Shown here: one piece after another, positions 1-64,000 of the stretch
How the letters are laid out: every line of letters begins with the position of its first letter
How positions within the stretch are numbered: position 1 is the stretch's first letter
Origin: Bacteroidaceae bacterium
GTDB lineage: Bacteria; Bacteroidota; Bacteroidia; Bacteroidales; Bacteroidaceae
Direction: 5' to 3'
Assembly (NCBI GenBank): GCA_017381475.1
Contig: JAFOCD010000081.1
Span: 1,792-65,791, forward strand
Length of the DNA stretch: 64,000 bases
Notes under the pieces: generated by a model
Databases searched by the model: none
The model's input: only the letters and a program-made list of their open reading frames with translations
Told to the model about the DNA's origin: nothing
Made by a program: the position numbers and the translations under genes

Positions 1-1880
1 TGAAGACGCAGCCCCACCCCACCAAAAACAAAACTACGGTTCAGCGAGAAACTATGTTCAAGATAGCCAGGCATGCGGTTGTTTGCCGTGTTCTGCGGCA
101 ACATATAGCGTTCGCCGACAACCGAAAGCAAATAAGAAACATTGACAATGGGGTTTTCGAGTGACATTGTAAAAGAGCCCGAATGCCGCGGCGTGTAGGG
201 GAGCTGGTGGCGATAATTCTTCGCCGAGACATCGGTGACATCCACCGCATACTGGAAGGAGTAGCTTGCATCGAGCATCAGTGCCACCTTTTTAGAGAGA
301 GCAAGGCGCATGGATACCGAAGCATCGGCTCCCCAAATGTCGGCCCTGCCGAAATTCATCATTCGCCATATATACATGGTGGGCAAGGCCACAATCTTGT
401 CGCGTACATTATTATAATATCCATCGGCTGTAAAAGTAAGATTCCTAAAGAAACCGCTACCCGACAGGTAGAGTGTTGCACCGACATTGCATTGCGTTGC
501 CTTCTCGGGCTTTAGACCGACATTTCCCAGGCGCAGATAGTAGAGATCGGCAAATGTAGGAACACGACAGGCATCCTTTACCGATGCACGAACATGCAGA
601 ATATCATTGCCAAAAGGAGCAACAATCACGCCAAATGAGGGCGAAACACGGAAGAAAGACGGCATACTTTCACTACCCTGCACCTCATCAACAACAGATG
701 TCGCGAGCAACGATGCGGTGAACCTGACACGACGCAAATCATAGTCGGCAGCAGCAACCAGCCACGAGGAGAAACGGCGCGGCGCCTTGCTGTTCTCAAA
801 ATTATTCTCGAGCATAGAATACGCAGCGTCGGCCGCAAAGGAAATCCTAAGGTTCTGTAGCGGACGACAGGCAGCAGCCAATGATGCATACATTTCGTTC
901 TGAATATTTATATCCACCTGCTCACCCGAACTATAGTTTGCACTTACTTCGCGATAGCGAGAATAGTTGTAGTCATACTTGAACAAAGCCTGCAGTTCCC
1001 AAAAATCACCGATGGAACATCCGTATCTTGCCTGAGCAAAGACATTCCTGTTCCACAACCTCTCACGGTTCTCCTTATTATACAGGTTGACCGCACCCGG
1101 CAAGCCACGCTCCGATGAATAGCACCCAATCTTCGCATCAAGCATGCCTGCACCGAGGAGCGCATCGGCATTCGCTTCGAGCGAGAAGGCATTGATATCG
1201 CTGTCACGACGCTTCGCGCGTGTAACAAGCCCCGAATTCACCAGCTCAAAAGGATACATTCCGTCACTGCGCAGGTAATTGCCGTTAAAAGAGAGCCCCC
1301 ACTCCCCCGCCGGCTTATATCGATGAAAGAGCGAAGCGCCTGCGTAGCCGAACGAACCACCCTTGAGCTCGATATTTGTCATGGTCTTACCCACCGAGAG
1401 TGTACGCAATGACAAAAGGGTCGAAGACGAATACTCACGCGCACTTCGCATGACATCGTCGCCACCCAAACCCATTGCCAAAGTGACAGCAGCAATATTA
1501 TTCAATGGGAAACGCCCAAGATCGACCACTCCACTCTGGGCGTCGGACACAACCACGCCGTCATAACTGACAGCAGTATGTTTTGCACCCATTCCGCGCA
1601 CCGACACTGTCTTGAGACCACCGACACCACCATAATCGCGCACATTGACACCCGACATGTATTTGAGTACATCGGCTACACCATCATGTCCCAAACGTTC
1701 CATTTCCTCGCATGAAACCTGTTGTACCGGCGCAGCAGATGTAGCAGAGACTGGCAAAACAACCTCAACAGCATCGACCTCGGGGAGGAGATACTGCAAA
1801 GAGTCAAGTTCCTGAGCCGACACATTCGCCACAGAAGCAAGTCCCATAAACGCAAAAAGGACGCCAAAAATACGCTGCAT
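1..1880 (-). CDS. btuB: TonB-dependent outer-membrane receptor, BtuB-like (C-terminus beyond left window edge)
   Basis: The minus-strand frame is open from the ATG (complement of 1878-1880) to position 1. It is absent from the ORF track because no stop lies in the window. My translation starts MQRIFGVLFAFMGLASVANVSAQELDSLQYLLPEVDAVEVV (signal peptide plus TonB-box-like segment). It continues ...GVADVLKYMSGVNVRDYGGVG..., which is a plug-domain motif. A cobalamin riboswitch sits directly upstream. The gene symbol is inferred from that context. Confidence 0.85.
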   Translation of the reverse strand, partial: MQRIFGVLFAFMGLASVANVSAQELDSLQYLLPEVDAVEVVLPVSATSAAPVQQVSCEEMERLGHDGVADVLKYMSGVNVRDYGGVGGLKTVSVRGMGAKHTAVSYDGVVVSDAQSGVVDLGRFPLNNIAAVTLAMGLGGDDVMRSAREYSSSTLLSLRTLSVGKTMTNIELKGGSFGYAGASLFHRYKPAGEWGLSFNGNYLRSDGMYPFELVNSGLVTRAKRRDSDINAFSLEANADALLGAGMLDAKIGCYSSERGLPGAVNLYNKENRERLWNRNVFAQARYGCSIGDFWELQALFKYDYNYSRYREVSANYSSGEQVDINIQNEMYASLAAACRPLQNLRISFAADAAYSMLENNFENSKAPRRFSSWLVAAADYDLRRVRFTASLLATSVVDEVQGSESMPSFFRVSPSFGVIVAPFGNDILHVRASVKDACRVPTFADLYYLRLGNVGLKPEKATQCNVGATLYLSGSGFFRNLTFTADGYYNNVRDKIVALPTMYIWRMMNFGRADIWGADASVSMRLALSKKVALMLDASYSFQYAVDVTDVSAKNYRHQLPYTPRHSGSFTMSLENPIVNVSYLLSVVGERYMLPQNTANNRMPGYLEHSFSLNRSFVFGGVGLRL

Positions 1881-1924
1881 AAACAAACTTTATAAAACCC
1901 TTACCCGGGGTTTGTATAAAACAT

Positions 1925-2095
1925 AATGAATATGGCAGGTTTTCTGACTTGTTCACCCAAGCACCTTCCCACCCCACCGGGGAGCAGTGGCTATTGACCG
2001 CCTGGGCATCAAAGAACTTACAGCTACGGGTATAGTTCCGGACTCACACCGGATTCCCTTTTACTAACCGCCAACGCAAAGCGGCGGTTACACCA
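1925..2095 (-). promoter_or_regulatory. Cobalamin (B12) riboswitch in the 5' leader of the TonB-dependent receptor
   Basis: The minus-strand RNA reads GGUUAGUAAAAGGGAAUCCGGUGUGAGUCCGGAACUAUACCCGUAGCUGUAAG ... AAGUCAGAAAACCUGCC. The last segment (complement of about 1934-1950) matches the B12 box, and the GGGAA/GGUG/GCUG core is typical of the cobalamin riboswitch family. Boundaries are approximate. Confidence 0.85.
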
Positions 2096-2105
2096 TAATC
2101 GTTTG

Positions 2106-2113
2106 CGAAGATA
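2106..2113 (-). promoter_or_regulatory. Bacteroidetes-type -7 promoter box (TATCTTCG on minus strand) for the riboswitch-btuB transcript
   Basis: The plus strand reads CGAAGATA, which is TATCTTCG on the minus strand, just upstream of the riboswitch. The same GCGAAGATA block recurs upstream of rpe (20378-20385), nfo (27090-27097), fhs (47752-47759) and the DUF5103 gene (56316-56323). Confidence 0.6.
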
Positions 2114-2290
2114 AGAATATTATTTGCAAACAGCAACACATGCAAATAGAAAAAGCAAAAACATAAAAGTGAGCTATAATTTTTTATTCCAAGGAGTGTG
2201 CTTTTAGCCCCAAAAACTGCAAATTAAGCAACCGATTTAACTTTTAACATATTTTAAGAAGTACTTATCCTTATTTTAAACAAATGTTAC

Positions 2291-2298
2291 TATTTTTG
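2291..2298 (+). promoter_or_regulatory. -7 promoter box TATTTTTG for the 2333-5423 operon
   Basis: It matches the Bacteroides TAnnTTTG consensus and lies 35 nt upstream of the ATG at 2333. Confidence 0.55.
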
Positions 2299-2332
2299 AA
2301 AAACATTAATAAACTTTATTCAATTTAATATT

Positions 2333-2755
2333 ATGGGATTTTTCAAATCACTACTAGCAGAGATCGCAGGTGATGCCATTGGAGACATTGCCGGAGATGC
2401 CGTAGGCAGCGTTGCAGAAAAAGCAGCAAGTAAAGCCACAGAAAAAGCTGTTGACCACCTTATGTCTGACAACAATAAGCAGCAGACAGAACCAGCCCCA
2501 CAGCAACAGGCCACACAGCAACAGGCCACACAGCAACAGGCCACACCTGCTCCACAACAGCAGACAAACAGCGGAATGTTATATGACCCAGCTCTCGAAA
2601 ACCTCATTAACGTAGCATTAGCGGACGGTGAGCTGACTGAAAAAGAAAAGCAAATTCTCTTTAGGAAAGCAGAGGCAGCAGGTATAGACCTTGACGAATT
2701 TGAGATGGTGCTTGAAGCAAGGCTTTTTGAGAAAAAGCAAGAGATGCAAGCATAA
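2333..2755 (+). CDS. TerB-like domain protein with N-terminal amphipathic helix and Gln-rich repeat linker
   Basis: ORF of 140 aa. The N-terminus is MGFFKSLLAEIAGDAIGDIAGDAVGSV (amphipathic). A QQQAT x3 linker follows. The C-terminal segment ALADGELTEKEKQILFRKAEAAGIDLDEFE resembles the TerB / DjlA-N family motif. It is first in a tightly packed same-strand gene set. Confidence 0.65.
   Translation: MGFFKSLLAEIAGDAIGDIAGDAVGSVAEKAASKATEKAVDHLMSDNNKQQTEPAPQQQATQQQATQQQATPAPQQQTNSGMLYDPALENLINVALADGELTEKEKQILFRKAEAAGIDLDEFEMVLEARLFEKKQEMQA
2501..2545 (+). repeat. Perfect 15-nt tandem repeat x3 (cagcaacaggccaca), encoding QQQAT x3
   Basis: Direct reading gives units at 2501-2515, 2516-2530 and 2531-2545. 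All three are identical and in frame within the 2333-2755 CDS. Confidence 0.95.
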
Positions 2756-2809
2756 GCCCAGACACAGGCACTCCAGAACGTCCAAATCCAGCAAGCTCAG
2801 GCTGCTGCA

Positions 2810-3316
2810 ATGGCACCAAGACCAACCAAAAGCGGCGAAATTAGCAAATGTCCTGGCTGTGGTGCAATGATTGAGGCATTCTCGACACACTGCCCACAGT
2901 GCGGTTACGAGTTCAACAACAGAGAGGCTTCTGCAAGTTTTACAAGACTCATGAACGAACTCAAGGCAGCCGAAGCAACCAGAACAACAGCTTCTGACAT
3001 CAGGAGTGCAATGTTTGGCCAAGCATTCGGCGACCCTGTTACAAACAAGAAAAAAACAATCATCAGCAACTTCCCAATTCCAAATACAAAAGCAGACATT
3101 CTTGAATTCGTGACCATGGCAGCCCCACTTGCTGTTAAAAAAGGTGGTTTCATGACACAGAACCACCCCGACAACAAGTTACACAATGACCTTGTCGGTG
3201 CTTGGCAAGACAAACTTAAACAAGTTGTTATGAAAGCTCGATTCAGCATGAAAGAAGACAAGAAAACACTTGCGGAAATTGAAGATATTGTACGCCAGTG
3301 CGGTGTCAAGATTTAA
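2810..3316 (+). CDS. Zinc-ribbon domain protein (YdjG-like position in an SPFH operon)
   Basis: ORF of 168 aa with CPGCGAMIEAFSTHCPQCGYEF (CxxC-N11-CxxC zinc ribbon) at the N-terminus. It is in the same frame as the preceding ORF, separated only by one TAA and 18 sense codons. Confidence 0.7.
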   Translation: MAPRPTKSGEISKCPGCGAMIEAFSTHCPQCGYEFNNREASASFTRLMNELKAAEATRTTASDIRSAMFGQAFGDPVTNKKKTIISNFPIPNTKADILEFVTMAAPLAVKKGGFMTQNHPDNKLHNDLVGAWQDKLKQVVMKARFSMKEDKKTLAEIEDIVRQCGVKI

Positions 3317-3340
3317 AAACAACAAAATTAACACATAATT

Positions 3341-4693
3341 ATGGGATTATTTAGCAAAGGAAAAAGCGGAGGCATGATGAATGTCATCCGTTGTGACCAA
3401 GAGGAATACCTTGTTTGGAAATGGAGACCTGAAGGACAGGAAGCTAACAGCACATCACGTGAAAACGCTATCCGTTATGGCAGTAGCCTGAGAGTAAAAG
3501 ATGGCGAAGTAGCAGTTTTCGTGTACAAGCAGAAAGACGGCAGTTGCCAGGATTTCATTCTTGGACCACATGACGAAACAATCAAGACTGCAAACTTCCC
3601 CGTACTTTCAAGCATTGTTGGACTTGCATTCGGTGGAGAGTCACCATTCCAGGCCGAAATTTACTTCATCAACCTGCAGGGAAACAACCAGATCCGTTTC
3701 GGTGTTCCATACTTTGATGTATTCGACCCACGCCTACCAGACCATGGTATTCCAATGGCTGTACGCGGTACTATCACATTCAACATCACTGATTATCGCA
3801 ACTTTATCAAACTTAACCGTCTTGTAAATTTTGACCTTGACGATTTCCAGAAGCAGGTAAAGGACGCTGTAGTGAAATATGTCAAGGGTGTTGTGATGAA
3901 TGTACCACAGAGCATGGGCATACCAGCGGTGCAGATGGAAAGACAAATTCTTGAAATCAATGACAAGGTACGCGAGCACCTCAAGCCACGCTTGGAAGAG
4001 GATTTTGGTGTAAATATGAAAAACCTTGATATCGCGGCACTTGAAATTGACAAAGAAAGCCCATACTATCAGGAGCTTCGTCAGTTGACAGCGGGCAATA
4101 CTGCACGCACATTGAACGCACAGACAGACATCAACATCAAGAACATGCAGGACATGCAGTCTATCAACGCAGAGAACATGGCGGAGACTATGCGTATCCA
4201 GCGTGAGGAGGCACAGAGAGCACAGCGTTTGCAGACCGAGACCAACTTCATTGGTGCTCACCAGGCAAACTTACAGGCCGATGTACTGAAAACCGGTGCA
4301 CAAAGTCTTGGGCAGATGGGAAATATTGGTGGTGCTGGTGGCGGCATGAACCCCGCAGCAATGATGACCGGTATGATGATGGGAAGTGCGATGGGCCAGC
4401 AAATGAGTGGCATGATGAACAATATGGGCCAGCAGATGCAACAATCCATGAACACTCCACCACCAATGCCAAACATCTCATACTATGTTTCGGTAAACGG
4501 TGCACAGAGCGGACCGTTCAACATGCAGCAGTTGGCACAGATGGCACAAAGCGGACAGGTGAACACCCAGACATACGTTTGGAAACAAGGTATGCCAAAC
4601 TGGGAAATGGCAGGCAATATCGCTGAGCTTCAGACAATTTTTATGCCTCAGATGCCAGGTTCAATGCCTCCTCCACCAATGCCAGGAATGTAA
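3341..4693 (+). CDS. SPFH / Band_7_1 (YdjI-like, 'virion core protein'-type) protein with Met/Gln/Gly-rich linker and C-terminal GYF_2 domain
   Basis: ORF of 450 aa. The N-terminal 230 aa (MGLFSKGK...VIRCDQEEYLVWKW...IRYGSSLRVKDGEVAVFVYKQ...FPVLSSIVGL...PFQAEIYFINL...AVRGTITFNITDY) follow the Band_7_1 pattern. A coiled-coil-like segment and a low-complexity M/Q/G stretch follow. The C-terminal YYVSVNGAQSGPFNMQQLAQMAQSGQVNTQTYVWKQGMPNWEMAGNI is GYF_2-like. Confidence 0.8.
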   Translation: MGLFSKGKSGGMMNVIRCDQEEYLVWKWRPEGQEANSTSRENAIRYGSSLRVKDGEVAVFVYKQKDGSCQDFILGPHDETIKTANFPVLSSIVGLAFGGESPFQAEIYFINLQGNNQIRFGVPYFDVFDPRLPDHGIPMAVRGTITFNITDYRNFIKLNRLVNFDLDDFQKQVKDAVVKYVKGVVMNVPQSMGIPAVQMERQILEINDKVREHLKPRLEEDFGVNMKNLDIAALEIDKESPYYQELRQLTAGNTARTLNAQTDINIKNMQDMQSINAENMAETMRIQREEAQRAQRLQTETNFIGAHQANLQADVLKTGAQSLGQMGNIGGAGGGMNPAAMMTGMMMGSAMGQQMSGMMNNMGQQMQQSMNTPPPMPNISYYVSVNGAQSGPFNMQQLAQMAQSGQVNTQTYVWKQGMPNWEMAGNIAELQTIFMPQMPGSMPPPPMPGM

Positions 4694-4719
4694 AATAACA
4701 ACATCAAACAAAATGCAAT

Positions 4720-5070
4720 ATGAACAATAACGATTTTTATTCGATGGACCGTCTTATCGAGTTCGGTCTTGGGGTCAGTATTGCAAAACAGATGGTAAAC
4801 TGTATGAACCAGGGTATGCAGAACATGCATATCCCCGGTTCAATGCAGAACGTGCAGCCCCAGCAACCATCAATTTTCTATGTCGCAATCGACGGAAAGC
4901 AAGCAGGTCCGTTCAACGAGAGTGAGATAATACAACTTGTGAGCCAAAAGAAAATCAACAAGAATACACTTGCCTGGACACCCGGAATGAACGGGTGGCA
5001 AGAAATTGAGAATGTCCCGGCGATTCTGAAGCTTGTCGCTTTGGCTCCTCCACCATTAAAAACTGAATAA
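4720..5070 (+). CDS. GYF_2 (DUF4339) domain protein
   Basis: ORF of 116 aa. The segment IFYVAIDGKQAGPFNESEIIQLVSQKKINKNTLAWTPGMNGWQEIENVP matches the GYF_2 pattern and is paralogous to the C-terminus of the preceding protein. Confidence 0.7.
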   Translation: MNNNDFYSMDRLIEFGLGVSIAKQMVNCMNQGMQNMHIPGSMQNVQPQQPSIFYVAIDGKQAGPFNESEIIQLVSQKKINKNTLAWTPGMNGWQEIENVPAILKLVALAPPPLKTE

Positions 5071-5072
5071 AG

Positions 5073-5423
5073 ATGAAATTCTCAGCATTTCCAGCATTAT
5101 TGGCTATCATATTGTCTGCTGTGCTCAGCTATCTGACCTTTTACCTTAATGTAACAGATGAAAATTGTTGGGTAATCACAATTGGCACATTCATCGGTTT
5201 AGTATCAACACTGATTCCGATTATGTCTTTGAGTACCCCCAACGACAGAGCTGCAACAAACATAAAGGCTCTAAACAGCATTATGCTCATTGCAATGATT
5301 ATATCAACATGTATTTTCACCTTTGCAGGTGTTAATGCACCATTCTATGTAATAATAACAAGCATTCTAGTTGTTTTCAGTCTATATTACACTTGGAAGA
5401 TTTTGAAGGCAGATATAGATTAA
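5073..5423 (+). CDS. Small integral membrane protein (about 4 TM), last gene of the SPFH operon
   Basis: ORF of 116 aa with four hydrophobic stretches. It starts 2 nt after the stop of the previous gene and is followed by a terminator. Confidence 0.65.
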   Translation: MKFSAFPALLAIILSAVLSYLTFYLNVTDENCWVITIGTFIGLVSTLIPIMSLSTPNDRAATNIKALNSIMLIAMIISTCIFTFAGVNAPFYVIITSILVVFSLYYTWKILKADID

Positions 5424-5443
5424 ACATATGCATATATAAAAAT

Positions 5444-5471
5444 AAAGCATGCATCAATTGATGCATGCTTT
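5444..5471. terminator. Bidirectional hairpin terminator between convergent genes
   Basis: aaagcatgcatcaattgatgcatgcttt is a perfect palindrome flanked by A/T runs. It lies between the end of the 5073-5423 gene and the end of rplI. Confidence 0.8.
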
Positions 5472-5496
5472 ATTTTATAGTATATTTACTGATTAA

Positions 5497-5943
5497 TTAT
5501 TCTGCCTCAGCAACTACTGTGAAAGGAACCTTAACGGCAACCTCCTTATGCAATCTAACAGTAGCCTCGTAAGAACCGATCTCCTTAACTGCAGCAACTG
5601 TAATAGTCTTGCGGTCGATCTCGAGACCGAGCTTTGCAAGCTCCTCGGCAATCTGGATTGCACCAACAGAACCGTAAACAACGCCTGTTGCGCTTACCTT
5701 TGTAGCGATTGTCAAAGAAACACCCTCGAACTTAGCTGCAAGAGCCTCAGCGTCAGCCTTGATCTTAGCCAACTTGTGAGCGCGCTGCTTCAAGTTCTCA
5801 GCAAGTACCTTCTTTGCAGACTCGCTAGCGATAACTGCCTTGCCTGTTGGAATCAAATAATTACGGCCATAACCGTCCTTTACCTTAACGATATCGTCTT
5901 TGTAACCCAAGTTGATTACATCTTCTTTCAAAATAAGCTCCAT
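5497..5943 (-). CDS. rplI: 50S ribosomal protein L9
   Basis: 148 aa. MELILKEDVINLGYKDDIVKVKDGYGRNYLIPTGKAV is the canonical L9 N-terminus. It is part of an rpsF-rpsR-rplI operon. Confidence 0.95.
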   Translation of the reverse strand: MELILKEDVINLGYKDDIVKVKDGYGRNYLIPTGKAVIASESAKKVLAENLKQRAHKLAKIKADAEALAAKFEGVSLTIATKVSATGVVYGSVGAIQIAEELAKLGLEIDRKTITVAAVKEIGSYEATVRLHKEVAVKVPFTVVAEAE

Positions 5944-5958
5944 AATTATTCCCTCCTA

Positions 5959-6228
5959 TTATTTCATCATATCAGTAACAAAAGGCAGCAAAGCCAAGTG
6001 ACGTGCACGCTTAACAGCCTGCGCAATACGACGCTGGAACTTCAAAGAAGTACCGGTGATGCGACGTGGGAGAAGTTTACCCTGCTCGTTCAAGAACTTC
6101 TTCAAGAATTCGGGATCCTTGTAGTCGATATACTTAATACCGTTCTTCTTGAAACGGCAATATTTCTTCTTCTTGACATCCACTGTTGGAGGAGTCAAAT
6201 ATCTGATTTCTGAAGGTGTCTGTGCCAT
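5959..6228 (-). CDS. rpsR: 30S ribosomal protein S18
   Basis: 89 aa with the S18 signature [51 protein letters not shown]. Confidence 0.95.
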
Positions 6229-6230
6229 AA

Positions 6231-6572
6231 TTAGTTCTCCTTATTACCTTTTAAATTTCTTCTCTTGGCAGCATACTCAGCAGCATACTTGTCCAATTTA
6301 ACTACCAATGAGCGAATAACGCGCTCGTCGCGACGATACTGCAACTCTAACTTAGAAATAACCTTTGGCTCTGCATCGAACTCGAACATTACATAGAAGC
6401 CAGTGGTCTTCTTCTCGATGGGGTAAGCAAGCTTCTTAAGTCCCCAGTTCTCCTCATTGACAATCTCAGCACCTTCAGCAGTGAGAATGCCTTTGAATTT
6501 CTCTACCGCTTCCTTCATCTGAGCATCAGACAAAACGGGAGTCAAAATGAAAACGGTCTCGTAGTGATTCAT
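6231..6572 (-). CDS. rpsF: 30S ribosomal protein S6
   Basis: 113 aa. [16 protein letters not shown]...[10 protein letters not shown] is typical of S6. Confidence 0.95.
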
Positions 6573-6620
6573 TTTTAATTAATAAATTAGTTAAACATTC
6601 GTTTTTAATAAACGTGGATG

Positions 6621-6628
6621 CAAAGATA
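6621..6628 (-). promoter_or_regulatory. -7 promoter box (TATCTTTG on minus strand) for rpsF-rpsR-rplI
   Basis: The plus strand reads CAAAGATA, about 50 nt upstream of the rpsF ATG. Confidence 0.55.
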
Positions 6629-6826
6629 CACATTTTTTCTTAAACACAAAAGCGAACCGGTAACTTTTTGCAACAACAACCACAAACTAAAGAAAAAACA
6701 AGCTTAAAAAGCCATATTTTATAGTATTAATACACCTTTTTCCTTATTTTTTATAAAAAAATTTCGTTCTCTAAATATTTATGTGTTTCTTTGCAGAAAG
6801 AATATAATAACAAAACATATAGCACT

Positions 6827-7021
6827 ATGGCAAAGTACATTCAAATCCTTGGTTTTTTACTCATCCTTGCTGGCGGCGTTATCATCGCACTCAGCATGAC
6901 AATGGGCTGGAACAACAACAACTGGTTCAATATCGGTTCAGTAGTATCTATTATCGTAGGCTTGGTAACCTACGTGATTGCAGGAAAAGCCGCATTAAGC
7001 GAGAATGCAAAGGAGAAATAA
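6827..7021 (+). CDS. Small 2-TM membrane protein
   Basis: The track ORF starts at a TTG (6791). The ATG at 6827 (MAKYIQILGFLLILAGGVIIAL...) is more plausible. There are two hydrophobic helices, and a hairpin terminator follows. Confidence 0.5.
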   Translation: MAKYIQILGFLLILAGGVIIALSMTMGWNNNNWFNIGSVVSIIVGLVTYVIAGKAALSENAKEK

Positions 7022-7044
7022 GAAAATACTTTTCAATACCAAAT

Positions 7045-7074
7045 AGAGAAAGCACCCTACCGGGTGCTTTCTCT
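7045..7074. terminator. Hairpin terminator between convergent genes
   Basis: agagaaagcaccc-tacc-gggtgctttctct forms a 13-bp stem followed by a T-rich tail. Confidence 0.8.
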
Positions 7075-7098
7075 ATTTAATATAGGAGCAAGAATCCA

Positions 7099-7800
7099 TC
7101 AACCCTCCACATCGGGCGCAATGAGTTTGTAACCCCTGCCATGGATGTTGATTATTTCTATATTCGAATCTGGTCTAAGATGTTTACGCAACTTGGTTAT
7201 GTATACATCCATGCTGCGAGCATTGAAATAGTTATCATCGCTCCACACTGTCTTAAGTGCATAGTCGCGCTGGAGTATCTCATTGCGGTGTGCACACAGC
7301 AAACCCAACAGTTCCGACTCCTTGGTTGTCAACTTAGTCTGTTCGCCGTCAATAGTAAGAACCTGCTTCTGGGTATCGAACTGAAAACGTCCAATCTTGT
7401 ACATGGCGTTCTCCTTGTACTTCTTGCCACGCACACGACGAAGGATTGTCTCGATACGCGCCACAAGCACCTCCATGCTGAACGACTTTGTTATATAATC
7501 GTCAGCACCAATCTTGAAGCCCTCAAGAATATCCTCATTCATGGTTTTCTGAGTAAGGAATATAATGGGGATATCAGCATCAACAGCTCGGATTTCTTGA
7601 GCCAACGTAAAGCCATCCTTGATAGGCATCATCACATCAAGCACGCATATATCAAACTTGCCTTTCAAAAAGGCCTTATATCCGGCATCACCGTCGGGAC
7701 ACAATTCGGCATAATACCCTTTAGCCTGAAGATACTCACGCAAGAGCATACCGATATTCTCTTCGTCCTCGCACAACAAAATTCTTGTCTTCTCTTCCAT
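7099..7800 (-). CDS. OmpR-family response regulator (RprY-like)
   Basis: Receiver domain (MEEKTRILLCEDEENIGMLL...LDVMMPIKDG...TQKT) plus winged-helix output domain (...ITKLRKHL...IHGRGYKL). The start is trimmed to the ATG at 7800 because the track extension overlaps the upstream kinase gene. Confidence 0.85.
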   Translation of the reverse strand: MEEKTRILLCEDEENIGMLLREYLQAKGYYAELCPDGDAGYKAFLKGKFDICVLDVMMPIKDGFTLAQEIRAVDADIPIIFLTQKTMNEDILEGFKIGADDYITKSFSMEVLVARIETILRRVRGKKYKENAMYKIGRFQFDTQKQVLTIDGEQTKLTTKESELLGLLCAHRNEILQRDYALKTVWSDDNYFNARSMDVYITKLRKHLRPDSNIEIINIHGRGYKLIAPDVEG

Positions 7801-7807
7801 AATAATT

Positions 7808-9355
7808 TTATTTTGATGGTAATACAATTGTAAATGTTGTTCCCACACCGGCTTCACTTTCGGCACGTATTGTTCCGCGATGCGCTTTCACAATCTGCTT
7901 TACATAGGCAAGGCCCAAGCCAAAGCCCTTCACATTGTGAACATTGCCGGTGTGTACTCTATAGAATTTATCAAAGATCTTTTTCAAATGTTCCTTTTTC
8001 ATTCCGATGCCGTTGTCCTGAACCGAAAGCATGAATTTCCCATCAGCATTCCAAGTTCGTATATGGAGCGTGATTGGAACATCAGCACGCCTATACTTGA
8101 CCGCATTGTCCATCAAATTAAACACCACATTTGTAAAGTGCATCTCATCGGCATATATATATGGGTCATCAGCCTCAAGCTCGGCGGTTATCACGCCACC
8201 CCCCTGATTTACCTTGACAGCAAAAGTATTCACAATATTTGAAACCAAATCATTCGCATCAAGTTCCCTCATATTAAGCGCAGCAGTATTCTTATCATCA
8301 AACAAGGACATCTGCAGAACCTTATCAACCTGGAACCCGAGACGCTTGGTTTCACTGGTTATCACATTAAGCAGACGTTCTGTCATTTCGGGCGACTTAT
8401 TAATGCTTTTATCCTGAAGCATTTGGGCTGCAAGCGACACGGCCGATATTGGGGTTTTCAATTCATGCGTCATATTATTAATGAAGTCATTTTTCATTTT
8501 GGTAATCCTCTTGTGTCTTACAGCCATGTACAGGGTAATCACAAATGTGATTAACAAAATAAAAGTAAACACAAATGATAACAGCATAAATTTAACCGAA
8601 TCATATATAAATTTGTTCAATCCGGATTCTGTGAATGCAATTTCAAGCACAGCTGCACGCGTTGGGGAATCATTCCCAAAAAGAGACTGACTGAACGTTT
8701 TGCCATAACCGGTTGGCGCTATTGTACAATAGACCGTATCACGACCACCATGATCCAACACCCTTATACCAAAAGGCATGTCTATACCATTATTGGCCAA
8801 TTCATCCTTTATATATCGCTCCAATTTCCGAAAATCATCAATTCTACTTTGCAGAGGCATCGCTCCTGCATTGTCCAGCAGATAAAAAAGCACTTCATCA
8901 AGCACATCACGCTGATACTTTGCACGCATTTTAAGCAAATCGTATTGCAATCTCTGAGCCTCTTCAACCGTATGCACCTTGCTAAACTCCTTGACAAATA
9001 GTTCACTATCGAATTCTGCATCAAAAGCAGATACCGGAATTGTCGTATTCACGGTTATAGTAGATACTGCACCGCCATTTGTCGTAGAGGTCGTGTAACT
9101 CTTCACTTGCATTTGGGCACCACCAACAAAACTGCCCCTTTTAATATAATTACGACTATCCTCTGTAAGATATTTACGCACCTCGTCTACTTCCAGTTTA
9201 TGCGCCACCTGATTCAATGTACGGTGAGCAGCCTCATACACATATTCCTTGCGCATTGAAACGAACGTATTTATATATGAGACCTGCAGATACAGCAAGG
9301 CCACAAAACATACGCCTATTATAATCGCAATTGTACTTATCGTTATCTTTTTCAT
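7808..9355 (-). CDS. Sensor histidine kinase (RprX-like), membrane-bound
   Basis: 515 aa with an N-terminal TM, a second TM near residue 260, the H-box FINNMTHELKTPISAV, and HATPase motifs (NLMDNAVKY, DNGIGM, GFGLGLAYV). Confidence 0.85.
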   Translation of the reverse strand: MKKITISTIAIIIGVCFVALLYLQVSYINTFVSMRKEYVYEAAHRTLNQVAHKLEVDEVRKYLTEDSRNYIKRGSFVGGAQMQVKSYTTSTTNGGAVSTITVNTTIPVSAFDAEFDSELFVKEFSKVHTVEEAQRLQYDLLKMRAKYQRDVLDEVLFYLLDNAGAMPLQSRIDDFRKLERYIKDELANNGIDMPFGIRVLDHGGRDTVYCTIAPTGYGKTFSQSLFGNDSPTRAAVLEIAFTESGLNKFIYDSVKFMLLSFVFTFILLITFVITLYMAVRHKRITKMKNDFINNMTHELKTPISAVSLAAQMLQDKSINKSPEMTERLLNVITSETKRLGFQVDKVLQMSLFDDKNTAALNMRELDANDLVSNIVNTFAVKVNQGGGVITAELEADDPYIYADEMHFTNVVFNLMDNAVKYRRADVPITLHIRTWNADGKFMLSVQDNGIGMKKEHLKKIFDKFYRVHTGNVHNVKGFGLGLAYVKQIVKAHRGTIRAESEAGVGTTFTIVLPSK

Positions 9356-9571
9356 ATCGCAAATATAATCAGTACGTTTTTATAACAATAAAGAAAGGAC
9401 AACTAATTGTAACCATTTTTTATTAATTAACATTATAAAGTTCTATAATTATGATTTTAACAACTAAAAACACGCCCAACCAACAAAGTTTGTAAAACAC
9501 ACACGTATTTTAACATAAAAAACGAAGGACTGGTTTAAACCAGCCCTTCGTCATCTATCTTTGAAATTAAA

Positions 9572-11725
9572 TCATTCCTCATCCTTCACAGCCAACTCCT
9601 CAACAAGTTTGTTCTGAACATCACCGGGAACGAGCTCGTATGTCGAAGGCGACATTATGAACGAAGCACGACCACCAGTGAGCGAACTCAAAGTTGTAGA
9701 GTATGAAGCCATCTCTTTCAAAGGAACTTTGGCAGCGAGTTTCTCGTAACCGTTCTCACTCTCCATACCCATGATCATACCACGACGGCCTTGAATGTCG
9801 CTCATCACGTCACCCATCTTGTCCGATGGCACGAATACCTCTACATCATATACAGGCTCGAGCACCTTTGGACCAGCCTCACGGAACGCAGCACTGAAGG
9901 CATTGCGGCCAGCGAGCATGAATGAAAGTTCGTTAGAATCTACCGGATGCATCTTACCGTCATAAACGATAACGCGTACATCGCGTGCATAAGAACCGGT
10001 AAGCGGACCGCGCTCCATGCGCTCCATCACACCCTTGAGGATTGCAGGCATAAAGCGTGCATCGATGCAACCACCCACAATACTGTTCACAAACACGAGC
10101 TTGCCGCCCCAATCAAGTGTCACCTCCTCGGTAGCCTTGGCATTGATCTTGAACTCCTGACCGCCGAAACGATATACCTCCTGCAATGGCTTGCCCTCCT
10201 CGTATGGCTCAACAATCATGTGAACCTCACCGAACTGGCCCGCACCACCCGACTGCTTCTTGTGACGATAGTCGGCACGCGCAGCCTTGGTAATTGTCTC
10301 ACGATATGGAATCCTTGGCTCCTCGTACTTCACCTGAACCTTCTCTACATGCTCAAGACGCCATTTCAAAGTACGCAAGTGGAACTCACCCTGACCATGA
10401 ACAATTGTCTGGTGAAGTTCCTTTGACTGCTCAACGCGCCATGTAGGATCCTCTTCGTGCATACGGTTGAGAATCTGCATCATCTTCTCAATCTCAGACT
10501 CATTTACAGGCTTGATTGCGCGTGAATATTTAGAAGCAGGATACTTCACAAGAGCGAACTTGTGTGTGCAATCCTTTGCGTTCAATGTATTTCCAATCTT
10601 GATATCCTTCAATTTTACGGTACATCCCAAGTCACCGGCCTTCAATTCCTCGACTGCCACACGATTTGCACCCGCACTACAGAAGATCTGCGCAATGCGT
10701 TCCTTTGAACCGCGATCGGCATTCAAAAGGTCGTCACCAGCCTTCAATGTACCACTCATCACCTTGAAGTAATTCACCTCACCGATGTGTGGCTCAACAG
10801 ATGTCTTGTAGAAGAAAATTGATGTAGGCGCATCACTGTTATAAGGCACAGTCTCGCCATCGGCATCAACAGGCTGTGGCATATCTGTAATCTCAGGAGC
10901 CACATTTGCAAGGAACTCGAGCAGACGGCTCACTGCAACATCGGTAGAAGCCGAGCAGCAGAGCACAGGATAAACGCTGTCAGTCTCAAGACCAAGGCGT
11001 GCTCCCTTGCGGATTTCGTCAGTTGTCAACTCCTCAGATTCAAAGAACTTATCCATCAAGCCCTCTTCGTTCTCAGCAGCCTTCTCAACAAGTTCCATGT
11101 GAAGAGCCTTAGCCTTATCGAACTCGCTGGCTGGAATATCCTCTACAAGTGGTGGCTGACCCTCACCAGTATAAGTAAGTTTCTTCATCAGAAGCACATC
11201 AATGATTGTGCTGAAGCCAGGACCTGCGTTCAAAGGATACTGTACAGGAACTACTTTTGAACCATAGATTGACTGCAACTGCTCAATAATTGTATCGTAG
11301 TCACATTTTTCATTGTCAACCTGGTTGACAACAAACATCATAGGCTTCTTCATCTTCTTCACATAGCGGAAGCAGTTCTGTGTACCCACCTCAACACCAT
11401 ACTGACCGTTGATAACCATAATGGCCAAATCGGCAACAGTCATAGCGCTGACCATACTACCTGCGAAGTCGTCAGAACCCGGACAGTCAATAAGGTTCAA
11501 TTTCTTGCCGGCCTGTTCTATCTGAAAAACAGTTGAGAACACTGAATAGCCATACTCCTGCTCTACAGGGAAGTAATCGCTGACAGTGTTCTTTGCCTCA
11601 ATTGTACCTCTGCGTTTGATGATTCCACCCTCATAGAGCATAGCCTCTGTGAGAGTGGTTTTTCCAGAGCCGGAACATCCTACGATAGCAATGTTCTTGA
11701 TTTCGTTAGTCTGATAAGTTTTCAT
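9572..11725 (-). CDS. Elongation factor G family GTPase (EF-G paralogue)
   Basis: 717 aa. It has a GTPase domain (IAIVGCSGSGKTTLTEAML, DCPGSDDF, NQVD) and EF-G domains II-V (e.g. HKKQSGGAGQFGEV). The P-loop differs from the canonical AHIDAGKTT of primary EF-G. Confidence 0.8.
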   Translation of the reverse strand: MKTYQTNEIKNIAIVGCSGSGKTTLTEAMLYEGGIIKRRGTIEAKNTVSDYFPVEQEYGYSVFSTVFQIEQAGKKLNLIDCPGSDDFAGSMVSAMTVADLAIMVINGQYGVEVGTQNCFRYVKKMKKPMMFVVNQVDNEKCDYDTIIEQLQSIYGSKVVPVQYPLNAGPGFSTIIDVLLMKKLTYTGEGQPPLVEDIPASEFDKAKALHMELVEKAAENEEGLMDKFFESEELTTDEIRKGARLGLETDSVYPVLCCSASTDVAVSRLLEFLANVAPEITDMPQPVDADGETVPYNSDAPTSIFFYKTSVEPHIGEVNYFKVMSGTLKAGDDLLNADRGSKERIAQIFCSAGANRVAVEELKAGDLGCTVKLKDIKIGNTLNAKDCTHKFALVKYPASKYSRAIKPVNESEIEKMMQILNRMHEEDPTWRVEQSKELHQTIVHGQGEFHLRTLKWRLEHVEKVQVKYEEPRIPYRETITKAARADYRHKKQSGGAGQFGEVHMIVEPYEEGKPLQEVYRFGGQEFKINAKATEEVTLDWGGKLVFVNSIVGGCIDARFMPAILKGVMERMERGPLTGSYARDVRVIVYDGKMHPVDSNELSFMLAGRNAFSAAFREAGPKVLEPVYDVEVFVPSDKMGDVMSDIQGRRGMIMGMESENGYEKLAAKVPLKEMASYSTTLSSLTGGRASFIMSPSTYELVPGDVQNKLVEELAVKDEE

Positions 11726-11968
11726 ATTATTTTGTTTTTTTAGTTTATGGAATGAGAATGGGGTTAAAACAAATAATCTTCATCGTTCTGAATAGTTTTT
11801 ATTCACCTTGCGCCCTTAACTCCATCCCAAAAGGTTAGTTAGTTAGTTTTTTTAAAAGTGTTGGCAATGTAGGAATTTTTCGAAACAAAAGCAAATAGAA
11901 TGGGAATGTTTTTTAGAAAAGAGATAAAAAAAGTAACTTCGCGTCGAAAATTCAACACAATTTGACAA

Positions 11969-13096
11969 ATGGCAGGTCTGTACATACATATCCCATTCTG
12001 CAAGCAGCGTTGCAGCTACTGCGCTTTCTACTCCACTACCTTATATAATATAAGAGAGAGATATGTCAATGCGCTATGCAAGGAACTTGCCATGCGCAAG
12101 GAGTATGCAGGCGGAGGGACTATAGAGACCATATACTTTGGCGGTGGCACACCATCGACGCTTTCAATGGAGCAGTTGCAAAAGATTTGCGACGCCATTT
12201 ATGCCACCTACACCGTTTCTGTCACTCCCGAAGTGACCATCGAGTGCAACCCCGATGATCTGACCCCGGATTTCCTTGCACAGTTAAAACGATTGCCGTT
12301 CAACCGCATAAGCATGGGAGTGCAGAGTTTCAACGACGTGCAACTCAAACGCCTTGGCCGACGCCATGACGCAGAGAAGGCACGCCAAGCAGTAAAGAAT
12401 GCCCGCGAAGCCGGTTATGACAACATCAGCATCGACCTTATATTCGCACTACCCGGTTCCACATTGGCAGAATGGGAACACGACCTTGACAGTGCCATAG
12501 CACTGCGCCCCGACCATTTATCGGCCTATAACCTGACATACGAAGAGGGCACCCCCTTGCACCGCGCACTTGAAGGCGGCGATTTTGCTGAGCTGAGCGA
12601 GGAGGAGAACATCGAGCAGTTCCAGATGCTCATTGCCAAACTAAAAGAAGCCGGCTACAACCACTATGAGATTTCAAACTTTGCGAAACCAGGATGCGAG
12701 AGCCGCCACAACAGCAGCTACTGGAACGACACACCATACATCGGTTGCGGAGCAGCCGCCCACTCATACAACGGCACATCGCGCCAATGGAACATCGCAA
12801 ACATAGAAGAATATATAAAAGGTATAGAAAACGGCTTACCAAACTTTGAGATAGAAGAGTTGAGCGAAGAGGAACACTACAACGACACTATACTCACCCG
12901 TCTGCGCACCGCTAAAGGCATTCCACTGGAATGGATGAAGAAAAAGTTCTGCGAGAGACTGAACAGATACATGCAACATGCTATAGAAAAGGAAACTGCA
13001 CTTGACAACCTAAAAGAAGAGAACGGTTTCGTTTCTCTTACCCAAAAGGGCATTTTCATTAGCGATGCTGTTATACGAGAACTAATTTATATATAA
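11969..13096 (+). CDS. hemW: Radical SAM heme chaperone HemW (HemN-like, oxygen-independent coproporphyrinogen oxidase family)
   Basis: 375 aa. It has the CxxxCxxC radical-SAM motif at IPFCKQRCSYCAF, followed by GGGTPS. The length is typical of HemW. Confidence 0.8.
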   Translation: MAGLYIHIPFCKQRCSYCAFYSTTLYNIRERYVNALCKELAMRKEYAGGGTIETIYFGGGTPSTLSMEQLQKICDAIYATYTVSVTPEVTIECNPDDLTPDFLAQLKRLPFNRISMGVQSFNDVQLKRLGRRHDAEKARQAVKNAREAGYDNISIDLIFALPGSTLAEWEHDLDSAIALRPDHLSAYNLTYEEGTPLHRALEGGDFAELSEEENIEQFQMLIAKLKEAGYNHYEISNFAKPGCESRHNSSYWNDTPYIGCGAAAHSYNGTSRQWNIANIEEYIKGIENGLPNFEIEELSEEEHYNDTILTRLRTAKGIPLEWMKKKFCERLNRYMQHAIEKETALDNLKEENGFVSLTQKGIFISDAVIRELIYI

Positions 13097-13138
13097 CAAC
13101 ACTACACAAAAGAAAATCACACACAAACACACTATAAA

Positions 13139-14206
13139 ATGACAAAAGAAGATAGCCTACAACTTAAAGGCATAGCCATCATGATGATGTTATGGCTACA
13201 CCTCTTTGGAACCGACCAGGAGATTTTGGCCGAAACAGACAAATCAATATACTTATGGGACGGTGAGCCACTTATTTTTGCAATGAGAAAATTCGGCCGA
13301 ATGTGCGTAGTACTTTACACATTCCTCGGCGGCTATGGACTTGCAAAAGTATATCAAAGATGTCCCAATGCTAAAGGATTTGGAATCATTGGAGGGATGA
13401 ACAACGGGAAAAGACTATGGAATCTTTTCACAAACTACTGGATAGTAATGCTATTGTTTTTAATAATTGCGACAATTCTTAAACCGGACATTTACCCGGG
13501 CAATGCAACTGACATAACACAGAACATCACAGCACTGAACAGCACATACAACGACTCCTTGTGGTTCTTATTTCCTTACGCGTTGCTAACCCTTTTTGCA
13601 AGTCCAATTATCAGATTATCACGTTCATTGCGCGGCATGCAATTATGGTTTTTTATTACAATGGCACTAGTTGTAAAAATAATAGCATACAACACCGCCA
13701 TCCCCCATGACAGTTGGGGAAGAATTGTGTTAGGCAACATTATTAGCGCATTAGGATTATTCTTCATGTTTTTCATCGGAGCCATATTTGCCAACAATTC
13801 ACTGATAGAGAAAACCGTGAAATGGACAAGACTGCAAGTTTCCGACTCATTCATCGTACAGAAGCTACACATTGGAGCATCCACAGTTTTTACAATTCTT
13901 CTGTTTGGATTATTCGTTGGACGAGTAGCACTTGGAGCATCGACACTTATAGATCCTGTATATATAATCTTGATGATAATTCCATTTCTATGCATTGAGC
14001 GACCCAAATGGATCGCAACAAGCCTCGCATACATTGGCAAACACTCAACGAATATTTGGTTTACACATAGATACATCCTTGTACTTACAGGAACTGCCAT
14101 AACATTTTTCCGGTTCCCTATTGTCATATTAATTGCGTTGATAGCCGGTTGCCTGGCATGTTCATATATAATTAACGCAATCAAGAAAGTAACACTCAAA
14201 GCATAG
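13139..14206 (+). CDS. Polytopic membrane protein, acyltransferase-3 family-like
   Basis: 355 aa with about 10 hydrophobic helices. The N-terminal LKGIAIMMMLWLHLF resembles the acyltransferase_3 entry motif. The functional call is tentative. Confidence 0.5.
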   Translation: MTKEDSLQLKGIAIMMMLWLHLFGTDQEILAETDKSIYLWDGEPLIFAMRKFGRMCVVLYTFLGGYGLAKVYQRCPNAKGFGIIGGMNNGKRLWNLFTNYWIVMLLFLIIATILKPDIYPGNATDITQNITALNSTYNDSLWFLFPYALLTLFASPIIRLSRSLRGMQLWFFITMALVVKIIAYNTAIPHDSWGRIVLGNIISALGLFFMFFIGAIFANNSLIEKTVKWTRLQVSDSFIVQKLHIGASTVFTILLFGLFVGRVALGASTLIDPVYIILMIIPFLCIERPKWIATSLAYIGKHSTNIWFTHRYILVLTGTAITFFRFPIVILIALIAGCLACSYIINAIKKVTLKA

Positions 14207-14221
14207 CAATAAAACATCAGG

Positions 14222-14289
14222 CCGGACTAGTTGAAGTGAACCCCAAAAGTTTTTTGTCTAACTTTTGGGGTTCACTTCAACTAGTCCGG
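14222..14289. terminator. Exceptionally long perfect hairpin (30-bp stem, 8-nt loop) between convergent genes
   Basis: ccggactagttgaagtgaaccccaaaagtt (14222-14251) and its exact reverse complement (14260-14289) flank the loop ttttgtct. A T-run follows on the plus strand. Confidence 0.85.
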
Positions 14290-14311
14290 ATCTCTTTTTT
14301 GTTTTTCAGAA

Positions 14312-15700
14312 TTACATCAAGCTGTTTGCAAGTGCAAGAATCTCCTCTCCGATAGCATCGGCTGCCTCTTGTGTAGGACCCTCTGAATAGATGCGGATGA
14401 TTGGCTCGGTGTTACTCTTGCGCAAGTGTACCCAAGTCTCGGGGAAGTCAAGCTTCACACCGTCAACAGTGTTGATCTCGGCCTTGCCTGCGTATGTAGC
14501 CTTAATCTTCTCAAGGATAGCATCAACATCGCAACCAGGCTTCAAGTCAATACGGTTCTTGCCCATAAAATAAGCAGGGTATGTTGCACGAAGCTCGCTG
14601 ACAGTCTTCTTCTCGTGAGCGAGGTGACTCAAGAACAAGCAGATGCCAACCAAAGCGTCACGACCGGCATGGCAAGCAGGATAGATTACACCACCGTTAC
14701 CCTCACCACCAATGATGGCGTTTGTCTCGCGCATCTTTGTAACAACATTCACCTCACCTACGGCCGATGCTGTATATGTGCAACCATGAGCGTTTGTAAC
14801 ATCGCGGAGTGCGCGTGTTGAGCTGAGGTTAGAAACAGTGTTACCTGGAGTGTGTTTCAATACATAGTCTGCAACTGTAACGAGTGTGTACTCCTCGCCG
14901 TACATCTCACCATTCTCGCAGATGATAGCCAAACGGTCAACATCGGGGTCTACAACAAATGCTACATCGTTGCCACCCTTTGCCATCAAGCCCATGATAT
15001 CACCCAAGTTCTTTGCCAAAGGCTCTGGATTGTGCTGGAAGTCACCAGTTGGCTCGCAGTAGAGCTTGTCAACTTTTGTAATACCCAACTTCTCGAAAAG
15101 CTTTGGAAGAATTACACCACCAACAGAGTTAACGCAGTCAATGGCAACCTTGAAACCGGCAGCCTTGATAGCCTCAACATCAACGAGAGGCAATGCAAGG
15201 ACAGCCTCAATATGCTTGTCATCATATGTCTCATCAAGACGATATTTTCCAAGTGTCTCTACATCGGCATAGTCGAACTCCTCGGCTGCTGCAATGCGAA
15301 GCACTTCCTGTCCCTCGGCAGCATTCAAGAACTCGCCTTTCTCGTTAAGAAGCTTGAGCGCGTTCCACTGGCGTGGGTTGTGGCTCGCTGTGAGGATGAT
15401 ACCACCACAAGCATCTTCCATAGTAACAGCGACCTCGGTTGTTGGAGTTGAAGCCAAGCCTATGTCAACAACATCGAAGCCCATGCCCATGAGAGTACCG
15501 CAAACGATTTTGTTAACCATCTCGCCCGAGAGACGGGCATCGCGACCTACAACAATCTTGTTGCTTGTCTTTGTAGTTGTCTTACGTATCAGCGCTGCAT
15601 ACGCCGATGTCAATTTCACAACATCCAGAGGAGTCAAACCTTCGTCGGCACGACCACCGATGGTACCTCTGATTCCCGAAATAGATTTAATTAGTGTCAT
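14312..15700 (-). CDS. glmM: Phosphoglucosamine mutase
   Basis: 462 aa. MTLIKSISGIRGTIGG, the active-site segment TASHNP, and the DPDVDR motif are seen. Length and motifs match Bacteroidetes GlmM. Confidence 0.85.
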   Translation of the reverse strand: MTLIKSISGIRGTIGGRADEGLTPLDVVKLTSAYAALIRKTTTKTSNKIVVGRDARLSGEMVNKIVCGTLMGMGFDVVDIGLASTPTTEVAVTMEDACGGIILTASHNPRQWNALKLLNEKGEFLNAAEGQEVLRIAAAEEFDYADVETLGKYRLDETYDDKHIEAVLALPLVDVEAIKAAGFKVAIDCVNSVGGVILPKLFEKLGITKVDKLYCEPTGDFQHNPEPLAKNLGDIMGLMAKGGNDVAFVVDPDVDRLAIICENGEMYGEEYTLVTVADYVLKHTPGNTVSNLSSTRALRDVTNAHGCTYTASAVGEVNVVTKMRETNAIIGGEGNGGVIYPACHAGRDALVGICLFLSHLAHEKKTVSELRATYPAYFMGKNRIDLKPGCDVDAILEKIKATYAGKAEINTVDGVKLDFPETWVHLRKSNTEPIIRIYSEGPTQEAADAIGEEILALANSLM

Positions 15701-15717
15701 TTATAGTCGTTTAAAAG

Positions 15718-16362
15718 TTATTCTGGAATTATCACAGACACACTTGGCTGGAACGATATCTGATAGCGGCATGGATATACATATGTTGCCGCTGTGGATG
15801 TTCCCCTTGTGTGTGGAACAATTATGTTAACTTTTGCAAGGTTGCTCTGCTTACGTGTAAATGTAAGGAACCTGAGCGGAACAAGCCAACCCGAAGGCAC
15901 CGAACTGCCATAGACAGTATTCATTATTCCCGATGTAAAAGTCGCTGTATACGAGCCACTGGTATTGGTAACACGCATTTCGTCAGGATCGGCAGCATAC
16001 AAATTGGCAGTAATGGTATCACCGTCCTGAATATTATACTCATAGTAACGGATGAGAAGATCCACATTATCGCCATCTTCTATGCGATATGCTGTAGAAT
16101 CTTTAACAACAGGATTATTCACTATCTGCATGTAGACATCATCAATCTCCACGAATTCATTCTTGCTCACATCGGTGGTAGAATCGTTTGCGACAAACTC
16201 TTCGAAAGAGATGATCTTGATATTCTGTTCCTTGATGTAATCACTCACCGCCTCGCGCTCCTTCTCCTTCATCTCGGAATATGTAACCGTGTCATCGCAC
16301 GATGCAAAGAGCAACGCGATGAACGGAAGAATCAACAAATAACCAAATTTATTTTTCAACAT
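15718..16362 (-). CDS. Lipoprotein (DUF4827-like), conserved downstream of glmM
   Basis: The start is trimmed to MLKNKFGYLLILPFIALLFASCDD (lipobox LFASC). The family name is from memory of Bacteroides synteny and was not searched. Confidence 0.55.
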   Translation of the reverse strand: MLKNKFGYLLILPFIALLFASCDDTVTYSEMKEKEREAVSDYIKEQNIKIISFEEFVANDSTTDVSKNEFVEIDDVYMQIVNNPVVKDSTAYRIEDGDNVDLLIRYYEYNIQDGDTITANLYAADPDEMRVTNTSGSYTATFTSGIMNTVYGSSVPSGWLVPLRFLTFTRKQSNLAKVNIIVPHTRGTSTAATYVYPCRYQISFQPSVSVIIPE

Positions 16363-16493
16363 ACTGTTTTTCAATATTTCCCAACTTCGTTGGATTTCCA
16401 AAAATACAACTTTTTGCGAAGATACAAAAACTATAGCAAAAAAAGCCGAAGACAATTATGAAATAATCATAAAATATCCTTTTTCGCCGGCGC

Positions 16494-17534
16494 TCACTCC
16501 GTCAGTTCGGCCTTGTACTTTTGCAATGCCTGCCTGAAACGCTCGACTGCCATCTCCATAGTACCATACACCTCGCCACCCGAGGCATTCTTGTGACCAC
16601 CACCATTGAAGAAATCTGCAGCAACGGCATTGCATGGAAAATCATCGACACTGCGCAGAGACACATTTATCTTGCCAGGCTGCTCCTCGCGCAGAAAACA
16701 CGAGAAGCGCACGCCCTTCACCTGCAAAGGCTGGTTTACAAGCCCTTCGGTATCACCCTTTGAAGCATAGAAGCGCATTAGTTCGCTGTGCGAAAGCGTT
16801 ATAAGCGCCGCATTGTACTTGTTATAGACTTTTAGTTTGTCATACATGGCATAACCCCAAAGCCTCATCCTTGTAACCGAGAAATTATAGAACACCTTGC
16901 GGTATATCCAGTCCTTGTCAATGCCTTTGTCAAGCAGTTCGGCAATAATCAGATAGACATCCTTGCGTGTCGATGCGTATGCAAACGCACCGGTATCGGT
17001 CATCATGCCGGTGTAGATGCACTGTGCCATTTCAAAGTTCAGCGCCTCTGTTCCACCCAAGGCTGTTATAACCCTGAATACCAATTCACATGTTGAGCAA
17101 GCCTCGGGGTGCGAAACAAGCACATTGAATTCGTCCGAAGGTTGCGGGTGATGGTCAATTAGGACTTTCGGTGCAGACGAAGCAGCAATACACTGGGCCG
17201 CATCGCCTGTTCGCGACAGCACATTATAATCGAGACAAAACAGAGCATCGGCAGTAGCAACCAAACTTTCGCAGCGCTCCTTGTCGACATCATAAGCCAG
17301 CACTTCATCGGCCGATGGCAACCAAGACAGGAACGCCGGATATGTATTTGGCAACACCACCGTTGCCTCCTTGCCAAGGCTGCGCAGATAGTGGCAAAGT
17401 GCCAATGTAGAGCCCATGGCATCACCGTCGGGGTTCTTGTGTGCGGTAATAACATAACTGCGGCCTTTTCCAACAATCTCCTTTATGGAGCCAATACTCT
17501 CTTGTGATATTATATTTTCAAGCATGTCTTTCAT
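16494..17534 (-). CDS. DHH-family phosphoesterase (NrnA-like oligoribonuclease / pAp phosphatase)
   Basis: It has AHKNPDGDAMGS (DHH motif I-II region), LIDHHP (the DHH motif), and a C-terminal GGGHKNASGG (DHHA1). The start is trimmed to the ATG at 17534 (MKDMLENI), because the track extension overlaps comEC. Confidence 0.8.
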   Translation of the reverse strand: MKDMLENIISQESIGSIKEIVGKGRSYVITAHKNPDGDAMGSTLALCHYLRSLGKEATVVLPNTYPAFLSWLPSADEVLAYDVDKERCESLVATADALFCLDYNVLSRTGDAAQCIAASSAPKVLIDHHPQPSDEFNVLVSHPEACSTCELVFRVITALGGTEALNFEMAQCIYTGMMTDTGAFAYASTRKDVYLIIAELLDKGIDKDWIYRKVFYNFSVTRMRLWGYAMYDKLKVYNKYNAALITLSHSELMRFYASKGDTEGLVNQPLQVKGVRFSCFLREEQPGKINVSLRSVDDFPCNAVAADFFNGGGHKNASGGEVYGTMEMAVERFRQALQKYKAELTE

Positions 17535-17589
17535 TTTTTCAATTACGAAGATATTACATAGGACGCAAATATTCCTCATCAAGCGCAAA

Positions 17590-19701
17590 TTATTTTCCGC
17601 GCAACGGAATAATTTCAAAACTGTCACCCATCGGTACAATTTTGACAGCACCTGTTTTTGAGATATCCACTGCATCAACTCCCAATGCCGCGCACTCGCG
17701 CTGAATCCTCTCGCGGCTATGCCTGTAGAGCGATGCGTCGACCAGAATACACCCTGGCGGATACACCTCAACCAGTTCCTTTATCTCACCAAGAAAGCCA
17801 CGGCACAGGATTACGACATCGGTTGGAACCGAATAGAGATTCTCGCGCCATAGGTCATCGGCGACCAGGCGCACTTTCAGTCCACGATAGGTCAAAAGCC
17901 CGGCATCATGTTCAAAATGTGTACAAGAGTAGCAACTGTCAACCCATACGGGAGTGTCAAGCCTCTCGCGTTTTATGTAGGGCGACGAAGCATATTCATA
18001 TTCAGCATCAAGCTGTGGCACCGTAGAAACCAGCCAATTCTCTTCCCCGTCACCAACTATATGCAACAACGGATTCTTATTGTTATTATAGACAATTATT
18101 CCACTGCTGTCAACAACCGCACCCGACGAATACACATTGACTGCGCAAAGCACAAGCGAAGAGACTGCAACCAACCCGGTGAACCACCATTTACGCTTTA
18201 CAAGAGAATAACATAGAAACACCAGAAGCACAGCAACTGCAACCGCGCCCATAATGCCTATTGGGGGCAATGTCCACGAAGCTACAGGCAACGAAGCCAC
18301 AAGGTCTATTAAACCATTCATGGCATCTACGACGAACGCCAATGCATTTGCCACCAGTTGTTGCAACGGTTGGCAAAATGATGTTACGAGCAACAACAAT
18401 GCCAACAATATCACAACAAACGCCAAAGGTACAACAAGGATATTTGTAAGCAAAGAATATACAGGTAACTCACCAAAATGATACCACACAAACGGCAGAG
18501 TACCCACCTGCGCGGCAACAGAGAGTATGAACATATTGGCAACATAGCCATATAGACGCCCATGTTCATCAACTTTGAGAAAGCTTTGCATGTGAGGAGC
18601 AAGCAATAGTATGGAAAGTACCGCAACAAATGAGAGTTGGAAACTGACATCAAAAAGCACATGGGGCGAGAAAAGCAACATTGCAATTGCTGCAAACGAC
18701 AACGAACTGATTGGAGAACTTTCCTGCTGCAGACAGCGACCAAGGGACATAAGTGTAAACAATGTTGCAGAACGCACTACCGACGGTGTGAAGCCGGCTA
18801 CGGAGGCGAACCCCCAAAGCAAGACAACAATTACCACCTCGCGCAAGATTACAAACAGTTTTTTGCGTTCACTCAGCGGTAATAATGTAACAAGTATCAG
18901 ATAAAATATACCAAGATGAAGTCCTGAGAGCGCAAGGACATGACTTGCACCTGCTGTTGAATAGTTCTCTTTGAGTTCACGCGGGAAATCCCGTTTTTCA
19001 CCAACGGTCAAGGCCGACAGCAATGCGAGGCTTTCATCATTAAAGCCACAACGGCTGTATATATCCACCACCTTGCTACGCAGTTCAAGAGCACGCATTG
19101 GGATTGTCTTGCGACCGCTATCACGAGTCCAGCATTCGTCGCGCAAGAAAGCGGAGCCAGTTATCCCTTTTACATAACAATATGCTTCATTATCAAATTC
19201 TGCAGGATTACCGGCATTGCTCGGTGCACGCATCTCGCCCTCAAAACACACCACATCACCAACGACAAGAGCATCGGCATCGACAGAGCGTGTAAAATAG
19301 AGATACGCCTCACCACTCTTGCGCGCACCGGGTGGCAAGACGGTATCGACCGCCACCACATTGGCAAGTACCTTGGTTGTTGTTCCGCGATGATCGGGAG
19401 TCTCCAACAATTGTGCCTCATACCGATGTTTGCCACTTGCCCACCCGGGCTTCATCTCCTCGCGTTGTTTACTCTCGACGAAAGCGCCGGTTGCAAACAT
19501 AAAGAATACAGCACCAATGCCAAACAGCCATTTGGGTGCACCGTGCCACATGCCGAACAGCATTATAAAGAGCGGAACCGCTACCAATGACAGCAGTTGC
19601 GGCATGGAGAAGCCGACATACCACGAAACAGCCACACCGAACATCATCGGCATGGCCAATTTCATTAAGGGATTACCTTTAAAAAGTTGATTGCCCGTCA
19701 C
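17590..19701 (-). CDS. comEC: ComEC/Rec2 family DNA internalization channel protein
   Basis: 703 aa, polytopic. The segment GASHVLALSGLHLGIFY is the conserved competence-domain motif. Confidence 0.8.
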   Translation of the reverse strand: MTGNQLFKGNPLMKLAMPMMFGVAVSWYVGFSMPQLLSLVAVPLFIMLFGMWHGAPKWLFGIGAVFFMFATGAFVESKQREEMKPGWASGKHRYEAQLLETPDHRGTTTKVLANVVAVDTVLPPGARKSGEAYLYFTRSVDADALVVGDVVCFEGEMRAPSNAGNPAEFDNEAYCYVKGITGSAFLRDECWTRDSGRKTIPMRALELRSKVVDIYSRCGFNDESLALLSALTVGEKRDFPRELKENYSTAGASHVLALSGLHLGIFYLILVTLLPLSERKKLFVILREVVIVVLLWGFASVAGFTPSVVRSATLFTLMSLGRCLQQESSPISSLSFAAIAMLLFSPHVLFDVSFQLSFVAVLSILLLAPHMQSFLKVDEHGRLYGYVANMFILSVAAQVGTLPFVWYHFGELPVYSLLTNILVVPLAFVVILLALLLLVTSFCQPLQQLVANALAFVVDAMNGLIDLVASLPVASWTLPPIGIMGAVAVAVLLVFLCYSLVKRKWWFTGLVAVSSLVLCAVNVYSSGAVVDSSGIIVYNNNKNPLLHIVGDGEENWLVSTVPQLDAEYEYASSPYIKRERLDTPVWVDSCYSCTHFEHDAGLLTYRGLKVRLVADDLWRENLYSVPTDVVILCRGFLGEIKELVEVYPPGCILVDASLYRHSRERIQRECAALGVDAVDISKTGAVKIVPMGDSFEIIPLRGK

Positions 19702-19707
19702 CGTCTA

Positions 19708-20358
19708 TCAGAGAGCACGCAATGCAGAAATGACACCATGGGGATCGGCATCCCTGAACACCGCATTACCGGCAACAAGTGCATCGGAACCTGCAGCAGC
19801 AAGCAATTTGCCGGTCTCTACATTCACACCACCGTCGACCTCTATGAGAGCCTTTGAGCCGGTAGAATCAATGAGTTCGCGCAGCTCACGCACCTTGTTC
19901 ACTGTGTGAGGAATGAACTTCTGGCCACCGAAGCCAGGGTTAACACTCATGAGCAAAACCAGGTCAAGTTCATGGATAATATCCTTGAGAAGATGCACCG
20001 GGGTCGATGGGTTCAGGGTAACACCGGCCATCATGCCGGCATCCTTTATCTGTGTAACGGCACGGTGCAGATGGGTGCATGCCTCGTAGTGGATGTTCAT
20101 TATACGGGCATTCAGTTCCTTCACTGCAGGCAGATAGTTCATGGGCTCAACCACCATCAGGTGTACATCGAGCGGCTTCTCGCACAACTCAGCAACATAC
20201 TTGAGCACAGGAGGGCCGAATGAAAGGTTAGGAACGAACACGCCGTCCATGATATCAATGTGCAGCCACTCGCATGCGCTGCTGTTAATCATCTTCAAAT
20301 CCTCTTGTAGGTTGCCGAAATTCGCCGACAACAACGATGGTGATACAATCTGTGCCAT
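19708..20358 (-). CDS. rpe: Ribulose-phosphate 3-epimerase
   Basis: 216 aa. SPSLLSANFGNL...LHIDIMDGVFVPN...MSVNPGFGGQKF is canonical. Confidence 0.95.
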   Translation of the reverse strand: MAQIVSPSLLSANFGNLQEDLKMINSSACEWLHIDIMDGVFVPNLSFGPPVLKYVAELCEKPLDVHLMVVEPMNYLPAVKELNARIMNIHYEACTHLHRAVTQIKDAGMMAGVTLNPSTPVHLLKDIIHELDLVLLMSVNPGFGGQKFIPHTVNKVRELRELIDSTGSKALIEVDGGVNVETGKLLAAAGSDALVAGNAVFRDADPHGVISALRAL

Positions 20359-20449
20359 ATTTTATTATTTTATACCGCGAAGATAGTACAAAGCGTGTGG
20401 AAATGCAAAACTAAAACCACAAAAGTGCCGGGCAGCACCCGTGCACTGG

Positions 20450-22012
20450 TCAACTACCAAGGAAGTTGCCATCGGTATCGTAATAATGACGCGTCACAGA
20501 GTTGTCATCGTTTTCCAATTCGCACACGAATATGCCCATGTCACGATGGTACAGAATATCATCATACCTAGCCTTCACAACGACATTGCCCGTGGCATCA
20601 TAAACGCCACACTTCATATTCCGTTTCTCAACAAGAAAGAACCCGCCCCCCAAATGAACGATTTTATCATAGGCACATTTCAACACCTTTTTTCCATTTT
20701 TGTCATAAAGCCCACACTTGCACCTCTTCCGCGTACACCTGTAAGCGATAAACATTTCGTCGTCTGGTATCAGCACCTCATCATATCTGCACGGAACAAT
20801 AGTCTTGCCAGTCACATCGACAATGCCATATTTTTCCCCGAGCATTCCCTCCTTACAGACCTCAAGCAGACAGCCGCGATGCTGGAGCACATCATCATAC
20901 CCGCACGGAACGACCATATTCCCAGCTATGTCAATACATCCATACTTGTCATCAATGCCCACAACAGCAAACCCATCAATAAAATCCTCGGCATAATCAT
21001 ACACAAAAGGAATAGCACAATTGTTATCCTTGTCTATAAATCCCCATTTACCATTATGTTCCACAGCTGCATGCTCATCACTAAAACCTCTCGCGCAATC
21101 ATACATAAAAGGTATAATCTCCTTGCCGTCCTTGCCAATAAAACCCCACTTGCCATCCTTTTTCAAAAGCAGCATACCGTCATAAGCCACACGATGACCA
21201 TCATATATGCAAGGTATAACCTCCCTGCCCCGCTTATCGACATATCCAATCTTACCATCCGCTTTCACCCTGGCCATGCCGTCATCGAAAGTAGAGAGAG
21301 AAAGATCGTATTTACCGCGTGGCAAAACCTCGTTGCCTTGCTTGTCAATCGCAGCCCATAGCTCAGTTTCCCCTTCACGAACATAAACACGCGCAAGACC
21401 ATCATTGAATGCAAAAGCCCCATCATATATATATGGAACAACCTCTTTACCCTGTTTGTCAACATAGCCGAACTTACCGTTTTCCAAACCTCCGATATGA
21501 GCCACAGCAACCCCTTCGGAGAAATTAAGTTCGCAATCATATACACAGGCAATAACTTTATTGCCTTCCCCATTGATTACTCCCCATTTACCATTAAGGC
21601 ACACCGATGCCAGACCATTATCAAACCTCGAAACATCATCATATATGCATGGCACGACTACCTTGGCTTCTTTATCAATAAATCCATATTTTCCATTCAA
21701 TTTAACCGAAGCATACCCATCGTAAAAATCAAAGATATAATCGTACATACAAGGAGCCACCTCATTGCCGGAAAAGTCAATCAATCCCCATTTTTCCGTT
21801 TCAGCACCAAGTACCTGCACGAAAGGATTATGCCCATAATAATCGATTCGTATATATTTACGGGCAAGTTCCAACCGTTTTTCCATTGACAGTTCCAACA
21901 AAGGGCTCTTGGCATTGGGATTATACAGACGCGTATCATTTGCGCCATATCCGCAAACGACAGAAAACAAGCAAAAGAGCACGTACAGTAATGCGAATTT
22001 ATATTTCCTCAT
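20450..22012 (-). CDS. WG-repeat (KWG) beta-propeller-like secreted protein
   Basis: There are about 12 tandem units of the form GKWGFIDKxGKEVIPxxYD (e.g. GKYGFIDKEAKVV, GKWGVINGEGNKV, GKIGYVDKRGREV). A signal-like N-terminus begins at MRKYKFALLYVLFCLFSVV. The alternative upstream start is at 22036. Confidence 0.8.
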   Translation of the reverse strand: MRKYKFALLYVLFCLFSVVCGYGANDTRLYNPNAKSPLLELSMEKRLELARKYIRIDYYGHNPFVQVLGAETEKWGLIDFSGNEVAPCMYDYIFDFYDGYASVKLNGKYGFIDKEAKVVVPCIYDDVSRFDNGLASVCLNGKWGVINGEGNKVIACVYDCELNFSEGVAVAHIGGLENGKFGYVDKQGKEVVPYIYDGAFAFNDGLARVYVREGETELWAAIDKQGNEVLPRGKYDLSLSTFDDGMARVKADGKIGYVDKRGREVIPCIYDGHRVAYDGMLLLKKDGKWGFIGKDGKEIIPFMYDCARGFSDEHAAVEHNGKWGFIDKDNNCAIPFVYDYAEDFIDGFAVVGIDDKYGCIDIAGNMVVPCGYDDVLQHRGCLLEVCKEGMLGEKYGIVDVTGKTIVPCRYDEVLIPDDEMFIAYRCTRKRCKCGLYDKNGKKVLKCAYDKIVHLGGGFFLVEKRNMKCGVYDATGNVVVKARYDDILYHRDMGIFVCELENDDNSVTRHYYDTDGNFLGS

Positions 22013-22160
22013 AACAAGAAGATAAGAACTATGCAAAAATAGAATATCAAAGGAACAAAAGCAAACAAAAGGGCATTTTCTGTCCCACTGTACATACCTG
22101 TTGATTTTATGACGGAATTTTACTTAATTTGCAGATAGAAATAAAAAATAACAATATACC

Positions 22161-24230
22161 ATGAACAAGAAGATTCTATTTCTGACACTGATGCTTTTTG
22201 CAGGCATATCATCAGCTAATGCACAGGAGATTTTCTCAAAGGCATTCAAGAAAGGCGCACCTGTACACATATCCAACAACCGCGACAAGGCATTTGCCAT
22301 TAAGGCCGGCGAGGCTGGCAAGGATGCAAAGAGCGGCAAGGCTGCATATACAGCCGATGAGATTTGGTATCTTGTTGGTGATGCCGACGGATTCAAGATG
22401 TACAACCACGCACTGGGTAAAAAATATGCCTTGAAACTGGAGGGGAACACAAGCGGTGCAGCTGCAATGATGACAGATGAGAAGGAAGCAACGATACTCA
22501 CCATCACACAACAGAGCGATGGCAGCTATGCCATTTCGCCAAAAGCAGCACCCGAACAGAGCTTCAACATGTTCGGCGGTGCCGGCAAGGATATAAAACT
22601 CTATTCAAGCAGCGACAACGGCGGTCATTGGAATTTCAAGCCACTTGACATGAGCCGCACACTTGAGATTGAATACAACGCAGACTGCGAAGGTGCGCTC
22701 GAGACCAACTACAAGGTTGGTGAGATTGCCATTTCCATCGACGGACAGGCAGGAGCCATTATTGTTGACCGCAACAACATCCCCAAGAGCACAGTGTGCT
22801 ACTTGCCAAAGGATGCAAAAGTAGGCATATCGTGCAAGAAGGCATACCACGGATGGAAGATGAACGTGAACGGCAGCGAGGAGATTGCCGAGCAGCCGCT
22901 GCCCGAGAACGGCATGAAGGTTGCAATCAACATCACAGCCGACAAAGAGAACCGTTACCAATACCTCTACTACTCGCCCGATGAAAAGGGAGTACCCTAC
23001 CGCATACCTGCTATTACAACAACAGCCAACGGCTATGTATTCGCAATCAACGACTACCGTCCATGTGGCAACGACATCGGCTTTGGCGAAGTTGACCTTG
23101 TGATGCGCTACAGCACAAAGGCAGGCAAGGAGTGGGACGGAACATCATGGACCGAGCCTGTGAAGATTGCCGACGGCGTTGGCAAGGAAGCAGCAGAGAC
23201 ATGGCTTACAGGATTCGGCGACCCTGCGATTGTTGCCGACCGCGAGCGCAACGAGATTCTCGTTATGAGCGTGTGCGGTAACCGTCTGTGCTGGCACGGC
23301 AACTACGGTGCAGGTACCCAGGAGAACCCCGAGAACCCCAACCGCATGGCACGCCTACGCATCATATTCAACGAAGAGACCGGGGAATGGGAGGCAACAG
23401 AACCCGAGGAGGTGACATACGACATTTACCCACTGTTCAAAGACAAGGACGGCAAGGCACATGTAGGCTCAATGTTCATCGGTGCAGGCCGCATGGCTCA
23501 GAGCAGCATGATAAAGATAGGCGACTACTACCGCATATACTGCGCTGTGTGGGCTGTTGAGACAGGCAGCTACCGCCACCACAACTACGCGCTATACTCC
23601 GACGACTTCGGAAAGACATGGAATCTTTTGGGCGAACTTGGCAATGACTTCAACGACAGCCCTGCCCCCTACGGCAACGAGCCAAAGTGCGAGGAACTGC
23701 CTGACGGTAGCGTACTGCTCAGCAGCCGCAAGGGCTATGGCCGTTACTTCAACGTGTTCCACTACACGAACTTTGAGAAAGCCGAGGGCTATTGGGACGG
23801 TGCTGTTGCAACCGACCAGGTGGGCAACCTGAAGTTCGGCAGTAACGACACCAACGGCGAGCCATTGCGCATTGGCAATGTACTGTTCCAGTCGGTACCG
23901 ACAGGCAACAACCGCAGCGGCGTGTCAATTTTCTACAAGGTGCTTGCAGACGACCCTGCTACATACACCCCGACCGAACTCTCAAATGGCTGGACTAAGA
24001 TTCAGATAACCGACCGCGAATCGGCATACTCATCAATGTGCATCCTGCCTGACGGCAACATAGGCCTCTACTACGAAGAAGAGCCGGGTGGCTACTCAAT
24101 GGTATATGTACCTGTTGAACTGGACAAGACTCTCGACTCTATGACATACAGCGACCTGCCGTTCCGTTGCAATACCTGCAAGAAAGGTATGGAGGCAAAA
24201 ACCATAGTCCTTCTTATTGATGATATGTAG
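22161..24230 (+). CDS. Exo-alpha-sialidase (GH33) with N-terminal accessory domain
   Basis: 689 aa. It has a signal peptide (MNKKILFLTLMLFAGISSANAQ), the RIP motif (YRIPAITTT) and an Asp-box (SDDFGKTW). About 250 aa precede the catalytic propeller. Confidence 0.8.
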   Translation: MNKKILFLTLMLFAGISSANAQEIFSKAFKKGAPVHISNNRDKAFAIKAGEAGKDAKSGKAAYTADEIWYLVGDADGFKMYNHALGKKYALKLEGNTSGAAAMMTDEKEATILTITQQSDGSYAISPKAAPEQSFNMFGGAGKDIKLYSSSDNGGHWNFKPLDMSRTLEIEYNADCEGALETNYKVGEIAISIDGQAGAIIVDRNNIPKSTVCYLPKDAKVGISCKKAYHGWKMNVNGSEEIAEQPLPENGMKVAINITADKENRYQYLYYSPDEKGVPYRIPAITTTANGYVFAINDYRPCGNDIGFGEVDLVMRYSTKAGKEWDGTSWTEPVKIADGVGKEAAETWLTGFGDPAIVADRERNEILVMSVCGNRLCWHGNYGAGTQENPENPNRMARLRIIFNEETGEWEATEPEEVTYDIYPLFKDKDGKAHVGSMFIGAGRMAQSSMIKIGDYYRIYCAVWAVETGSYRHHNYALYSDDFGKTWNLLGELGNDFNDSPAPYGNEPKCEELPDGSVLLSSRKGYGRYFNVFHYTNFEKAEGYWDGAVATDQVGNLKFGSNDTNGEPLRIGNVLFQSVPTGNNRSGVSIFYKVLADDPATYTPTELSNGWTKIQITDRESAYSSMCILPDGNIGLYYEEEPGGYSMVYVPVELDKTLDSMTYSDLPFRCNTCKKGMEAKTIVLLIDDM

Positions 24231-24242
24231 AAGAATAAGCAA

Positions 24243-24275
24243 AAGAGGGGTTCACTTCACTGGCGAGCCCCTCTT
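24243..24275. terminator. Hairpin terminator between convergent sialidase and kinase genes
   Basis: aagagggg (24243-24250) pairs with cccctctt (24268-24275) around a 17-nt loop, and T-rich sequence follows. Confidence 0.6.
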
Positions 24276-24280
24276 CTTTT

Positions 24281-25540
24281 CTATCTCTGCAGTTTAAATA
24301 CAAACTCCAACCCACCACCGGCAGCATTACGCACGGAAATTGTACCGCCGTGCAGAGCTACTGCGTTCTTCACAATGGCAAGACCAAGACCCGTGCCGCC
24401 CAACTTGCGGCTGCGTCCCTTATCCACGCGATAGAAACGCTCGAACAGGCGTGCAAGATGTTCCTCGGGGACACCTGCTCCATTATCGGCAAAACTGAAA
24501 TAATAGAACTGCTCATCGCTCCTGAAACATGATATGGTAATTACCGCGCCCTCTCCGGCATAAGAGATAGCATTATCGGTCAAATTGCGGAATATTGAAT
24601 AGAGCATTGACGGGTCACCTGTGAGCAGAAGTCTTTCGGGCAGGTTATTGACAACCAACATCTTCTGCTCGCCAATCTTGTTGGCAACCTCGAGAAGTAT
24701 TCCCGAAACAATGGGCGACAGGTCAACCGGTTCCATCTTGGCACGCTGCACGCCGTTCATGTCGTTGAGCTGTGATATATCCTGCACAAGGCTGTTGAGC
24801 CTGTTGCTCTGCGAGTAGCAGCGTTCAAGGAAATGCCTCATCTGCTCTTCGCTCATGTTACCGGGATAGTTGTTTATTATAGTCTCAAGATACCCCTGTA
24901 TGCTGCACACCGGTGTCTTGAACTCATGCGCCACATTCTGTGTCAGCTGCCTCTTGAGCCTTGACTGCTCCTCGGCTGCAGTTATGTCATTTATCGAAAT
25001 CTCAAAGCCATTGTCACTGAAGAGCACACAACGCAGGGCAAAGACACGCCCCGAGACCTCGATATTGTCCGATGCAAAATCCTCGCGCACACTATTGTTC
25101 TTGTAACCGCCGTTATCAATAAAGCGTTCAATCTTTCTAAGTTCGGGCAATCCAAGGATATCACCTGCATTCTCAAGATGCGACGGCGAGATAAAATCGG
25201 CATATTCACTGAAGAGTTGATTGGCAAAGACAACACGGCGTCTTGAATCGAACACGGCTATACCTTCTTGGGCAATGCTTAGATGTTGCAAGAGTTTTTT
25301 TGTAGCGAAATCGGAACTGCCGGCATATCTCATCAGGCGGTAGAGAAGCCACAACACTGCCACTATTATTGCAGCGGCAAAAACCATGATAGCCACAACG
25401 CCAGCCGTACCGCCAAGCCTGTTCTCCATATGCAGACCCACCTCGTAGTGGTAGTACATGAACGCAACGGCAAAAAGCAGCAACAGCACCACTGCCGGCA
25501 CAAAGAACTTTAGGAAAAAGCGTGAAACTCCCTGTTTCAT
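24281..25540 (-). CDS. Sensor histidine kinase (PhoR-like architecture)
   Basis: It has two N-terminal TM helices, a PAS-like segment, the H-box VAHEFKTPVCSIQGYLE, and ATPase boxes (RNLTDNAISY, DNGAGV, GTGLGLAIV). The start MKQGV at 25540 gives an ATGA overlap with the response-regulator stop. Confidence 0.8.
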   Translation of the reverse strand: MKQGVSRFFLKFFVPAVVLLLLFAVAFMYYHYEVGLHMENRLGGTAGVVAIMVFAAAIIVAVLWLLYRLMRYAGSSDFATKKLLQHLSIAQEGIAVFDSRRRVVFANQLFSEYADFISPSHLENAGDILGLPELRKIERFIDNGGYKNNSVREDFASDNIEVSGRVFALRCVLFSDNGFEISINDITAAEEQSRLKRQLTQNVAHEFKTPVCSIQGYLETIINNYPGNMSEEQMRHFLERCYSQSNRLNSLVQDISQLNDMNGVQRAKMEPVDLSPIVSGILLEVANKIGEQKMLVVNNLPERLLLTGDPSMLYSIFRNLTDNAISYAGEGAVITISCFRSDEQFYYFSFADNGAGVPEEHLARLFERFYRVDKGRSRKLGGTGLGLAIVKNAVALHGGTISVRNAAGGGLEFVFKLQR

Positions 25541-26223
25541 TCGTTTACAAAGCAATAGCCGTAACCACTACGGGAAACAATATTATTGGCATACTCGCCA
25601 AGTTTCTTCCTCAGGCGCGCCATGTTCACATCTATGCTGCGTTCAAGGACATTGACATCGTCGGGCCACACATTGGCCAGTATTTCCTCGCGCGAGTAGA
25701 CCCTGCCCGGACGTTTCATGAGCATATACAGGACCTCGAACTCCTTTTTTGTGAGCGAGATATCCACTCCTGTGACATAAGCTCGCCTTGCTTCTACATT
25801 GAGTACCAGTTCCTTGAATGTGAGATTATCATTGGACACCTCCTCTACCGCAGGCTTTGCATTGCGGCGTATCACTGCCTTGACACGGGCTAGCACCTCG
25901 CTTATGCGGAAAGGCTTGCATATATAGTCATCGGCACCAACATTGAAGCCGGTGAGCACATCGTTCTCGCTTGTTTTTGCGGTAATGAAAATAATGGGTA
26001 TGCGCGCGAGCGCGGCATCCTGCCTTATGCGTGTGGCAAGTGCAAAACCGCTCATGTCGTCCATCATGACATCGAGCAGCAGCAGACTATATTCTGCAAT
26101 AGGCATTTCCAAGGCCTCCTTGCCCGAATTCGCGACATCTACAGCATAACCGCTGTTCTCAAGATTGAATTTGAGGATTTCGCATATATCCATCTCGTCA
26201 TCAACGACAAGTATTCTATCCAT
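25537..26223 (-). CDS. OmpR/PhoB-family response regulator
   Basis: 228 aa. MDRILVVDDEMDICEILKFNL...LLDVMMDDMSG...ITAKT...GADDYICKPF is followed by a winged-helix domain (...VNMARLRKKL...SRSGYGY). Confidence 0.85.
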   Translation of the reverse strand: MDRILVVDDEMDICEILKFNLENSGYAVDVANSGKEALEMPIAEYSLLLLDVMMDDMSGFALATRIRQDAALARIPIIFITAKTSENDVLTGFNVGADDYICKPFRISEVLARVKAVIRRNAKPAVEEVSNDNLTFKELVLNVEARRAYVTGVDISLTKKEFEVLYMLMKRPGRVYSREEILANVWPDDVNVLERSIDVNMARLRKKLGEYANNIVSRSGYGYCFVNE

Positions 26224-26238
26224 AGCTGTCAGTCGTTT

Positions 26239-27072
26239 TTATTCAAAAGAGTGCAACAGGGAGATTTCACTAGCCCAGCAACTCTCGTCAGGTGTTTCAA
26301 GCACAATTGGCATATCGTTGAAACGGTTGTCTTTCATAAAACGCTTGAAAAAGTCAATGCCAAGCAAGCCGATACCTACACTATCGTGTCTGTCAACACG
26401 CGAACCAAGCGGTTTCTTTGTATCGTTAAGGTGTATCGCCTTGAGATACTCAAGACCTATAACACGCTCCAGTTCACCAAAAGCGCCGTCGTAATCGCCT
26501 ACAATATCATAGCCAGCCGAATAGAAGTGACAGGTGTCAATGCAGACACCGACACGACTCTTGTCCTCAATACGATCAATGATATAACGGATCTCTTCGA
26601 GTCTGTTACCTACATTGCTACCCTGGCCTGCTGTATTCTCAATAACAGCAGTTACACCACTGGTCTTTGAAAGTGCAAGATTTATACTCTCGGCAATAGT
26701 ATCAAGGCATTGTTCAACAGGAATCTTGTTCAGGTGACTACCTGGGTGGAAATTCAGCATTGTGAGACCAAGTTGCTCGCAACGTTGCATCTCATCAAGG
26801 AATGCGGCACGCGATTTCTGCAAACCCTCCTCATCGGGACTTCCAAGATTGATTAGATAGCTGTCATGCGGCAATATGTGTTTAGGGCTGAAACCACCTT
26901 TGGCGCAATTTTCCTTGAAGAGTTCTATACTTTTTGCAGTAAGTGGTGCCGACACCCACTGTCTTTGGTTCTTTGTAAAGAGCGCAAAAGCATTTGCGCC
27001 TACAGCCGTTGCATTGAGCGGAGCATTCTCGACACCACCACTTGCCGAAACATGAGGTCCTATAAATTTCAT
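26239..27072 (-). CDS. nfo: Deoxyribonuclease IV (endonuclease IV)
   Basis: [39 protein letters not shown]...HPGSH...IENTAGQG...CIDTCH...HLND matches the Nfo motifs. The start is trimmed to the ATG at 27072, 18 nt downstream of a -7 box (27090-27097). Confidence 0.9.
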
Positions 27073-27172
27073 ATCGTAGTTCGTTTTTGCGAAGATAGTT
27101 AAAAATATGCCGGCAAAGGCCATATTATCAAATTTTAACCCTTGCCGGCACTCTCATTAATCAATATTTGTT

Positions 27173-29575
27173 TCAGAGTTTTGCTTCATCAGATGTTGGA
27201 ACCTGCAATGCGAAGAACTTGTTACCACCACGCAACAGGTTACGCACCTCACTGAGCAACTCGTGACTCTCCTGAATGAGGTTCAGGTATACGAAGTCCA
27301 TACGCAAGCTACCATTGCTCTTGTGCAGACGCATTGTCTGCTCCTTGCGCAGGTTGGCAAGCTGATGTTTCAAATTCTTGGCTCTTGATGAAACCTCCTC
27401 GGCATTACTGTAATCACCGGTAGCAATGATCTCATTGATATCCTTAAGTACATTGTACACACCTTGGCAATATGGTGAGAACTCCTCAATATACACTTTA
27501 GAGAGCGGGCTGAAACTATTATCAGCATGTTCCTTCATTGGCTCACCGATACGTGTCAATGTATTCAGCATCTGCTGGCAACTGTTGGTGCAGAGATGAT
27601 ACCATGTACTGCGTTCAAAAGCCACCTGCTGGTCAATGCGCTGCAAGCCACGAGTCTCGGCACGACGCTGTTTCTTCATCTGTGCCTTTTCCTCCACAAT
27701 CTTTATCAAGGTTCCCTTCAATGGGCGCAAAGCATCCTTTGAGAAAGACTCAAACATTGTCTTGTAAGCCTCGGCCGAGAATGACAAAGTATGAGTCAAA
27801 GTCTCAGCAGCGTGTCCCTTAAGATTTTCCCAAACCTCATCCTGATTTTCAGATTTCAGAATGACATTCATCTTCACATCAACCTTCTCGGCAGACTTTT
27901 TCTTATTGTAACGGATATGGCTACGGATAAGCAGATAGATAACTAAAGCAATCATCACATACATTGCAACCACACCACCATAAATAAGCACTGTAGCAAC
28001 CAATGCTGCTATTATGAATGCCGCGCCTGCTGTTATGAACCAACCACCGACAACCGAAACGACACCTGTTACACGATATACAGCACTCTCACGTCCCCAT
28101 GCACGGTCGGCAAGTGAAGAACCCATACCAACCATGAAGGTTACATATGTTGTTGAAAGAGGCAGTTTCAAAGATGTACCCAACGCAATGAGCAAACCGG
28201 CAAGTACAAGGTTAACAGATGCACGCACAAGGTCAAAAGCTACATCCTCGCGCTCCTCGAGCGGAGTAAAACGCTTCGCAATCCAGTTCTTGACACGAAC
28301 AGGAGTTCTGCGTGATACAGAATCGACCATCTTGGTTACCGAACGCACCATATTGCGGGCAAGTGAAGATGTACCGAACATCTCACCCTCCTCGTTCCTT
28401 TGACTTGAAAGGTCTATTGATGTCTGTAACACCTTACGGGCCTTTTTACTGGTAAACAATGCATATACCATTACTGCACCGGCACCAATAAGGAACAGGA
28501 CATTTGTCGGAACTGAGCCATTCAATGAATCCATTGCCATGTTCACATCTCCACCTTCATTGACAAAAGTCAAGAAAGATTCATGACCGGCAAGTGTAAC
28601 TCCAATGAAGTTTACGAGGTCGTTGCCTGCGAAAGCCATCGCTAACGAGAATGTACCCATGAGCACAACCACCTTAAGTACATTGACCTTCATCATATGC
28701 AAAAGTTGCATGACAACTGTAAGTACCACAAATGCACAAAGCAGGAACATTCCGGTATCTTCAAAAATAAAATCCTGTACACTTTCAGGGAGTTGATCTT
28801 TCAAAGAACTGCCCTTCATTCCCTTCACAACCATGAAATAGAGAATAGCTGTTGAAGCGAAACCGCCATAAAGACCAATTTTGCGGCCCAGATGCTTGCG
28901 GTAGTGGAATGTGAATATCAGGCGTGACAACCACTGTACAATAAGACCAAAGACAAAGGCTATTGCTACAGAAAGGAAGATAGAAATAATAATTGTCAAT
29001 GCCTTGTCAGTATTTAATTTATCTCCGATTCCAACAACTACGTCATGGTTGCTTGAGACTACAGCACCAAGAGAGTCGGGTGTTGCGTCAACTAAATATT
29101 GTGAAACAAACGAAGTGGTATCTACCGGTACGACATCCGGTGCAAGCAATGCCGTGATAAACGATGCACCGAGCAATTCAAAGACCATTGACACCGTTGT
29201 TGATGTAGGCAGACCTAGCGAGTTGAATAAATCAAGCAAGAAGACATCACTGATGACTACCGCAAGGTAGATGCACATCACATTCTTGAAATCAAAGTAC
29301 TGCGGGTCAAAGATACCATGCCGGGCAACATCCATCATTCCGCTGCTGAATGCAGCACCAATAAATACACCTATCGCAGCAACAATAAGCACATGCTTGA
29401 TTTTTGCAGCCTTGGAACCTACCGCCGAACTCAAGAAATTCACTGCATCGTTGCTTACACCCACGCTAAGGTCTATAATAGCAAGCGTAAACATGAACGC
29501 AATGACAAAATAGTAAGAGAGTTCCACTGAGCTTAGCCCCGAAACATAATCAACAATGTTGTTAAAAAAGTCCAT
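27173..29575 (-). CDS. Inorganic phosphate transporter, PiT (PHO4) family, with about 250-aa C-terminal soluble helical domain
   Basis: 800 aa. Two PHO4-type repeats are seen (GVSNDAVNFLSSAVGS and FAGNDLVNFIGV) with many TM helices. The hydrophilic C-terminal third begins around KKKSAEKVD. Confidence 0.8.
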   Translation of the reverse strand: MDFFNNIVDYVSGLSSVELSYYFVIAFMFTLAIIDLSVGVSNDAVNFLSSAVGSKAAKIKHVLIVAAIGVFIGAAFSSGMMDVARHGIFDPQYFDFKNVMCIYLAVVISDVFLLDLFNSLGLPTSTTVSMVFELLGASFITALLAPDVVPVDTTSFVSQYLVDATPDSLGAVVSSNHDVVVGIGDKLNTDKALTIIISIFLSVAIAFVFGLIVQWLSRLIFTFHYRKHLGRKIGLYGGFASTAILYFMVVKGMKGSSLKDQLPESVQDFIFEDTGMFLLCAFVVLTVVMQLLHMMKVNVLKVVVLMGTFSLAMAFAGNDLVNFIGVTLAGHESFLTFVNEGGDVNMAMDSLNGSVPTNVLFLIGAGAVMVYALFTSKKARKVLQTSIDLSSQRNEEGEMFGTSSLARNMVRSVTKMVDSVSRRTPVRVKNWIAKRFTPLEEREDVAFDLVRASVNLVLAGLLIALGTSLKLPLSTTYVTFMVGMGSSLADRAWGRESAVYRVTGVVSVVGGWFITAGAAFIIAALVATVLIYGGVVAMYVMIALVIYLLIRSHIRYNKKKSAEKVDVKMNVILKSENQDEVWENLKGHAAETLTHTLSFSAEAYKTMFESFSKDALRPLKGTLIKIVEEKAQMKKQRRAETRGLQRIDQQVAFERSTWYHLCTNSCQQMLNTLTRIGEPMKEHADNSFSPLSKVYIEEFSPYCQGVYNVLKDINEIIATGDYSNAEEVSSRAKNLKHQLANLRKEQTMRLHKSNGSLRMDFVYLNLIQESHELLSEVRNLLRGGNKFFALQVPTSDEAKL

Positions 29576-29651
29576 ATATTATAAAATAATGTTTTTCACA
29601 ATATCAGCGGTCTTTAACCGGTACAAAATTTGCACTTTACAATTACACCCC

Positions 29652-29684
29652 CGTTACGGGAATGTTACAAAATTGTTACAAACG
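29652..29684 (-). promoter_or_regulatory. Pho-box-like operator: three 7-bp direct repeats phased at 11 bp upstream of the PiT gene
   Basis: The plus strand reads CGTTACG-ggaa-TGTTACA-aaat-TGTTACA-aacg. GTTAC occurs at 29653, 29664 and 29675. The site lies 77-109 nt upstream of the PiT ATG (29575). A further TATCTCA-aaat-TGTTACA-aacg copy lies at 29744-29765. Confidence 0.5.
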
Positions 29685-29900
29685 AGCGAGATATATAAAA
29701 CTTGTTTTAATATTTCACAGCGAGTGCAGTACAATTTCGAGCCTATCTCAAAATTGTTACAAACGCCTGAGAATTCAAGTTTGCCTCAAACATGCTACAA
29801 AAATATTGATTATTTTCATAAAACAAAATAATCGGGGTAAAAAATCGGATTCAGGCAACCTGCCACACGAATCAGATACCACTATTATATGATACAAAAA

Positions 29901-29925
29901 GCCCCGGTTTCCGTAGGAACCGGGG
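29901..29925 (-). terminator. Hairpin terminator downstream of the porin-like gene
   Basis: gccccggtt-tccgtagg-aaccggggc forms a 9-bp GC-rich stem. An A-run on the plus strand gives a U-run on the minus-strand transcript. Confidence 0.75.
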
Positions 29926-29953
29926 CGTACGAACCAACTGCATTATTGCCGGA

Positions 29954-31237
29954 TCAGAAATCATACCTTGCCGAAAGGTTTATTCTGTTGGCGTTGTAGG
30001 TCTTGTCATTGAAATCCATTCTCCAACCATGCAGGTACTCGATACCAAGTTGCATATTGTCGGTGACATTGTAGAAGAAGTTAGCTGCGACATACTGTCC
30101 CTTACGGTAAGCACCGGGATTCGCCTCGGCATAGCCCTTGCGTGAGTGAAGCACTGTCTGGCTATAGGTAGCAGATGCAAAGAAGCGCTTGCTGAAATTG
30201 TACTGCACGCCGGCATACCACACTTCACTCGTGAGCATCATGGCATTTCCGGGTTCTGTAGGGTCGGCAACCACATCCACACCGACATTTGAGATATTAT
30301 TCACGAGTGAACCGATACCCTCACCTACTGTAAACTGGCCACGGAGCTGCACCGGGCCCATTGTTGCAAGCATACTTGCCTGAGCACCCCAACCTACCCT
30401 GTCGCTATGAGCACCGGTTATCTTATTGGTATATGAGATATCGCGCATGATTGCACCAAGACGTATATGGTTCCAAGGATTGTTGTAGAGACTGTACTGC
30501 ACGAAAACCGGTATATCAGGTACTCGTTGGGCACCAACCGAGAAAGTCTCGTTGTCTGCAACATTTACATTAGGCGCTTCAAGACTTATACCCATTGACA
30601 AACCAAAGTCAAAACCATACTTGAGCATAACCTGAGTGGTACGATAGAATGTCATACCGCAAGGACCGCCATAGTCAATGGTCACCGGAATTGCCATGAG
30701 ATCCATGAATGAACCCACAGAATAACCTATTTTAAGATACTTGGTGCTCATGTAGGCATTCTGCAACTGGAGTCCAAGACCACTTCCGCGCCAATTAGCC
30801 GATGTAAACACCTCGAAATCGCCAAGTAAGCGACTTGTTCCCACAAGTTTGAGGAAAAGCGTAGAGTTGGTCATGTCCATGCGGAACTGGCTTGACGGTG
30901 CACCGCCACGCTGTATTGCCGATGGCAAGAAGTCCACATTATCGACCGACTTGTCAAAGTCATACTCAATCTTTGTCTGAACGTAACCACCTATACCCAA
31001 CGCCCATTTTCCTTTTTGATCAACAAGAATAAAACGCGGGGCACGGGGATCATGATGATATGGGCTCTGTGTACTCTGGAAAATCTCCACCACATCAGGT
31101 GCCTCATTGATAGTTTCGCTGATGCATATCACAGGAGTTGCATCATCGGTAATCTCCACCCAGCTTTGAGCGCTTGCAGACACCGCTGTCATAAGCCCGA
31201 AGGCCGACAACAAAATAAATTTAGAAATCCTTTTCAT
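29954..31237 (-). CDS. Outer-membrane beta-barrel porin-like protein (possibly phosphate-selective porin family)
   Basis: 427 aa with a signal peptide (MKRISKFILLSAFGLMTAVSASAQ), alternating beta-strand-like sequence, and a C-terminal ...NLSARYDF (terminal Phe). The phosphate link comes only from the neighbouring PiT gene. Confidence 0.55.
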   Translation of the reverse strand: MKRISKFILLSAFGLMTAVSASAQSWVEITDDATPVICISETINEAPDVVEIFQSTQSPYHHDPRAPRFILVDQKGKWALGIGGYVQTKIEYDFDKSVDNVDFLPSAIQRGGAPSSQFRMDMTNSTLFLKLVGTSRLLGDFEVFTSANWRGSGLGLQLQNAYMSTKYLKIGYSVGSFMDLMAIPVTIDYGGPCGMTFYRTTQVMLKYGFDFGLSMGISLEAPNVNVADNETFSVGAQRVPDIPVFVQYSLYNNPWNHIRLGAIMRDISYTNKITGAHSDRVGWGAQASMLATMGPVQLRGQFTVGEGIGSLVNNISNVGVDVVADPTEPGNAMMLTSEVWYAGVQYNFSKRFFASATYSQTVLHSRKGYAEANPGAYRKGQYVAANFFYNVTDNMQLGIEYLHGWRMDFNDKTYNANRINLSARYDF

Positions 31238-31408
31238 AATTTTTCATTTTTAATATGAATACAGTGATAAAAACAACAGCATTGTTTTTTTGTTTGTTTT
31301 TAGGCCGATAAAACAACTGGAACTGCATTTTTTTGGAAGAAAGAGGATGAGTTTATAAAACTTATTGTTTTCTTTGCACAATATCACTATTGACAACAAA
31401 ACGCACTC

Positions 31409-32320
31409 ATGAAGGACAACGGCAAGGAGAGGGAGAAGGTAGCGTGCTCCAAGTACCTGCAAGTTACACCACGAGACATCTCGTGGGGGCTTGCCATAAC
31501 CACCATCGGTTTTCAGCACACCCACCCAGGCGACCCCTATCCCCTTACTGCACAGCCGGACGGTTACAATTTCAATAGTTATGGAAGGCGCACACTGAAT
31601 GAATACCAGTTGGTTTATATCACCCGCGGCAAAGGATATTTCGAAAGTGCATCATGCTCAAGGACAAGAATTGAAGCCGGCATGATGTTCATGCTATTCC
31701 CTGGCGAATGGCACACATTCGCGCCCGACCCCGAAACCGGTTGGGATGACCATTGGGTTGGATTCAACGGCGGCTTCATAGATGACAAAATCAAGTCTGG
31801 ATTCTTCACATTCAAGAACTGCGTGTTCAGGGTTGGAGTGGATGAAAGACTTACAAATACATTCCACGAGATTTTTGACTTGGTTTCGGACGAGAAAAAG
31901 GGGTTCCAGCAAGTGGCATCGAGCCTTGCAATATCACTTATAGGGCGACTACATTTCGAAGACCTGAACCATGCATATGGCGAAACATACATGACACGCA
32001 TTATAAACCAGGCAAAGGCAATAATGCAGGAGGACATGGCTGGTAGCCATCCACTTGAGGAGATTGCGGACTCACTTGGAATCAGTTACTCGTTCTTCCG
32101 CCGTGAGTTCAAGAGGAGATGCAGCATTTCACCAGGACAATACCGTCTGGAACTGAAACTCGCAAAAGCAAAGGAACTGCTTGAAAACACGAATATAAGC
32201 ATCGCCGAAATTTCATCAAGACTACATTTCGAATGTATTGGCCAATTCTCGACATTCTTCAAGAAGAAAACAGGTATTCCACCGCTCGAATACCGCAAGC
32301 GAGGTCTTAAAAAAGACTAA
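31409..32320 (+). CDS. AraC-family transcriptional regulator (cupin-like N-domain plus HTH)
   Basis: 303 aa. The C-terminal SLGISYSFFRREFKRRCSISPGQYRLELKLAKAKELLENTNISIAEISSRLHFECIGQFSTFFKKKTGIPPLEYRK is a classic AraC double HTH. Confidence 0.85.
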   Translation: MKDNGKEREKVACSKYLQVTPRDISWGLAITTIGFQHTHPGDPYPLTAQPDGYNFNSYGRRTLNEYQLVYITRGKGYFESASCSRTRIEAGMMFMLFPGEWHTFAPDPETGWDDHWVGFNGGFIDDKIKSGFFTFKNCVFRVGVDERLTNTFHEIFDLVSDEKKGFQQVASSLAISLIGRLHFEDLNHAYGETYMTRIINQAKAIMQEDMAGSHPLEEIADSLGISYSFFRREFKRRCSISPGQYRLELKLAKAKELLENTNISIAEISSRLHFECIGQFSTFFKKKTGIPPLEYRKRGLKKD

Positions 32321-32445
32321 TTCATATTAACTTTCACTAACCATGCCAGGAAATATTTGTTTTATAGCAGAATATTTCCCAACTTGCGGTATGCCGTCAC
32401 TGACAGGCGAATCGTTTATTGTTTTAACCATTAGATAGAACCGAT

Positions 32446-33159
32446 ATGAAGAAGACCATGACAATTGTATTTGCAACAATTATGCTATTTCTTGCTATGC
32501 CAACAAAGAGCACCGCCCAAACAGACACACAATCCTACATTGACATCAGCGCAACAGTCAAGCGTGAGGTAACGCCTGATGAGCTCTACCTGCAGATAAA
32601 CATAAACGAAAAGGACTACAAAGGCAAGAAGACACTTGAAGAGATGCAAGAAGCCATGATTGGTGCATTGAAAATAAATCGTATAGACATTCCAGAATGC
32701 TTGACACTAAGCTACATGGGCAGCGAGATAAGCTATAAGGCTTTCTCCAAGAACATGATAGCCAAGACCGAGGCAACATATCTGCTGAAACTAAATGATG
32801 CTACGACAATGCAGAACGTGATTGCGTCACTTGAAGAGCGTCAAATCTCGGACATAGAGCTGGTACAGACAAAATACACCGGCGAAAAGGAACTTAAAGC
32901 TGAGATGGGCGTGGAAGCCATGCAACAGGCCAAAGCCGAAGCACAGATACTAGCCGGAGCAATTGAGCAAGAGATTGGGAAAGCCATAAATATAAGCTAC
33001 TGGATGAGCAGCGGAGAATCACAGCCTAGATTATACAAGTCACAAGCACGTAGCATGACAGAAGAAGCCATTGCCGACAATTCAGTCATGCAACCTGTCA
33101 TAAGCATCGGAAAGAACACATATCGTTTTACGGTAAATGTACGCTTCGAGTTAAAATAG
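32446..33159 (+). CDS. SIMPL (DUF541) domain periplasmic protein
   Basis: 237 aa with a signal peptide. The segments YIDISATVKREVTPDELYLQI... and ...KAEAQILAGAIEQEIGKAINIS follow the SIMPL pattern. Confidence 0.7.
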   Translation: MKKTMTIVFATIMLFLAMPTKSTAQTDTQSYIDISATVKREVTPDELYLQININEKDYKGKKTLEEMQEAMIGALKINRIDIPECLTLSYMGSEISYKAFSKNMIAKTEATYLLKLNDATTMQNVIASLEERQISDIELVQTKYTGEKELKAEMGVEAMQQAKAEAQILAGAIEQEIGKAINISYWMSSGESQPRLYKSQARSMTEEAIADNSVMQPVISIGKNTYRFTVNVRFELK

Positions 33160-33195
33160 GCAGTTTATTACAACCACTCTGAGAACAAAATAACA

Positions 33196-33227
33196 ATATG
33201 CGGCGTTTCACAAAAAACGCCGCATAT
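33196..33227 (+). other. 12-bp-stem hairpin ending 1 nt before the DoxX start codon
   Basis: atatgcggcgtt-tcacaaaa-aacgccgcatat is followed by t then ATG (33229). There is no clear U-tract, so it is not a canonical terminator. Confidence 0.7.
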
Positions 33228-33228
33228 T

Positions 33229-33672
33229 ATGTATAAAGAAAAAATCCTCAAATTTCTGTTTCACGAACCAGAAGCGTCAGCAACAAAATCAATTATCATA
33301 CTCTTGGCGCGCATCATTTTCGGTTTTCTGTTCCTTAATCATGGTATAGCCAAATGGCATACTTTCATTGATTCTAGCGATATGTTTCCTGACCCAATAG
33401 GAGTGGGAGCTACGCTCTCAATGTGGTTGGTACTGTTTGCCGAAATTATCTGTTCGCTTGGTTTTATGATTGGTGCATTGTTCCGTCTATGCCTTGTTCC
33501 AATGATATTCACTATGTGCGTTGCATTCTTTATTATACATGCAGGTGACCCATTGACAGTCAAAGAGCCATCATTGATGTACCTTACAATTTTTGTACTG
33601 CTCTACATCACAGGTCCAGGCAAATACTCCATTGACAGAATACTCAAAAGCATTTACCTTGATACAAAATGA
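33229..33672 (+). CDS. DoxX-family membrane protein
   Basis: 147 aa with four TM helices. LLARIIFGFLFLNHGIAKW is typical of DoxX. Confidence 0.75.
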   Translation: MYKEKILKFLFHEPEASATKSIIILLARIIFGFLFLNHGIAKWHTFIDSSDMFPDPIGVGATLSMWLVLFAEIICSLGFMIGALFRLCLVPMIFTMCVAFFIIHAGDPLTVKEPSLMYLTIFVLLYITGPGKYSIDRILKSIYLDTK

Positions 33673-33719
33673 GGATATTGGAGACAATCGTAACGACCAA
33701 AGAGCCTTCTTACTCAACC

Positions 33720-34676
33720 TCATTCAAGCCCTTCGAGAATTCTCTTCAATACCACCGTAGCCGATATCTCACGGTTTGCAGCCTCGGGAATAACCAATGA
33801 GCGCTCGCTTTCAATGACATCGTCGGTAACAATCATGTTGCGCCTTACTGGAAGGCAATGCATGAAATAGGCATTGTTGGTAACAGCCATCTGGCGCTCG
33901 CTTACAGTCCAGTCACGATCAGTAGAGAGCACCTTGCCATAGTTCTCGCCGATATATGCAGCCCAATTCTTGGCATAAACGAAATCAGCACCCTCGAACG
34001 CCTTCATCTGGTCATATTCCACACGGGCATTGCCAACGAAAGCGGGGTCTAGTTCATATCCTTTTGGATGAGTAATGACAAAATCATAATCGGCAGCATT
34101 CATCCACTCGGCAAAAGAATTGGGGACAGCCTGTGGAAGAGCCTTTGGATGTGGAGCCCAAGTAAGTACAACCTTGGGACGTGGCTTTGTCTTGTGTTCC
34201 TCAATTGTTATCAAATCGGCAAAGCTCTGCAATGGATGGCGTGTAGCAGCTTCCATTGAAAATACAGGGCGACCTGAATACTTTATGAACTGATTGAGTA
34301 TAACCTCGTTATAGTCATCATCTTTATTCTCAAAACGCGCAAACGAACGAACGCCGATAACATCGCAGTAGCTTCCCATAACAGGTATCGCCTCAAGGAT
34401 ATGTTCAGGTTTGTCGCCGTCCATAATAACACCGCGTTCTGTTTCCAATTTCCAGGCACCCTGGTTGATGTCAAGCACAATCACATTCATACCAAGGTTC
34501 AATGCTGCCTTTTGGGTACTGAGCCTTGTACGGAGACTTGAATTGAAGAACACCATCATCAAAGTCTTGTTCTTACCCAACTCGCAATATTTATAACGGT
34601 CGGCCTTTATCTCAAAAGCCTCATCAAGCGCCTTCTTAAGATCACTGATGTCATTTACCGATGTAAAATTTCTCAT
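33720..34676 (-). CDS. argF': N-succinyl-L-ornithine carbamoyltransferase (Bacteroides argF' type)
   Basis: 318 aa. It is nearly collinear with my recollection of the B. fragilis ArgF' sequence (FFNSSLRTRLSTQKAALNLGMNVIVLDINQGAWKLETERGVIMDGDKPEH..., HCLPVRRNMIVTDDVIES...). Confidence 0.9.
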   Translation of the reverse strand: MRNFTSVNDISDLKKALDEAFEIKADRYKYCELGKNKTLMMVFFNSSLRTRLSTQKAALNLGMNVIVLDINQGAWKLETERGVIMDGDKPEHILEAIPVMGSYCDVIGVRSFARFENKDDDYNEVILNQFIKYSGRPVFSMEAATRHPLQSFADLITIEEHKTKPRPKVVLTWAPHPKALPQAVPNSFAEWMNAADYDFVITHPKGYELDPAFVGNARVEYDQMKAFEGADFVYAKNWAAYIGENYGKVLSTDRDWTVSERQMAVTNNAYFMHCLPVRRNMIVTDDVIESERSLVIPEAANREISATVVLKRILEGLE

Positions 34677-34693
34677 ATATAATAAGGTATAAG

Positions 34694-37600
34694 TTATTTT
34701 ATTTCGACGATATCCTTCATTTGGATACTATCGATGGCCTCGGTCTGTTGAATCTGCTCCTCCACGGTCTGCTTCTTTATCCTACTCCTCCTAAGTTTTC
34801 TCTTCTTTGTCTTGTCATTTTTATTGCCCCACCATTTCCAACTGTCAAATTCAAAAAGGATATTCGTTCCCACACCCTGAGTTGTCAGGTCGGTCTTGCT
34901 GAAATAACGGTCATTGGTCTTGCTGTATGCCTTGATACTCCAGTTGTATTTTGGACTCAAGAGCCACTGCAGCTCAAAGTCACCAATAAAGTTACGGTTT
35001 GCAATAGGATTCTCGCGATAGCCAAGGTTTCCATTTATCTGTAAACGATTATTCAGCAGGCGACCACGAAGCATACCCTCTACCTCCATACTGTTCCAAC
35101 CTCGCTCGCTGGTTGAGATATTACCGGATATATCCCAATTACCATTGTTGATAATCTTTCCAAGCATATTGTTCAACTGGCTTGAGATTGTGTTTGATAT
35201 AAGTGATTCAACCGCTGTCGAAGTATTTACATCACCGGCCTGCGCACTGTTTGTATCAAATGTATAGAATTTACCAACTCCAAGCAGATACACGAACTGC
35301 ATGTTCTTCTGGTCCGGGGTACTTGCAATGCTAGCCAATAACTCACGCTCCTCTTCACTACCCTCAGGCAATTCAAGGTCAAATGCAAGATCCGGCGCAG
35401 CAAGACTTCCTGTAATGTTCATTATACAGTTAACCTTCACGGTCTTTCGCTTTGCAATTTCGGTAGTAAGGTCACTGAGCGAAGCCGACGGTACAAGATA
35501 CTTTGTCTTCAGGTTGAGTTGTGCCTTATATGGATCACCATCGAATGCAAGCGTGCTTCCCTTAATTATATCGAACACCTTTGGGAAAATATCCTGGATC
35601 GTAAACTTATATGTTCCACGCGCCAGATCCAGATGTCCCTTCATACTGAAACCGGTCTTGTCATTAAAGACCGCATTAATTGGACCGGTTCCGTATAGAC
35701 TGATATAGTCATCGGTCTGCAAGTTTGTATATACCTTAAGCTCCAAATTCTCATTTACATCGAGCATAAAGTCGAGTGTAAGTTTGCTTGCAGTTGTACT
35801 ATACACCTTCTTTGCATCTACCTCACTCTTTGCAGAATCTGTATTTTTCTTATTTTTATTGTTATCAGTAAAGGTCACGAAACTATTGTCACGCGCTCCG
35901 CTGGTTTCGTTTGAGTTATATACGAAATGCGAATGAGGCTCACTTTTTATCTTTGCTTTCAGCAATAAACCTGTACTATCACTCTTTATTATTGCATCAC
36001 CAGTGCCGAACACCGAGCCATAGAAAGGCAACGACCCAAAATTATCAGTGTCGTACACAAGCATTTCGTTTGACTTGAGATTGAACAGACAAGTCCATTT
36101 TGCAAGATGTCTATGTTTAATATTGCCGGAAATCGTACCCATGTTACCGTAACGGTCATATAGTCTTGCATTATTGAAAGACATTACTCCCTTAGAGAAC
36201 TTGATAGAATCACCGGTAAAATAGTATTTCACATTTGTTGCCTTGACCTTTGCTGCACAATAAAGAGCCAAAGCACCATCCAAATCCACCGCACGCCAGC
36301 TACCATTTATATGTACATTACCGCTACATGCACCTTCTGTCTCACACAAGAATGACTTTAATTTACTGTCAATAAAGGCAGCGTTCAGGTTATTGGCATT
36401 TATCTTAAGGGTTATGGTATCATTAACCTGCGATATGAATCCTTTTACTGTAGACAAGTCATTCTCGTGGTTATATACGCCTGCGTCAAGGTACATACTC
36501 TTGCTATCGTTGTCCCATCCAATGCGCATGTCACTCTTGCCCAAATCAGCTCCATCAATACAGAAATCATTGACAAGCAAGTGACCGTCCGCATTCAGAT
36601 CTGACAGAATTCCTGTCACATATGCCCTACCTGTTGCCTTTCCATCGAAACGAAGAATCTTGAAGTTGATAAAATCAAAGACTGTAGCAACATCTACATC
36701 CTTAAGATATACATTCAGGCTGTCTGTTACCCCCTTTCCAATAACACCGGCAATCTTCAGGCTCTGGTTCTCACTATGAAGTCCGACATTTTCAACCAAC
36801 AGTTTACTGATTTTACCAGCTATTGTACCCTCATCAATGTGCCAGACACTATTCTTATGAATGATACTGTCGTTGCGTATCATTGCATCAAGATAAACAT
36901 CTCCATCAGAATCACGACTGAATGTGGCATCCATACGAAGGATACCGGTATCAACATTGTCTTGCTTGAAATTATTCCAGTTTACGACTCCGTTTATGTC
37001 ATTATCCTTAATATTGGCATTGAATCTTACAACAACATCTTCACTAATATCATTATAATCGAAATTCTTGATATTTCTGACAAACGGTTTCTGTACCTGG
37101 GCATTCAACTCCAATCCATTGGCTGTCGAATTACCCTTTACATTTATTTGCCTAATGAATGTCTTGCCGACCTCTATTCTATTGACAGAGCCATCTATCG
37201 TATACAAATTGTTGCTGTCATTGAATGTACCGGTTATCCTTGACGGCTCATGCACTGTCACAGGCAATCCCAAAATATGGGTCAATGGATTGCTATTGGT
37301 AATTGCAATATCATAATAGAACTCATTTTGGGGAGCCGACTTTGCCTTTCTAGATCCAAATTCAAACACAGGCAAATGCTGTTTCATCGACTTTGTCAAG
37401 CCTGATACAATTGTTGGAAAATCAAACCTTCCGTATATACTCACCTTGGCAAAATCGGAATTAACAACAAACATTCGGTCCTCACCAGCCCTATTGTCAC
37501 TAACATAGAAATTGCGTACAAGAATTGAGTCTTCATTATCCACAACATAGAAGTTGTCGAATTTGGCATTAAGAATTGTTTTGCCGGAACCGTAATCAAA

Positions 37601-39208
37601 GAAATCGCCATTCAGATTAAATGCAAATCTCTGCCCATTGTCGGAATCAAGAAGATGCAGATTATATGGTTTGATATCACTGGCCTTCAATGAAAACTCA
37701 AACTTTTTTTCATCCGCGATTCTATACCTTGCCGTCAACAGCGCTTTCGCATTAGGATCATCTGTTACAATCTTTGCAGAAACTCCCTCGTCAGTACATT
37801 TTCCTACAAAATCAATAGGCGCATAAGAATAACCGTTATATTTCAAAGCAAGGAGCTGTCCCTTAATGTCTGCATAGTTTTTAGGATTCTTTATACAGCC
37901 GACAGCCTCAACTTTAATATTACCGTCAATTCCGGCGACACCTGCCAACCTTTCAAGTTTCAAATCCCGGGTCTTGGCATTTATGTGATACTTTCCATCG
38001 TGGCGCATGGTTCCTCTAACCGACAACACTCCACTCTCACACAGCAATGTTGCAACTGCTTCAATAGAGCCATTATCCAAAAACGCCTCGCCTTGCAAAG
38101 AGAGATCACCGAATCTGCGGGACAGGTCATCGTTCGCATCAAGTTTTGCGATAGCCAAAACCTTTGCCAGCATTTCTTGGGCAACATTACATTCATTGAG
38201 AACAACCTCTCCACGCCTACTGCCGGCAAAAGGAGAAAGCATATCAACATTTGTCGAAAGCGAGAATGACTCATCGAGCATTGCTATTGACAAGTCTGCA
38301 TTCAAACTGTCATTGCCATAATAACCCGCAATATCAAAAGCCAGCGGTGCAATGTTGGATTCAGGCAAAGTTACAAACGGAGCAATATCAACGAGAGAAA
38401 AACAGTCGCTTCTAACATCGCCAATAAATTCCACACTGCGCAAAGCACTGTCTACGCGAATCTCTAAATTATCCGAAACGACACTGCTTCTTGGAGTCGA
38501 CAACTCTAAATTGCTCAATCTGATTTTTCCTTCGTTCCGTGTTACCCGCGCCTTGAATTTATCAAGAATAAAGCCGTTCTTTTCCAATCCGCTTATAGAA
38601 CGTATATTCAAATCCAATGACTCCTTGGTCAATCTCTTCAAAGAGACATTACAACAGAGGTCATTTACTGCAATGTGATTGGGATCGAAACGTCCATCCA
38701 CCACATCCTCGCTAAGGACATCATATACAATACGAGCATCATATACCGACAACTGGTTTATACGAATATCCAGTTTTTTCTTTTTCTTTTTACCACTGTT
38801 CAATGCATCAATGACAAATTGGAAATTGAGCGGAGAACCCGGGGCTTCACGATTGAGCCTTACATCGGGAGCTGCCAACATCAAAGTATTGATATCAACA
38901 TTTCCCTTCAGCAGCTTTGCAGTCTGTAAATAAGCACGTGCCTCATCGGCATATATCATGGTATCGCCGGCAAGATCGCGCACAAGCACCTTCTTCAAGC
39001 GCAAATCGTTGAAACCACGTACATCCACTGCTTCGACCTCAATGGGAATACCATAACTTCCTGCTATCTCATCTGTGACATACAAAGCCAAGCCACGCTG
39101 GACAGAATCAAGCCTGAGCGACATCAACAGCACGAACAACAAAAATGTCATTACGGCGATTGTACCAAATATGTATTTAAGAAATTTGATAGGCCTTACA
39201 ATTTGCAC
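34694..39208 (-). CDS. tamB: Translocation and assembly module protein TamB (DUF490 family)
   Basis: 1504 aa with an N-terminal membrane anchor (IFGTIAVMTFLLFVLLMSL), a long beta-rich repetitive body, and a C-terminal DUF490-like region. Size and position are typical of Bacteroidetes TamB. Confidence 0.75.
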   Translation of the reverse strand: MQIVRPIKFLKYIFGTIAVMTFLLFVLLMSLRLDSVQRGLALYVTDEIAGSYGIPIEVEAVDVRGFNDLRLKKVLVRDLAGDTMIYADEARAYLQTAKLLKGNVDINTLMLAAPDVRLNREAPGSPLNFQFVIDALNSGKKKKKKLDIRINQLSVYDARIVYDVLSEDVVDGRFDPNHIAVNDLCCNVSLKRLTKESLDLNIRSISGLEKNGFILDKFKARVTRNEGKIRLSNLELSTPRSSVVSDNLEIRVDSALRSVEFIGDVRSDCFSLVDIAPFVTLPESNIAPLAFDIAGYYGNDSLNADLSIAMLDESFSLSTNVDMLSPFAGSRRGEVVLNECNVAQEMLAKVLAIAKLDANDDLSRRFGDLSLQGEAFLDNGSIEAVATLLCESGVLSVRGTMRHDGKYHINAKTRDLKLERLAGVAGIDGNIKVEAVGCIKNPKNYADIKGQLLALKYNGYSYAPIDFVGKCTDEGVSAKIVTDDPNAKALLTARYRIADEKKFEFSLKASDIKPYNLHLLDSDNGQRFAFNLNGDFFDYGSGKTILNAKFDNFYVVDNEDSILVRNFYVSDNRAGEDRMFVVNSDFAKVSIYGRFDFPTIVSGLTKSMKQHLPVFEFGSRKAKSAPQNEFYYDIAITNSNPLTHILGLPVTVHEPSRITGTFNDSNNLYTIDGSVNRIEVGKTFIRQINVKGNSTANGLELNAQVQKPFVRNIKNFDYNDISEDVVVRFNANIKDNDINGVVNWNNFKQDNVDTGILRMDATFSRDSDGDVYLDAMIRNDSIIHKNSVWHIDEGTIAGKISKLLVENVGLHSENQSLKIAGVIGKGVTDSLNVYLKDVDVATVFDFINFKILRFDGKATGRAYVTGILSDLNADGHLLVNDFCIDGADLGKSDMRIGWDNDSKSMYLDAGVYNHENDLSTVKGFISQVNDTITLKINANNLNAAFIDSKLKSFLCETEGACSGNVHINGSWRAVDLDGALALYCAAKVKATNVKYYFTGDSIKFSKGVMSFNNARLYDRYGNMGTISGNIKHRHLAKWTCLFNLKSNEMLVYDTDNFGSLPFYGSVFGTGDAIIKSDSTGLLLKAKIKSEPHSHFVYNSNETSGARDNSFVTFTDNNKNKKNTDSAKSEVDAKKVYSTTASKLTLDFMLDVNENLELKVYTNLQTDDYISLYGTGPINAVFNDKTGFSMKGHLDLARGTYKFTIQDIFPKVFDIIKGSTLAFDGDPYKAQLNLKTKYLVPSASLSDLTTEIAKRKTVKVNCIMNITGSLAAPDLAFDLELPEGSEEERELLASIASTPDQKNMQFVYLLGVGKFYTFDTNSAQAGDVNTSTAVESLISNTISSQLNNMLGKIINNGNWDISGNISTSERGWNSMEVEGMLRGRLLNNRLQINGNLGYRENPIANRNFIGDFELQWLLSPKYNWSIKAYSKTNDRYFSKTDLTTQGVGTNILFEFDSWKWWGNKNDKTKKRKLRRSRIKKQTVEEQIQQTEAIDSIQMKDIVEIK

Positions 39209-39430
39209 TTGTTATAACGCGCACTACACATGCGCGCGAAAATATTGACGCGAATATACTCAAAATATACGATAAAATCGCACATTTTGCAAAAAAAGAG
39301 AAGCAAAACTACATTTTAAGAACAACCACGGGTTGGTTTAAAACAAGATCCGGAGAAAGATACAGCCATTAGACACAAGTACGCCCATAGGCAAGAAGAA
39401 CCCGAATTTTGTTTTATCATTATTTTTTCC

Positions 39431-39438
39431 TACTTTTG
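39431..39438 (+). promoter_or_regulatory. -7 promoter box TACTTTTG upstream of the SLC13 permease gene
   Basis: It matches TAnnTTTG and lies about 85 nt upstream of the ATG at 39524. Confidence 0.5.
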
Positions 39439-39523
39439 TAGGATTTTTAAAGCCATAAACCACTCACAAGCAAGAAATTTAAGCCCAACAATAAATATAT
39501 CAAAAAAACATCACCATTAAGCA

Positions 39524-41671
39524 ATGAAATCTTTTATCACACTATTCGCGACATTGATATTTTCAATGTATTGCACAACTGCAGACGCCCACACAAACGA
39601 GCAGGAAGAAATAGTTGCCACCTGCGCCAATGCAGCAGAGGGCACACCCTTGGACAATGCAGAACTACATGATAACGAGAACAACATTAGCGACGACCAC
39701 AACACTATACAGGAGCTGTCCAATGACGAAGACATAAAAAAAGCCGACACATACAAATGTCCCTCATGTGACGGAAAGAAACTGTGCAAGAAATGCAAAG
39801 GAGAAGGAGCAGTCCCCATCAACAAGGACGGCATGCTGCCAACACTCATAATCCTTGCACTCACAATGGTATTCTTCATATCGGGCAAGATACGTTCAGA
39901 CATCATTGCATTATGTGCACTTGCGTCATTGGTAATCCTTGGAATCCTTGACCCCAAAGAAGCATTTGCAGGCTTCTCAAGCACATCAGTAATCATGATG
40001 GTGGGACTTTTCGTTGTTGGTGGTGCAATATTTCAAACCGGTCTCGCTAAGATGATCAGTTCAAAGCTGATGCGTCTTGCCGGCAACAGCGAAACACGCC
40101 TTTTCGTTTTGGTAATGGCAGTGACTTCGCTCATGGGAGCATTTGTAAGCAACACCGGTACCGTGGCCATTATGATTCCTATTGTTGTGAGCATGGCCAT
40201 GAGCGCAAAGATGAACCCAAGCCGTCTGCTCATGCCACTTGCCTTTGCCAGCAGCATGAGCGGTATGATGACCCTCATTGGTACCCCCCCAAACCTTGTT
40301 ATAAACGAAGAACTCATCAAAAGCGGACATGAGGGATTAGGTTTCTTCACATTCTTGCCTGTAGGTCTCATCTGCGCCATAGTTGGAACTTTGATATTGC
40401 TACCATTAAGTAAAAAATACTTGTCAAAAACCGGAACACAAGACAGTAAGAACACTAATAGGGCAAAGTCCCTTAAAGCCCTCGTCAAGGAGTACGGAAT
40501 TTCAAGCAACCTACATAAAGTACAGGTCAATGCCAACTCGTTGGCTATAGGAAAGATTATTGGCGAACTGAACATCAGGAATGTATACAGCCTCAACATC
40601 ATTGAAGTGCGCCGAATCGAAGGCGGACAGCGCAACTTCCTGACAAAGACAATTGTGCAGCAGGCCGCAGATTCCGACACCAGACTCAACATCAACGACA
40701 CACTTTACATTTCTGGCGCCGAGGAGCAGGTAAGACAATTCATAAACGACTACAAACTGACACTCATCACCGACAACGACAACAACAACCTCGACTTCTA
40801 CAATATTGGAGTTGCTGAAATTGTGGTCATGCCATCGGCATCGGTAATCAACAAGACAATCAAGGAGGTCGAATTCCGCACCAGATACAATGTAAACATT
40901 CTGGGAATAAGTCGCAAGGGCGAGTACATACGCCAAGGACTTGCAAATGAGACAATCCATGCCGGCGATGTCCTGCTTGTACAGGGCACATGGGACAACA
41001 TTGCAAACCTAGAGAAGGAGACCTCTGAATGGATTGTAATGGGACGTCCGCTCGAGGAGGCCGCAAAGGTAACACTTGACTACAAGGCGCCAATTGCCGC
41101 TGTAATCATGATTGGCATGATTGCCGCAATGGCATTCAACATTGTAGAACCGGTAACCGCAGTTATGATTGCCGGGCTCTTGACAGTGCTGACCGGCTGT
41201 TTCCGCAATGTCGAGGCTGCATACAAGACCATCAACTGGGAGAGCATCATGCTCATCGCCGCGATGATCCCAATGTCTACAGCCTTGGAAAATACTGGTA
41301 TTTCGGGATTGGTCGCAGAATCACTGGAAAGTTCATTGGGAGGCTTCAATCCTATCGTAATGCTTGCCGCAATATACTTTGCAACATCATTGCTGACAAT
41401 GTTCATAAGCAACACTGCCACTGCCGTACTAATGGCACCAATTGCAATGAAATGCGCTACCAGCATTGATGTAAGCCCCGTACCAATGCTCTTTGCCGTG
41501 ACATTGGGCGCAAGCCTCTGCTTTGCATCGCCATTCTCAACACCACCAAATGCACTGGTCAAGCCGGCAGGACAGTATACCTTCAGCGACTATGTAAAGG
41601 TAGGTTTGCCACTCCAGATAATCCTGGGTATTGTGATGATACTTACTCTCCCATTGTTATTCCCATTCTAA
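39524..41671 (+). CDS. SLC13/DASS-type permease with two central TrkA-C (RCK-C) domains and an unusual about 100-aa N-terminal extension
   Basis: 715 aa. The permease halves flank two TrkA-C-like segments (...LAIGKIIGELNIRNVYSLNIIEVRR... and ...VINKTIKEVEFRTRYNVNILGISRKGE...). The N-terminal extension has a signal-like helix, an acidic region and CPSCDGKKLCKKCKGEG. Confidence 0.75.
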   Translation: MKSFITLFATLIFSMYCTTADAHTNEQEEIVATCANAAEGTPLDNAELHDNENNISDDHNTIQELSNDEDIKKADTYKCPSCDGKKLCKKCKGEGAVPINKDGMLPTLIILALTMVFFISGKIRSDIIALCALASLVILGILDPKEAFAGFSSTSVIMMVGLFVVGGAIFQTGLAKMISSKLMRLAGNSETRLFVLVMAVTSLMGAFVSNTGTVAIMIPIVVSMAMSAKMNPSRLLMPLAFASSMSGMMTLIGTPPNLVINEELIKSGHEGLGFFTFLPVGLICAIVGTLILLPLSKKYLSKTGTQDSKNTNRAKSLKALVKEYGISSNLHKVQVNANSLAIGKIIGELNIRNVYSLNIIEVRRIEGGQRNFLTKTIVQQAADSDTRLNINDTLYISGAEEQVRQFINDYKLTLITDNDNNNLDFYNIGVAEIVVMPSASVINKTIKEVEFRTRYNVNILGISRKGEYIRQGLANETIHAGDVLLVQGTWDNIANLEKETSEWIVMGRPLEEAAKVTLDYKAPIAAVIMIGMIAAMAFNIVEPVTAVMIAGLLTVLTGCFRNVEAAYKTINWESIMLIAAMIPMSTALENTGISGLVAESLESSLGGFNPIVMLAAIYFATSLLTMFISNTATAVLMAPIAMKCATSIDVSPVPMLFAVTLGASLCFASPFSTPPNALVKPAGQYTFSDYVKVGLPLQIILGIVMILTLPLLFPF

Positions 41672-41724
41672 GGAGTTACAAGAATAAAACACTGCCAATT
41701 TTACTTGTTTTCAACCAAAATGAG

Positions 41725-41732
41725 TAATTTTG
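41725..41732 (+). promoter_or_regulatory. -7 promoter box TAATTTTG for the sigma-54 activator / lptE / secG gene string
   Basis: It matches TAnnTTTG. It overlaps the TTG start proposed by the ORF track (41730), which argues for the ATG at 41751 as the real start. Confidence 0.55.
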
Positions 41733-41750
41733 TCAGCAAACACGAATGTA

Positions 41751-42983
41751 ATGAATTTAGCAGAAGTACAAAAGATAAAGCAACAGTTCGGGATCATAGG
41801 CAATGACCCCGCATTGTTGCGCGCAATAGACACGGCAATACAGGTTGCCCACACAGACCTTTCGGTACTCATCACCGGAGAGAGCGGCGTGGGCAAGGAG
41901 TTTTTCCCAAAGATCGTACACACAAACAGCGTGCGCAAGCATGGCAAATACATCGCGGTGAACTGCGGTGCCATCCCTGAAGGAACAATTGATTCAGAAC
42001 TCTTCGGCCACGTAAAAGGAGCCTTTACTGGTGCCGTAAATGAACGTAAGGGTTATTTCAGCGAAGCCGATAGCGGAACAATTTTCCTTGACGAAGTTGC
42101 AGAACTTCCTTTATCGACACAGGCGCGCCTGCTACGCGTACTAGAAAACGGTGAATTCCTGCGAGTAGGCTCATCAGATGTAGAAAAGACCGATGTCCGA
42201 ATCGTATGCGCAACCAACGTAAACCTCACCGAGGCCATTGCTGACGGTCGTTTCAGGGAAGACCTGTACTACCGTCTGAACACTGTGCCCATCAATATAC
42301 CTGCACTGCGCAAACGTGGAGAAGATGTAGTACTGCTGTTCAAGAAATTCTCAATGGACTTTGCAACAAAATACAATGTCCCCAAGATACAACTTGACGA
42401 GAGTGCAAAAAAAGCGCTTGTCGAATACTCATGGCCGGGCAACATACGCCAACTGAAGAATATCGCCGAACAGATTTCTATCCTTGAACTCAACCGCGAA
42501 ATCAGCCGCGAAGTAGTATTGCACTATCTGCCCAAGGACCAGAAGAACAACCTGCCGACACTGTCGGGACGTTCAAGCGAGCACAAGACATTTGAAAGCG
42601 AAAGGGAAATCCTCTACAGCGTACTGTTTGACATGCGCCGCGACATAACCGAGCTCAAGAACCAGCTGGAGAGCCTGCGCACAGCACAAAGCAACCACCC
42701 GAATGAGCCCCAATACTACCCTAACACTGCCGAAGTACCCGTTGTACAGCACCAGATACAACCGGCATATCAGATACAACCGGCACAACAAGTACACTTT
42801 GAACCTGTAGAGCATGTTGTTGATGAGTATGTAGAGGAAACATTGTCGCTCGAAGATATGGAAAAGAAAGCCATACTGTTTGCACTTGAAAGAAACAAGG
42901 GTAAACGCCGTCAGGCCGCAAAGGATCTGAACATCTCTGAGCGTACATTATACAGAAAAATAAAGGAATATGGCATTGAGTAA
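41751..42983 (+). CDS. Sigma-54-dependent transcriptional activator (AAA+ plus Fis-type HTH) lacking an N-terminal regulatory domain
   Basis: Seen motifs are Walker A GESGVGKE, the GAFTGA loop (KGAFTGA), Walker B IFLDEV, and the C-terminal HTH RRQAAKDLNISERTLYRKIKEYGI. Only about 12 residues precede the AAA+ core. Confidence 0.85.
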   Translation: MNLAEVQKIKQQFGIIGNDPALLRAIDTAIQVAHTDLSVLITGESGVGKEFFPKIVHTNSVRKHGKYIAVNCGAIPEGTIDSELFGHVKGAFTGAVNERKGYFSEADSGTIFLDEVAELPLSTQARLLRVLENGEFLRVGSSDVEKTDVRIVCATNVNLTEAIADGRFREDLYYRLNTVPINIPALRKRGEDVVLLFKKFSMDFATKYNVPKIQLDESAKKALVEYSWPGNIRQLKNIAEQISILELNREISREVVLHYLPKDQKNNLPTLSGRSSEHKTFESEREILYSVLFDMRRDITELKNQLESLRTAQSNHPNEPQYYPNTAEVPVVQHQIQPAYQIQPAQQVHFEPVEHVVDEYVEETLSLEDMEKKAILFALERNKGKRRQAAKDLNISERTLYRKIKEYGIE

Positions 42984-43500
42984 GATTAAATATAAAATCG
43001 GATATGCTATCGTTGCATTGCTGGTTATAGCAATAACATCGGCATGTACCGTCAGCTACAAGTTCACAGGCGCATCCATTGACTACACAAAAGTGAAGAC
43101 CATCTCAATTGAGACATTCCAGAACCGCGCCGCATATCAGTGGGGACCGATGGCACCAATGTTCAATGAGACATTGAACGATGTTTTCGTACAACAGACA
43201 AAGCTTCAGCAGGTTACACGCGGAGGAGACCTGCAGCTTGCCGGTGAAATCACAGCCTACGACCAGTACAACAAGTCTATTTCATCGGATGGCTACTCTT
43301 CAATGGTACAATTGAAGATGGTTGTCAATGTACGCTTTGCCAACAACACCAACCATGACGAGGATTTTGAACGACAGTTCAGCGCCACACGCGACTTTGA
43401 CGCGACCCAGTCACTCGACTCAGTACAGGAGGAACTGGTTGAACAGATGATAAAGGAAATTGTAGAAGCAATATTTAATGCGGCCGTTGCCAACTGGTAA
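42970..43500 (+). CDS. lptE: LptE-like LPS-assembly lipoprotein
   Basis: 176 aa with the lipobox ITSAC. The Bacteroidetes LptE-like pattern is present (YKFTGASIDY...TISIETFQN...GDLQLAGEITAY). The gene overlaps the activator gene by 14 nt. Confidence 0.65.
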   Translation: MALSKIKYKIGYAIVALLVIAITSACTVSYKFTGASIDYTKVKTISIETFQNRAAYQWGPMAPMFNETLNDVFVQQTKLQQVTRGGDLQLAGEITAYDQYNKSISSDGYSSMVQLKMVVNVRFANNTNHDEDFERQFSATRDFDATQSLDSVQEELVEQMIKEIVEAIFNAAVANW

Positions 43501-43501
43501 G

Positions 43502-44218
43502 ATGGATAATTTGCTGACATACATATCGTACCCCGAAAAGCTGAACCGCGACACATTGTACGAACTGCGTCTGATTGTAGGCAAATATCCCTACTTTGAC
43601 ACAGCGCGCCTACTGATGCTCAAGAACCTTTACCTGTTGCATGACATCGAATTCGGCAAAGAGATGCGCAAGGCAGCACTCTACCTCAAGAGCCGCTGGC
43701 CTATATTCGAACTAATGGCTGGCTATGGAAGCATATCCGAAATTGAGAATGCACCTGCCGACATACCGGTAGACAGGACAATGTCACTAATAGATGCATT
43801 TTTGGAAACCATACCAGCAGACACCCTATCGCTTGAAGCCGAAGGCGCAGCGGCTGTCGATTATGTGTCGGCATACCTTAAGGACTGCCCAAAAGAAGAG
43901 AAGGAGATTCCGGAACTGCGCGGACAGCATCTTATTGACAACTTCCTTGCAGGAGACAACGAAAGGATTTCGCTAGACCTAAGCGCGCCGAATGCACCGA
44001 CAGAACGCGAGAAGGAAGAAGCACAGATTGAAAGTAGCCCCACTGAAGCCTCTTTCTTCACCGAGACACTTGCGAATATTTACATAAAGCAAGGCAAATA
44101 CAGCAAAGCTCTTGAAATTATTAAGCGATTATATTTGGAATTTCCAAATAAAAATCGTTACTTTGCAGACCAAATAAGATTTTTGGAAATTATAGTAAAA
44201 CATACAAAAAAAGAATAA
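43502..44218 (+). CDS. Conserved hypothetical protein with C-terminal TPR-like helix pair
   Basis: The start is trimmed to the ATG at 43502 (MDNLLTYISYPEKL), 1 nt after the lptE stop. The C-terminus is FTETLANIYIKQGKYSKALEIIKRLYLEFPNKNRYF. Confidence 0.6.
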   Translation: MDNLLTYISYPEKLNRDTLYELRLIVGKYPYFDTARLLMLKNLYLLHDIEFGKEMRKAALYLKSRWPIFELMAGYGSISEIENAPADIPVDRTMSLIDAFLETIPADTLSLEAEGAAAVDYVSAYLKDCPKEEKEIPELRGQHLIDNFLAGDNERISLDLSAPNAPTEREKEEAQIESSPTEASFFTETLANIYIKQGKYSKALEIIKRLYLEFPNKNRYFADQIRFLEIIVKHTKKE

Positions 44219-44219
44219 C

Positions 44220-44441
44220 ATGTTCAAGTTTTTTACACTATTGATTGTTTTGGTGGCAGTTTTGATGTGCCTTATCGTGTTAATCCAGAACTCAAAGGGC
44301 GGTGGCCTTTCATCAGGTTTCTCATCATCAAACCAGATCATGGGCGTTAGAAAGACTACAGACTTCCTTGAGAAGGCAACATGGACCCTCGCAGCTTTGA
44401 TGGTAATCCTTAGCATCTGCGCAGCACACTCATTGAACTAA
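44220..44441 (+). CDS. secG: Preprotein translocase subunit SecG
   Basis: 73 aa. MFKFFTLLIVLVAVLMCLIVLIQNSKGGGLSSGF... is canonical SecG. Confidence 0.85.
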   Translation: MFKFFTLLIVLVAVLMCLIVLIQNSKGGGLSSGFSSSNQIMGVRKTTDFLEKATWTLAALMVILSICAAHSLN

Positions 44442-44543
44442 AAAGCCAAATCCCGATAAAGTAACAATCGGAAAACGAACATAGAAATTCCTTTTAATTT
44501 AAAGGGTACATTATAGTAGCCCAAAGAGGAATATTCTTAAATA

Positions 44544-44574
44544 AAAAAGACAAACATGTTTGTTTGTCTTTTTT
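44544..44574. terminator. Bidirectional hairpin terminator (secG / rarA convergent)
   Basis: aaaaagacaaaca-tgtt-tgtttgtcttttt forms a 13-bp stem with A/T runs on both sides. Confidence 0.8.
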
Positions 44575-44583
44575 ATTTACACA

Positions 44584-45864
44584 TTATTTACTGTACGGTT
44601 TGTCATCACCCCAGCACTGTTGCATCCAAGCCTTGGCCTTGGCCTCAACGGGATTGTCCTGTGGCAGCCAGAACGAGAAAGACTCGCCGCCTTCGGGCAG
44701 GAACTGTTGCTTGGCAAAGTGTCCTGGATAGTCGTGTGAGTATTTGTAGCCGTCGGCATAGCCAAGTTCTGCCATAAGTTTTGTAGGCGCATTGCGCAGG
44801 TGCAACGGCACCGGCAGATTGCCTGTTTCGCGCACTGTCTGCAATGCTTTGTTTATACCCATATATGCCGAATTACTCTTGGGTGATGTCGCAAGATACA
44901 CCACTGCCTGAGCAAGCGGAATACGCCCCTCGGGCCAACCAATCTTTGTAACTGCATCGAATGCAGCATTGGCAAGCAACAGCGCATTTGGATTGGCAAG
45001 CCCAATGTCCTCTGATGCCGAAATAACTATGCGACGTGCTATGAAAGCGGGATCTTCGCCACCCTCAATCATGCGCGCCATCCAATAAAGCGCTGCATCG
45101 GGGTCACTGCCACGGATAGACTTTATGAAGGCCGAGATAATGTCATAGTGCATCTCGCCATCCTTGTCATATGCAGCGGGGTTCTGTTGCAGACACTTCT
45201 TCACCTTCTCATCGGTAATCACCACAGGCGAATCGGGGTCGCTTTCAACCACAAGTTCAAGAATATTGAGCAGTTTACGCGCATCGCCGCCGCTATATCG
45301 CATTATTGCAGCAGTCTCGTGCAATTCAACACCACGTTCTTTCAGAATACTATCGTTATTTATAGCATATTCAAGCAATTGAATCAAATCGTTCTGTTCC
45401 AGCGATTTGAGAACATATAGCTGACAACGGGAAAGCAACGGACGGATAACTTCAAAAGAAGGATTCTCTGTTGTAGCGCCTATAAGTGTGACCACACCGG
45501 TTTCCACCGCGCTCAGCAATGAATCCTGCTGCGACTTACTGAAACGATGGATCTCATCGATGAAAAGTATAGCACTGCCACGTGAGAAAAGCGGCGAGTT
45601 CTTTGTTTTTTCAATAACCTCACGCACCTCCTTGACACCGGCCGACACCGCATTGAGCGTGTAGAACGGACGATTGAGTGTATTGGCAATTATACGGGCG
45701 ATAGTAGTCTTACCCGTACCAGGAGGCCCCCACATGATGAACGAAAGAATTCTTCCCGAGTCTATCATGCGACGCAACACAGCACCATCCCCAACAAGAT
45801 GCTGCTGACCCACATAGTTATCAAATGAAGTCGGACGCAAGCGTTCCGCCAATGGTTGTGCCAT
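44584..45864 (-). CDS. rarA: Replication-associated recombination protein A (AAA+ ATPase)
   Basis: 426 aa. MAQPLAERLRPTSFDNYVGQQHLVG...MWGPPGTGKTTIARIIA...LFIDEIHRF is canonical RarA/MgsA. Confidence 0.9.
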   Translation of the reverse strand: MAQPLAERLRPTSFDNYVGQQHLVGDGAVLRRMIDSGRILSFIMWGPPGTGKTTIARIIANTLNRPFYTLNAVSAGVKEVREVIEKTKNSPLFSRGSAILFIDEIHRFSKSQQDSLLSAVETGVVTLIGATTENPSFEVIRPLLSRCQLYVLKSLEQNDLIQLLEYAINNDSILKERGVELHETAAIMRYSGGDARKLLNILELVVESDPDSPVVITDEKVKKCLQQNPAAYDKDGEMHYDIISAFIKSIRGSDPDAALYWMARMIEGGEDPAFIARRIVISASEDIGLANPNALLLANAAFDAVTKIGWPEGRIPLAQAVVYLATSPKSNSAYMGINKALQTVRETGNLPVPLHLRNAPTKLMAELGYADGYKYSHDYPGHFAKQQFLPEGGESFSFWLPQDNPVEAKAKAWMQQCWGDDKPYSK

Positions 45865-46046
45865 AACTATTTAAATTCAAGTAAGAGAGTGACCAATCAA
45901 TTGGCCACTCTTTAATTTATTAAGGAATGAATAAAAAGATGAAGTTCAAGGCTTGCAAAGGCTTCAAAACCGCAGTTTACAAAGCGCAAATGAGGATTTT
46001 GAAGACGAGCGTAACGCAGAAATTCAATTTTTAGTCATTTCTGTTT

Positions 46047-47708
46047 TTAGCTGAGACCTACAATCTCACCATCCACAAAATCAATGCAGTTAGCCTGCGG
46101 CACCTTTGGCAAGCCAGGCATGCGGATAATATCACCAGCAATGGCAACAATCATCTCGGCACCGGCATTGAGCACTACATCGCGGATTTGGAGATTAAAG
46201 TCCTTGACTGCACCATATTTTGTTGCATCGGCGCTGAACGAGAACTGTGTCTTTGCGATACATACAGGACACTTTGAAAGACCGTACTTCTCGGCAAGCT
46301 TAATGCGGTCGAGAGCAGGCTTTGCGAATGTAACCGAAGCTGCACCGTAGATTTTCTTAGCGACCTTCTCAATCTTTGTCTGTACGCTATCCTCGTCGTC
46401 GTATGTAAACTCAAGGGCCTTTGAAGGATTGTTCTCAATTGTATCAACAACAATCTGAGCCATCTCAACAGCACCCTCACCACCCTGGGCAAATGCGTTG
46501 TTGATAACAAATGGCAAGCCAAGCTCCTGCTCGCAGTGATTGCGGAGAAGCGCCATCTCCTCGTCGGTATCTGTAGCAAAACGGTTAAACACCACAATAA
46601 CCGACTGACCGAAAGAACGGAGGTTCGCTACATGACGATCGAGGTTTGCAAGACCATTGCGCAAGCCATCCATATCAGGTTCCTTGATCTTGTCAAGTTC
46701 AACACCACCGTGCATCTTCAAGCCCTGGGCCGTAGCAACGATAACAGTTGCATCGGGCTGCAGACCACTCTTGCGGCAAAGGATGTTGTAGAATTTCTCA
46801 GCACCCAAGTCCGCACCGAAGCCAGCCTCGGTAATTGTGTATTCGCTATGAGCAAGCGCCATCTTGGTTGCAAGCTGTGAGTTACAGCCATGAGCGATAT
46901 TAGCGAATGGACCGCCATGAATAATAGCAGGAGTATTCTCGGTTGTCTGTACAAGGTTTGGCTGGATAGCATCCTTCAACAACACCATGATCGCACCGGC
47001 AACGCCAAGGTCTTTCACTGTGAAAGGCTCACCAGCGTATGTATAGCCAAGCATTATATTCTCAATGCGACGGCGCAAATCGTTCTCGTCGCTTGCAAGG
47101 CAAAGAATTGCCATAAGCTCCGACGCAGGAGTGATGTCGAAACCAGCCTGCTCTACGATACCATTTGTAGCAGGGCCGATACCTGTTATGATTGAACGCA
47201 ATGAGCGGTCATTGACATCAAGAACACGACGCCACAGGATTTCCTTCAAGCCGAAACCATCCTTAGCATGCTGATAAAGATAGTTGTCGAGCAATGCCGA
47301 AATCATATTGTGAGCCGATGTGATTGCGTGGAAGTCACCAGTGAAGTGGAGGTTAATCTTCTCCATTGGAAGAACCTGAGCATAACCACCGCCGGCAGCA
47401 CCACCCTTCATACCGAAGCAGGGACCGAGTGAAGGCTCGCGAAGAGCGACAACAGCCTTCTTGCCGATTTTGTTAAGACCCAAAGCAAGACCAATTGAAA
47501 CGGTTGTCTTTCCGATACCCGCCTTTGTCGCAGTAATGGCAGTCACAAGAATGAGTTTACCCTTCTGCTTGCCAATGAGGTTCAATGGCAACTTGGCAAT
47601 GTACTTGCCATAGTGTTCAAGGTCGTTGGCATCGATACCGATCTGGGCTGCCACATTTTCGATACGCTCAAGTTTGGTTTCATGAGCAATTTGAATGTCA
47701 CTCTTCAT
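46047..47708 (-). CDS. fhs: Formate--tetrahydrofolate ligase
   Basis: 553 aa. [10 protein letters not shown]...[11 protein letters not shown]-type P-loop ([15 protein letters not shown])...[19 protein letters not shown] is canonical. Confidence 0.95.
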
Positions 47709-47823
47709 AGTAAGTATTTGTTGTTTTGATTAATATTTCCGTACAATAGTGCGAAGATAGTAAAATAAATTCATATCACCACAATCATTCACACACTCAT
47801 TGTGAATATTTGGGCAAGTTTTA

Positions 47824-47831
47824 TATCTTTG
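47824..47831 (+). promoter_or_regulatory. -7 promoter box TATCTTTG for the GT2 gene
   Basis: It matches TAnnTTTG and lies 24 nt upstream of the ATG at 47855. It sits inside the 5' extension proposed by the ORF track. Confidence 0.55.
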
Positions 47832-47854
47832 CAGTACCAGAAACCGCAAGACCC

Positions 47855-48748
47855 ATGTTATCAATCCTGATTCCTGTAAAGAATTTCGACTGCAGCAGAC
47901 TCGTCAATGAGCTCCACAAGCAAGGTGAAGCTCTGGACTCTCCATACGAGGTCATTGTCGCCGAGGACGGGACAGACGACAGCATGCTGCACCTGAACGC
48001 TATAGCAGACAACCTCACCAACTGCAGGAGAATAGTAAAGGATATAAACATTGGCCGTGCAGCGACAAGAAATTTCCTGGCATCTGAAGCCAAGTACAGG
48101 AACCTGGTATTCATAGACTGCGATGCTGTTGTTGAGAAGCAGGATTTCCTGAAGACATATGCCCATGCATTAAAGGACAACAAAGTCGTCTGTGGCGGCT
48201 TGTATCATGCAGACACCATCCCAAACAAAGAGTGTACCCTGCGATACAGATATGAGAAGGAAGCCGACAAAACACGCGATGCACAGACACGCTGCAAAGC
48301 CCCGTACGACCGCTTTACCTCATTCAACTTTGCCATTGACAAAGAGTTGTTCAATTCAATTTTATTTGACATCTCAATTACAAAATACGGATACGAGGAT
48401 GTCCTTTTCGGCAAGGAACTCGAGAAACGGGGCATCAGTATCTGCCACATTGAGAACAGGCTGCTTCATAGCGGCCTTGAGGACAACGCCACATTCCTTG
48501 CAAAAACCGAGCAAGCTCTGGCCACGCTTGTCGCGATAAAGGAGAAGGTCGGCAACACTCCATTGCTCGACACAGCCGACAAACTGAACCGCTACCACCT
48601 CACATGGCTATTCATGACATACTGGAAATGCAGTCGGAAGCGTTTGAGAAAGAACCTTATTGGAAATTCCCCCTCGCTTACAAAATTCAGCATCTACAAA
48701 CTCGGATATTACATTTCGCTCAACCGGCAGGAGCTTGGTTGCAAATGA
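47855..48748 (+). CDS. Glycosyltransferase family 2
   Basis: MLSILIPVKNFDCSRLV...VIVAEDGTDD...FIDCDAV follows the GT2 (GT-A, DxD) pattern. The start was chosen downstream of the -7 box. Confidence 0.75.
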   Translation: MLSILIPVKNFDCSRLVNELHKQGEALDSPYEVIVAEDGTDDSMLHLNAIADNLTNCRRIVKDINIGRAATRNFLASEAKYRNLVFIDCDAVVEKQDFLKTYAHALKDNKVVCGGLYHADTIPNKECTLRYRYEKEADKTRDAQTRCKAPYDRFTSFNFAIDKELFNSILFDISITKYGYEDVLFGKELEKRGISICHIENRLLHSGLEDNATFLAKTEQALATLVAIKEKVGNTPLLDTADKLNRYHLTWLFMTYWKCSRKRLRKNLIGNSPSLTKFSIYKLGYYISLNRQELGCK

Positions 48749-48858
48749 ACTTTTTTCGACAAAAGACGCATTTAAAGCCGTAACGACAATGAGTTTTAAA
48801 GAAAAAAGATTTATTTTTGTGAGTTGAAATCAAAGATTTCATCAACAGTACGATTATA

Positions 48859-49048
48859 AGAAGCTGTTTGAATTTATATCACCAAGTTTTTTATAGAGCA
48901 AAAATGGGATGTTTATATATTTTTAAAGGGCACATAGCGGGCTATGTAACCGCAAAAAAGAAAGAAACAGACATTTTTGAACATAAAAAACGGTGAAACA
49001 TTCAGCTCTTATAATAAAATTATTTTTTTAGAAATTCAAACAACTTCT
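48859..49048. repeat. 17-bp inverted repeat pair (16/17 match) flanking a 156-bp AT-rich segment upstream of glnS
   Basis: agaagctgtttgaattt (48859-48875) is matched by aaattcaaacaacttct (49032-49048). The reverse complement of the second differs from the first at one base. Confidence 0.8.
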
Positions 49049-49070
49049 AAACATAAAAAACAACATAGCA

Positions 49071-50813
49071 ATGGCAGAAATCAACGAAACTGAAAAGACA
49101 GAGAAAAAGAGCATCAGTTTTATCGAACAGATTATAGTGGATGACCTTGCACAGGGCAAGAACGGCAGCAAGGTACAGACCCGTTTCCCGCCCGAGCCCA
49201 ACGGTTACCTGCACATTGGCCACGCAAAGGCAATATGCATGGACTTTGGCATGGCACAGAAATATGGCGGCATCTGCAACCTGCGTTTCGACGACACCAA
49301 CCCCACAAAGGAGGATATGGAGTACGTAGACGCTATTATGGAGGACATCAAATGGCTTGGTTTCGACTGGGCGAATGTTTACTATGCATCTGACTACTTT
49401 GACCAGCTCTGGGATTTTGCAATAAAGCTCATCAAGGAAGGCAAGGCATACATCGACGAACAGAGCGCCGAGCAGATTGCCGAGCAAAAGGGCACACCCA
49501 CACAGCCTGGTACAAACAGCCCGTTCCGTGACCGCCCCATCGAGGAGAGCCTCGAGCTATTCGAGAAGATGAACACCGGCGAGATTGAGGAGGGCAAGAT
49601 GGTACTGCGTGCCAAGATTGACATGGCTAGCCCCAACATGCACTTCCGCGACCCTATCATCTACCGCGTTGTAAAGGCAGCACACCACCGCACAGGCGAG
49701 AAGTGGAAGGCATATCCAATGTACGATTTCGCCCACGGACAGAGCGACTACTTCGAGGGCGTGACCCACTCTCTCTGCACATTGGAGTTCGTTCCTCACC
49801 GCCCATTATATGACCTGTTCGTTGATTGGGTAAAGGACGGCAAGGATCTCGAAGACAACCGCCCACGCCAGTACGAGTTCAACAAACTGAACCTCAACTA
49901 CACACTCATGAGCAAGCGCAACCTGCTCATCCTTGTAAAAGAGGGTCTTGTAAATGGTTGGGACGACCCACGAATGCCGACACTCTGCGGTTTCCGTCGC
50001 CGTGGCTACTCACCCGAATCAATCAGAAATTTTGTTGACAAGATCGGTTATACCACATATGACGCGCTCAATGACTTCGCATTGCTCGAGAGTGCAGTAC
50101 GTGAGGATTTGAACAGCCGCGCGACACGAGTTTCAGCTGTCATCAACCCTATCAAACTCACAATAACCAACTACCCCGAGGAGAAGGTCGAGGAGTTGAC
50201 AGCAATCAACAACCCCGAGCGCCCCGAGGACGGCACACACACCATCGAGTTCTGCCGCGAGCTTTGGATCGAGGGTGATGACTTTATGGAGGATGCTCCA
50301 AAGAACTACTTCCGCTTGACCCCAGGTCGCGAGGTGCGCCTGAAGAATGCATACATCGTTCTTTGCACAGGTTGCAACAAGGACGAGAACGGCAATGTAA
50401 CCGAGGTACTTTGCGAATACATTCCACAGACAAAGACCGGCGAGGCCGATGCCAACCGCAAGGTAAAGAGCACCATCCACTGGGTGAGCCGCCGTCATTG
50501 CCTTGACGCCGAGGTTCGTCTCTATGACCGTTTGTGGAGCGCAGAGAACCCACGCGACGAGATGGCCGCAATACGTGAGGCCAAGAACTGCGACGCCCTC
50601 ACAGCGATGAAGGAGATGATCTACCCCGACTCATTGAAGGTATTGAAAGAGTGCAAGGTTGAAAAGTTCCTCGCCCAGGGCAAGCCGCTCGATTACTTGC
50701 AGTTCCAGCGCATCGGCTACTTCAACATCGACCCCGATTCAACAGCCGAGAAGCTGATATTCAACCGCACAGTTTCACTCAAGGATACATGGAACAAGCT
50801 CAAGGGAAAATAA
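49071..50813 (+). CDS. glnS: Glutamine--tRNA ligase
   Basis: 580 aa. It has the HIGH motif (RFPPEPNGYLHIGHAKA) and KMSKS-type VMSKR (TLMSKRN). Overall it is collinear with GlnRS. Confidence 0.95.
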   Translation: MAEINETEKTEKKSISFIEQIIVDDLAQGKNGSKVQTRFPPEPNGYLHIGHAKAICMDFGMAQKYGGICNLRFDDTNPTKEDMEYVDAIMEDIKWLGFDWANVYYASDYFDQLWDFAIKLIKEGKAYIDEQSAEQIAEQKGTPTQPGTNSPFRDRPIEESLELFEKMNTGEIEEGKMVLRAKIDMASPNMHFRDPIIYRVVKAAHHRTGEKWKAYPMYDFAHGQSDYFEGVTHSLCTLEFVPHRPLYDLFVDWVKDGKDLEDNRPRQYEFNKLNLNYTLMSKRNLLILVKEGLVNGWDDPRMPTLCGFRRRGYSPESIRNFVDKIGYTTYDALNDFALLESAVREDLNSRATRVSAVINPIKLTITNYPEEKVEELTAINNPERPEDGTHTIEFCRELWIEGDDFMEDAPKNYFRLTPGREVRLKNAYIVLCTGCNKDENGNVTEVLCEYIPQTKTGEADANRKVKSTIHWVSRRHCLDAEVRLYDRLWSAENPRDEMAAIREAKNCDALTAMKEMIYPDSLKVLKECKVEKFLAQGKPLDYLQFQRIGYFNIDPDSTAEKLIFNRTVSLKDTWNKLKGK

Positions 50814-50851
50814 TCCCTTGGGCACTCCAATGAAAACGGTCAATTAGTAGA

Positions 50852-52273
50852 ATGAACAACGACAAAGGATTTTACGAATCACCCGAGTTCCGCGAATTGC
50901 TTGCCAAATACGAGAAGTCCATCAAATTAGGCATGGGCATCTATCTGGGCATTGACGAGTTCGCGGACTTGCTGTCATATTACCTCTCCATTGACCGTCC
51001 CGACGATGCAGCCAATGTCCTTGACGCTGCAAAGCGCCTCCACCCCACTGCGCCCGAGCTTGTAAAAATGGAGATAAGAATACTCCTTTATAATGGGGAG
51101 GCCACACAGGCACTTGAGCGTTTCGGTGACCTTAAATACATTGACGAAGCCGAAAAACTTACAATAAAGGCCGAGATTATGCTAGCCCTGAGGGATTTTA
51201 AGCAGGCACGCGACATTGCGATAGCCCTGCTCAGCATGAAGACCCCCGACCAGGGATATGTATACGAAGGACTGGAGATACTCCTTGACTGCGGTTTCGC
51301 CCTCGAAGCTTTGGAAATTTGCGAAAGGGCACTAAAGATGGCACCGGGGCAGACCAACCTGAAGGAGGTAAAAGCCGAGTGCCTCATTGAACTGCAACGC
51401 ATAAGCGAAGCTGTAAAGATATACAACGAACTGCTCGACGAGAACCCCTACTCAACCTTCTATTGGGAACAGCTCGGACATATATACTATATGGTAAAGA
51501 AGTTCGGCAAGAGCCTAGAGTGCTTCGAATATGAAAGCGCCATAAACGAGGAGATTGAGTATGCAAGCATGATGCAGGCATATTGCTATTACTTTCTACA
51601 AGACTACAAAAAGGCAAAAGAACTGTTTGGAGCGCTTGCAAGGAAATACAGCAACACCGTAATGCCAATATTCTATATTGGACTGTGCCATTACCATGAG
51701 AGAGCAATGGAGGAAGCATTGAACGCATTCGACATCGCCATAAACTGCGCCCAGGAGGGAACGATAAGCATGATGCTGGCAAGAGTCAACAAAGCAATAC
51801 TGCTCGACCTACAAGGCGAGACCTCTGTTGCAGACGATGCCATGTCCATGGCATTGCTCATGCACCCAGACAACATGAAGCAGCTTGTACTCACGAACAA
51901 GCACCTCTATGAACTACGCGACAGAGAAAACCTCACCTTCGACGACATGAACATCATTGAAACCAAGGAGTGGAGCACCGAGGAGACATTATACAGACTG
52001 GGAGAGCATCTTGTAAGACACAACCACCTGGCACTTGGCAAAAGAGTCTTCAGATATTGTCGCGACATAAGTTATGACAAGGCCGATGTTGACGCATTCC
52101 TTGCCTACATATTGTGGAATACAGACAAGAAGGGGGAGGTCGCCTCATACATTGAAAGCGCACTTGACGGACGTTCAAACAAGTTATTTGAATTGTTTGA
52201 CATCCCATACAACGCCAACATCAGTACCACGGCGTTCATAGAACAGGTAAATGAAAAAGAGAGCAACGCATAA
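50852..52273 (+). CDS. TPR-repeat protein, function unknown
   Basis: 473 aa made of repeated helix-pair segments (e.g. WEQLGHIYYMVKKFGKSLECFEYESAIN, ASMMQAYCYYFLQDYKKAKELF). Confidence 0.6.
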   Translation: MNNDKGFYESPEFRELLAKYEKSIKLGMGIYLGIDEFADLLSYYLSIDRPDDAANVLDAAKRLHPTAPELVKMEIRILLYNGEATQALERFGDLKYIDEAEKLTIKAEIMLALRDFKQARDIAIALLSMKTPDQGYVYEGLEILLDCGFALEALEICERALKMAPGQTNLKEVKAECLIELQRISEAVKIYNELLDENPYSTFYWEQLGHIYYMVKKFGKSLECFEYESAINEEIEYASMMQAYCYYFLQDYKKAKELFGALARKYSNTVMPIFYIGLCHYHERAMEEALNAFDIAINCAQEGTISMMLARVNKAILLDLQGETSVADDAMSMALLMHPDNMKQLVLTNKHLYELRDRENLTFDDMNIIETKEWSTEETLYRLGEHLVRHNHLALGKRVFRYCRDISYDKADVDAFLAYILWNTDKKGEVASYIESALDGRSNKLFELFDIPYNANISTTAFIEQVNEKESNA

Positions 52274-52289
52274 CAGCATCGCTCTCTTT
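52256..52289. terminator. Hairpin between convergent TPR and manC genes
   Basis: aaagagagc (52256-52264) pairs with gctctcttt (52281-52289) around a 16-nt loop. It overlaps the last codons of the TPR gene and is followed by a T-run. Confidence 0.55.
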
Positions 52290-52312
52290 ACTTTTTATAT
52301 CAAATACAATAA

Positions 52313-53377
52313 TCAAATCTCCTCAGAGAACTCCTTAATACGGTTTTCGTCAGATTTCCTGCAAACCAACAAATTGCCGTCATTCTCGGCAATGATGCAG
52401 TCATCAACACCTACAACAACCACATTCTTCATTCCCGGCGCATTCACCACACAGTTATGCGAATCGGCAAACTTGGCAGTAACACCCAACGCAGCATTGC
52501 CATTCACATCCTTCGCCACATTGCTGTGCAGCGATACCCAAGTTCCCAAATCACTCCAGCCGAAATTTGATGGGAAAACAAAAATTTCATCTGCACGCTC
52601 CATTATGGCATAATCAACAGAGATGCTACGGCAATCGGGGAAGCGCTCATTCACACACTCCTGCTCCTCTGCAGTAAAGTAGAACGGAACAAGTGATTCA
52701 AAGACCGATGCGATAGGCGACTGATACACCCTGAAAGCGTTCACAATTGTCGATACATTCCATATAAAAATTCCGGAGTTCCAATAATAATTATTCTTCG
52801 CAATATAAGCCTGAGCCACCTCAAGTGATGGTTTTTCCTTAAAGGAATCAACACGGAACACCTCCTTGTTTGCCAATGACGAGCTACCAAGCACAGCCTC
52901 TATGTAACCATAACCGGTATCGGGGCGGGTTGGTTTTATTCCCAATGTCAGGATTGCATCCGAATCGGCCACAAAACCGAGTGCCGATTTTATAACCCTA
53001 CGAAATTCTGGCACATCAGCAACAAAATGGTCACTTGGAGTAACAACCATATTGGCGTTAGGGAAGCGCTTCTTGATTTTCCATGCCGCATAGGCTATAC
53101 AAGGCGCAGTGTTACGACGGCATGGTTCCTTGAGGATGTTCTCATCAGGAATCATAGGAAGCTGTTCCTTTACAAGCGGAGCATATTTCTCGGATGTAAG
53201 TACCCAAATATTTTCAATGGGGCAAATGCCTTCGAAACGGTCAACGGTCAACTGGAGCAAGGATTTGCCACAACCAAGGACATCAATGAACTGTTTGGGG
53301 CGGTCCACCGTACTCATGGGCCAAAAGCGACTTCCGATTCCGCCGGCCATAATCACTATATGATTTGATGTTGCCAT
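52313..53377 (-). CDS. manC: Mannose-1-phosphate guanylyltransferase
   Basis: 354 aa. IVIMAGGIGSRFWPMSTVDRPKQF is the nucleotidyltransferase signature. The length fits the GMP-only form without a PMI domain. Confidence 0.85.
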   Translation of the reverse strand: MATSNHIVIMAGGIGSRFWPMSTVDRPKQFIDVLGCGKSLLQLTVDRFEGICPIENIWVLTSEKYAPLVKEQLPMIPDENILKEPCRRNTAPCIAYAAWKIKKRFPNANMVVTPSDHFVADVPEFRRVIKSALGFVADSDAILTLGIKPTRPDTGYGYIEAVLGSSSLANKEVFRVDSFKEKPSLEVAQAYIAKNNYYWNSGIFIWNVSTIVNAFRVYQSPIASVFESLVPFYFTAEEQECVNERFPDCRSISVDYAIMERADEIFVFPSNFGWSDLGTWVSLHSNVAKDVNGNAALGVTAKFADSHNCVVNAPGMKNVVVVGVDDCIIAENDGNLLVCRKSDENRIKEFSEEI

Positions 53378-53732
53378 AATATCAAAAACAAAATCTACAA
53401 CTTGTTATCTTTATCGCAAAGGTAGCAAAAGCGAGCAAAAATGCACTAAACTTGTTTCAATGCTTTTTACAGCGAGCGCAATTCATCTTCGCGATTTATC
53501 GCAAAGATACTAAAAACGAACGAAATACCGCAATAAGTTGTTTTTTATTTAAAAATATGCATCCTGTTCACTGATACGTCTCTCATTTTTCTGTTTATTT
53601 TTATCGTAAAGCATATCAAAAAAATGATGGAACAACATATAAACCAGATAAATTCAGGAAGAAGCACGAATCCAAAGCTCAACAACCTTTAAAATAAACA
53701 CATTTAATTTCTTTTATTTGGGTTTTATTTTT

Positions 53733-53740
53733 TAAATTTG
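53733..53740 (+). promoter_or_regulatory. -7 promoter box TAAATTTG for the wecA-like gene
   Basis: It matches TAnnTTTG. It overlaps the TTG start proposed by the track (53738), which argues for the ATG at 53801. Confidence 0.55.
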
Positions 53741-53800
53741 CAAATAGTCTATTGCCTATTTCAGAATAAGCATTTTTGTTTAACAATAAACATTTTTGCC

Positions 53801-54967
53801 ATGTCAAATATAGAACATATTATTCTTCCGGCACTGCTTGCCTTTTTAGGAACATTGTGGATACACCCTAAAGTCCTGAAAATTGCAATACTAAAGAATA
53901 TTGTTGACAACCCTGATGCCCGAAAATTACAACGAAACCCTGTTCCAGTCTTGGGTGGTGTAGCAGTGTTCTTTGGAATTGTGATTGGCCTTTGCAGTTC
54001 ACAAGCAATCTTTGACAGTGCCAACACCTTCATGCTGATATCAGCAATGACAATCATGCTCTATATTGGTACCACAGATGACATCATAAGCCTGTCACCT
54101 GGCATACGTTTCCTTGTAGAGATTGTAGTTATCGCATGGCTGATGTATGCCAGCAAATCGTCAATGAACTGTTTCTGGGGTTTGTGGGGTATTGGCACTA
54201 TTCCGGCAGTTGCATCCTATGCACTTACCATATTTGCAGCAGTGGGAATAATAAATGCCATTAACCTTATCGACGGCGTAAACGGACTTTCATCGGGATT
54301 TTGCTTCATGTCATCAGTGCTTTTTGCAATCTTCTTCCACATAACAGGGAACCAGGTAATGACTACGCTTGCAATATCTGCAGCCGGAGCAATTGTCCCA
54401 TTCTTCCTGCACAATGTATTCGGGCAGAGTTCAAAAATGTTCATTGGTGACGGCGGAACACTTGTCATTGGTACAATGATGGCGATGTTCGTAATGAATA
54501 TACTTGGAGCCAACCCTGGTTGCGCAGCACTTGCCGCAAAGGGTGTTGGACTCATCCCATTCACATTGGCAGTACTGTCAATACCTGTTTTTGACACCTT
54601 GCGAGTAATGTCGACACGCATCATGCACAAAAAATCCCCGTTCCACCCGGACAAGACCCACCTACACCACATGTTCATTGACCTGGGTTTCTCACACATT
54701 GGAACAACCGTGTCAATATTGTCACTCAACTTCCTGATTGTTGTGGCGTGGTTCGCATCATATAGACTTGGAGCATCCATTGAGGTACAGCTCTATATAG
54801 TTGTGGCATTGAGCATTCTGACAACATTTGTCCTCTACATGTTCGCACAGCGACAAATCGCCAAAAATTCAAAATGCTTGGGTTGCTTCAAGAAAGTTGC
54901 AAAGGCATTGCACATCGAGAAAAAAGGCATATGGCATACTCTGCAACGAATAATGGATAAGTTATAA
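53801..54967 (+). CDS. Polyprenyl-phosphate N-acetylhexosamine-1-phosphate transferase (MraY/WecA family, GT4)
   Basis: It is polytopic. Seen motifs are NPDARKLQRNPVPVLGG, GTTDDIISL and NAINLIDGVNGLSSG, which are WecA/MraY signatures. Confidence 0.8.
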   Translation: MSNIEHIILPALLAFLGTLWIHPKVLKIAILKNIVDNPDARKLQRNPVPVLGGVAVFFGIVIGLCSSQAIFDSANTFMLISAMTIMLYIGTTDDIISLSPGIRFLVEIVVIAWLMYASKSSMNCFWGLWGIGTIPAVASYALTIFAAVGIINAINLIDGVNGLSSGFCFMSSVLFAIFFHITGNQVMTTLAISAAGAIVPFFLHNVFGQSSKMFIGDGGTLVIGTMMAMFVMNILGANPGCAALAAKGVGLIPFTLAVLSIPVFDTLRVMSTRIMHKKSPFHPDKTHLHHMFIDLGFSHIGTTVSILSLNFLIVVAWFASYRLGASIEVQLYIVVALSILTTFVLYMFAQRQIAKNSKCLGCFKKVAKALHIEKKGIWHTLQRIMDKL

Positions 54968-54988
54968 CAAACAAGAACAACATAAAAA

Positions 54989-55024
54989 ATGCAAGTGGCA
55001 CCACTTATGTGATGCCACTTGCAT
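54989..55024. terminator. Bidirectional hairpin terminator
   Basis: atgcaagtggca (54989-55000) pairs with tgccacttgcat (55013-55024). The 12-bp stem is flanked by an A-run and a T-run. Confidence 0.8.
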
Positions 55025-55041
55025 TTTTATAACACTCCTAA

Positions 55042-56307
55042 TCAGTTGCGTTCAAGGCCGGAATTTACACGGTGGACACCAAGCAACCTGTCTGCCCTGT
55101 CACCGAACCCTCTGTAGTACATATATATAAGGTACTCATTTTCGGTATTGTAGAAGTTACCCTCGGCCGGATAATTTTCGGCCTTGCCCGAGTCTGTCGG
55201 CACCCACACATATATGTAGTTGTATACACCAAGTTTCAATGGGAATGAAACCCAATAGCATCCCTCCTGATAATCATACATGAGATCACTGAATACATCA
55301 AATCCATTACCATAGAAATCCCCAAGAAGGTAAAAGTCACCACCTTCACGATAGGGCATATCAAGTGTGAAGATGACATTTGCATAATCGGCCTCAATTT
55401 CACTCCCATACCCCTCCAGAGTGTTGATATAATAAAGTCCATTCTCATCGCGATAGTTCGAATGTGACACACGGGATTTGTCCTTATGCAGGAACACAAT
55501 ATTCCATCCTTTATCATCGTAAAGTACTTCATCAATTCCCTCTCCCGGCGAATAAGGATCGGTAAATTCAAAGCGGCGGTACTCATTTCCGGCATCGAAT
55601 ATAAGACGGGGATTATGCGTATATTCCACCTTATCACCGGTAATGTAGGTTGGAGTTATCCCCATGACACAATTGTCGCGACGACGATTCTGATAGACAA
55701 CCGGTTTCAGTTCGCTCGCAGGCGATGTCACAAAGGAAGGATAACCGACAGTAATGGAGAGCTGCTGATGTCCCTCATTGAACGAGATATCGGTATCACC
55801 ACTGACCTTGACATCAAAAGAGAGCAACGGTTCCACCACCGAGAATTCAAAAACTGCAACCGGAGCTTCATCCTCGACTTCGTCATCAAATACCTCTATG
55901 CGATAATTGCCGGATGCTTTAAGAGAAACATCATCGTTGGGAATTGTAAATTGATAATGGGTATACAACACTGAGGTATTTACAGAATTCTCCCAATCAT
56001 CAATCACAAAATCATTGAAACCATCCAGATAATCCATTTCCAAAAGATCGGACTGTTCCCAATCGCTATTGCAATGTACTATGCGACAGGTGTAGCGGTG
56101 ATATACATGGTCCATTCTATCAAAAGAGAAACGCAGTACATCATCACTGCCAAGCAGCATCACAGGAGGCTGACCCCACTCATCATTCAGCACCATCTGT
56201 GGAGTGCTTATTTTTAGCAAAGGCGAGCGGGAAAACTGTGCATTTGCAGCCACCGCAAAAATCAAGAATAAATATGTTATTACACGCTTGAACATCATTT
56301 TATGCAT
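55042..56307 (-). CDS. DUF5103-like secreted protein (family annotated as T9SS plug-domain protein)
   Basis: It has a signal peptide (FKRVITYLFLIFAVAANAQ). The family was recalled from the motif pattern (RFSFDRMDHVYHRYTCRIVHCNSDWEQS) and was not searched. A -7 box at 56316-56323 suggests the real start is one of the ATGs at 56298 or 56295. Confidence 0.5.
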   Translation of the reverse strand: MHKMMFKRVITYLFLIFAVAANAQFSRSPLLKISTPQMVLNDEWGQPPVMLLGSDDVLRFSFDRMDHVYHRYTCRIVHCNSDWEQSDLLEMDYLDGFNDFVIDDWENSVNTSVLYTHYQFTIPNDDVSLKASGNYRIEVFDDEVEDEAPVAVFEFSVVEPLLSFDVKVSGDTDISFNEGHQQLSITVGYPSFVTSPASELKPVVYQNRRRDNCVMGITPTYITGDKVEYTHNPRLIFDAGNEYRRFEFTDPYSPGEGIDEVLYDDKGWNIVFLHKDKSRVSHSNYRDENGLYYINTLEGYGSEIEADYANVIFTLDMPYREGGDFYLLGDFYGNGFDVFSDLMYDYQEGCYWVSFPLKLGVYNYIYVWVPTDSGKAENYPAEGNFYNTENEYLIYMYYRGFGDRADRLLGVHRVNSGLERN

Positions 56308-56378
56308 TTATCAAGCGAAGATAAGCATTTAAAAACAATATTTTCGTATCTTCACGCAATTTATGACATTATAGCACC

Positions 56379-57227
56379 ATGAAAAACATATTCACCACCA
56401 TTATCCTGACACTGCTGCCCATAGCAGCAATGCCACAAAAAGCAATATATACAAGTGCTGACAGCATAAGGATTGAACAAATCCTGCATGGTGCAAATAA
56501 CGCAATGCCATCCACCACCGGCGAGCGCATCATATCCATTGCCCATGAATTCATTGGCGAAAAATATGTTGGTGGAACGCTTGAACATGGTGGCGAGGAA
56601 CCGCTGTTCATAAGCAGCACGGAACTCGACTGCACTACATTCGTGGAACTTGTTCTTGCAATTGCAAAAACCGCCAATGACGGAAGCCTGCAGTTCACTG
56701 ATGTATGCAGCAACCTTGAAACCATACGCTACCGCAACGGCAGGAATAATGGATACACAAGCCGACTGCACTACATCAGTTGGTGGATAACGGACAGCGC
56801 AAAAACAGGGGTTATAGAAGAGATAACATCACAAATCAGCAACAAGAAGCAACAGCTGGGACTCAACTTCATGAGTACCCATCCAAGCAACTACCCAATA
56901 CTCGCTGAGTATCCCGAATATATAAAAGAGATTGAACAGTTGGAAACACCCTACCGTGACGTTGAAGCCCACTACATTCCCAAAGAAGATATTGACTACG
57001 CGGGACACAAGAATATAAAAGCCGGGGATATCATCGCAATAACGACATCTATCCCCGGGCTCGATGTAACCCACATGGGCTTTGCCTATTATACAAACGA
57101 TGTGCTATATCTTATGCATGCATCCAGTGGAAAAGGAATGGTCATTAAGGATAGCATACCGTTGCGCGACTATCTTGCAAACAACAAGCGCCATACAGGC
57201 ATCAGGGTATTCAGGACCTGTTTTTAA
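56379..57227 (+). CDS. DUF1460-like (N-acetylmuramoyl-L-alanine amidase-like) secreted protein
   Basis: 282 aa with a signal peptide. GEKYVGGTLEHGGEEPLFISSTELDCTTFVELVLA resembles the DUF1460 core. The call is from memory only. Confidence 0.5.
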   Translation: MKNIFTTIILTLLPIAAMPQKAIYTSADSIRIEQILHGANNAMPSTTGERIISIAHEFIGEKYVGGTLEHGGEEPLFISSTELDCTTFVELVLAIAKTANDGSLQFTDVCSNLETIRYRNGRNNGYTSRLHYISWWITDSAKTGVIEEITSQISNKKQQLGLNFMSTHPSNYPILAEYPEYIKEIEQLETPYRDVEAHYIPKEDIDYAGHKNIKAGDIIAITTSIPGLDVTHMGFAYYTNDVLYLMHASSGKGMVIKDSIPLRDYLANNKRHTGIRVFRTCF

Positions 57228-57229
57228 TT

Positions 57230-59425
57230 CTACCACCAGGAATATCCTCTACAGCATGAGTACCTGCGCGACAACGGGTCATGATCATACAGATAATCGC
57301 ATGACCCTTTTACAAGTTCGCCCATATCCGTATTTGGGTACTTTGTGGCAACCGTCTCAAAATTGTACAGTTCGTAATGCATCTCAGCAGCCACCTCATC
57401 GTCCGTCACAATATCAAAGGCTGTCTGCAACAACTGCTCGACCCTGGTCGTCGCCGCCTGCGTATATTCATCACGTACCCAATCCCTCTTCTCGCATACC
57501 TGTCCATAATATACTTCACCGCAATAGTATTGCGTGAGAGGCCAACAGAAATCGAACGAGCTCCTTATTCCTATTGCCAGTTTCATCATAAGCCGCCCCT
57601 TACGGTTCGGATCGGCAACGCCGGCAATCTCTTGCTCCAAAGAATGCATCTCACGGGCAAAATCATACTTGAAATCGTCCTTATGTCCAATATACTTCCT
57701 GGCTGCGCAGAAGGGGTCATATTCAATATAAAGATTATGGTGGTGCTTGTATGCGTCGGAAATGCGTCCAAAATGTTCCAAAGCATCGCCATAACGCATA
57801 TTGCGCAGATACTGAGTTCCAAGTATATCATTCAAATAATCACTATTGGTGTAACCACGTTCATTGAGGAACTTGTCAAAACCTGATTCAGAATGCCATA
57901 CATTATTTACATATTCGGCAACCACATCGACACCCAACGTATCAATCATTTCAAAAAAATGGTTAGAATAATCGTATCCATTGAAATATTCCGCAGAATA
58001 TCTGTACGCTGACATTGAATATATATCATCCGAATCATAGTAATCGCATACTACCCTATCTACAAGTCCAAGTTGTCTATTATCTGCCATATTCGCAAGT
58101 TGTAAAGCCCTTGTAGTCTTGCCCTCCTTAATCATTCTTGGGCAAACCTCTGCAAGTAAAATCTTGCGCATTGCCTTGTTCCAATACTCCGGGTTATCGG
58201 TATGTTCGGGCACTACTCCTTCGCGGACATCCTCAGTCATACTCTCACAGATTTTTGCATCCAGCCATTCCAATTGGTGATACAATTTATTCTCATAAGC
58301 CGAATTGTATGGTTGCTGTTGGGCGTCAATATATATCCTGAGAACCTTTATCGATTCATCAATAAAATCCGAAGACTTACTTTTCTCGGCCCTATCCAAC
58401 AATTTCGAAGCATTTGTCAAATCACCGGCTTGTTCATACACAAAAGCCGCCGCATAGTACCACATTGCCGGATTTTCGGTTTCACGATGTACTGCTGCTG
58501 CAAGACATATGGAAATCACTCTTCTATCCTGCTCTGTCATCCTTTTCTCATACCCCCAGTTATTTGTCCAGTCACAGCCCGGGACGAACTCTGAATCAAG
58601 TTCATAAAATCTTATGTATGACTGCAATGTCTCTAGTACATATTTGCTGTTCGGCGCATATTTACACACCATCTCAAGAGCATCAACTGTTGAAATCTCT
58701 TCATTTCCCCGTCCAAGACAGAAGAGCATTGAGTTCACATCGCCTAAACGCGCGAAATATTCCAAAGCCTTTTCCGAGTGATTCAAACGGTATTCAGCAC
58801 CGGCTATATACGGCATAATCATCTGACGCATCAGATTTTCCTCGGGCAAGAGAGCCACCTCATCCTCCCACAGTCTAACACATTCTTCAAACTTCGACAT
58901 TGAGAACAGAGCCCTCACAGCCTGCAATAGATATCTATCCCTCAACCTCTCATCGGTCTGCGCCAGAGCCTTTTCGGCAACCTCCTCTATCGTCATATCC
59001 ACGCCTGTTTTCATTGTAGGATAATACCAACGTGAGTTCAGTTTAATACGTATATATTCATTGGTCTTGGCCAGGAGTAAAAAATCAAGGATAGCTGTAT
59101 CTTTTTTAGTAATCCACTCAATGAAACTGTTGTCATAAGACACTTTCGTATTGTCGGCAATAGTCCTAAACTCATCCCATGACATCCTGTACACGACATC
59201 ATATATATCATCTACCGGAATATCATCAGAGGTCAGTTTTTGCCACTCCTCACAGTTTCTTGCCGAATTCGGATAAGCACCGTTCGCAGCCACCCCTGAT
59301 TGAGGTTCACATATACGGAACAAATGATATCCGCTTGGCGTATACCAATGAGGGCCGCAGGCACATGCATCATAAACCACTGTCAGCAACACAACATTAA
59401 TAAGAAAGTATCTTAGAGATTTCAT
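57230..59425 (-). CDS. Secreted helical-repeat (TPR-like) protein, 731 aa, unknown function
   Basis: The start is trimmed to MKSLRYFLINVVLLTVVYDACACG (ATG at 59425). This overlaps the upstream gene by 29 nt. The body is rich in helix-pair segments, and I recognise no catalytic motif. Confidence 0.6.
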   Translation of the reverse strand: MKSLRYFLINVVLLTVVYDACACGPHWYTPSGYHLFRICEPQSGVAANGAYPNSARNCEEWQKLTSDDIPVDDIYDVVYRMSWDEFRTIADNTKVSYDNSFIEWITKKDTAILDFLLLAKTNEYIRIKLNSRWYYPTMKTGVDMTIEEVAEKALAQTDERLRDRYLLQAVRALFSMSKFEECVRLWEDEVALLPEENLMRQMIMPYIAGAEYRLNHSEKALEYFARLGDVNSMLFCLGRGNEEISTVDALEMVCKYAPNSKYVLETLQSYIRFYELDSEFVPGCDWTNNWGYEKRMTEQDRRVISICLAAAVHRETENPAMWYYAAAFVYEQAGDLTNASKLLDRAEKSKSSDFIDESIKVLRIYIDAQQQPYNSAYENKLYHQLEWLDAKICESMTEDVREGVVPEHTDNPEYWNKAMRKILLAEVCPRMIKEGKTTRALQLANMADNRQLGLVDRVVCDYYDSDDIYSMSAYRYSAEYFNGYDYSNHFFEMIDTLGVDVVAEYVNNVWHSESGFDKFLNERGYTNSDYLNDILGTQYLRNMRYGDALEHFGRISDAYKHHHNLYIEYDPFCAARKYIGHKDDFKYDFAREMHSLEQEIAGVADPNRKGRLMMKLAIGIRSSFDFCWPLTQYYCGEVYYGQVCEKRDWVRDEYTQAATTRVEQLLQTAFDIVTDDEVAAEMHYELYNFETVATKYPNTDMGELVKGSCDYLYDHDPLSRRYSCCRGYSWW

Positions 59426-60374
59426 CGTCGGTATAATTTTTAAATTGTGAATAATCCAAATGGTATAGAATATTTCCCCTTGCAGGCTTGCCAATTTTCT
59501 GTTCAACAAGTTCCTTGACACCAAGTATCGTGTATATGTTTGGGCGTTCGTTACGGATATATTCATTGCCGGAGATTTCACGGCTACCATATGGTACAAT
59601 CGACACAAACTTATTGTCTGCAAACTTTACACCCCAACTAAAGATAGGGTAGGCATAATCAAGCGGCATTGGATACTCCGTCGGCTTGACATATGTTTCA
59701 ACCACATCATAACTGAGGATTGAATTTCCGGTACTCGGGTTTTTTAGTGAACCTGTATTATACAGCATGAGCACACCACAATCGGCCGGCGGAGGGGTTT
59801 CGCGCAACTGATGCAACCTGATGGTTATACTCAGCGAAATACCCTTTTCGTGCAACAAATCCTTCACCGCGCCACAAAGTTTGTTATAACTATCCTTTGT
59901 TGTACCTGTCCAGTCACAATCAAGTTGTAGCTCATTAATTTTGCCACACTCATTATAAGAGCACATCGCCAGCATACGTTCAACAATGAGTGGAGCCATT
60001 GCAGACTCATAACCAGCCATTTCCCTCAATGCCTCTATTGTGATATAAGTAACCGGCACTATCTCCACTCCATCCGGAATAGGAGAAATGAATTGCGTGG
60101 TTGCGTTTGGAACCACATCCGTTACACCGTTAAGGAAATCGTGTTCCGGCACAACATCGAACATACGCAAATAGATGCGCTTGATATCATGTTCTTGCAG
60201 GAATGCCGTTTCAGCAGAATCCAAATCAAAGACAGTTCTCCAGTAATAGATTGAATTCACTTTTTCCGGTTCGTCAGCATGCGCCTCGGACTGAGGAGCA
60301 GCTTGATGTCCGCACGAGGACAAAGAGGCAACATATGCAAATGCCACAAGGATCTTAAAGAAATATTTCATCAT
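59397..60374 (-). CDS. Lipoprotein, 325 aa, unknown function (possible TIM-barrel glycosidase-like fold)
   Basis: MMKYFFKILVAFAYVASLSSCG carries the lipobox LSSC. An alternating beta/alpha-like pattern is present, and the segment ELQLDCDWTG is reminiscent of the GH18 DxDxE strand but has Thr in place of Glu. Confidence 0.6.
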   Translation of the reverse strand: MMKYFFKILVAFAYVASLSSCGHQAAPQSEAHADEPEKVNSIYYWRTVFDLDSAETAFLQEHDIKRIYLRMFDVVPEHDFLNGVTDVVPNATTQFISPIPDGVEIVPVTYITIEALREMAGYESAMAPLIVERMLAMCSYNECGKINELQLDCDWTGTTKDSYNKLCGAVKDLLHEKGISLSITIRLHQLRETPPPADCGVLMLYNTGSLKNPSTGNSILSYDVVETYVKPTEYPMPLDYAYPIFSWGVKFADNKFVSIVPYGSREISGNEYIRNERPNIYTILGVKELVEQKIGKPARGNILYHLDYSQFKNYTDDEISKILSY

Positions 60375-60441
60375 ACAATTTTTATTTACCTATACAAATT
60401 TCAACAAAAAAAATCGTACAGCCGAATGTTTTTGTCCCGAC

Positions 60442-60473
60442 TGTACGAAATATACTCCAGAGTGTATGAAATG
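60442..60473 (-). promoter_or_regulatory. Operator B: direct repeats TGTACGAAATA-N10-TGTATGAAATG (21-bp phasing) upstream of the lipoprotein operon
   Basis: Direct reading places the repeats at 60442-60452 and 60463-60473. The proximal repeat lies 40 bp from a -7-like box (plus-strand CAAATTTC at 60395-60402), which is the same geometry as operator A. Confidence 0.65.
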
Positions 60474-60497
60474 ATAAATTGGTCTGTTTGAATAGTT

Positions 60498-61436
60498 CTA
60501 TTTTCTGCGCCAAACAATGTAACTTGTATTCTTGGGCATCCTTCGCCTGCCCTTGTAATAGTTATCCTCTCCGAACTCATGCACCACGCCTTCGCCATCT
60601 ACAGCCCATCCATAGGCCGACGAGCCGACAAGATAGACAGCCTGGTCCACGCCCAAGTCTACCAGAGCCTGCGAAAAGTCATGGAACGACTCCTTGGAAC
60701 CAGTCTCTATCATAAAGATTTCACCGTCACGATCACATATTGACCTCCTGATAGCCTTGCCTTTTGGTTCGTTCTCAACCACTTTGCCATCACTGACCAA
60801 AGGATATTGGCGGAAGAAATAACCGCCGTGCCCGGTAGCCTGTTCAAACAACGGTGAGTTTTCGGCAACGCCAATGGTCACAACACCATTTATTGAGGCA
60901 CAGTATCCTTTCTTGGATATTCCCCAAGCAAGAGGCTCTCCATTAAGCACAAACGCCCCGACAATACCACCGTTGTCAGCTCTCACATCGGCAGCTTGTG
61001 CCGCATACACAACCGTGGTGTCATTTTTATCCATTCTGCCAATATGCAAAGACATCTCGGCATTATGCGGTATATACAATTTAAGCGGAACATCGTTTAT
61101 TAATGTATCCTTTATTTCAACAAACCCCTTCACCAAGGAATCGACACTATCACCGAAATATTGCTTATTCAACATGTCAGTTTCCATTTCTGCAGACATT
61201 GCAGGTTCTTCCGGTTCAAACAGAGCCGGCTCCACCTCTTTTGAAACATCAACAGTCTTTGGAGGCACCGTCGTATTTTCCTTTCCACCAGCGGCAAGGA
61301 AAAATATGACAGTTCCGACAACAGCAAGAATAACAGCAATTACAATTATCTTTCCTTTGCGAGACGAAGTCTTTTTATAGGGCGTATCACCAATTACGCG
61401 AATCTGGTCATCCCTTATATCTTCATATTCCTTCAT
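60498..61436 (-). CDS. Single-pass membrane protein with periplasmic DUF2233 / phosphodiester-glycosidase-like domain
   Basis: 312 aa. There is a cytoplasmic N-tail of about 30 aa and a TM helix (IIVIAVILAVVGTVIFFLAAG). The C-terminal RRSICDRDGEIFMIETGSKESFHDFSQALVDLGVDQAVYLVGSSAYGW resembles the NAGPA-family core (R.aiG...dG.l.lv..dg...G.sl.ela..l..lG...AlnLDGGGS) but has a degenerate last motif. Confidence 0.55.
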   Translation of the reverse strand: MKEYEDIRDDQIRVIGDTPYKKTSSRKGKIIVIAVILAVVGTVIFFLAAGGKENTTVPPKTVDVSKEVEPALFEPEEPAMSAEMETDMLNKQYFGDSVDSLVKGFVEIKDTLINDVPLKLYIPHNAEMSLHIGRMDKNDTTVVYAAQAADVRADNGGIVGAFVLNGEPLAWGISKKGYCASINGVVTIGVAENSPLFEQATGHGGYFFRQYPLVSDGKVVENEPKGKAIRRSICDRDGEIFMIETGSKESFHDFSQALVDLGVDQAVYLVGSSAYGWAVDGEGVVHEFGEDNYYKGRRRMPKNTSYIVWRRK

Positions 61437-61438
61437 AA

Positions 61439-61801
61439 CTACCTGATCTCCTTTTCTATAAATTCCTTCAACTCCTTCAAGGCCTCTTTAGATGCAGTGA
61501 CGGCATGACTAAATGACTGCACATCCGAGAGCACCAATTTTTGTTTAGGAATATTGATATAACTAATGTAAGAACGATTTATAATCAAGCTCTTACCAAT
61601 ACGGATAAAGATATTTCCCTCGCTACCGAGCTGTGAGGATATCATCTTCTCTATTTGCCCCAACTGATATGACAGCACATGTTTTTCATTATCGGCCAGC
61701 ACCAGTGTCGAGTAGTTTCCGTCGGCCAAAATATAGACAACCCTGTCCGGCGCAACGCGCACCAGATCAATTGTAGTCGATATTATCAGCTGTTTCTTCA
61801 T
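61439..61801 (-). CDS. Stand-alone LytTR DNA-binding domain protein (no receiver domain)
   Basis: 120 aa. VRVAPDRVVYILADGNYSTLVLADNEKHVLSYQLGQIEKMISS...FIRIGKSLIINRSYISYI follows the LytTR pattern. Its stop is 2 nt from the start of the membrane-protein gene. Confidence 0.8.
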   Translation of the reverse strand: MKKQLIISTTIDLVRVAPDRVVYILADGNYSTLVLADNEKHVLSYQLGQIEKMISSQLGSEGNIFIRIGKSLIINRSYISYINIPKQKLVLSDVQSFSHAVTASKEALKELKEFIEKEIR

Positions 61802-61825
61802 CCGACCGGTTTATTTTACTAAGGG

Positions 61826-61833
61826 CAAATTTA
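61826..61833 (-). promoter_or_regulatory. -7 promoter box (TAAATTTG on minus strand) of the LytTR operon
   Basis: The plus strand reads CAAATTTA, 25 nt upstream of the LytTR ATG. A possible -33 TTTG element (plus-strand CAAA) lies at 61853-61856. Confidence 0.55.
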
Positions 61834-61872
61834 GGAGAGTTGACGCACACTGCAAAACCATTTGCCTGGCAA

Positions 61873-61904
61873 TGTATGAAATAGTCTTCATAGTGTATGA
61901 AATA
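61873..61904 (-). promoter_or_regulatory. Operator A: direct repeats TGTATGAAATA-N10-TGTATGAAATA (21-bp phasing) upstream of the LytTR operon
   Basis: Direct reading places the repeats at 61873-61883 and 61894-61904. They are identical 11-mers, and the proximal one is 40 bp from the -7 box. Confidence 0.65.
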
Positions 61905-61928
61905 AGATTTTATACCCGAAGTACATTC

Positions 61929-62873
61929 CTATTCCTTATTCTTATATAGACGTTTGCGCCCCTTTTCACGAATTCTCTCACGCTCTTCATAGCCGGCACG
62001 GGTACGTTTCCAGCGGTTATGCGTCCATAACCACAACTCAGGATTCTCCTTAATTTCTTTTTCGAGCAGTTCATAATAGCGATTCGTAGGTTCAAATTGA
62101 GCCATCTTTGAAGCATCCTCGGCAAAAAGTTCAAAGTGTGCCGTATAATAACCGCGTTTAACCCGCTTCATTCTAACAAAGAAGAGAGCTGCTTGTGTGC
62201 GTTGGGCTATTTTCTCAGTTCCAGTAAACACAGGAGTGTCGCGATGCAGGAAATCAACCCAATGATTGATAGACTCCCAAGTAGGCACTTGATCTGCTAC
62301 AAAACCAATAAGATACTTTTTGTTCTCTTTTGTTATCTGCACTATTCGACGCAACGTATTGGCCATTGTTATTGATTCTGCCCCGAACTGATCACGCATT
62401 TTCTTCATCAAGCGGTCAAAGAACTTGTTTTCGAGCGGATGATAGATATCGCCTACAACCAAATCCTTTTCATCAAAATACAAACCGAGAGATGTCACAT
62501 ATTCCCAATTGAAGAAATGTCCCATGTAGCAGACACACGAGCGACCTTCGGCAACAACACGATGAGCATCCTCAAGACCTGTAATCACCATTCGCTTGCG
62601 TATTTTCTTCTCGCTCATTCCATAATACTTTATCATCTCCACAAACCAGTCGCAGAGCGAAGAATAGAATTTCCTCTCAATCTTCTTTATCTCTTTCAAG
62701 CTCTTTTCCGGGAATGACTTGAGCAGATTTTCACGCACTATTCTACGACGATATCGTACCAGATAATATACGACAAAATACAAGAAATCCGATATGAGAT
62801 ACAGGATGAAAAATGGAAGCTTGTTCAGCACGAACAGCACCGAAACCGCAATGTAGTAGAGAATCTTTTTCAT
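61929..62873 (-). CDS. Lipid A biosynthesis (LpxL/HtrB-type) lysophospholipid acyltransferase family protein
   Basis: 314 aa with an N-terminal TM. YLVRYRRRIVRENLLKSFPEKS and GHFFNWEY (the HX4D/E-type region) are typical of late acyltransferases. Confidence 0.7.
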   Translation of the reverse strand: MKKILYYIAVSVLFVLNKLPFFILYLISDFLYFVVYYLVRYRRRIVRENLLKSFPEKSLKEIKKIERKFYSSLCDWFVEMIKYYGMSEKKIRKRMVITGLEDAHRVVAEGRSCVCYMGHFFNWEYVTSLGLYFDEKDLVVGDIYHPLENKFFDRLMKKMRDQFGAESITMANTLRRIVQITKENKKYLIGFVADQVPTWESINHWVDFLHRDTPVFTGTEKIAQRTQAALFFVRMKRVKRGYYTAHFELFAEDASKMAQFEPTNRYYELLEKEIKENPELWLWTHNRWKRTRAGYEERERIREKGRKRLYKNKE

Positions 62874-63022
62874 ATTGATACAACAGATGTAAATTCAAAC
62901 ATTCCCGTTATAATGACACACAACCGGGACCACGACTTTACAAATGCTTTTGATATTTGATGCAAAAATAAATATTATTTTCAATAAACAGTTTATATCC
63001 ACTTCAAAAACAACATAAAAAA

Positions 63023-63043
63023 GCGGCTCCCAACGGAAGCCGC
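63023..63043 (-). terminator. Hairpin terminator downstream of the OmpA-family gene
   Basis: gcggctcc-caac-ggaagccgc is an imperfect GC-rich stem. An A-run on the plus strand gives a U-run on the minus-strand transcript. Confidence 0.6.
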
Positions 63044-63067
63044 CTATATTCACCCGGATGCAAGGAG

Positions 63068-63775
63068 TTATTCCAATGTTCCGTTTTCTGCCGATTCAAT
63101 CATTTCAGCACTGGCATACATAAAGATTTCAACGCGACGGTTCTCAGCACGACCGGCAGCAGTAGCGTTGTCAGCTACAGGCTGTTTTGATCCAAAACCC
63201 TCCACACTCTTAATCTGCTCCTCTGAAACACCCTTAGAGAGCAGGTACTCTGCAACAGCCTTGGCACGGTTTACAGAGAGGGGATTGTTGATCATGTCGT
63301 TACCGGTTGAATCTGTATGTCCATATACCACGACATCAGCATCGCTATACTCAACAAGCACCTTAGCAAACTCTGTAAGATTCTCCTTTGCAACCTTGTT
63401 CAAAGTATACTTATTTGTCTCAAAAAGCACACCAGAATCAAAAGTAACCTTCACTGCAGTAAGATTATTTGCATCTGTAATTGTCTGCACAGTCGCATTC
63501 TCAACCTGAGCGGCAGCCTCGGCTGCATTATCCATTCTCTTACCGATTAGTGCACCAGTTCCTGCTCCAACAGCTGTACCTACAGCCGCACCCACAGCTG
63601 TACCTACAGCTGTATTGCCAGTATATTTACCAATGAGAGCACCAATGAGAGCACCACCAGCTGCACCACTGGCTCCACCAATCACACTACCCTTCGCCAA
63701 GTTACTCCAAGTTCCACAACTTGATAAGATAAGCGCAGAACAAAGTACCGCGCAAACAGTCTTTACAGATTTCAT
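63068..63775 (-). CDS. OmpA-family lipoprotein with glycine-zipper N-domain
   Basis: 235 aa with the lipobox LSSCG. A Gly-zipper is present (GGASGAAGGALIGALIG...GTAVGAAVGTAVGAGTGALIG). The C-terminal OmpA-like domain shows VVVYGHTDSTG...NNPLSVNRAKAV...NRRVEI. Confidence 0.85.
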   Translation of the reverse strand: MKSVKTVCAVLCSALILSSCGTWSNLAKGSVIGGASGAAGGALIGALIGKYTGNTAVGTAVGAAVGTAVGAGTGALIGKRMDNAAEAAAQVENATVQTITDANNLTAVKVTFDSGVLFETNKYTLNKVAKENLTEFAKVLVEYSDADVVVYGHTDSTGNDMINNPLSVNRAKAVAEYLLSKGVSEEQIKSVEGFGSKQPVADNATAAGRAENRRVEIFMYASAEMIESAENGTLE

Positions 63776-63811
63776 GTCAATATAATTTAATTTTTGTTAT
63801 CAAACCTTGCG

Positions 63812-63819
63812 CAAAGTTA
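63812..63819 (-). promoter_or_regulatory. -7 promoter box (TAACTTTG on minus strand) for the ompA-family gene
   Basis: The plus strand reads CAAAGTTA, 37 nt upstream of the ATG at 63775. Confidence 0.5.
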
Positions 63820-63921
63820 ATCAAAAATATTTTTTTACAAAACAGAGCACGACAATTATACACATATTTAAAAAAAATAAAAACTGCGCCTTTAAAACCA
63901 CCTCAATATTGATATATTTAT

Positions 63922-63929
63922 TAACTTTG
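63922..63929 (+). promoter_or_regulatory. -7 promoter box TAACTTTG for the gene starting at 63968
   Basis: It matches TAnnTTTG and lies 39 nt upstream of the ATG. Confidence 0.5.
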
Positions 63930-63967
63930 CAGAATAGAAATTGAAAAATAGAAAACAAATATATAAT

Positions 63968-64000
63968 ATGGCCGAATTAAAAGATCTTACAAAGCGCAGT
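63968..64000 (+). CDS. 5' end of an unidentified gene (MAELKDLTKRS...), truncated by the window edge
   Basis: An ATG at 63968 is preceded by a -7 box. Only 11 codons are visible, so the product cannot be assigned. Confidence 0.4.
   Translation, partial: MAELKDLTKRS

Follow-up and report, generated by a model that had tools for sequence, protein, structure and literature searches.

The LytTR locus and its paired direct repeats

The sequence studied here is a window of 64 kb in which every gene of the operator region lies on the minus strand. In the coding direction, the region opens with a gene for a 120-aa LytTR-only regulator (61439..61801, minus strand), the LytTR domain (Pfam PF04397) covering residues 13-115 with E=7e-10 and a score of 39.4 bits against a cut-off of 22.6 bits. 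The regulator is small and soluble, and neither a TM helix nor a receiver domain was found in it. Our survey of gene content uncovered no kinase gene in the window neighbourhood or in the orthologous loci, no sigma or anti-sigma gene in the loci examined, and no other conserved regulator gene in the neighbourhood of the orthologous loci.

The start of the following gene (60498..61436, minus strand) abuts the LytTR stop codon. It encodes a membrane partner of 312 aa for which the ORF, Pfam and TM predictions suggest a conserved N-terminal cytoplasmic tail of 25 aa (with invariant M1, E3, R8-R13 and G16), one TM helix at residues 26-49 and a periplasmic NAGPA-like domain. The Pfam NAGPA match is borderline, at 24.3 bits just below the 25-bit cut-off, and the NAGPA family is precomputed on many of the partner homologues. 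The partner family is large, with over 4,000 homologue clusters, and in every locus spanning the junction the partner gene follows LytTR directly; the pair is also conserved in Bacteroides pyogenes. An AF2 model of the partner built from a 25-sequence alignment reached a pLDDT of 44, too poor for fold analysis.

Two further genes form the next operon. The first (59397..60374, minus strand) encodes a 325-aa lipoprotein, lipo325, that had no match in Pfam or NCBIfam. Its AF2 model (pLDDT 88.4) gave Foldseek matches to SleL and to GH18 chitinases (E down to 1e-7, TM ~0.5), and its predicted fold is a GH18-like TIM barrel. The second gene (57230..59428, minus strand; ORF list and Pfam) overlaps the end of the lipoprotein gene and encodes a secreted TPR-containing protein of ~732 aa. 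The two genes were paired in all lipoprotein-carrying loci that extend far enough. Sequence searches of the PDB with LytTR, the partner and lipo325 returned no match, nor did an NCBIfam search of the four window genes and of an alpha-2-macroglobulin (A2M) found in relatives; no A2M gene was found in the 64-kb window itself.

Each of the two operons is preceded by a pair of direct repeats and a -7-type box. Direct reading of the plus strand gave TGTATGAAATA at 61873-61883 and again at 61894-61904, with CAAATTTA at 61826-61833, upstream of the LytTR gene, and TGTACGAAATA at 60442-60452 and TGTATGAAATG at 60463-60473, with CAAATTTC at 60395-60402, upstream of the lipoprotein gene. Read in coding orientation, as the genes are on the minus strand, the unit becomes YATTTCRTACA and the two boxes become TAAATTTG and GAAATTTG. 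This reading bore out the positions of repeats and boxes given in a first-pass annotation of the window, together with the 21-bp start-to-start spacing of both repeat pairs and the equal distance to the -7 box, with 39 nt between proximal repeat and box in both. The two intervening 39-nt stretches had been described as unrelated in sequence, and they are: 13 of the 39 positions are identical, against 10.1 +/- 2.7 for shuffles.

The repeats are rare in the window. TGTAYGAAATR has four exact matches in the 64 kb where 0.25 are expected (none of 100 shuffles reached four), and all four copies fall in the two 21-bp-phased pairs. The 32-nt composite, with up to 3 mismatches tolerated, has two matches against an expectation of 0.00. 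In the rest of the window, one-mismatch copies of the 11-mer number 10 where 6.1 are expected, no more than chance would give. On this count a dispersed repeat or MITE was rejected, and within the window there is no sign of the common repeat that the first-pass annotation had named as a possible refutation.

Two promoter classes and a hairpin in the target promoters

The Bacteroidetes housekeeping promoter consists of a -33 element TTTG and a -7 box TAnnTTTG separated by 19-21 nt. The promoter of the LytTR operon (class A) fits this consensus, with TTTG (61856-61853), 19 nt and TAAATTTG (61833-61826). Its operator comprises, on the minus strand, a distal repeat TATTTCATACA (61894..61904), the position of which is conserved in ~50 distinct loci, and a proximal repeat TATTTCATACA followed by TT (61873..61883). 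Among orthologous LytTR promoters the distal repeat is the more variable copy, and ATTTCATACATT of the proximal repeat is almost invariant. The -33 element (61853..61856, minus strand) lies 16 nt downstream of the proximal repeat, 19 nt ahead of the -7 box (61826..61833, minus strand). TTTG was found at the equivalent position in 25 of the 53 distinct LytTR promoters, the remainder having mostly TTGx or TTCC, and the -7 box starts with TA in all 53. The same Bacteroidetes -33/-7 consensus is used in Table 3 of a study of LytTR regulatory systems (LRS; PMC6193735).

The promoter of the lipoprotein/TPR operon (class B) is built differently, even if the first-pass annotation handled the two as equivalent. 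Its operator has a distal repeat CATTTCATACA (60463..60473, minus strand), conserved upstream of lipo325 homologues, and, from reading and orthologue comparison, a proximal repeat TATTTCGTACA followed by G (60442..60452, minus strand). TCGG stands where the -33 TTTG would be. Both -7-type boxes are present where they had been placed, but the second, GAAATTTG (60395..60402, minus strand), has a non-canonical first base and is not a canonical TAnnTTTG. The first bases of the box are GA or CA, not TA, in 51 of the 63 distinct target promoters, and the -33 TTTG is confined to the LytTR class. The two promoter classes are thus systematically different in their -33 and -7 elements.

The 39-nt gap, earlier described as unrelated sequence, is filled in class B by a conserved hairpin and T-tract. 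The hairpin (60414..60448, sense strand, that is, minus) has a 12-bp stem, UCGUACAGUCGG...UCGGCUGUACGA, identified from the MFE fold and from covariation. The left arm shares bases with the proximal repeat, and the right one sits at the -33 position; a T-tract (U8; 60406..60413, minus strand; reading and MFE fold) with the orthologous consensus GATTTCTTTTT follows directly. Across 38 distinct target promoters, 82% of cells were paired against at most 44% in slid controls, and double-sided changes numbered 46 against 19.7 in shuffles, with 0 of 500 shuffles as high. The wobble pairs were biased, with 69 G-U pairs on the sense strand against 15 A-C pairs, and one pair showed eight GC-to-AU switches. 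An inverted partial copy of the core, CTGTACGA, is found at the -33 position of target promoters, and we considered whether a third, inverted LytTR half-site could explain the conservation of the right arm. This was rejected: the right arm covaries with the left and lacks sequence conservation in divergent lineages, pointing to pairing rather than protein recognition.

A G+C-containing hairpin followed by a U-tract on the transcribed strand looks like an intrinsic terminator, here placed just upstream of the -7 box, and termination at this site is putative. The hairpin-bearing target promoters lie almost always 13-140 nt after a co-directional ORF. A simple promoter/terminator scanner missed the hairpin because its 11-nt loop exceeds the 8-nt limit of the program; the sigma-70 promoter matches of the same scanner were at chance level, and that model is irrelevant for Bacteroidetes. 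An Rfam search of 60200-62100 found no known RNA family.

Conservation of the putative operator among Bacteroidales

An alignment of orthologous intergenic regions had been suggested as a check on the repeats, and in it the half-sites and both the 21-bp and the 39-nt spacings were conserved. In 659 kb from 80 metagenome loci, 60 distinct half-site pairs were spaced at 21 bp; of the two others, one had a spacing of 42 bp, in a triple repeat, and the second a spacing of 56 bp. All lay on the coding strand and none on the opposite one. The 39-nt offset from the proximal repeat to the -7 box (TTTG position) was kept in 86 of 91 distinct operators, most of the 80 orthologous loci (~50 distinct sequences) had the operator ~95 nt ahead of the ATG of LytTR, and a second operator preceded the lipo325 homologues in 17 of 18 distinct loci, these counts of distinct sequences overstating independence as the orthologues are phylogenetically related. 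The 11-mer described in the first-pass annotation is a real repeat but somewhat too long as a unit: the core, (A)TTTCRTACA, measures ~9-10 nt across orthologues, which do not conserve the initial Y of YATTTCRTACA.

The operator accompanies the LytTR-partner operon in Prevotella, Alistipes, Parabacteroides, Barnesiella, Coprobacter, Paludibacteraceae and Muribaculaceae. Identity of the LytTR protein is 76-94% among Bacteroidales homologues, and 50-94% over the range in which the half-site stays unchanged. The LytTR-only protein is itself highly conserved, matching the conserved half-site. In Bacteroides pyogenes an IS66 element has displaced the autoregulatory operator, which is absent there, and the target operator is intact. 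This indicates that autoregulation is dispensable in at least one lineage. A scan with the DNA pattern only, covering the genomes of 185,579 species (596 Gbp), returned at least 120 matching stretches. The promoter-like matches among those listed were nearly all from Bacteroidales and mostly inside LytTR/partner loci; the matches listed also included unlinked A2M and lipo325 targets, and about half of them were chance matches that lay within genes of other phyla, in coding sequence, and had no -7 box. The comparison identifies the repeats as conserved cis-regulatory sequence of LytTR-type geometry, tightly linked to the LytTR gene.

The first-pass annotation had also proposed that the two sites define a two-operon regulon. 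Such a limit could not be established from 64 kb. The lipoprotein/TPR operon retains the operator even at a distance of 2-4 kb from the LytTR locus, and also where the two are unlinked, and in relatives the operator also precedes genes for bacterial alpha-2-macroglobulin, a TPR/aspartyl-protease protein, WG-repeat lipoproteins and an M23 peptidase. The predicted regulon is hence wider than two operons.

Comparison with known LytTR systems and proposed regulation

LRS have been characterized mainly in Streptococcus mutans, and DanRI is a further LytTR-only case. The LRS of S. mutans comprise HdrRM, BrsRM and three paralogues; in the published model, a regulator inhibited by a membrane protein activates its own operon through 9-bp direct repeats, spaced 11-13 bp, that lie shortly before the -35 element (Zou et al. 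2018, PMC6193735). The system described here resembles them in having a small soluble LytTR-only regulator with a co-transcribed membrane protein, in its ~21-bp-periodic direct repeats before its own promoter and before target genes (a 10-nt core plus an 11-nt spacer give the 21-bp period in 60 of 62 distinct pairs), and in the proposed logic of basal inhibition plus positive feedback. It differs in phylum and in its Bacteroidetes -33/-7 promoters, in its half-site (TTTCRTACA against ACCnCTTAn), and in its targets, which encode envelope proteins where those of S. mutans are genes for bacteriocins and competence. Unlike the S. mutans LRS, it also has a terminator-like hairpin embedded in its target promoters. 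The proximal repeat lies 16 nt from the -33 element, an invariant distance, compared with 4-11 nt from the -35 element in LRS (PMC6193735); the Bacteroidetes -33 is not strictly equivalent to the -35 hexamer, so that the discrepancy in the gap amounts to about half a helical turn. The partner crosses the membrane once and has a large NAGPA-like domain in the periplasm; we detected no similarity between it and HdrM, BrsM or the S. mutans LRS membrane proteins generally (e.g. the DUF2154 of HdrM), although LRS with unrelated membrane partners are admitted (PMC6193735).

An 'LRS-like' operon, Btheta7330_RS19920/RS19915, has been listed for Bacteroides thetaiotaomicron and B. ovatus (PMC6193735). 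It likewise belongs to the Bacteroidales, and it has 11-bp direct repeats 11 bp apart ahead of a TGTA-19 bp-TAnnTTTG promoter. However, the gene for its membrane protein (NfeD-like plus DUF2154) comes first and its LytTR regulator has transmembrane segments, whereas the regulator here is soluble and encoded first, and its repeats, TCCGGTATTCA, are unrelated to TTTCRTACA and lie 11 bp from the promoter. Regulators of the AgrA, ComE, BlpR and PlnC type also have a LytTR domain, paired ~9-bp repeats with a 12-bp spacer upstream of -35, and autoactivation, but they work with a phosphorylatable receiver domain and a histidine kinase, whereas the 120-aa protein has no receiver and its locus no kinase gene. 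DanRI of uropathogenic E. coli is likewise Gram-negative and comprises a 122-aa LytTR-only regulator antagonised by the product of the adjacent gene (bioRxiv 10.1101/2025.06.10.658900); DanI, however, is a small zinc-finger protein and not a membrane sensor, and DanRI appears to lack autoregulatory feedback according to its authors (bioRxiv 10.1101/2025.06.10.658900). ECF sigma/anti-sigma pairs provide a functional analogy only: in them, too, a cytoplasmic transcription factor is co-transcribed with a protein that crosses the membrane once, with its short N-terminus in the cytoplasm and its sensor domain outside it, and they share autoregulation and envelope-related targets. The regulator here would be a LytTR DNA-binding activator acting on a housekeeping-type promoter, not a sigma factor, and an ECF sigma promoter was considered and rejected. 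The best reading is a variant of the LRS, with a 120-aa LytTR-only putative activator and a co-transcribed single-pass NAGPA-like membrane partner. No Bacteroidales system of this regulator-first, soluble-LytTR architecture was found in the supplements of the LRS paper (PMC6193735), and no description of the system was found in the literature on LytTR in Bacteroidetes or on DUF2233 or phosphodiester glycosidase proteins.

The repeat pairs were initially interpreted as the autoregulatory and target operators of the adjacent LytTR protein. The conserved element, its geometry and its linkage to the LytTR gene agree with that interpretation; binding by LytTR is an inference, as are whether it activates, what the partner does and what is sensed. 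We consider it probable that the pairs are operators of the adjacent LytTR-only activator, serving the two promoter classes in distinct ways, with the partner as inhibitor. One LytTR domain would occupy each (A)TTTCRTACA half-site on the same helix face, given the 21-bp period, with the sites ~50 to 80 nt ahead of the point where transcription starts. From this position it would activate a promoter of the Bacteroidetes sigma-A type, in which exactly 39 nt separate the proximal half-site from the -7 box downstream of it. The upstream site would drive the LytTR-partner operon, where the canonical -33 TTTG and TAnnTTTG lead us to expect basal expression and positive feedback. The downstream site would drive the lipoprotein/TPR operon, where the absence of a -33 element and the weakened -7 box make activator-dependent expression the expectation; the hairpin and U-tract most likely stop read-through from the co-directional upstream gene, so that the target would be silent until LytTR acts. 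By analogy with LRS, the membrane partner may restrain the regulator via its conserved cytoplasmic N-terminal tail and release it when the NAGPA-like domain in the periplasm detects a cue from the envelope.

Geometry by itself cannot tell which protein binds, as 21-bp direct-repeat spacing is not exclusive to LytTR domains and is also used by some AraC-type activators. That another factor encoded elsewhere, AraC-type or some other direct-repeat binder, occupies the sites with the LytTR gene merely among its targets is nevertheless quite unlikely, as the operator moves with the LytTR-partner operon through many Bacteroidales families, the half-site is unchanged while the LytTR protein ranges over 50-94% identity, and no further regulator gene is conserved nearby; self-operators are, moreover, a defining feature of LRS (PMC6193735). 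If LytTR does bind, it might still repress or roadblock transcription, or activate one promoter and repress the other. The proximal half-site of the targets overlaps a structured element, and CTGTACGA at -33 might be a third, repressive contact, but the covariation of the right arm argues for pairing, the sites lie entirely upstream of -33 and in constant helical phase, as activator sites classically do, and the target promoters have no -33 and a weakened -7, as expected under activator dependence. With the characterized LRS regulators being activators as well (PMC6193735), repression is unlikely.

The repeats could instead be core elements for an alternative sigma factor, with transcripts beginning shortly after the proximal repeat and the hairpin and U-tract then forming an attenuator in the 5' leader of the target genes. 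Such a reading would account for the position of the hairpin and U-tract right after the proximal repeat and for the sense-strand G-U bias, which is that of a transcribed element. It is very unlikely, as -35 and -10 elements do not look like two identical direct repeats, the LytTR promoters have a canonical -33/-7 downstream with the same -7 offset in target promoters (86/91), sigma/anti-sigma genes are absent from the loci, and the hairpins correlate with a co-directional upstream gene, as would be the case for a read-through terminator. That the pairs are a coincidence, or a segment duplicated locally and of no regulatory use, has in its favour only that the window has just two sites; the shuffle expectation of 0.00, the unrelated 39-nt flanks and the order-wide conserved geometry make it scarcely conceivable, and the comparative data refute it.

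The interpretation of the repeats as operators of the LytTR-only activator bears on the dominant Gram-negative order of the gut and rumen, the Bacteroidales, in which envelope stress signalling is known mostly via ECF sigma factors. We know of no described regulation of bacterial alpha-2-macroglobulin, and in the literature on this protein we found no link to LytTR or Bacteroides. It is possible, if tentative, that the system is a so far unrecognised, order-wide response of Bacteroidales to envelope damage, in which a membrane sensor with a phosphodiester-glycosidase-like domain in the periplasm would free a LytTR activator of a periplasmic defence and repair set via terminator-fused promoters; this set may include alpha-2-macroglobulin, the GH18-like lipoprotein and its TPR partner, the M23 peptidase and the WG-repeat lipoproteins. 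The target promoters provide a clean natural example of a terminator-like hairpin integrated into an activator site, and the outcome is a directly testable regulon together with a motif for genome-wide prediction. One very well conserved 31-nt operator of rigid geometry ties together a LytTR-only regulator, an uncharacterised family of putative membrane sensors and a small group of periplasmic proteins that includes alpha-2-macroglobulin; the repeat pairs are very probably where the neighbouring LytTR regulator binds, within a so far uncharacterised envelope response conserved across gut and rumen Bacteroidales.

Operators in the window and across the Bacteroidales

Every gene in the operator corner of the window lies on the minus strand. 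A lipid A-type acyltransferase gene (62873-61929) is followed by the LytTR gene (61801-61439), whose 120-aa product is essentially a single LytTR domain (PF04397, E=7e-10), by the abutting gene for a 312-aa partner membrane protein (61436-60498) and, after a gap of 123 nt, by the gene for the 325-aa lipoprotein lipo325 (60374-59397), which is overlapped by the gene for a TPR protein of ~732 aa (59428-57230). More envelope genes, none with an operator, flank the locus at 55042-57227 and 63068-63775; they encode a protein with a T9SS plug domain, an OmpA-family lipoprotein carrying a glycine zipper and, convergent with the TPR gene, an AmiA-like (DUF1460) amidase.

The repeat positions, sequences and spacings reported in the first-pass annotation are read exactly so in the window. 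In coding orientation both operators have YATTTCRTACA-N10-YATTTCRTACA, then exactly 39 nt, then the -7 box TAAATTTG or GAAATTTG. The complementary 11-mer, TGTAYGAAATR, has four exact matches in the 64-kb window against 0.25 expected, all within the two intergenic regions, and one-mismatch copies elsewhere in the window are at chance level, so it is not a common repeat; the 32-nt composite operator has two matches against 0.00 expected, with up to three mismatches allowed. The two 39-nt stretches are indeed unrelated to each other, as claimed, since they are identical at 13 of 39 positions versus 10.1 +/- 2.7 in shuffles.

We compared 80 metagenomic loci encoding relatives of the partner (53-79% identity), and the LytTR gene was directly 5' of the partner gene in every locus spanning the junction. 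About 50 distinct sequences share one layout upstream of the LytTR gene: a variable distal ATTTnRTACA, a near-invariant proximal ATTTCATACATT 21 nt on, a -33 TTTG and, after 19 nt, a TAnnTTTG box. The operator also precedes lipo325 homologues in 17 of 18 distinct sequences, and it is kept even where that gene sits 2-4 kb from the LytTR/partner pair. The geometry is rigid, and both spacings described earlier are conserved in orthologous loci: of the distinct half-site pairs in 659 kb of loci, 60 have a spacing of exactly 21 nt, one (a triple repeat) of 42 and one of 56, with none on the opposite strand in all 659 kb scanned, and 86 of 91 distinct operators have the TTTG of the -7 box at one and the same offset. 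Two fetched loci (L002, 403-455, and L118) carry three tandem half-sites with a 21-bp period upstream of the LytTR gene instead of two.

As an independent test, the bare pattern TTCRTACA-N12-TTTCRTACAK was scanned in one genome per species (596 Gbp), and at least 120 stretches matched. Among the matches listed, about half were fortuitous, lying in coding sequence of unrelated phyla and without a -7 box; the promoter-like ones came almost entirely from Bacteroidales, the carriers being Prevotella, Alistipes, Parabacteroides, Barnesiella, Coprobacter, Paludibacteraceae, Muribaculaceae, Dysgonomonadaceae and 'Bacteroidaceae' MAGs, and most of them lay inside loci encoding LytTR/partner homologues (36-82% identity). 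The operator thus travels with the LytTR regulator across the order. The repeats are almost certainly a functional cis-element.

In Bacteroides pyogenes (L201 9800-10000, L203, L045), an IS66-family element lies ~430 nt upstream of the LytTR gene, and different sequence now stands 5' of the -7 box, so that these loci lack the autoregulatory operator but have the target operator and its hairpin intact. The complete genome of this species (L202) has a second IS 3' of the partner gene, at the place that the lipoprotein/TPR genes occupy in the other two records.

Promoter classes and the target hairpin

The operators are embedded in two promoter classes. At LytTR promoters the -7 box begins with TA (53/53) and a -33 TTTG is usual; at target promoters it begins with GA or CA in 51 of 63 and there is no -33. 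Target promoters have an inverted repeat and a T-tract across these 39 nt in place of the -33. The 3' end of the proximal half-site (CGTACAG) forms the left arm, the right arm stands at the -33 position, and the U-rich run GATTTCTTTTT ends right before the -7 box. In the window, the hairpin has a 12-bp stem on the minus strand (60448-60437 pairing with 60425-60414) followed by U8.

Covariation was evaluated in 38 distinct, phylogenetically related promoters picked by downstream gene identity and not by structure. In this set of relatives a 14-pair helix is 82% paired, versus at most 44% with the partner shifted by 1-3 columns, and 46 helix cells have changes on both sides versus 19.7 in shuffles (0/500); the inner stem has several different sequences. 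The repeat could have been a palindrome recognized by a protein, or could have folded in an antisense transcript, and both readings were rejected: on the sense strand G-U pairs are frequent (69) and A-C pairs rare (15), which identifies sense-strand RNA as the folding species. Hairpin-bearing targets are almost always 13-140 nt 3' of a co-directional ORF, and the operator sites lacking a co-directional neighbor are among those with no hairpin in register. The most economical reading of these sequences is that the hairpin and U-tract form an intrinsic terminator that would shield an activator-dependent promoter from upstream read-through; in the window, the source of this read-through would be the LytTR-partner operon with its expected basal expression. 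Because it lies 5' of the predicted start, the hairpin would be absent from the LytTR-driven transcript.

A hairpin is also present at the autoregulatory promoter of Alistipes-type loci (L052, L061, L075, L124), in another layout upstream of the LytTR gene (CCCGCAGCC-ATTTCATACATT-GGCTGCGGG-ATTTTTTGAC): the loop contains the proximal half-site, and the T-run is continuous with the -33 region.

Genes downstream of the operators

The operators had been proposed to define a two-operon regulon, which proved too narrow. The non-LytTR operators precede the lipoprotein/TPR pair (41 sites), a lipoprotein of ~1,815-1,832 aa with bacterial alpha-2-macroglobulin (A2M) domains (bMG3/5/6/10, A2M bait region; 36 sites), a TPR plus aspartyl-protease protein (4 sites), and WG-repeat lipoproteins, an M23 peptidase and a DUF1848 protein (one to a few sites each). 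All are exported or envelope proteins, and some targets (L113, L167, L168, L189) have no LytTR gene in the fetched 8 kb. Such unlinked targets point to a trans-acting regulon. The earlier interpretation as LytTR operators was largely right, the operator being conserved with the LytTR gene; it was incomplete as to the breadth of the regulon, the hairpin and the class difference. No A2M gene was found in the window. A 520-aa WG-repeat protein is encoded at 20450-22012 (minus strand) with no operator nearby; WG-repeat lipoproteins are operator-controlled in L070, L149 and L199.

Lipo325 has no family assignment in Pfam or NCBIfam. Its AF2 model is confident (pLDDT 88), and among solved structures it comes nearest to GH18 TIM barrels, namely SleL, a spore-cortex lytic enzyme, and chitinases (E ~1e-7, TM ~0.5). 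The GH18 signature is DxxDxDxE; the invariant lipo325 motif LQLDCDWT keeps its DxDW, with Thr in place of the catalytic Glu. Lipo325 may be lectin-like or a non-canonical enzyme.

Some human-gut lineages (L003 6908-8425; L029 5075-8061) carry extra genes that separate the partner from the next operator and seem to lengthen the autoregulated operon; they encode a 505-513-aa protein without family, one of 127 aa and a DUF1810+HD protein. In some rumen Bacteroidales (L095 and L138, from one MAG, RGIG3337; L091, L098, L140), operator-like pairs ATTTCGTACA-N11-ATTTCATACATT with canonical TAnnTTTG boxes and no hairpin precede genes of 362-aa and 246-aa proteins; these may be further regulon members or belong to a paralogous LytTR system sharing the half-site.

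Proposed mechanism and relation to known LytTR systems

Established knowledge of LytTR domains and the model of LytTR regulatory systems (LRS; PMC6193735) suggest how these elements could work. Two LytTR domains would bind the two half-sites on one DNA face, centred ~55 and ~76 nt upstream of the start, and would activate a housekeeping-type promoter; the LytTR-partner operon would activate itself, and the co-transcribed partner would hold the regulator inactive until a signal arrives. The tail at the partner N-terminus has invariant residues (M1, E3, R8-R13, G16), and a basic patch precedes the predicted TM helix (residues 26-49), so the N-terminus should face the cytoplasm; this tail is the obvious candidate for the part holding the regulator. 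The conserved periplasmic domain falls just under the Pfam NAGPA threshold, and NAGPA is annotated on many homologues. From the target set, one may speculate that the signal is envelope or peptidoglycan damage, or protease attack. This LytTR protein is very likely the binder of the repeats; the full model of activator, anti-activator and insulating terminator is probable at best, the role of the partner being its weakest part.

The system resembles LRS in its LytTR-only regulator, its co-transcribed membrane protein and the 21-bp-phased direct repeats before its own operon and before targets, and agrees with them on every testable LRS criterion except repeat-to--33 distance (16 nt here, 4-11 nt in LRS) and partner homology, the partner being unrelated to HdrM or BrsM. 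It also differs in its Gram-negative envelope targets and terminator-fused target promoters. The LRS paper mentions only one Bacteroides system; its gene order is reversed, its regulator is embedded in the membrane and its repeat is unrelated, and the supplements list no Bacteroidales system of the present architecture (PMC6193735). Homologues are annotated only generically, and our literature search found no study of the present system. Taken with the LRS-like logic and the architectural differences, this leads us to regard the system as a novel form of LRS. To a LytTR specialist its biochemistry would come as no surprise; what is new, and can be tested at once, is the regulon conserved across the order, its link to bacterial A2M and the composite promoter module.

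Follow-up and report, generated by a model that had tools for sequence, protein, structure and literature searches.

A receiver-less LytTR regulator paired with a membrane-anchored NAGPA-fold protein: a candidate LytTR regulatory system of a new type in Bacteroidales

Here we describe a two-gene locus from a Bacteroidaceae bacterium that, with a probability that we put at roughly 0.6, encodes a LytTR regulatory system (LRS) of a new type, in which a LytTR regulator is paired with a membrane-anchored anti-regulator. The locus lies within a 64-kb stretch of DNA, the whole of which was analysed and which we refer to as the window. A sequence-only reading of the window had picked out the pair as a possible module of LytTR regulator and membrane partner, and those parts of the proposal that sequence can speak to – the domains, the synteny, the coupling, the repeats and the lost Asp – all came out in its favour. 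The analysis also brought out features absent from that reading: a conserved motif at the cytoplasmic N-terminus, a constant promoter geometry, a terminator hairpin lodged in the second promoter and the nature of the genes behind it.

To our knowledge, characterisation of LRSs is almost confined to Streptococcus mutans, and we know of none with a known natural signal. The membrane protein described here has a large outer domain of known fold – a concrete handle for a ligand search – and would represent a glycosidase-fold pseudoenzyme that has lost its catalytic residue and has been reused as a sensor. Stress signalling in gut Bacteroidales is poorly known beyond ECF sigma factors, and our proposal, if true, would add a LytTR-based functional counterpart of ECF sigma / anti-sigma signalling.

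A conserved pair of genes

The two genes of the pair are both encoded on the minus strand:

61439..61801, minus strand: LytTR regulator gene, encoding a receiver-less protein of 120 aa (Pfam LytTR match; homologue adjoining in 110/111 loci)
60498..61436, minus strand: membrane-protein gene, encoding a type II membrane protein of 312 aa, the proposed anti-regulator and sensor

Both open reading frames are present at these coordinates. The stop codon of the LytTR gene (TAG, 61439–61441) is followed by the dinucleotide TT and then by the ATG of the membrane-protein gene at 61436, which bears out the 2-nt gap reported earlier. Equally well founded was the description of the 120-aa protein as a LytTR domain almost alone: the protein scores 39.4 bits against Pfam LytTR (cutoff 22.6), and beyond LytTR the Pfam search detected no other domain, receiver included. 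As the match fills residues 13–115 of the 120, we conclude that the regulator lacks a receiver domain. A PDB sequence search with the regulator gave no useful match.

The pairing is retained across a wide range of relatives. As judged by tblastn, 110 of 111 related loci have a gene for a LytTR protein of ~120 aa immediately ahead of the membrane-protein gene, with the one exception displaying only a faint Pfam LytTR match. The intergenic gap varies between −4 and +7 nt across 78 unique loci, and the pairing holds in all five distant representatives (36–39% identity). Both the synteny expected by the sequence-only reading and the co-occurrence of LytTR-only genes with genes for DUF2233-like membrane proteins are therefore found in relatives. 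The genes are tightly coupled, and we propose that they are expressed as one translationally coupled message. The membrane-protein family comprises 519 representatives at 50% identity clustering (E ≤ 1e-3); a metagenome scan with the diverse alignment yielded close relatives only (55–79% identity), and the distant members were checked singly. RNA for the pair is represented by two short contigs, one of them from a run that is possibly not RNA, which is too little for transcript mapping. An apparent LytTR–membrane protein fusion of 420 aa (P0092) was rejected as a frameshift artefact. Finally, our literature search found no description of a LytTR + DUF2233 pairing, in line with the earlier remark that no characterised example of this configuration was known to its author.

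A membrane protein with a conserved cytoplasmic motif and a NAGPA-fold outer domain

The following elements of the membrane protein are considered below:

61389..61421, minus strand: N-terminal cytoplasmic motif D-I-R-D-D-Q-I-R-V-I-G, residues 6–16, the proposed LytTR-binding peptide
61293..61361, minus strand: single transmembrane (TM) helix, residues 26–48 approximately (26–49 in the AlphaFold2 model; pLDDT ~90–94)
60501..61151, minus strand: periplasmic domain of the NAGPA/DUF2233 fold, residues about 96–312 (AlphaFold2 and Foldseek)
60618..60632, minus strand: L-V-G-S-S, residues 269–273, corresponding in degenerate form to the catalytic DGGGS loop (HMMER alignment)

Residues 1–25 are cytoplasmic and basic immediately ahead of the TM helix, which indicates the N-in orientation; the helix itself has a median hydrophobicity of 2.9 across relatives. 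In the AlphaFold2 model it is followed by a low-confidence linker of ~45 aa and then by a folded domain of ~215 aa. While the layout suggested earlier – cytoplasmic tail, one TM helix, outer domain – is upheld as regards the single helix, the tail measures ~25 and not ~30 aa, and the folded domain ~215 and not ~250 aa.

The N-terminal motif, the family form of which is D-I-x-D-D-E-I-R-I-I-G, is the sole conserved cytoplasmic element of the membrane protein. Among 125 relatives, I7 is kept in 104, D9 in 107, I12 in 102 and R13 in 99, and the strict pattern is present in 98 of 139 full-length representatives, the remainder being mostly near-matches. The cytoplasmic linker that connects the motif to the TM helix is 8–155 aa long, not conserved and predicted to be disordered. 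On the other side of the membrane, the sequence F-E-P in the periplasmic linker was considered as a propeptide-like plug, and set aside: it is found in only 27 of the 125 relatives and is not a family feature.

AlphaFold2 modelling from 40 close homologues (63–84% identity) produced an unusable model (pLDDT 44.9), which was fixed by adding diverse 50%-cluster representatives. The resulting model has a mean pLDDT of 88.6, with most of the outer domain above 95 and a block near residues 290–300 at 82. The top 13 Foldseek matches in the PDB consist entirely of NAGPA catalytic domains, 3OHG, which is a DUF2233 protein, and 5H3K (probability 1.0, E-values of 1e-9 to 3e-7, with 6PKY, 6PKI, 6PKU, 6U11 and 3OHG at ~1e-9); the target-normalised TM-score is 0.47–0.57 for the NAGPA and 3OHG chains and 0.27 for the longer 5H3K. 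On the sequence level, the sole Pfam match of the membrane protein is a weak one to NAGPA (PF09992; 24.3 bits, E 4e-5, gathering score 25), several homologues (63–67% identity) have a precomputed PF09992 match, and a PDB sequence search returned only a short match to 5H3K. Of the two domain assignments made by the sequence-only reading, LytTR clears its Pfam cutoff, while NAGPA ends up just below its own and is then backed by the fold; the proposed resemblance of the periplasmic domain to NAGPA/DUF2233 is confirmed on the structural level.

In the HMMER alignment, Y-L-V-G-S-S (residues 268–273) is aligned with LNLDGGSS of 5H3K, and the Asp position is occupied by Val. The same column in 125 relatives contains Val in 101 cases, Thr in 8, Ile in 7 and Asp in none, the DGGGS loop reading V-G-S/G-x in this family; the LDGGGS-type motif is degenerate, just as had been noted from the window. 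In human NAGPA, D286 is the catalytic Asp of the DGGGS loop, and the substitutions D286A, G288A, G289A and S290A each abolish activity (PMC13474241). Since the Asp position is never occupied by Asp in the family and the D286A variant of NAGPA is dead (PMC13474241), the outer domain, while sharing the NAGPA fold, is predicted to lack phosphodiester glycosidase activity, which lends weight to the earlier suggestion that it is possibly non-catalytic. The absence of the catalytic Asp also means that the NCBI name given to some members of the family, 'phosphodiester glycosidase family protein', is probably misleading. Conservation within the membrane protein is highest in the outer domain, and, given that this domain keeps many invariant polar residues (D150, R152, D154, N155, K175, R209, Q210, Y211 and R230), it may have a different catalytic activity.

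Direct repeats, promoters and a terminator

The pattern TTTCRTACA-N12-TTTCRTACA is matched exactly twice within the 64 kb of the window, against an expectation of 0.02: one ahead of the gene pair, at the promoter that we refer to as P1, and the other ahead of the next operon, at P2. The elements of the two promoters are as follows:

61873..61902, minus strand: P1 direct repeats TTTCATACA-N12-TTTCATACA, candidate LytTR site for autoregulation
61826..61856, minus strand: P1 core promoter, with the −33 element TTTG at 61853–61856, a 19-nt spacer and the −7 element TAAATTTG at 61826–61833 (Bacteroidetes consensus match)
60442..60471, minus strand: P2 direct repeats TTTCATACA-N12-TTTCGTACA, candidate LytTR site for the downstream operon
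60406..60448, minus strand: intrinsic terminator of the two-gene operon, formed by a hairpin (60414–60448) and eight T (60406–60413) (fold and covariation)
60395..60402, minus strand: P2 −7 box GAAATTTG, 39 nt past repeat 2, the spacing being as in P1

In nearly every related locus the P1 repeats lie ~95 bp 5′ of the start codon of the LytTR gene, and here they are 16 nt 5′ of the −33 TTTG. The consensus used to recognise the core promoter, TTTG / TAnnTTTG, is established for Bacteroidetes and was employed in PMC6193735 (Table 3). Across loci the half-sites are conserved and the spacer sequence is variable. Most relatives have 39 nt between the repeats and a −7 box at each of the two promoters; for P1, counted from the end of repeat 2, this distance is seen in 50 of 62 unique loci. 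Of 107 loci, 86 have the P2 repeats 3′ of the membrane-protein gene; where insertions intervene, the repeats stay with the next gene. The −33 region of P2 is poor. As the repeats of both promoters lie wholly upstream of −33, with a constant 39 nt to the −7 box, they appear to be placed where an activator would bind.

The terminator hairpin overlaps P2 repeat 2 and fills the P2 spacer. Folding yields a stem of 12 bp and a loop of 11 nt; the terminator scanner, which accepts loops of 8 nt at most, missed the hairpin, and it was found by folding and covariation. In 46 sequences, 95.3% of cells pair, as compared to ≤45% with the partners slid; both partners differ between sequences in six of the 12 pairs, and G-U wobbles are common. 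Taken with the covariation, the wobbles point to the hairpin being formed by the sense-strand RNA.

Envelope-protein genes behind the second promoter

In the window, two genes follow P2:

59397..60374, minus strand: first controlled gene, a predicted lipoprotein of 325 aa (ORF)
57230..59425, minus strand: second controlled gene, its ~731-aa product being secreted and having a single TPR match (ORF and Pfam)

The 325-aa lipoprotein had no match in Pfam, NCBIfam, PDB or PADLOC, and a Pfam scan of 20 of its homologues detected no consistent family. For the TPR protein, tblastn matches in relatives start near residues 45–66 of the long ORF, and the true start is probably the ATG at 59425, with a 29-nt overlap with the upstream gene; a PDB sequence search with this protein yielded nothing useful. 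Interpretation of the locus as a defence system was abandoned: neither the pair nor the downstream genes have a meaningful NCBIfam or PADLOC match.

The P2-controlled genes vary freely among genomes. The first gene behind P2 encodes alpha-2-macroglobulin in 38 of 85 loci, is scored as lipoprotein-type in 39 (a few of which are actually CreD) and encodes other envelope proteins in the remaining 8; in a few relatives CreD, VWA or WG-repeat proteins are found behind P2. That about half of the relatives have alpha-2-macroglobulin behind P2 hints at a function in cell-envelope defence in gut Bacteroidales, and the pair probably controls envelope-protecting genes in these bacteria.

Relation to known systems

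The LRSs of S. mutans – HdrRM, BrsRM and three others – have been surveyed by Zou et al. 2018 (PMC6193735): the 9-bp repeats, 11–13 bp apart (12-bp spacer), are located immediately upstream of the operon promoter, and the membrane protein inhibits the regulator, its deletion triggering positive autoregulation. The locus described here has the same gene order, with a soluble receiver-less LytTR regulator encoded first and a membrane protein (in this case with one TM helix and after a 2-nt gap) second, as well as the same repeat length of 9 bp, spacer of 12 bp and upstream-of-promoter position (PMC6193735); the same kind of repeat is found upstream of the controlled genes. It differs in the repeat itself (TTTCRTACA instead of ACCNCTTAN in S. 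mutans), in the promoter, which is of the Bacteroidetes −33/−7 type with the repeats 16 nt from −33 as compared to ~10 typical of LRSs, and in the host, a Gram-negative member of Bacteroidales. The partner is different too: it is an unrelated single-TM protein with a large periplasmic NAGPA-like domain and no DUF2154 match in Pfam, while HdrM contains DUF2154. Because this partner is homologous to none of the five S. mutans inhibitor types, we regard the locus as a putative new LRS type, comparable to the 'putative novel LRS' of PMC6193735; judging from sequence, it combines every LRS hallmark that can be assessed in this way with a type of partner not previously described.

The Bacteroides 'LRS-like' operons Btheta7330_RS19920/RS19915 and Bovatus_RS21370/RS21375 (PMC6193735) come from the same order, Bacteroidales, and similarly encode a LytTR protein together with a membrane protein, behind a TTTG / TAnnTTTG-type promoter that is preceded by direct repeats. 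However, in these operons the membrane protein comes first and contains NfeD and DUF2154, whereas here the soluble regulator comes first and the partner has the NAGPA fold; furthermore, their LytTR protein contains TM segments, and an 11-bp spacer separates repeats of 11 bp. DanRI of uropathogenic E. coli (bioRxiv 10.1101/2025.06.10.658900) offers another Gram-negative parallel, a LytTR-only regulator of ~122 aa whose antagonist is encoded by the adjacent gene, but the two genes have separate promoters 139 bp apart, and autoregulation was not found. As for the outer domain, NAGPA and bacterial DUF2233 proteins (6PKU, 6PKY, 3OHG, 5H3K) share with it the three-subdomain alpha/beta fold, and the outer domain itself gives a weak PF09992 match. 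They possess an invariant DGGGS where the present family has V-G-S/G-x and never an Asp at the Asp position; in the present family, a TM anchor and a cytoplasmic motif are fused N-terminally and the gene is paired with a LytTR gene.

In ECF sigma / anti-sigma systems (sigma-E/RseA, FecI/FecR-type), a single-pass antagonist binds the factor via its cytoplasmic N-terminus, sensing is periplasmic, the system is positively autoregulated and release is likely proteolytic. By analogy, we propose that the LytTR pair would follow the same logic, albeit with a DNA-binding LytTR activator in place of a sigma factor and with no homology to either protein.

Proposed mechanism and alternative explanations

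In our model, the 120-aa LytTR protein would activate transcription, probably as a dimer, on the 9-bp direct repeats, whose centres lie near −56 and −77 of the two promoters, 21 bp from each other. P1 would direct the synthesis of a single translationally coupled message for the LytTR regulator and the membrane protein, ended at the hairpin terminator, and P2 that of envelope proteins that differ by genome: the lipoprotein and the TPR protein in the window, and alpha-2-macroglobulin in a similar number of relatives. At rest, the regulator would be held at the inner membrane via the N-terminal D-I-x-D-D-E-I-R-I-I-G peptide, and the positive feedback loop would be kept off since the regulator and the membrane protein are made together. 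The catalytically disabled NAGPA-fold periplasmic domain would serve as the receptor; its ligand, possibly a glycan phosphodiester, would most plausibly be a sugar-phosphate or a GlcNAc-containing envelope glycan, or else the receptor would respond to a sign of envelope damage. With the cytoplasmic linker so variable in length (8–155 aa) and predicted to be disordered, the signal seems likelier to be passed on when the anti-regulator is cleaved or destroyed, in the way known for anti-sigma factors, than through a conformational relay. Once freed, the LytTR protein would amplify its own operon and turn on P2. The sign of its effect on the regulator, inhibition and not activation, we infer by analogy with HdrRM and BrsRM, the conserved cytoplasmic motif of the membrane protein lending indirect support. 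In its fullest form – a dead NAGPA-fold receptor that defines an unrecognised class of inner-membrane-spanning signalling systems, widespread in uncultured gut Bacteroidales, which senses a sugar-phosphate or GlcNAc envelope glycan or a breach of the envelope and, through proteolysis of the anchor, frees a LytTR activator to switch on interchangeable envelope-defence genes such as those for alpha-2-macroglobulin and CreD – the proposal is tentative, and we hold it to be possible rather than probable.

Two alternatives concern the relation between the proteins. The conserved pairing, the coupling and the N-terminal motif signify a partnership without giving its direction, and one-to-one co-expression fits an obligate complex as well as it fits an inhibitor; the membrane protein could, then, be a positive partner, a membrane co-sensor that activates or stabilises the LytTR protein upon signal with no sequestration involved. 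We consider this unlikely: wherever a LytTR-only system with a partner has been characterised, that partner is an inhibitor (HdrM and BrsM, PMC6193735; DanI, bioRxiv 10.1101/2025.06.10.658900), and membrane tethering, even by a flexible linker as long as 155 aa, would leave an activator poorly able to reach promoters on the chromosome. Alternatively, the two proteins may have no regulatory interaction, with an autonomous LytTR regulator and the membrane protein as its first target, acting in periplasmic glycan binding or processing. While this would agree with the NCBI name of some family members and with the outer domain being the part of the membrane protein that is conserved best, it is rendered rather improbable by the family-wide loss of the catalytic Asp and by a conserved cytoplasmic motif that is of no evident use to an enzyme. 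Moreover, the near-universal adjacency of the two genes, at −4 to +7 nt and down to 36% identity, exceeds the tightness usual for a regulator and its target, and the other controlled genes vary.

The third alternative inverts the sign of regulation at the DNA: the LytTR protein would be a repressor bound to the repeats and the membrane protein would pull it off. Receiver-less LytTR repressors do exist, for instance the LytTR-only BlpS, and an inverted partial copy of P2 repeat 2, the right arm of the hairpin, overlaps the −33 region. Nevertheless, we judge repression very improbable, and regard activation as the preferred reading: the repeats of both promoters, wholly upstream of −33 and with an unvarying 39 nt to the −7 box, show activator geometry, the poor −33 region of P2 is as expected of an activator-dependent promoter, and the inverted copy is explained by the RNA hairpin, the arms of which covary with G-U pairs.

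A receiver-less LytTR gene directly precedes a gene for a membrane protein

The two genes of the pair lie on the reverse strand of the window:
61439-61801, minus strand: LytTR ORF, 120 aa, with Pfam LytTR match
60498-61436, minus strand: membrane-protein ORF, 312 aa, 3' of the LytTR ORF

The sequence-only reading had described the smaller product as little beyond a LytTR domain, with the membrane-protein ORF starting 2 nt past its stop codon. Both points hold: the Pfam LytTR match (39.4 bits, cutoff 22.6) spans residues 13-115, and so leaves no room for a receiver domain, and the junction of the two ORFs reads TAG-TT-ATG, a 2-nt gap. The larger product had been given a single TM helix and an outer domain akin to NAGPA/DUF2233. 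Since its match to Pfam NAGPA (PF09992) is borderline (24.3 bits, just under the cutoff of 25; E 4e-5), we checked the fold with a structure model. AlphaFold2 run on close homologues alone gave an unusable model (pLDDT 44.9); the confident one (mean pLDDT 88.6) was obtained from a 125-sequence alignment with diverse representatives added. In it, the N-terminus is disordered, residues 26-49 form a TM helix, and a linker of low confidence leads to a compact alpha/beta domain at ~95-312, with pLDDT mostly above 95 (82 in a block near 290-300). The helix and the outer domain are therefore borne out, at corrected sizes: the cytoplasmic tail is ~25 aa rather than ~30, and the folded domain ~215 aa rather than ~250. 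As for the resemblance, the top 13 Foldseek matches in the PDB are all of the proposed family: NAGPA catalytic domains (6PKY, 6PKI, 6PKG, 6PKU, 6U11), the Bacteroides ovatus DUF2233 protein 3OHG, and 5H3K (E ~1e-9, probability 1.0), with the next match weaker by about four orders of magnitude.

The outer domain probably lacks NAGPA activity

The DGGGS loop of NAGPA is invariant from bacteria to humans, and each of the substitutions D286A, G288A, G289A and S290A abolishes activity (human NAGPA structure paper, 2026, PMC13474241). In the profile of the membrane-protein family, 'AIYLVGSES' is aligned to 'ALNLDGGSS' of 5H3K, and in the AlphaFold2 model this segment, earlier noted as a degenerate LDGGGS-type motif, forms the loop right after beta-strand 265-269, as it does in NAGPA. 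The column of the DGGGS Asp contains Val 101 times, Thr 8 times, Ile 7 times and Asp never (n=125). The family has thus retained the NAGPA fold but not the residue on which the known NAGPA reaction depends. The near-invariant polar residues of the outer domain (D150, R152, D154, N155, K175, R209, Q210, Y211 and R230) point to a conserved binding surface; some catalytic activity other than that of NAGPA may be present.

The gene pair is conserved in Bacteroidales

The membrane-protein family has 4250 database matches and 519 representatives at the 50% identity clustering level; those members that are named belong to metagenome-assembled genomes of Bacteroidales, labelled Muribaculaceae, Paludibacteraceae, Alistipes and others. 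The window DNA itself is present in gut metagenomes of bovine and other animals. Of 117 related loci fetched, 111 had enough upstream DNA to be scored by tblastn, and in 110 of these a LytTR gene lies directly 5' of the membrane-protein gene; the remaining locus has a 122-aa upstream gene with a faint Pfam LytTR match. The pairing is kept down to representatives only 36-39% identical to the window membrane protein (5/5 with an upstream LytTR gene). The distance from LytTR stop to membrane-protein start is -4 to +7 nt, most commonly 2 nt (78 unique loci). We rejected the 420-aa database protein P0092 as a true fusion of the two proteins: in one assembly the reading frame shifts near residue 80 of the LytTR protein, which produces the apparent fusion.

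Other neighbours of the window pair also encode envelope proteins (Pfam):
56379-57227, plus strand: AmiA-like amidase gene
61929-62873, minus strand: LpxL-type lipid A acyltransferase gene
63068-63775, minus strand: OmpA-family lipoprotein gene with glycine zippers

This neighbourhood is shared by the closest relative (L029) only, which places these three genes outside the conserved module.

Paired repeats mark two promoters, one of which contains a terminator

The pattern TTTCRTACA-N12-TTTCRTACA (≤2 mismatches) occurs twice in the 64-kb window, exactly in both cases, against 0.02 expected:
61873-61902, minus strand: P1 repeats, upstream of the LytTR gene
60442-60471, minus strand: P2 repeats, downstream of the membrane-protein gene and before the one that follows

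A further element lies at P2:
60406-60448, minus strand: 12-bp hairpin with a run of eight T behind it, flanked by repeat 2 and the -7 box

Both sites are kept in relatives, with conserved half-sites and a drifting 12-nt spacer. After repeat 2 of P1 come a -33 TTTG and, across a 19-nt spacer, a -7 TAAATTTG, by sequence the standard promoter of Bacteroidetes, for which the -33/-7 consensus is established knowledge. Table 3 of PMC6193735 applies this consensus too. LytTR regulators and all LytTR regulatory system (LRS) operons are reported to have repeats of 9 bp separated by a 12-bp spacer (PMC6193735). The distance from the end of repeat 2 to the -7 box is exactly 39 nt in 50 of the 62 unique sequences of P1 and, by strict pattern match, in 29 of 48 P2 sequences. 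At this distance the repeat centres fall near -56 and -77, and both lie upstream of the -33 element, in an activator-type position.

The P2 hairpin is conserved as a structure: 95.3% of cells pair in 46 distinct sequences, a share that drops to 45% or less if the partner columns are slid, and in 6 of the 12 pairs both members have changed. G-U wobbles occur often, hence selection appears to act on the sense-strand RNA. We read the hairpin as an intrinsic terminator that ends the two-gene operon and keeps read-through out of the downstream genes. The left arm of the hairpin overlaps with repeat 2 of P2, which explains the near-invariance of that repeat (TTTCGTACAG). Terminator and activator-dependent promoter would thus be fused in one compact block; where other genes have been inserted behind the membrane-protein gene (as in L027, L023 and L038), repeats, hairpin, T-run and -7 box travel with the downstream gene, and a relative at 37% identity (L113) has the same P2 layout.

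Two deviating layouts were seen at the LytTR promoter. In L033 the proposed autoregulatory promoter has not the usual two but three half-sites in tandem (ATTTCATACAT), spaced at 21 bp and ~60-115 nt before the LytTR start. In L013 (1440-5630), L085 and L088 a P1-like repeat lies ~4.2 kb upstream of the LytTR gene, with genes for a DUF1848 protein, a UvrD-like helicase and a TerB-domain protein inserted between; the insert may be a gene cassette.

Genes behind P2 encode envelope or secreted proteins

In the window, P2 is followed by two genes:
59397-60374, minus strand: predicted lipoprotein gene, 325 aa, first behind P2
57230-59425, minus strand: secreted TPR-containing protein gene, ~731 aa, second behind P2

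The two overlap by 29 nt. The second lies within a 797-aa ORF (57230-59623, minus strand) whose true start is very probably an internal ATG, at 59425: matches to homologues set in at residues 45-66 of the long ORF, and a start at this ATG gives the signal-peptide-like MKSLRYFL.... Searches of Pfam, NCBIfam, PDB and PADLOC returned no family or solved-structure match for either protein. Among the 85 loci in which the first P2 gene was readable, 39 were scored as the window lipoprotein type (a few of these proved to be CreD), and 38 have a bacterial alpha-2-macroglobulin of ~1815 aa with bMG3, bMG5, bMG6, bait-region and bMG10 domains. The other 8 have further envelope proteins, among them VWA proteins (one then CreD), a WG-repeat protein, small lipoproteins and a TPR protein. 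All types are envelope-located or secreted and, alpha-2-macroglobulin being regarded as a periplasmic protease trap, the set suggests an envelope-defence response. Separately, in a relative at 38% identity (L112, 2214-3200), the 328-aa gene downstream of the pair weakly matches PliI, which inhibits I-type lysozyme in the periplasm (E 9e-4, short of the Pfam cutoff); if real, the match would suit this theme.

Relation to known LytTR systems

Every sequence-testable hallmark of the LRS class, as defined by Zou et al. 2018 (PMC6193735), is found at the window locus: the first gene encodes a receiver-less LytTR regulator, the second a membrane protein, and 9-bp repeats separated by 12 bp lie upstream of the promoter. 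The membrane partner is unrelated both to the five S. mutans types and to those of the operons called 'LRS-like' in Bacteroides, in which the membrane protein, with NfeD and DUF2154 domains, is encoded first and the LytTR protein has TM segments of its own (PMC6193735). In DanRI of uropathogenic E. coli, the inhibitor paired with a LytTR-only regulator has a predicted zinc-finger domain, and no autoregulation was found (bioRxiv 10.1101/2025.06.10.658900). In agreement with the earlier impression that such a configuration had not been characterised, our full-text literature searches found no published description of LytTR paired with DUF2233, NAGPA or phosphodiester glycosidase. By sequence, the locus is best classed as an LRS-type system with a membrane partner unlike the described types, and the earlier interpretation is supported as far as such analysis reaches.

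A membrane-anchored peptide may silence the LytTR activator

The sole conserved cytoplasmic element of the membrane-protein family is an N-terminal D-I-x-D-[DN]-[EQ]-I-R-[IV]-[IL]-G motif starting at about residue 6-10 (I 104, D 107, I 102, R 99 in 125 relatives). Of 139 full-length representatives, 98 carry the strict pattern, and near-matches make up most of the remainder. AlphaFold2 scores the motif alone with low confidence, as expected of a peptide that would fold only upon binding a partner, and the simplest reading is that it binds the LytTR protein, which the coupled gene encodes. The two most divergent LytTR proteins (L116, L028) go with the two most divergent motifs (DDKFEVAG, EEPIRVVE), which is weakly consistent with such binding.

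We favour, at a probability of about 0.6, the membrane protein as an anti-regulator of a LytTR activator. Its N-terminal peptide would tether and silence the activator, and joint production of both proteins would keep positive feedback at P1 switched off. The inactive NAGPA-fold domain would sense a periplasmic signal that leads to removal of the inhibitor, and the freed LytTR protein would activate P1 and P2. It is unlikely that the membrane protein is instead a positive partner of the LytTR protein; that the two conserved neighbours have no regulatory link is less probable still, and a LytTR protein acting as repressor from sites upstream of the -33 element is the most doubtful reading.

If the membrane protein is an anti-regulator, release would more likely proceed by proteolysis of the anchor, in the manner of anti-sigma factors, than by allostery, because the linker between motif and TM helix, predicted to be disordered, 8 to 155 aa long and without conserved sequence, cannot relay a conformational signal. 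The periplasmic linker of the window protein carries an E-P-A-L-F-E-P motif (residues 67-76, window 61209-61238). F-[ED]-P or Y-E-P is found in 27 of 125 relatives versus 2.2 expected from shuffled linkers, limited to a sub-group. The active-site groove of NAGPA is plugged by its propeptide and, by analogy, one idea is a tethered plug formed by this motif.
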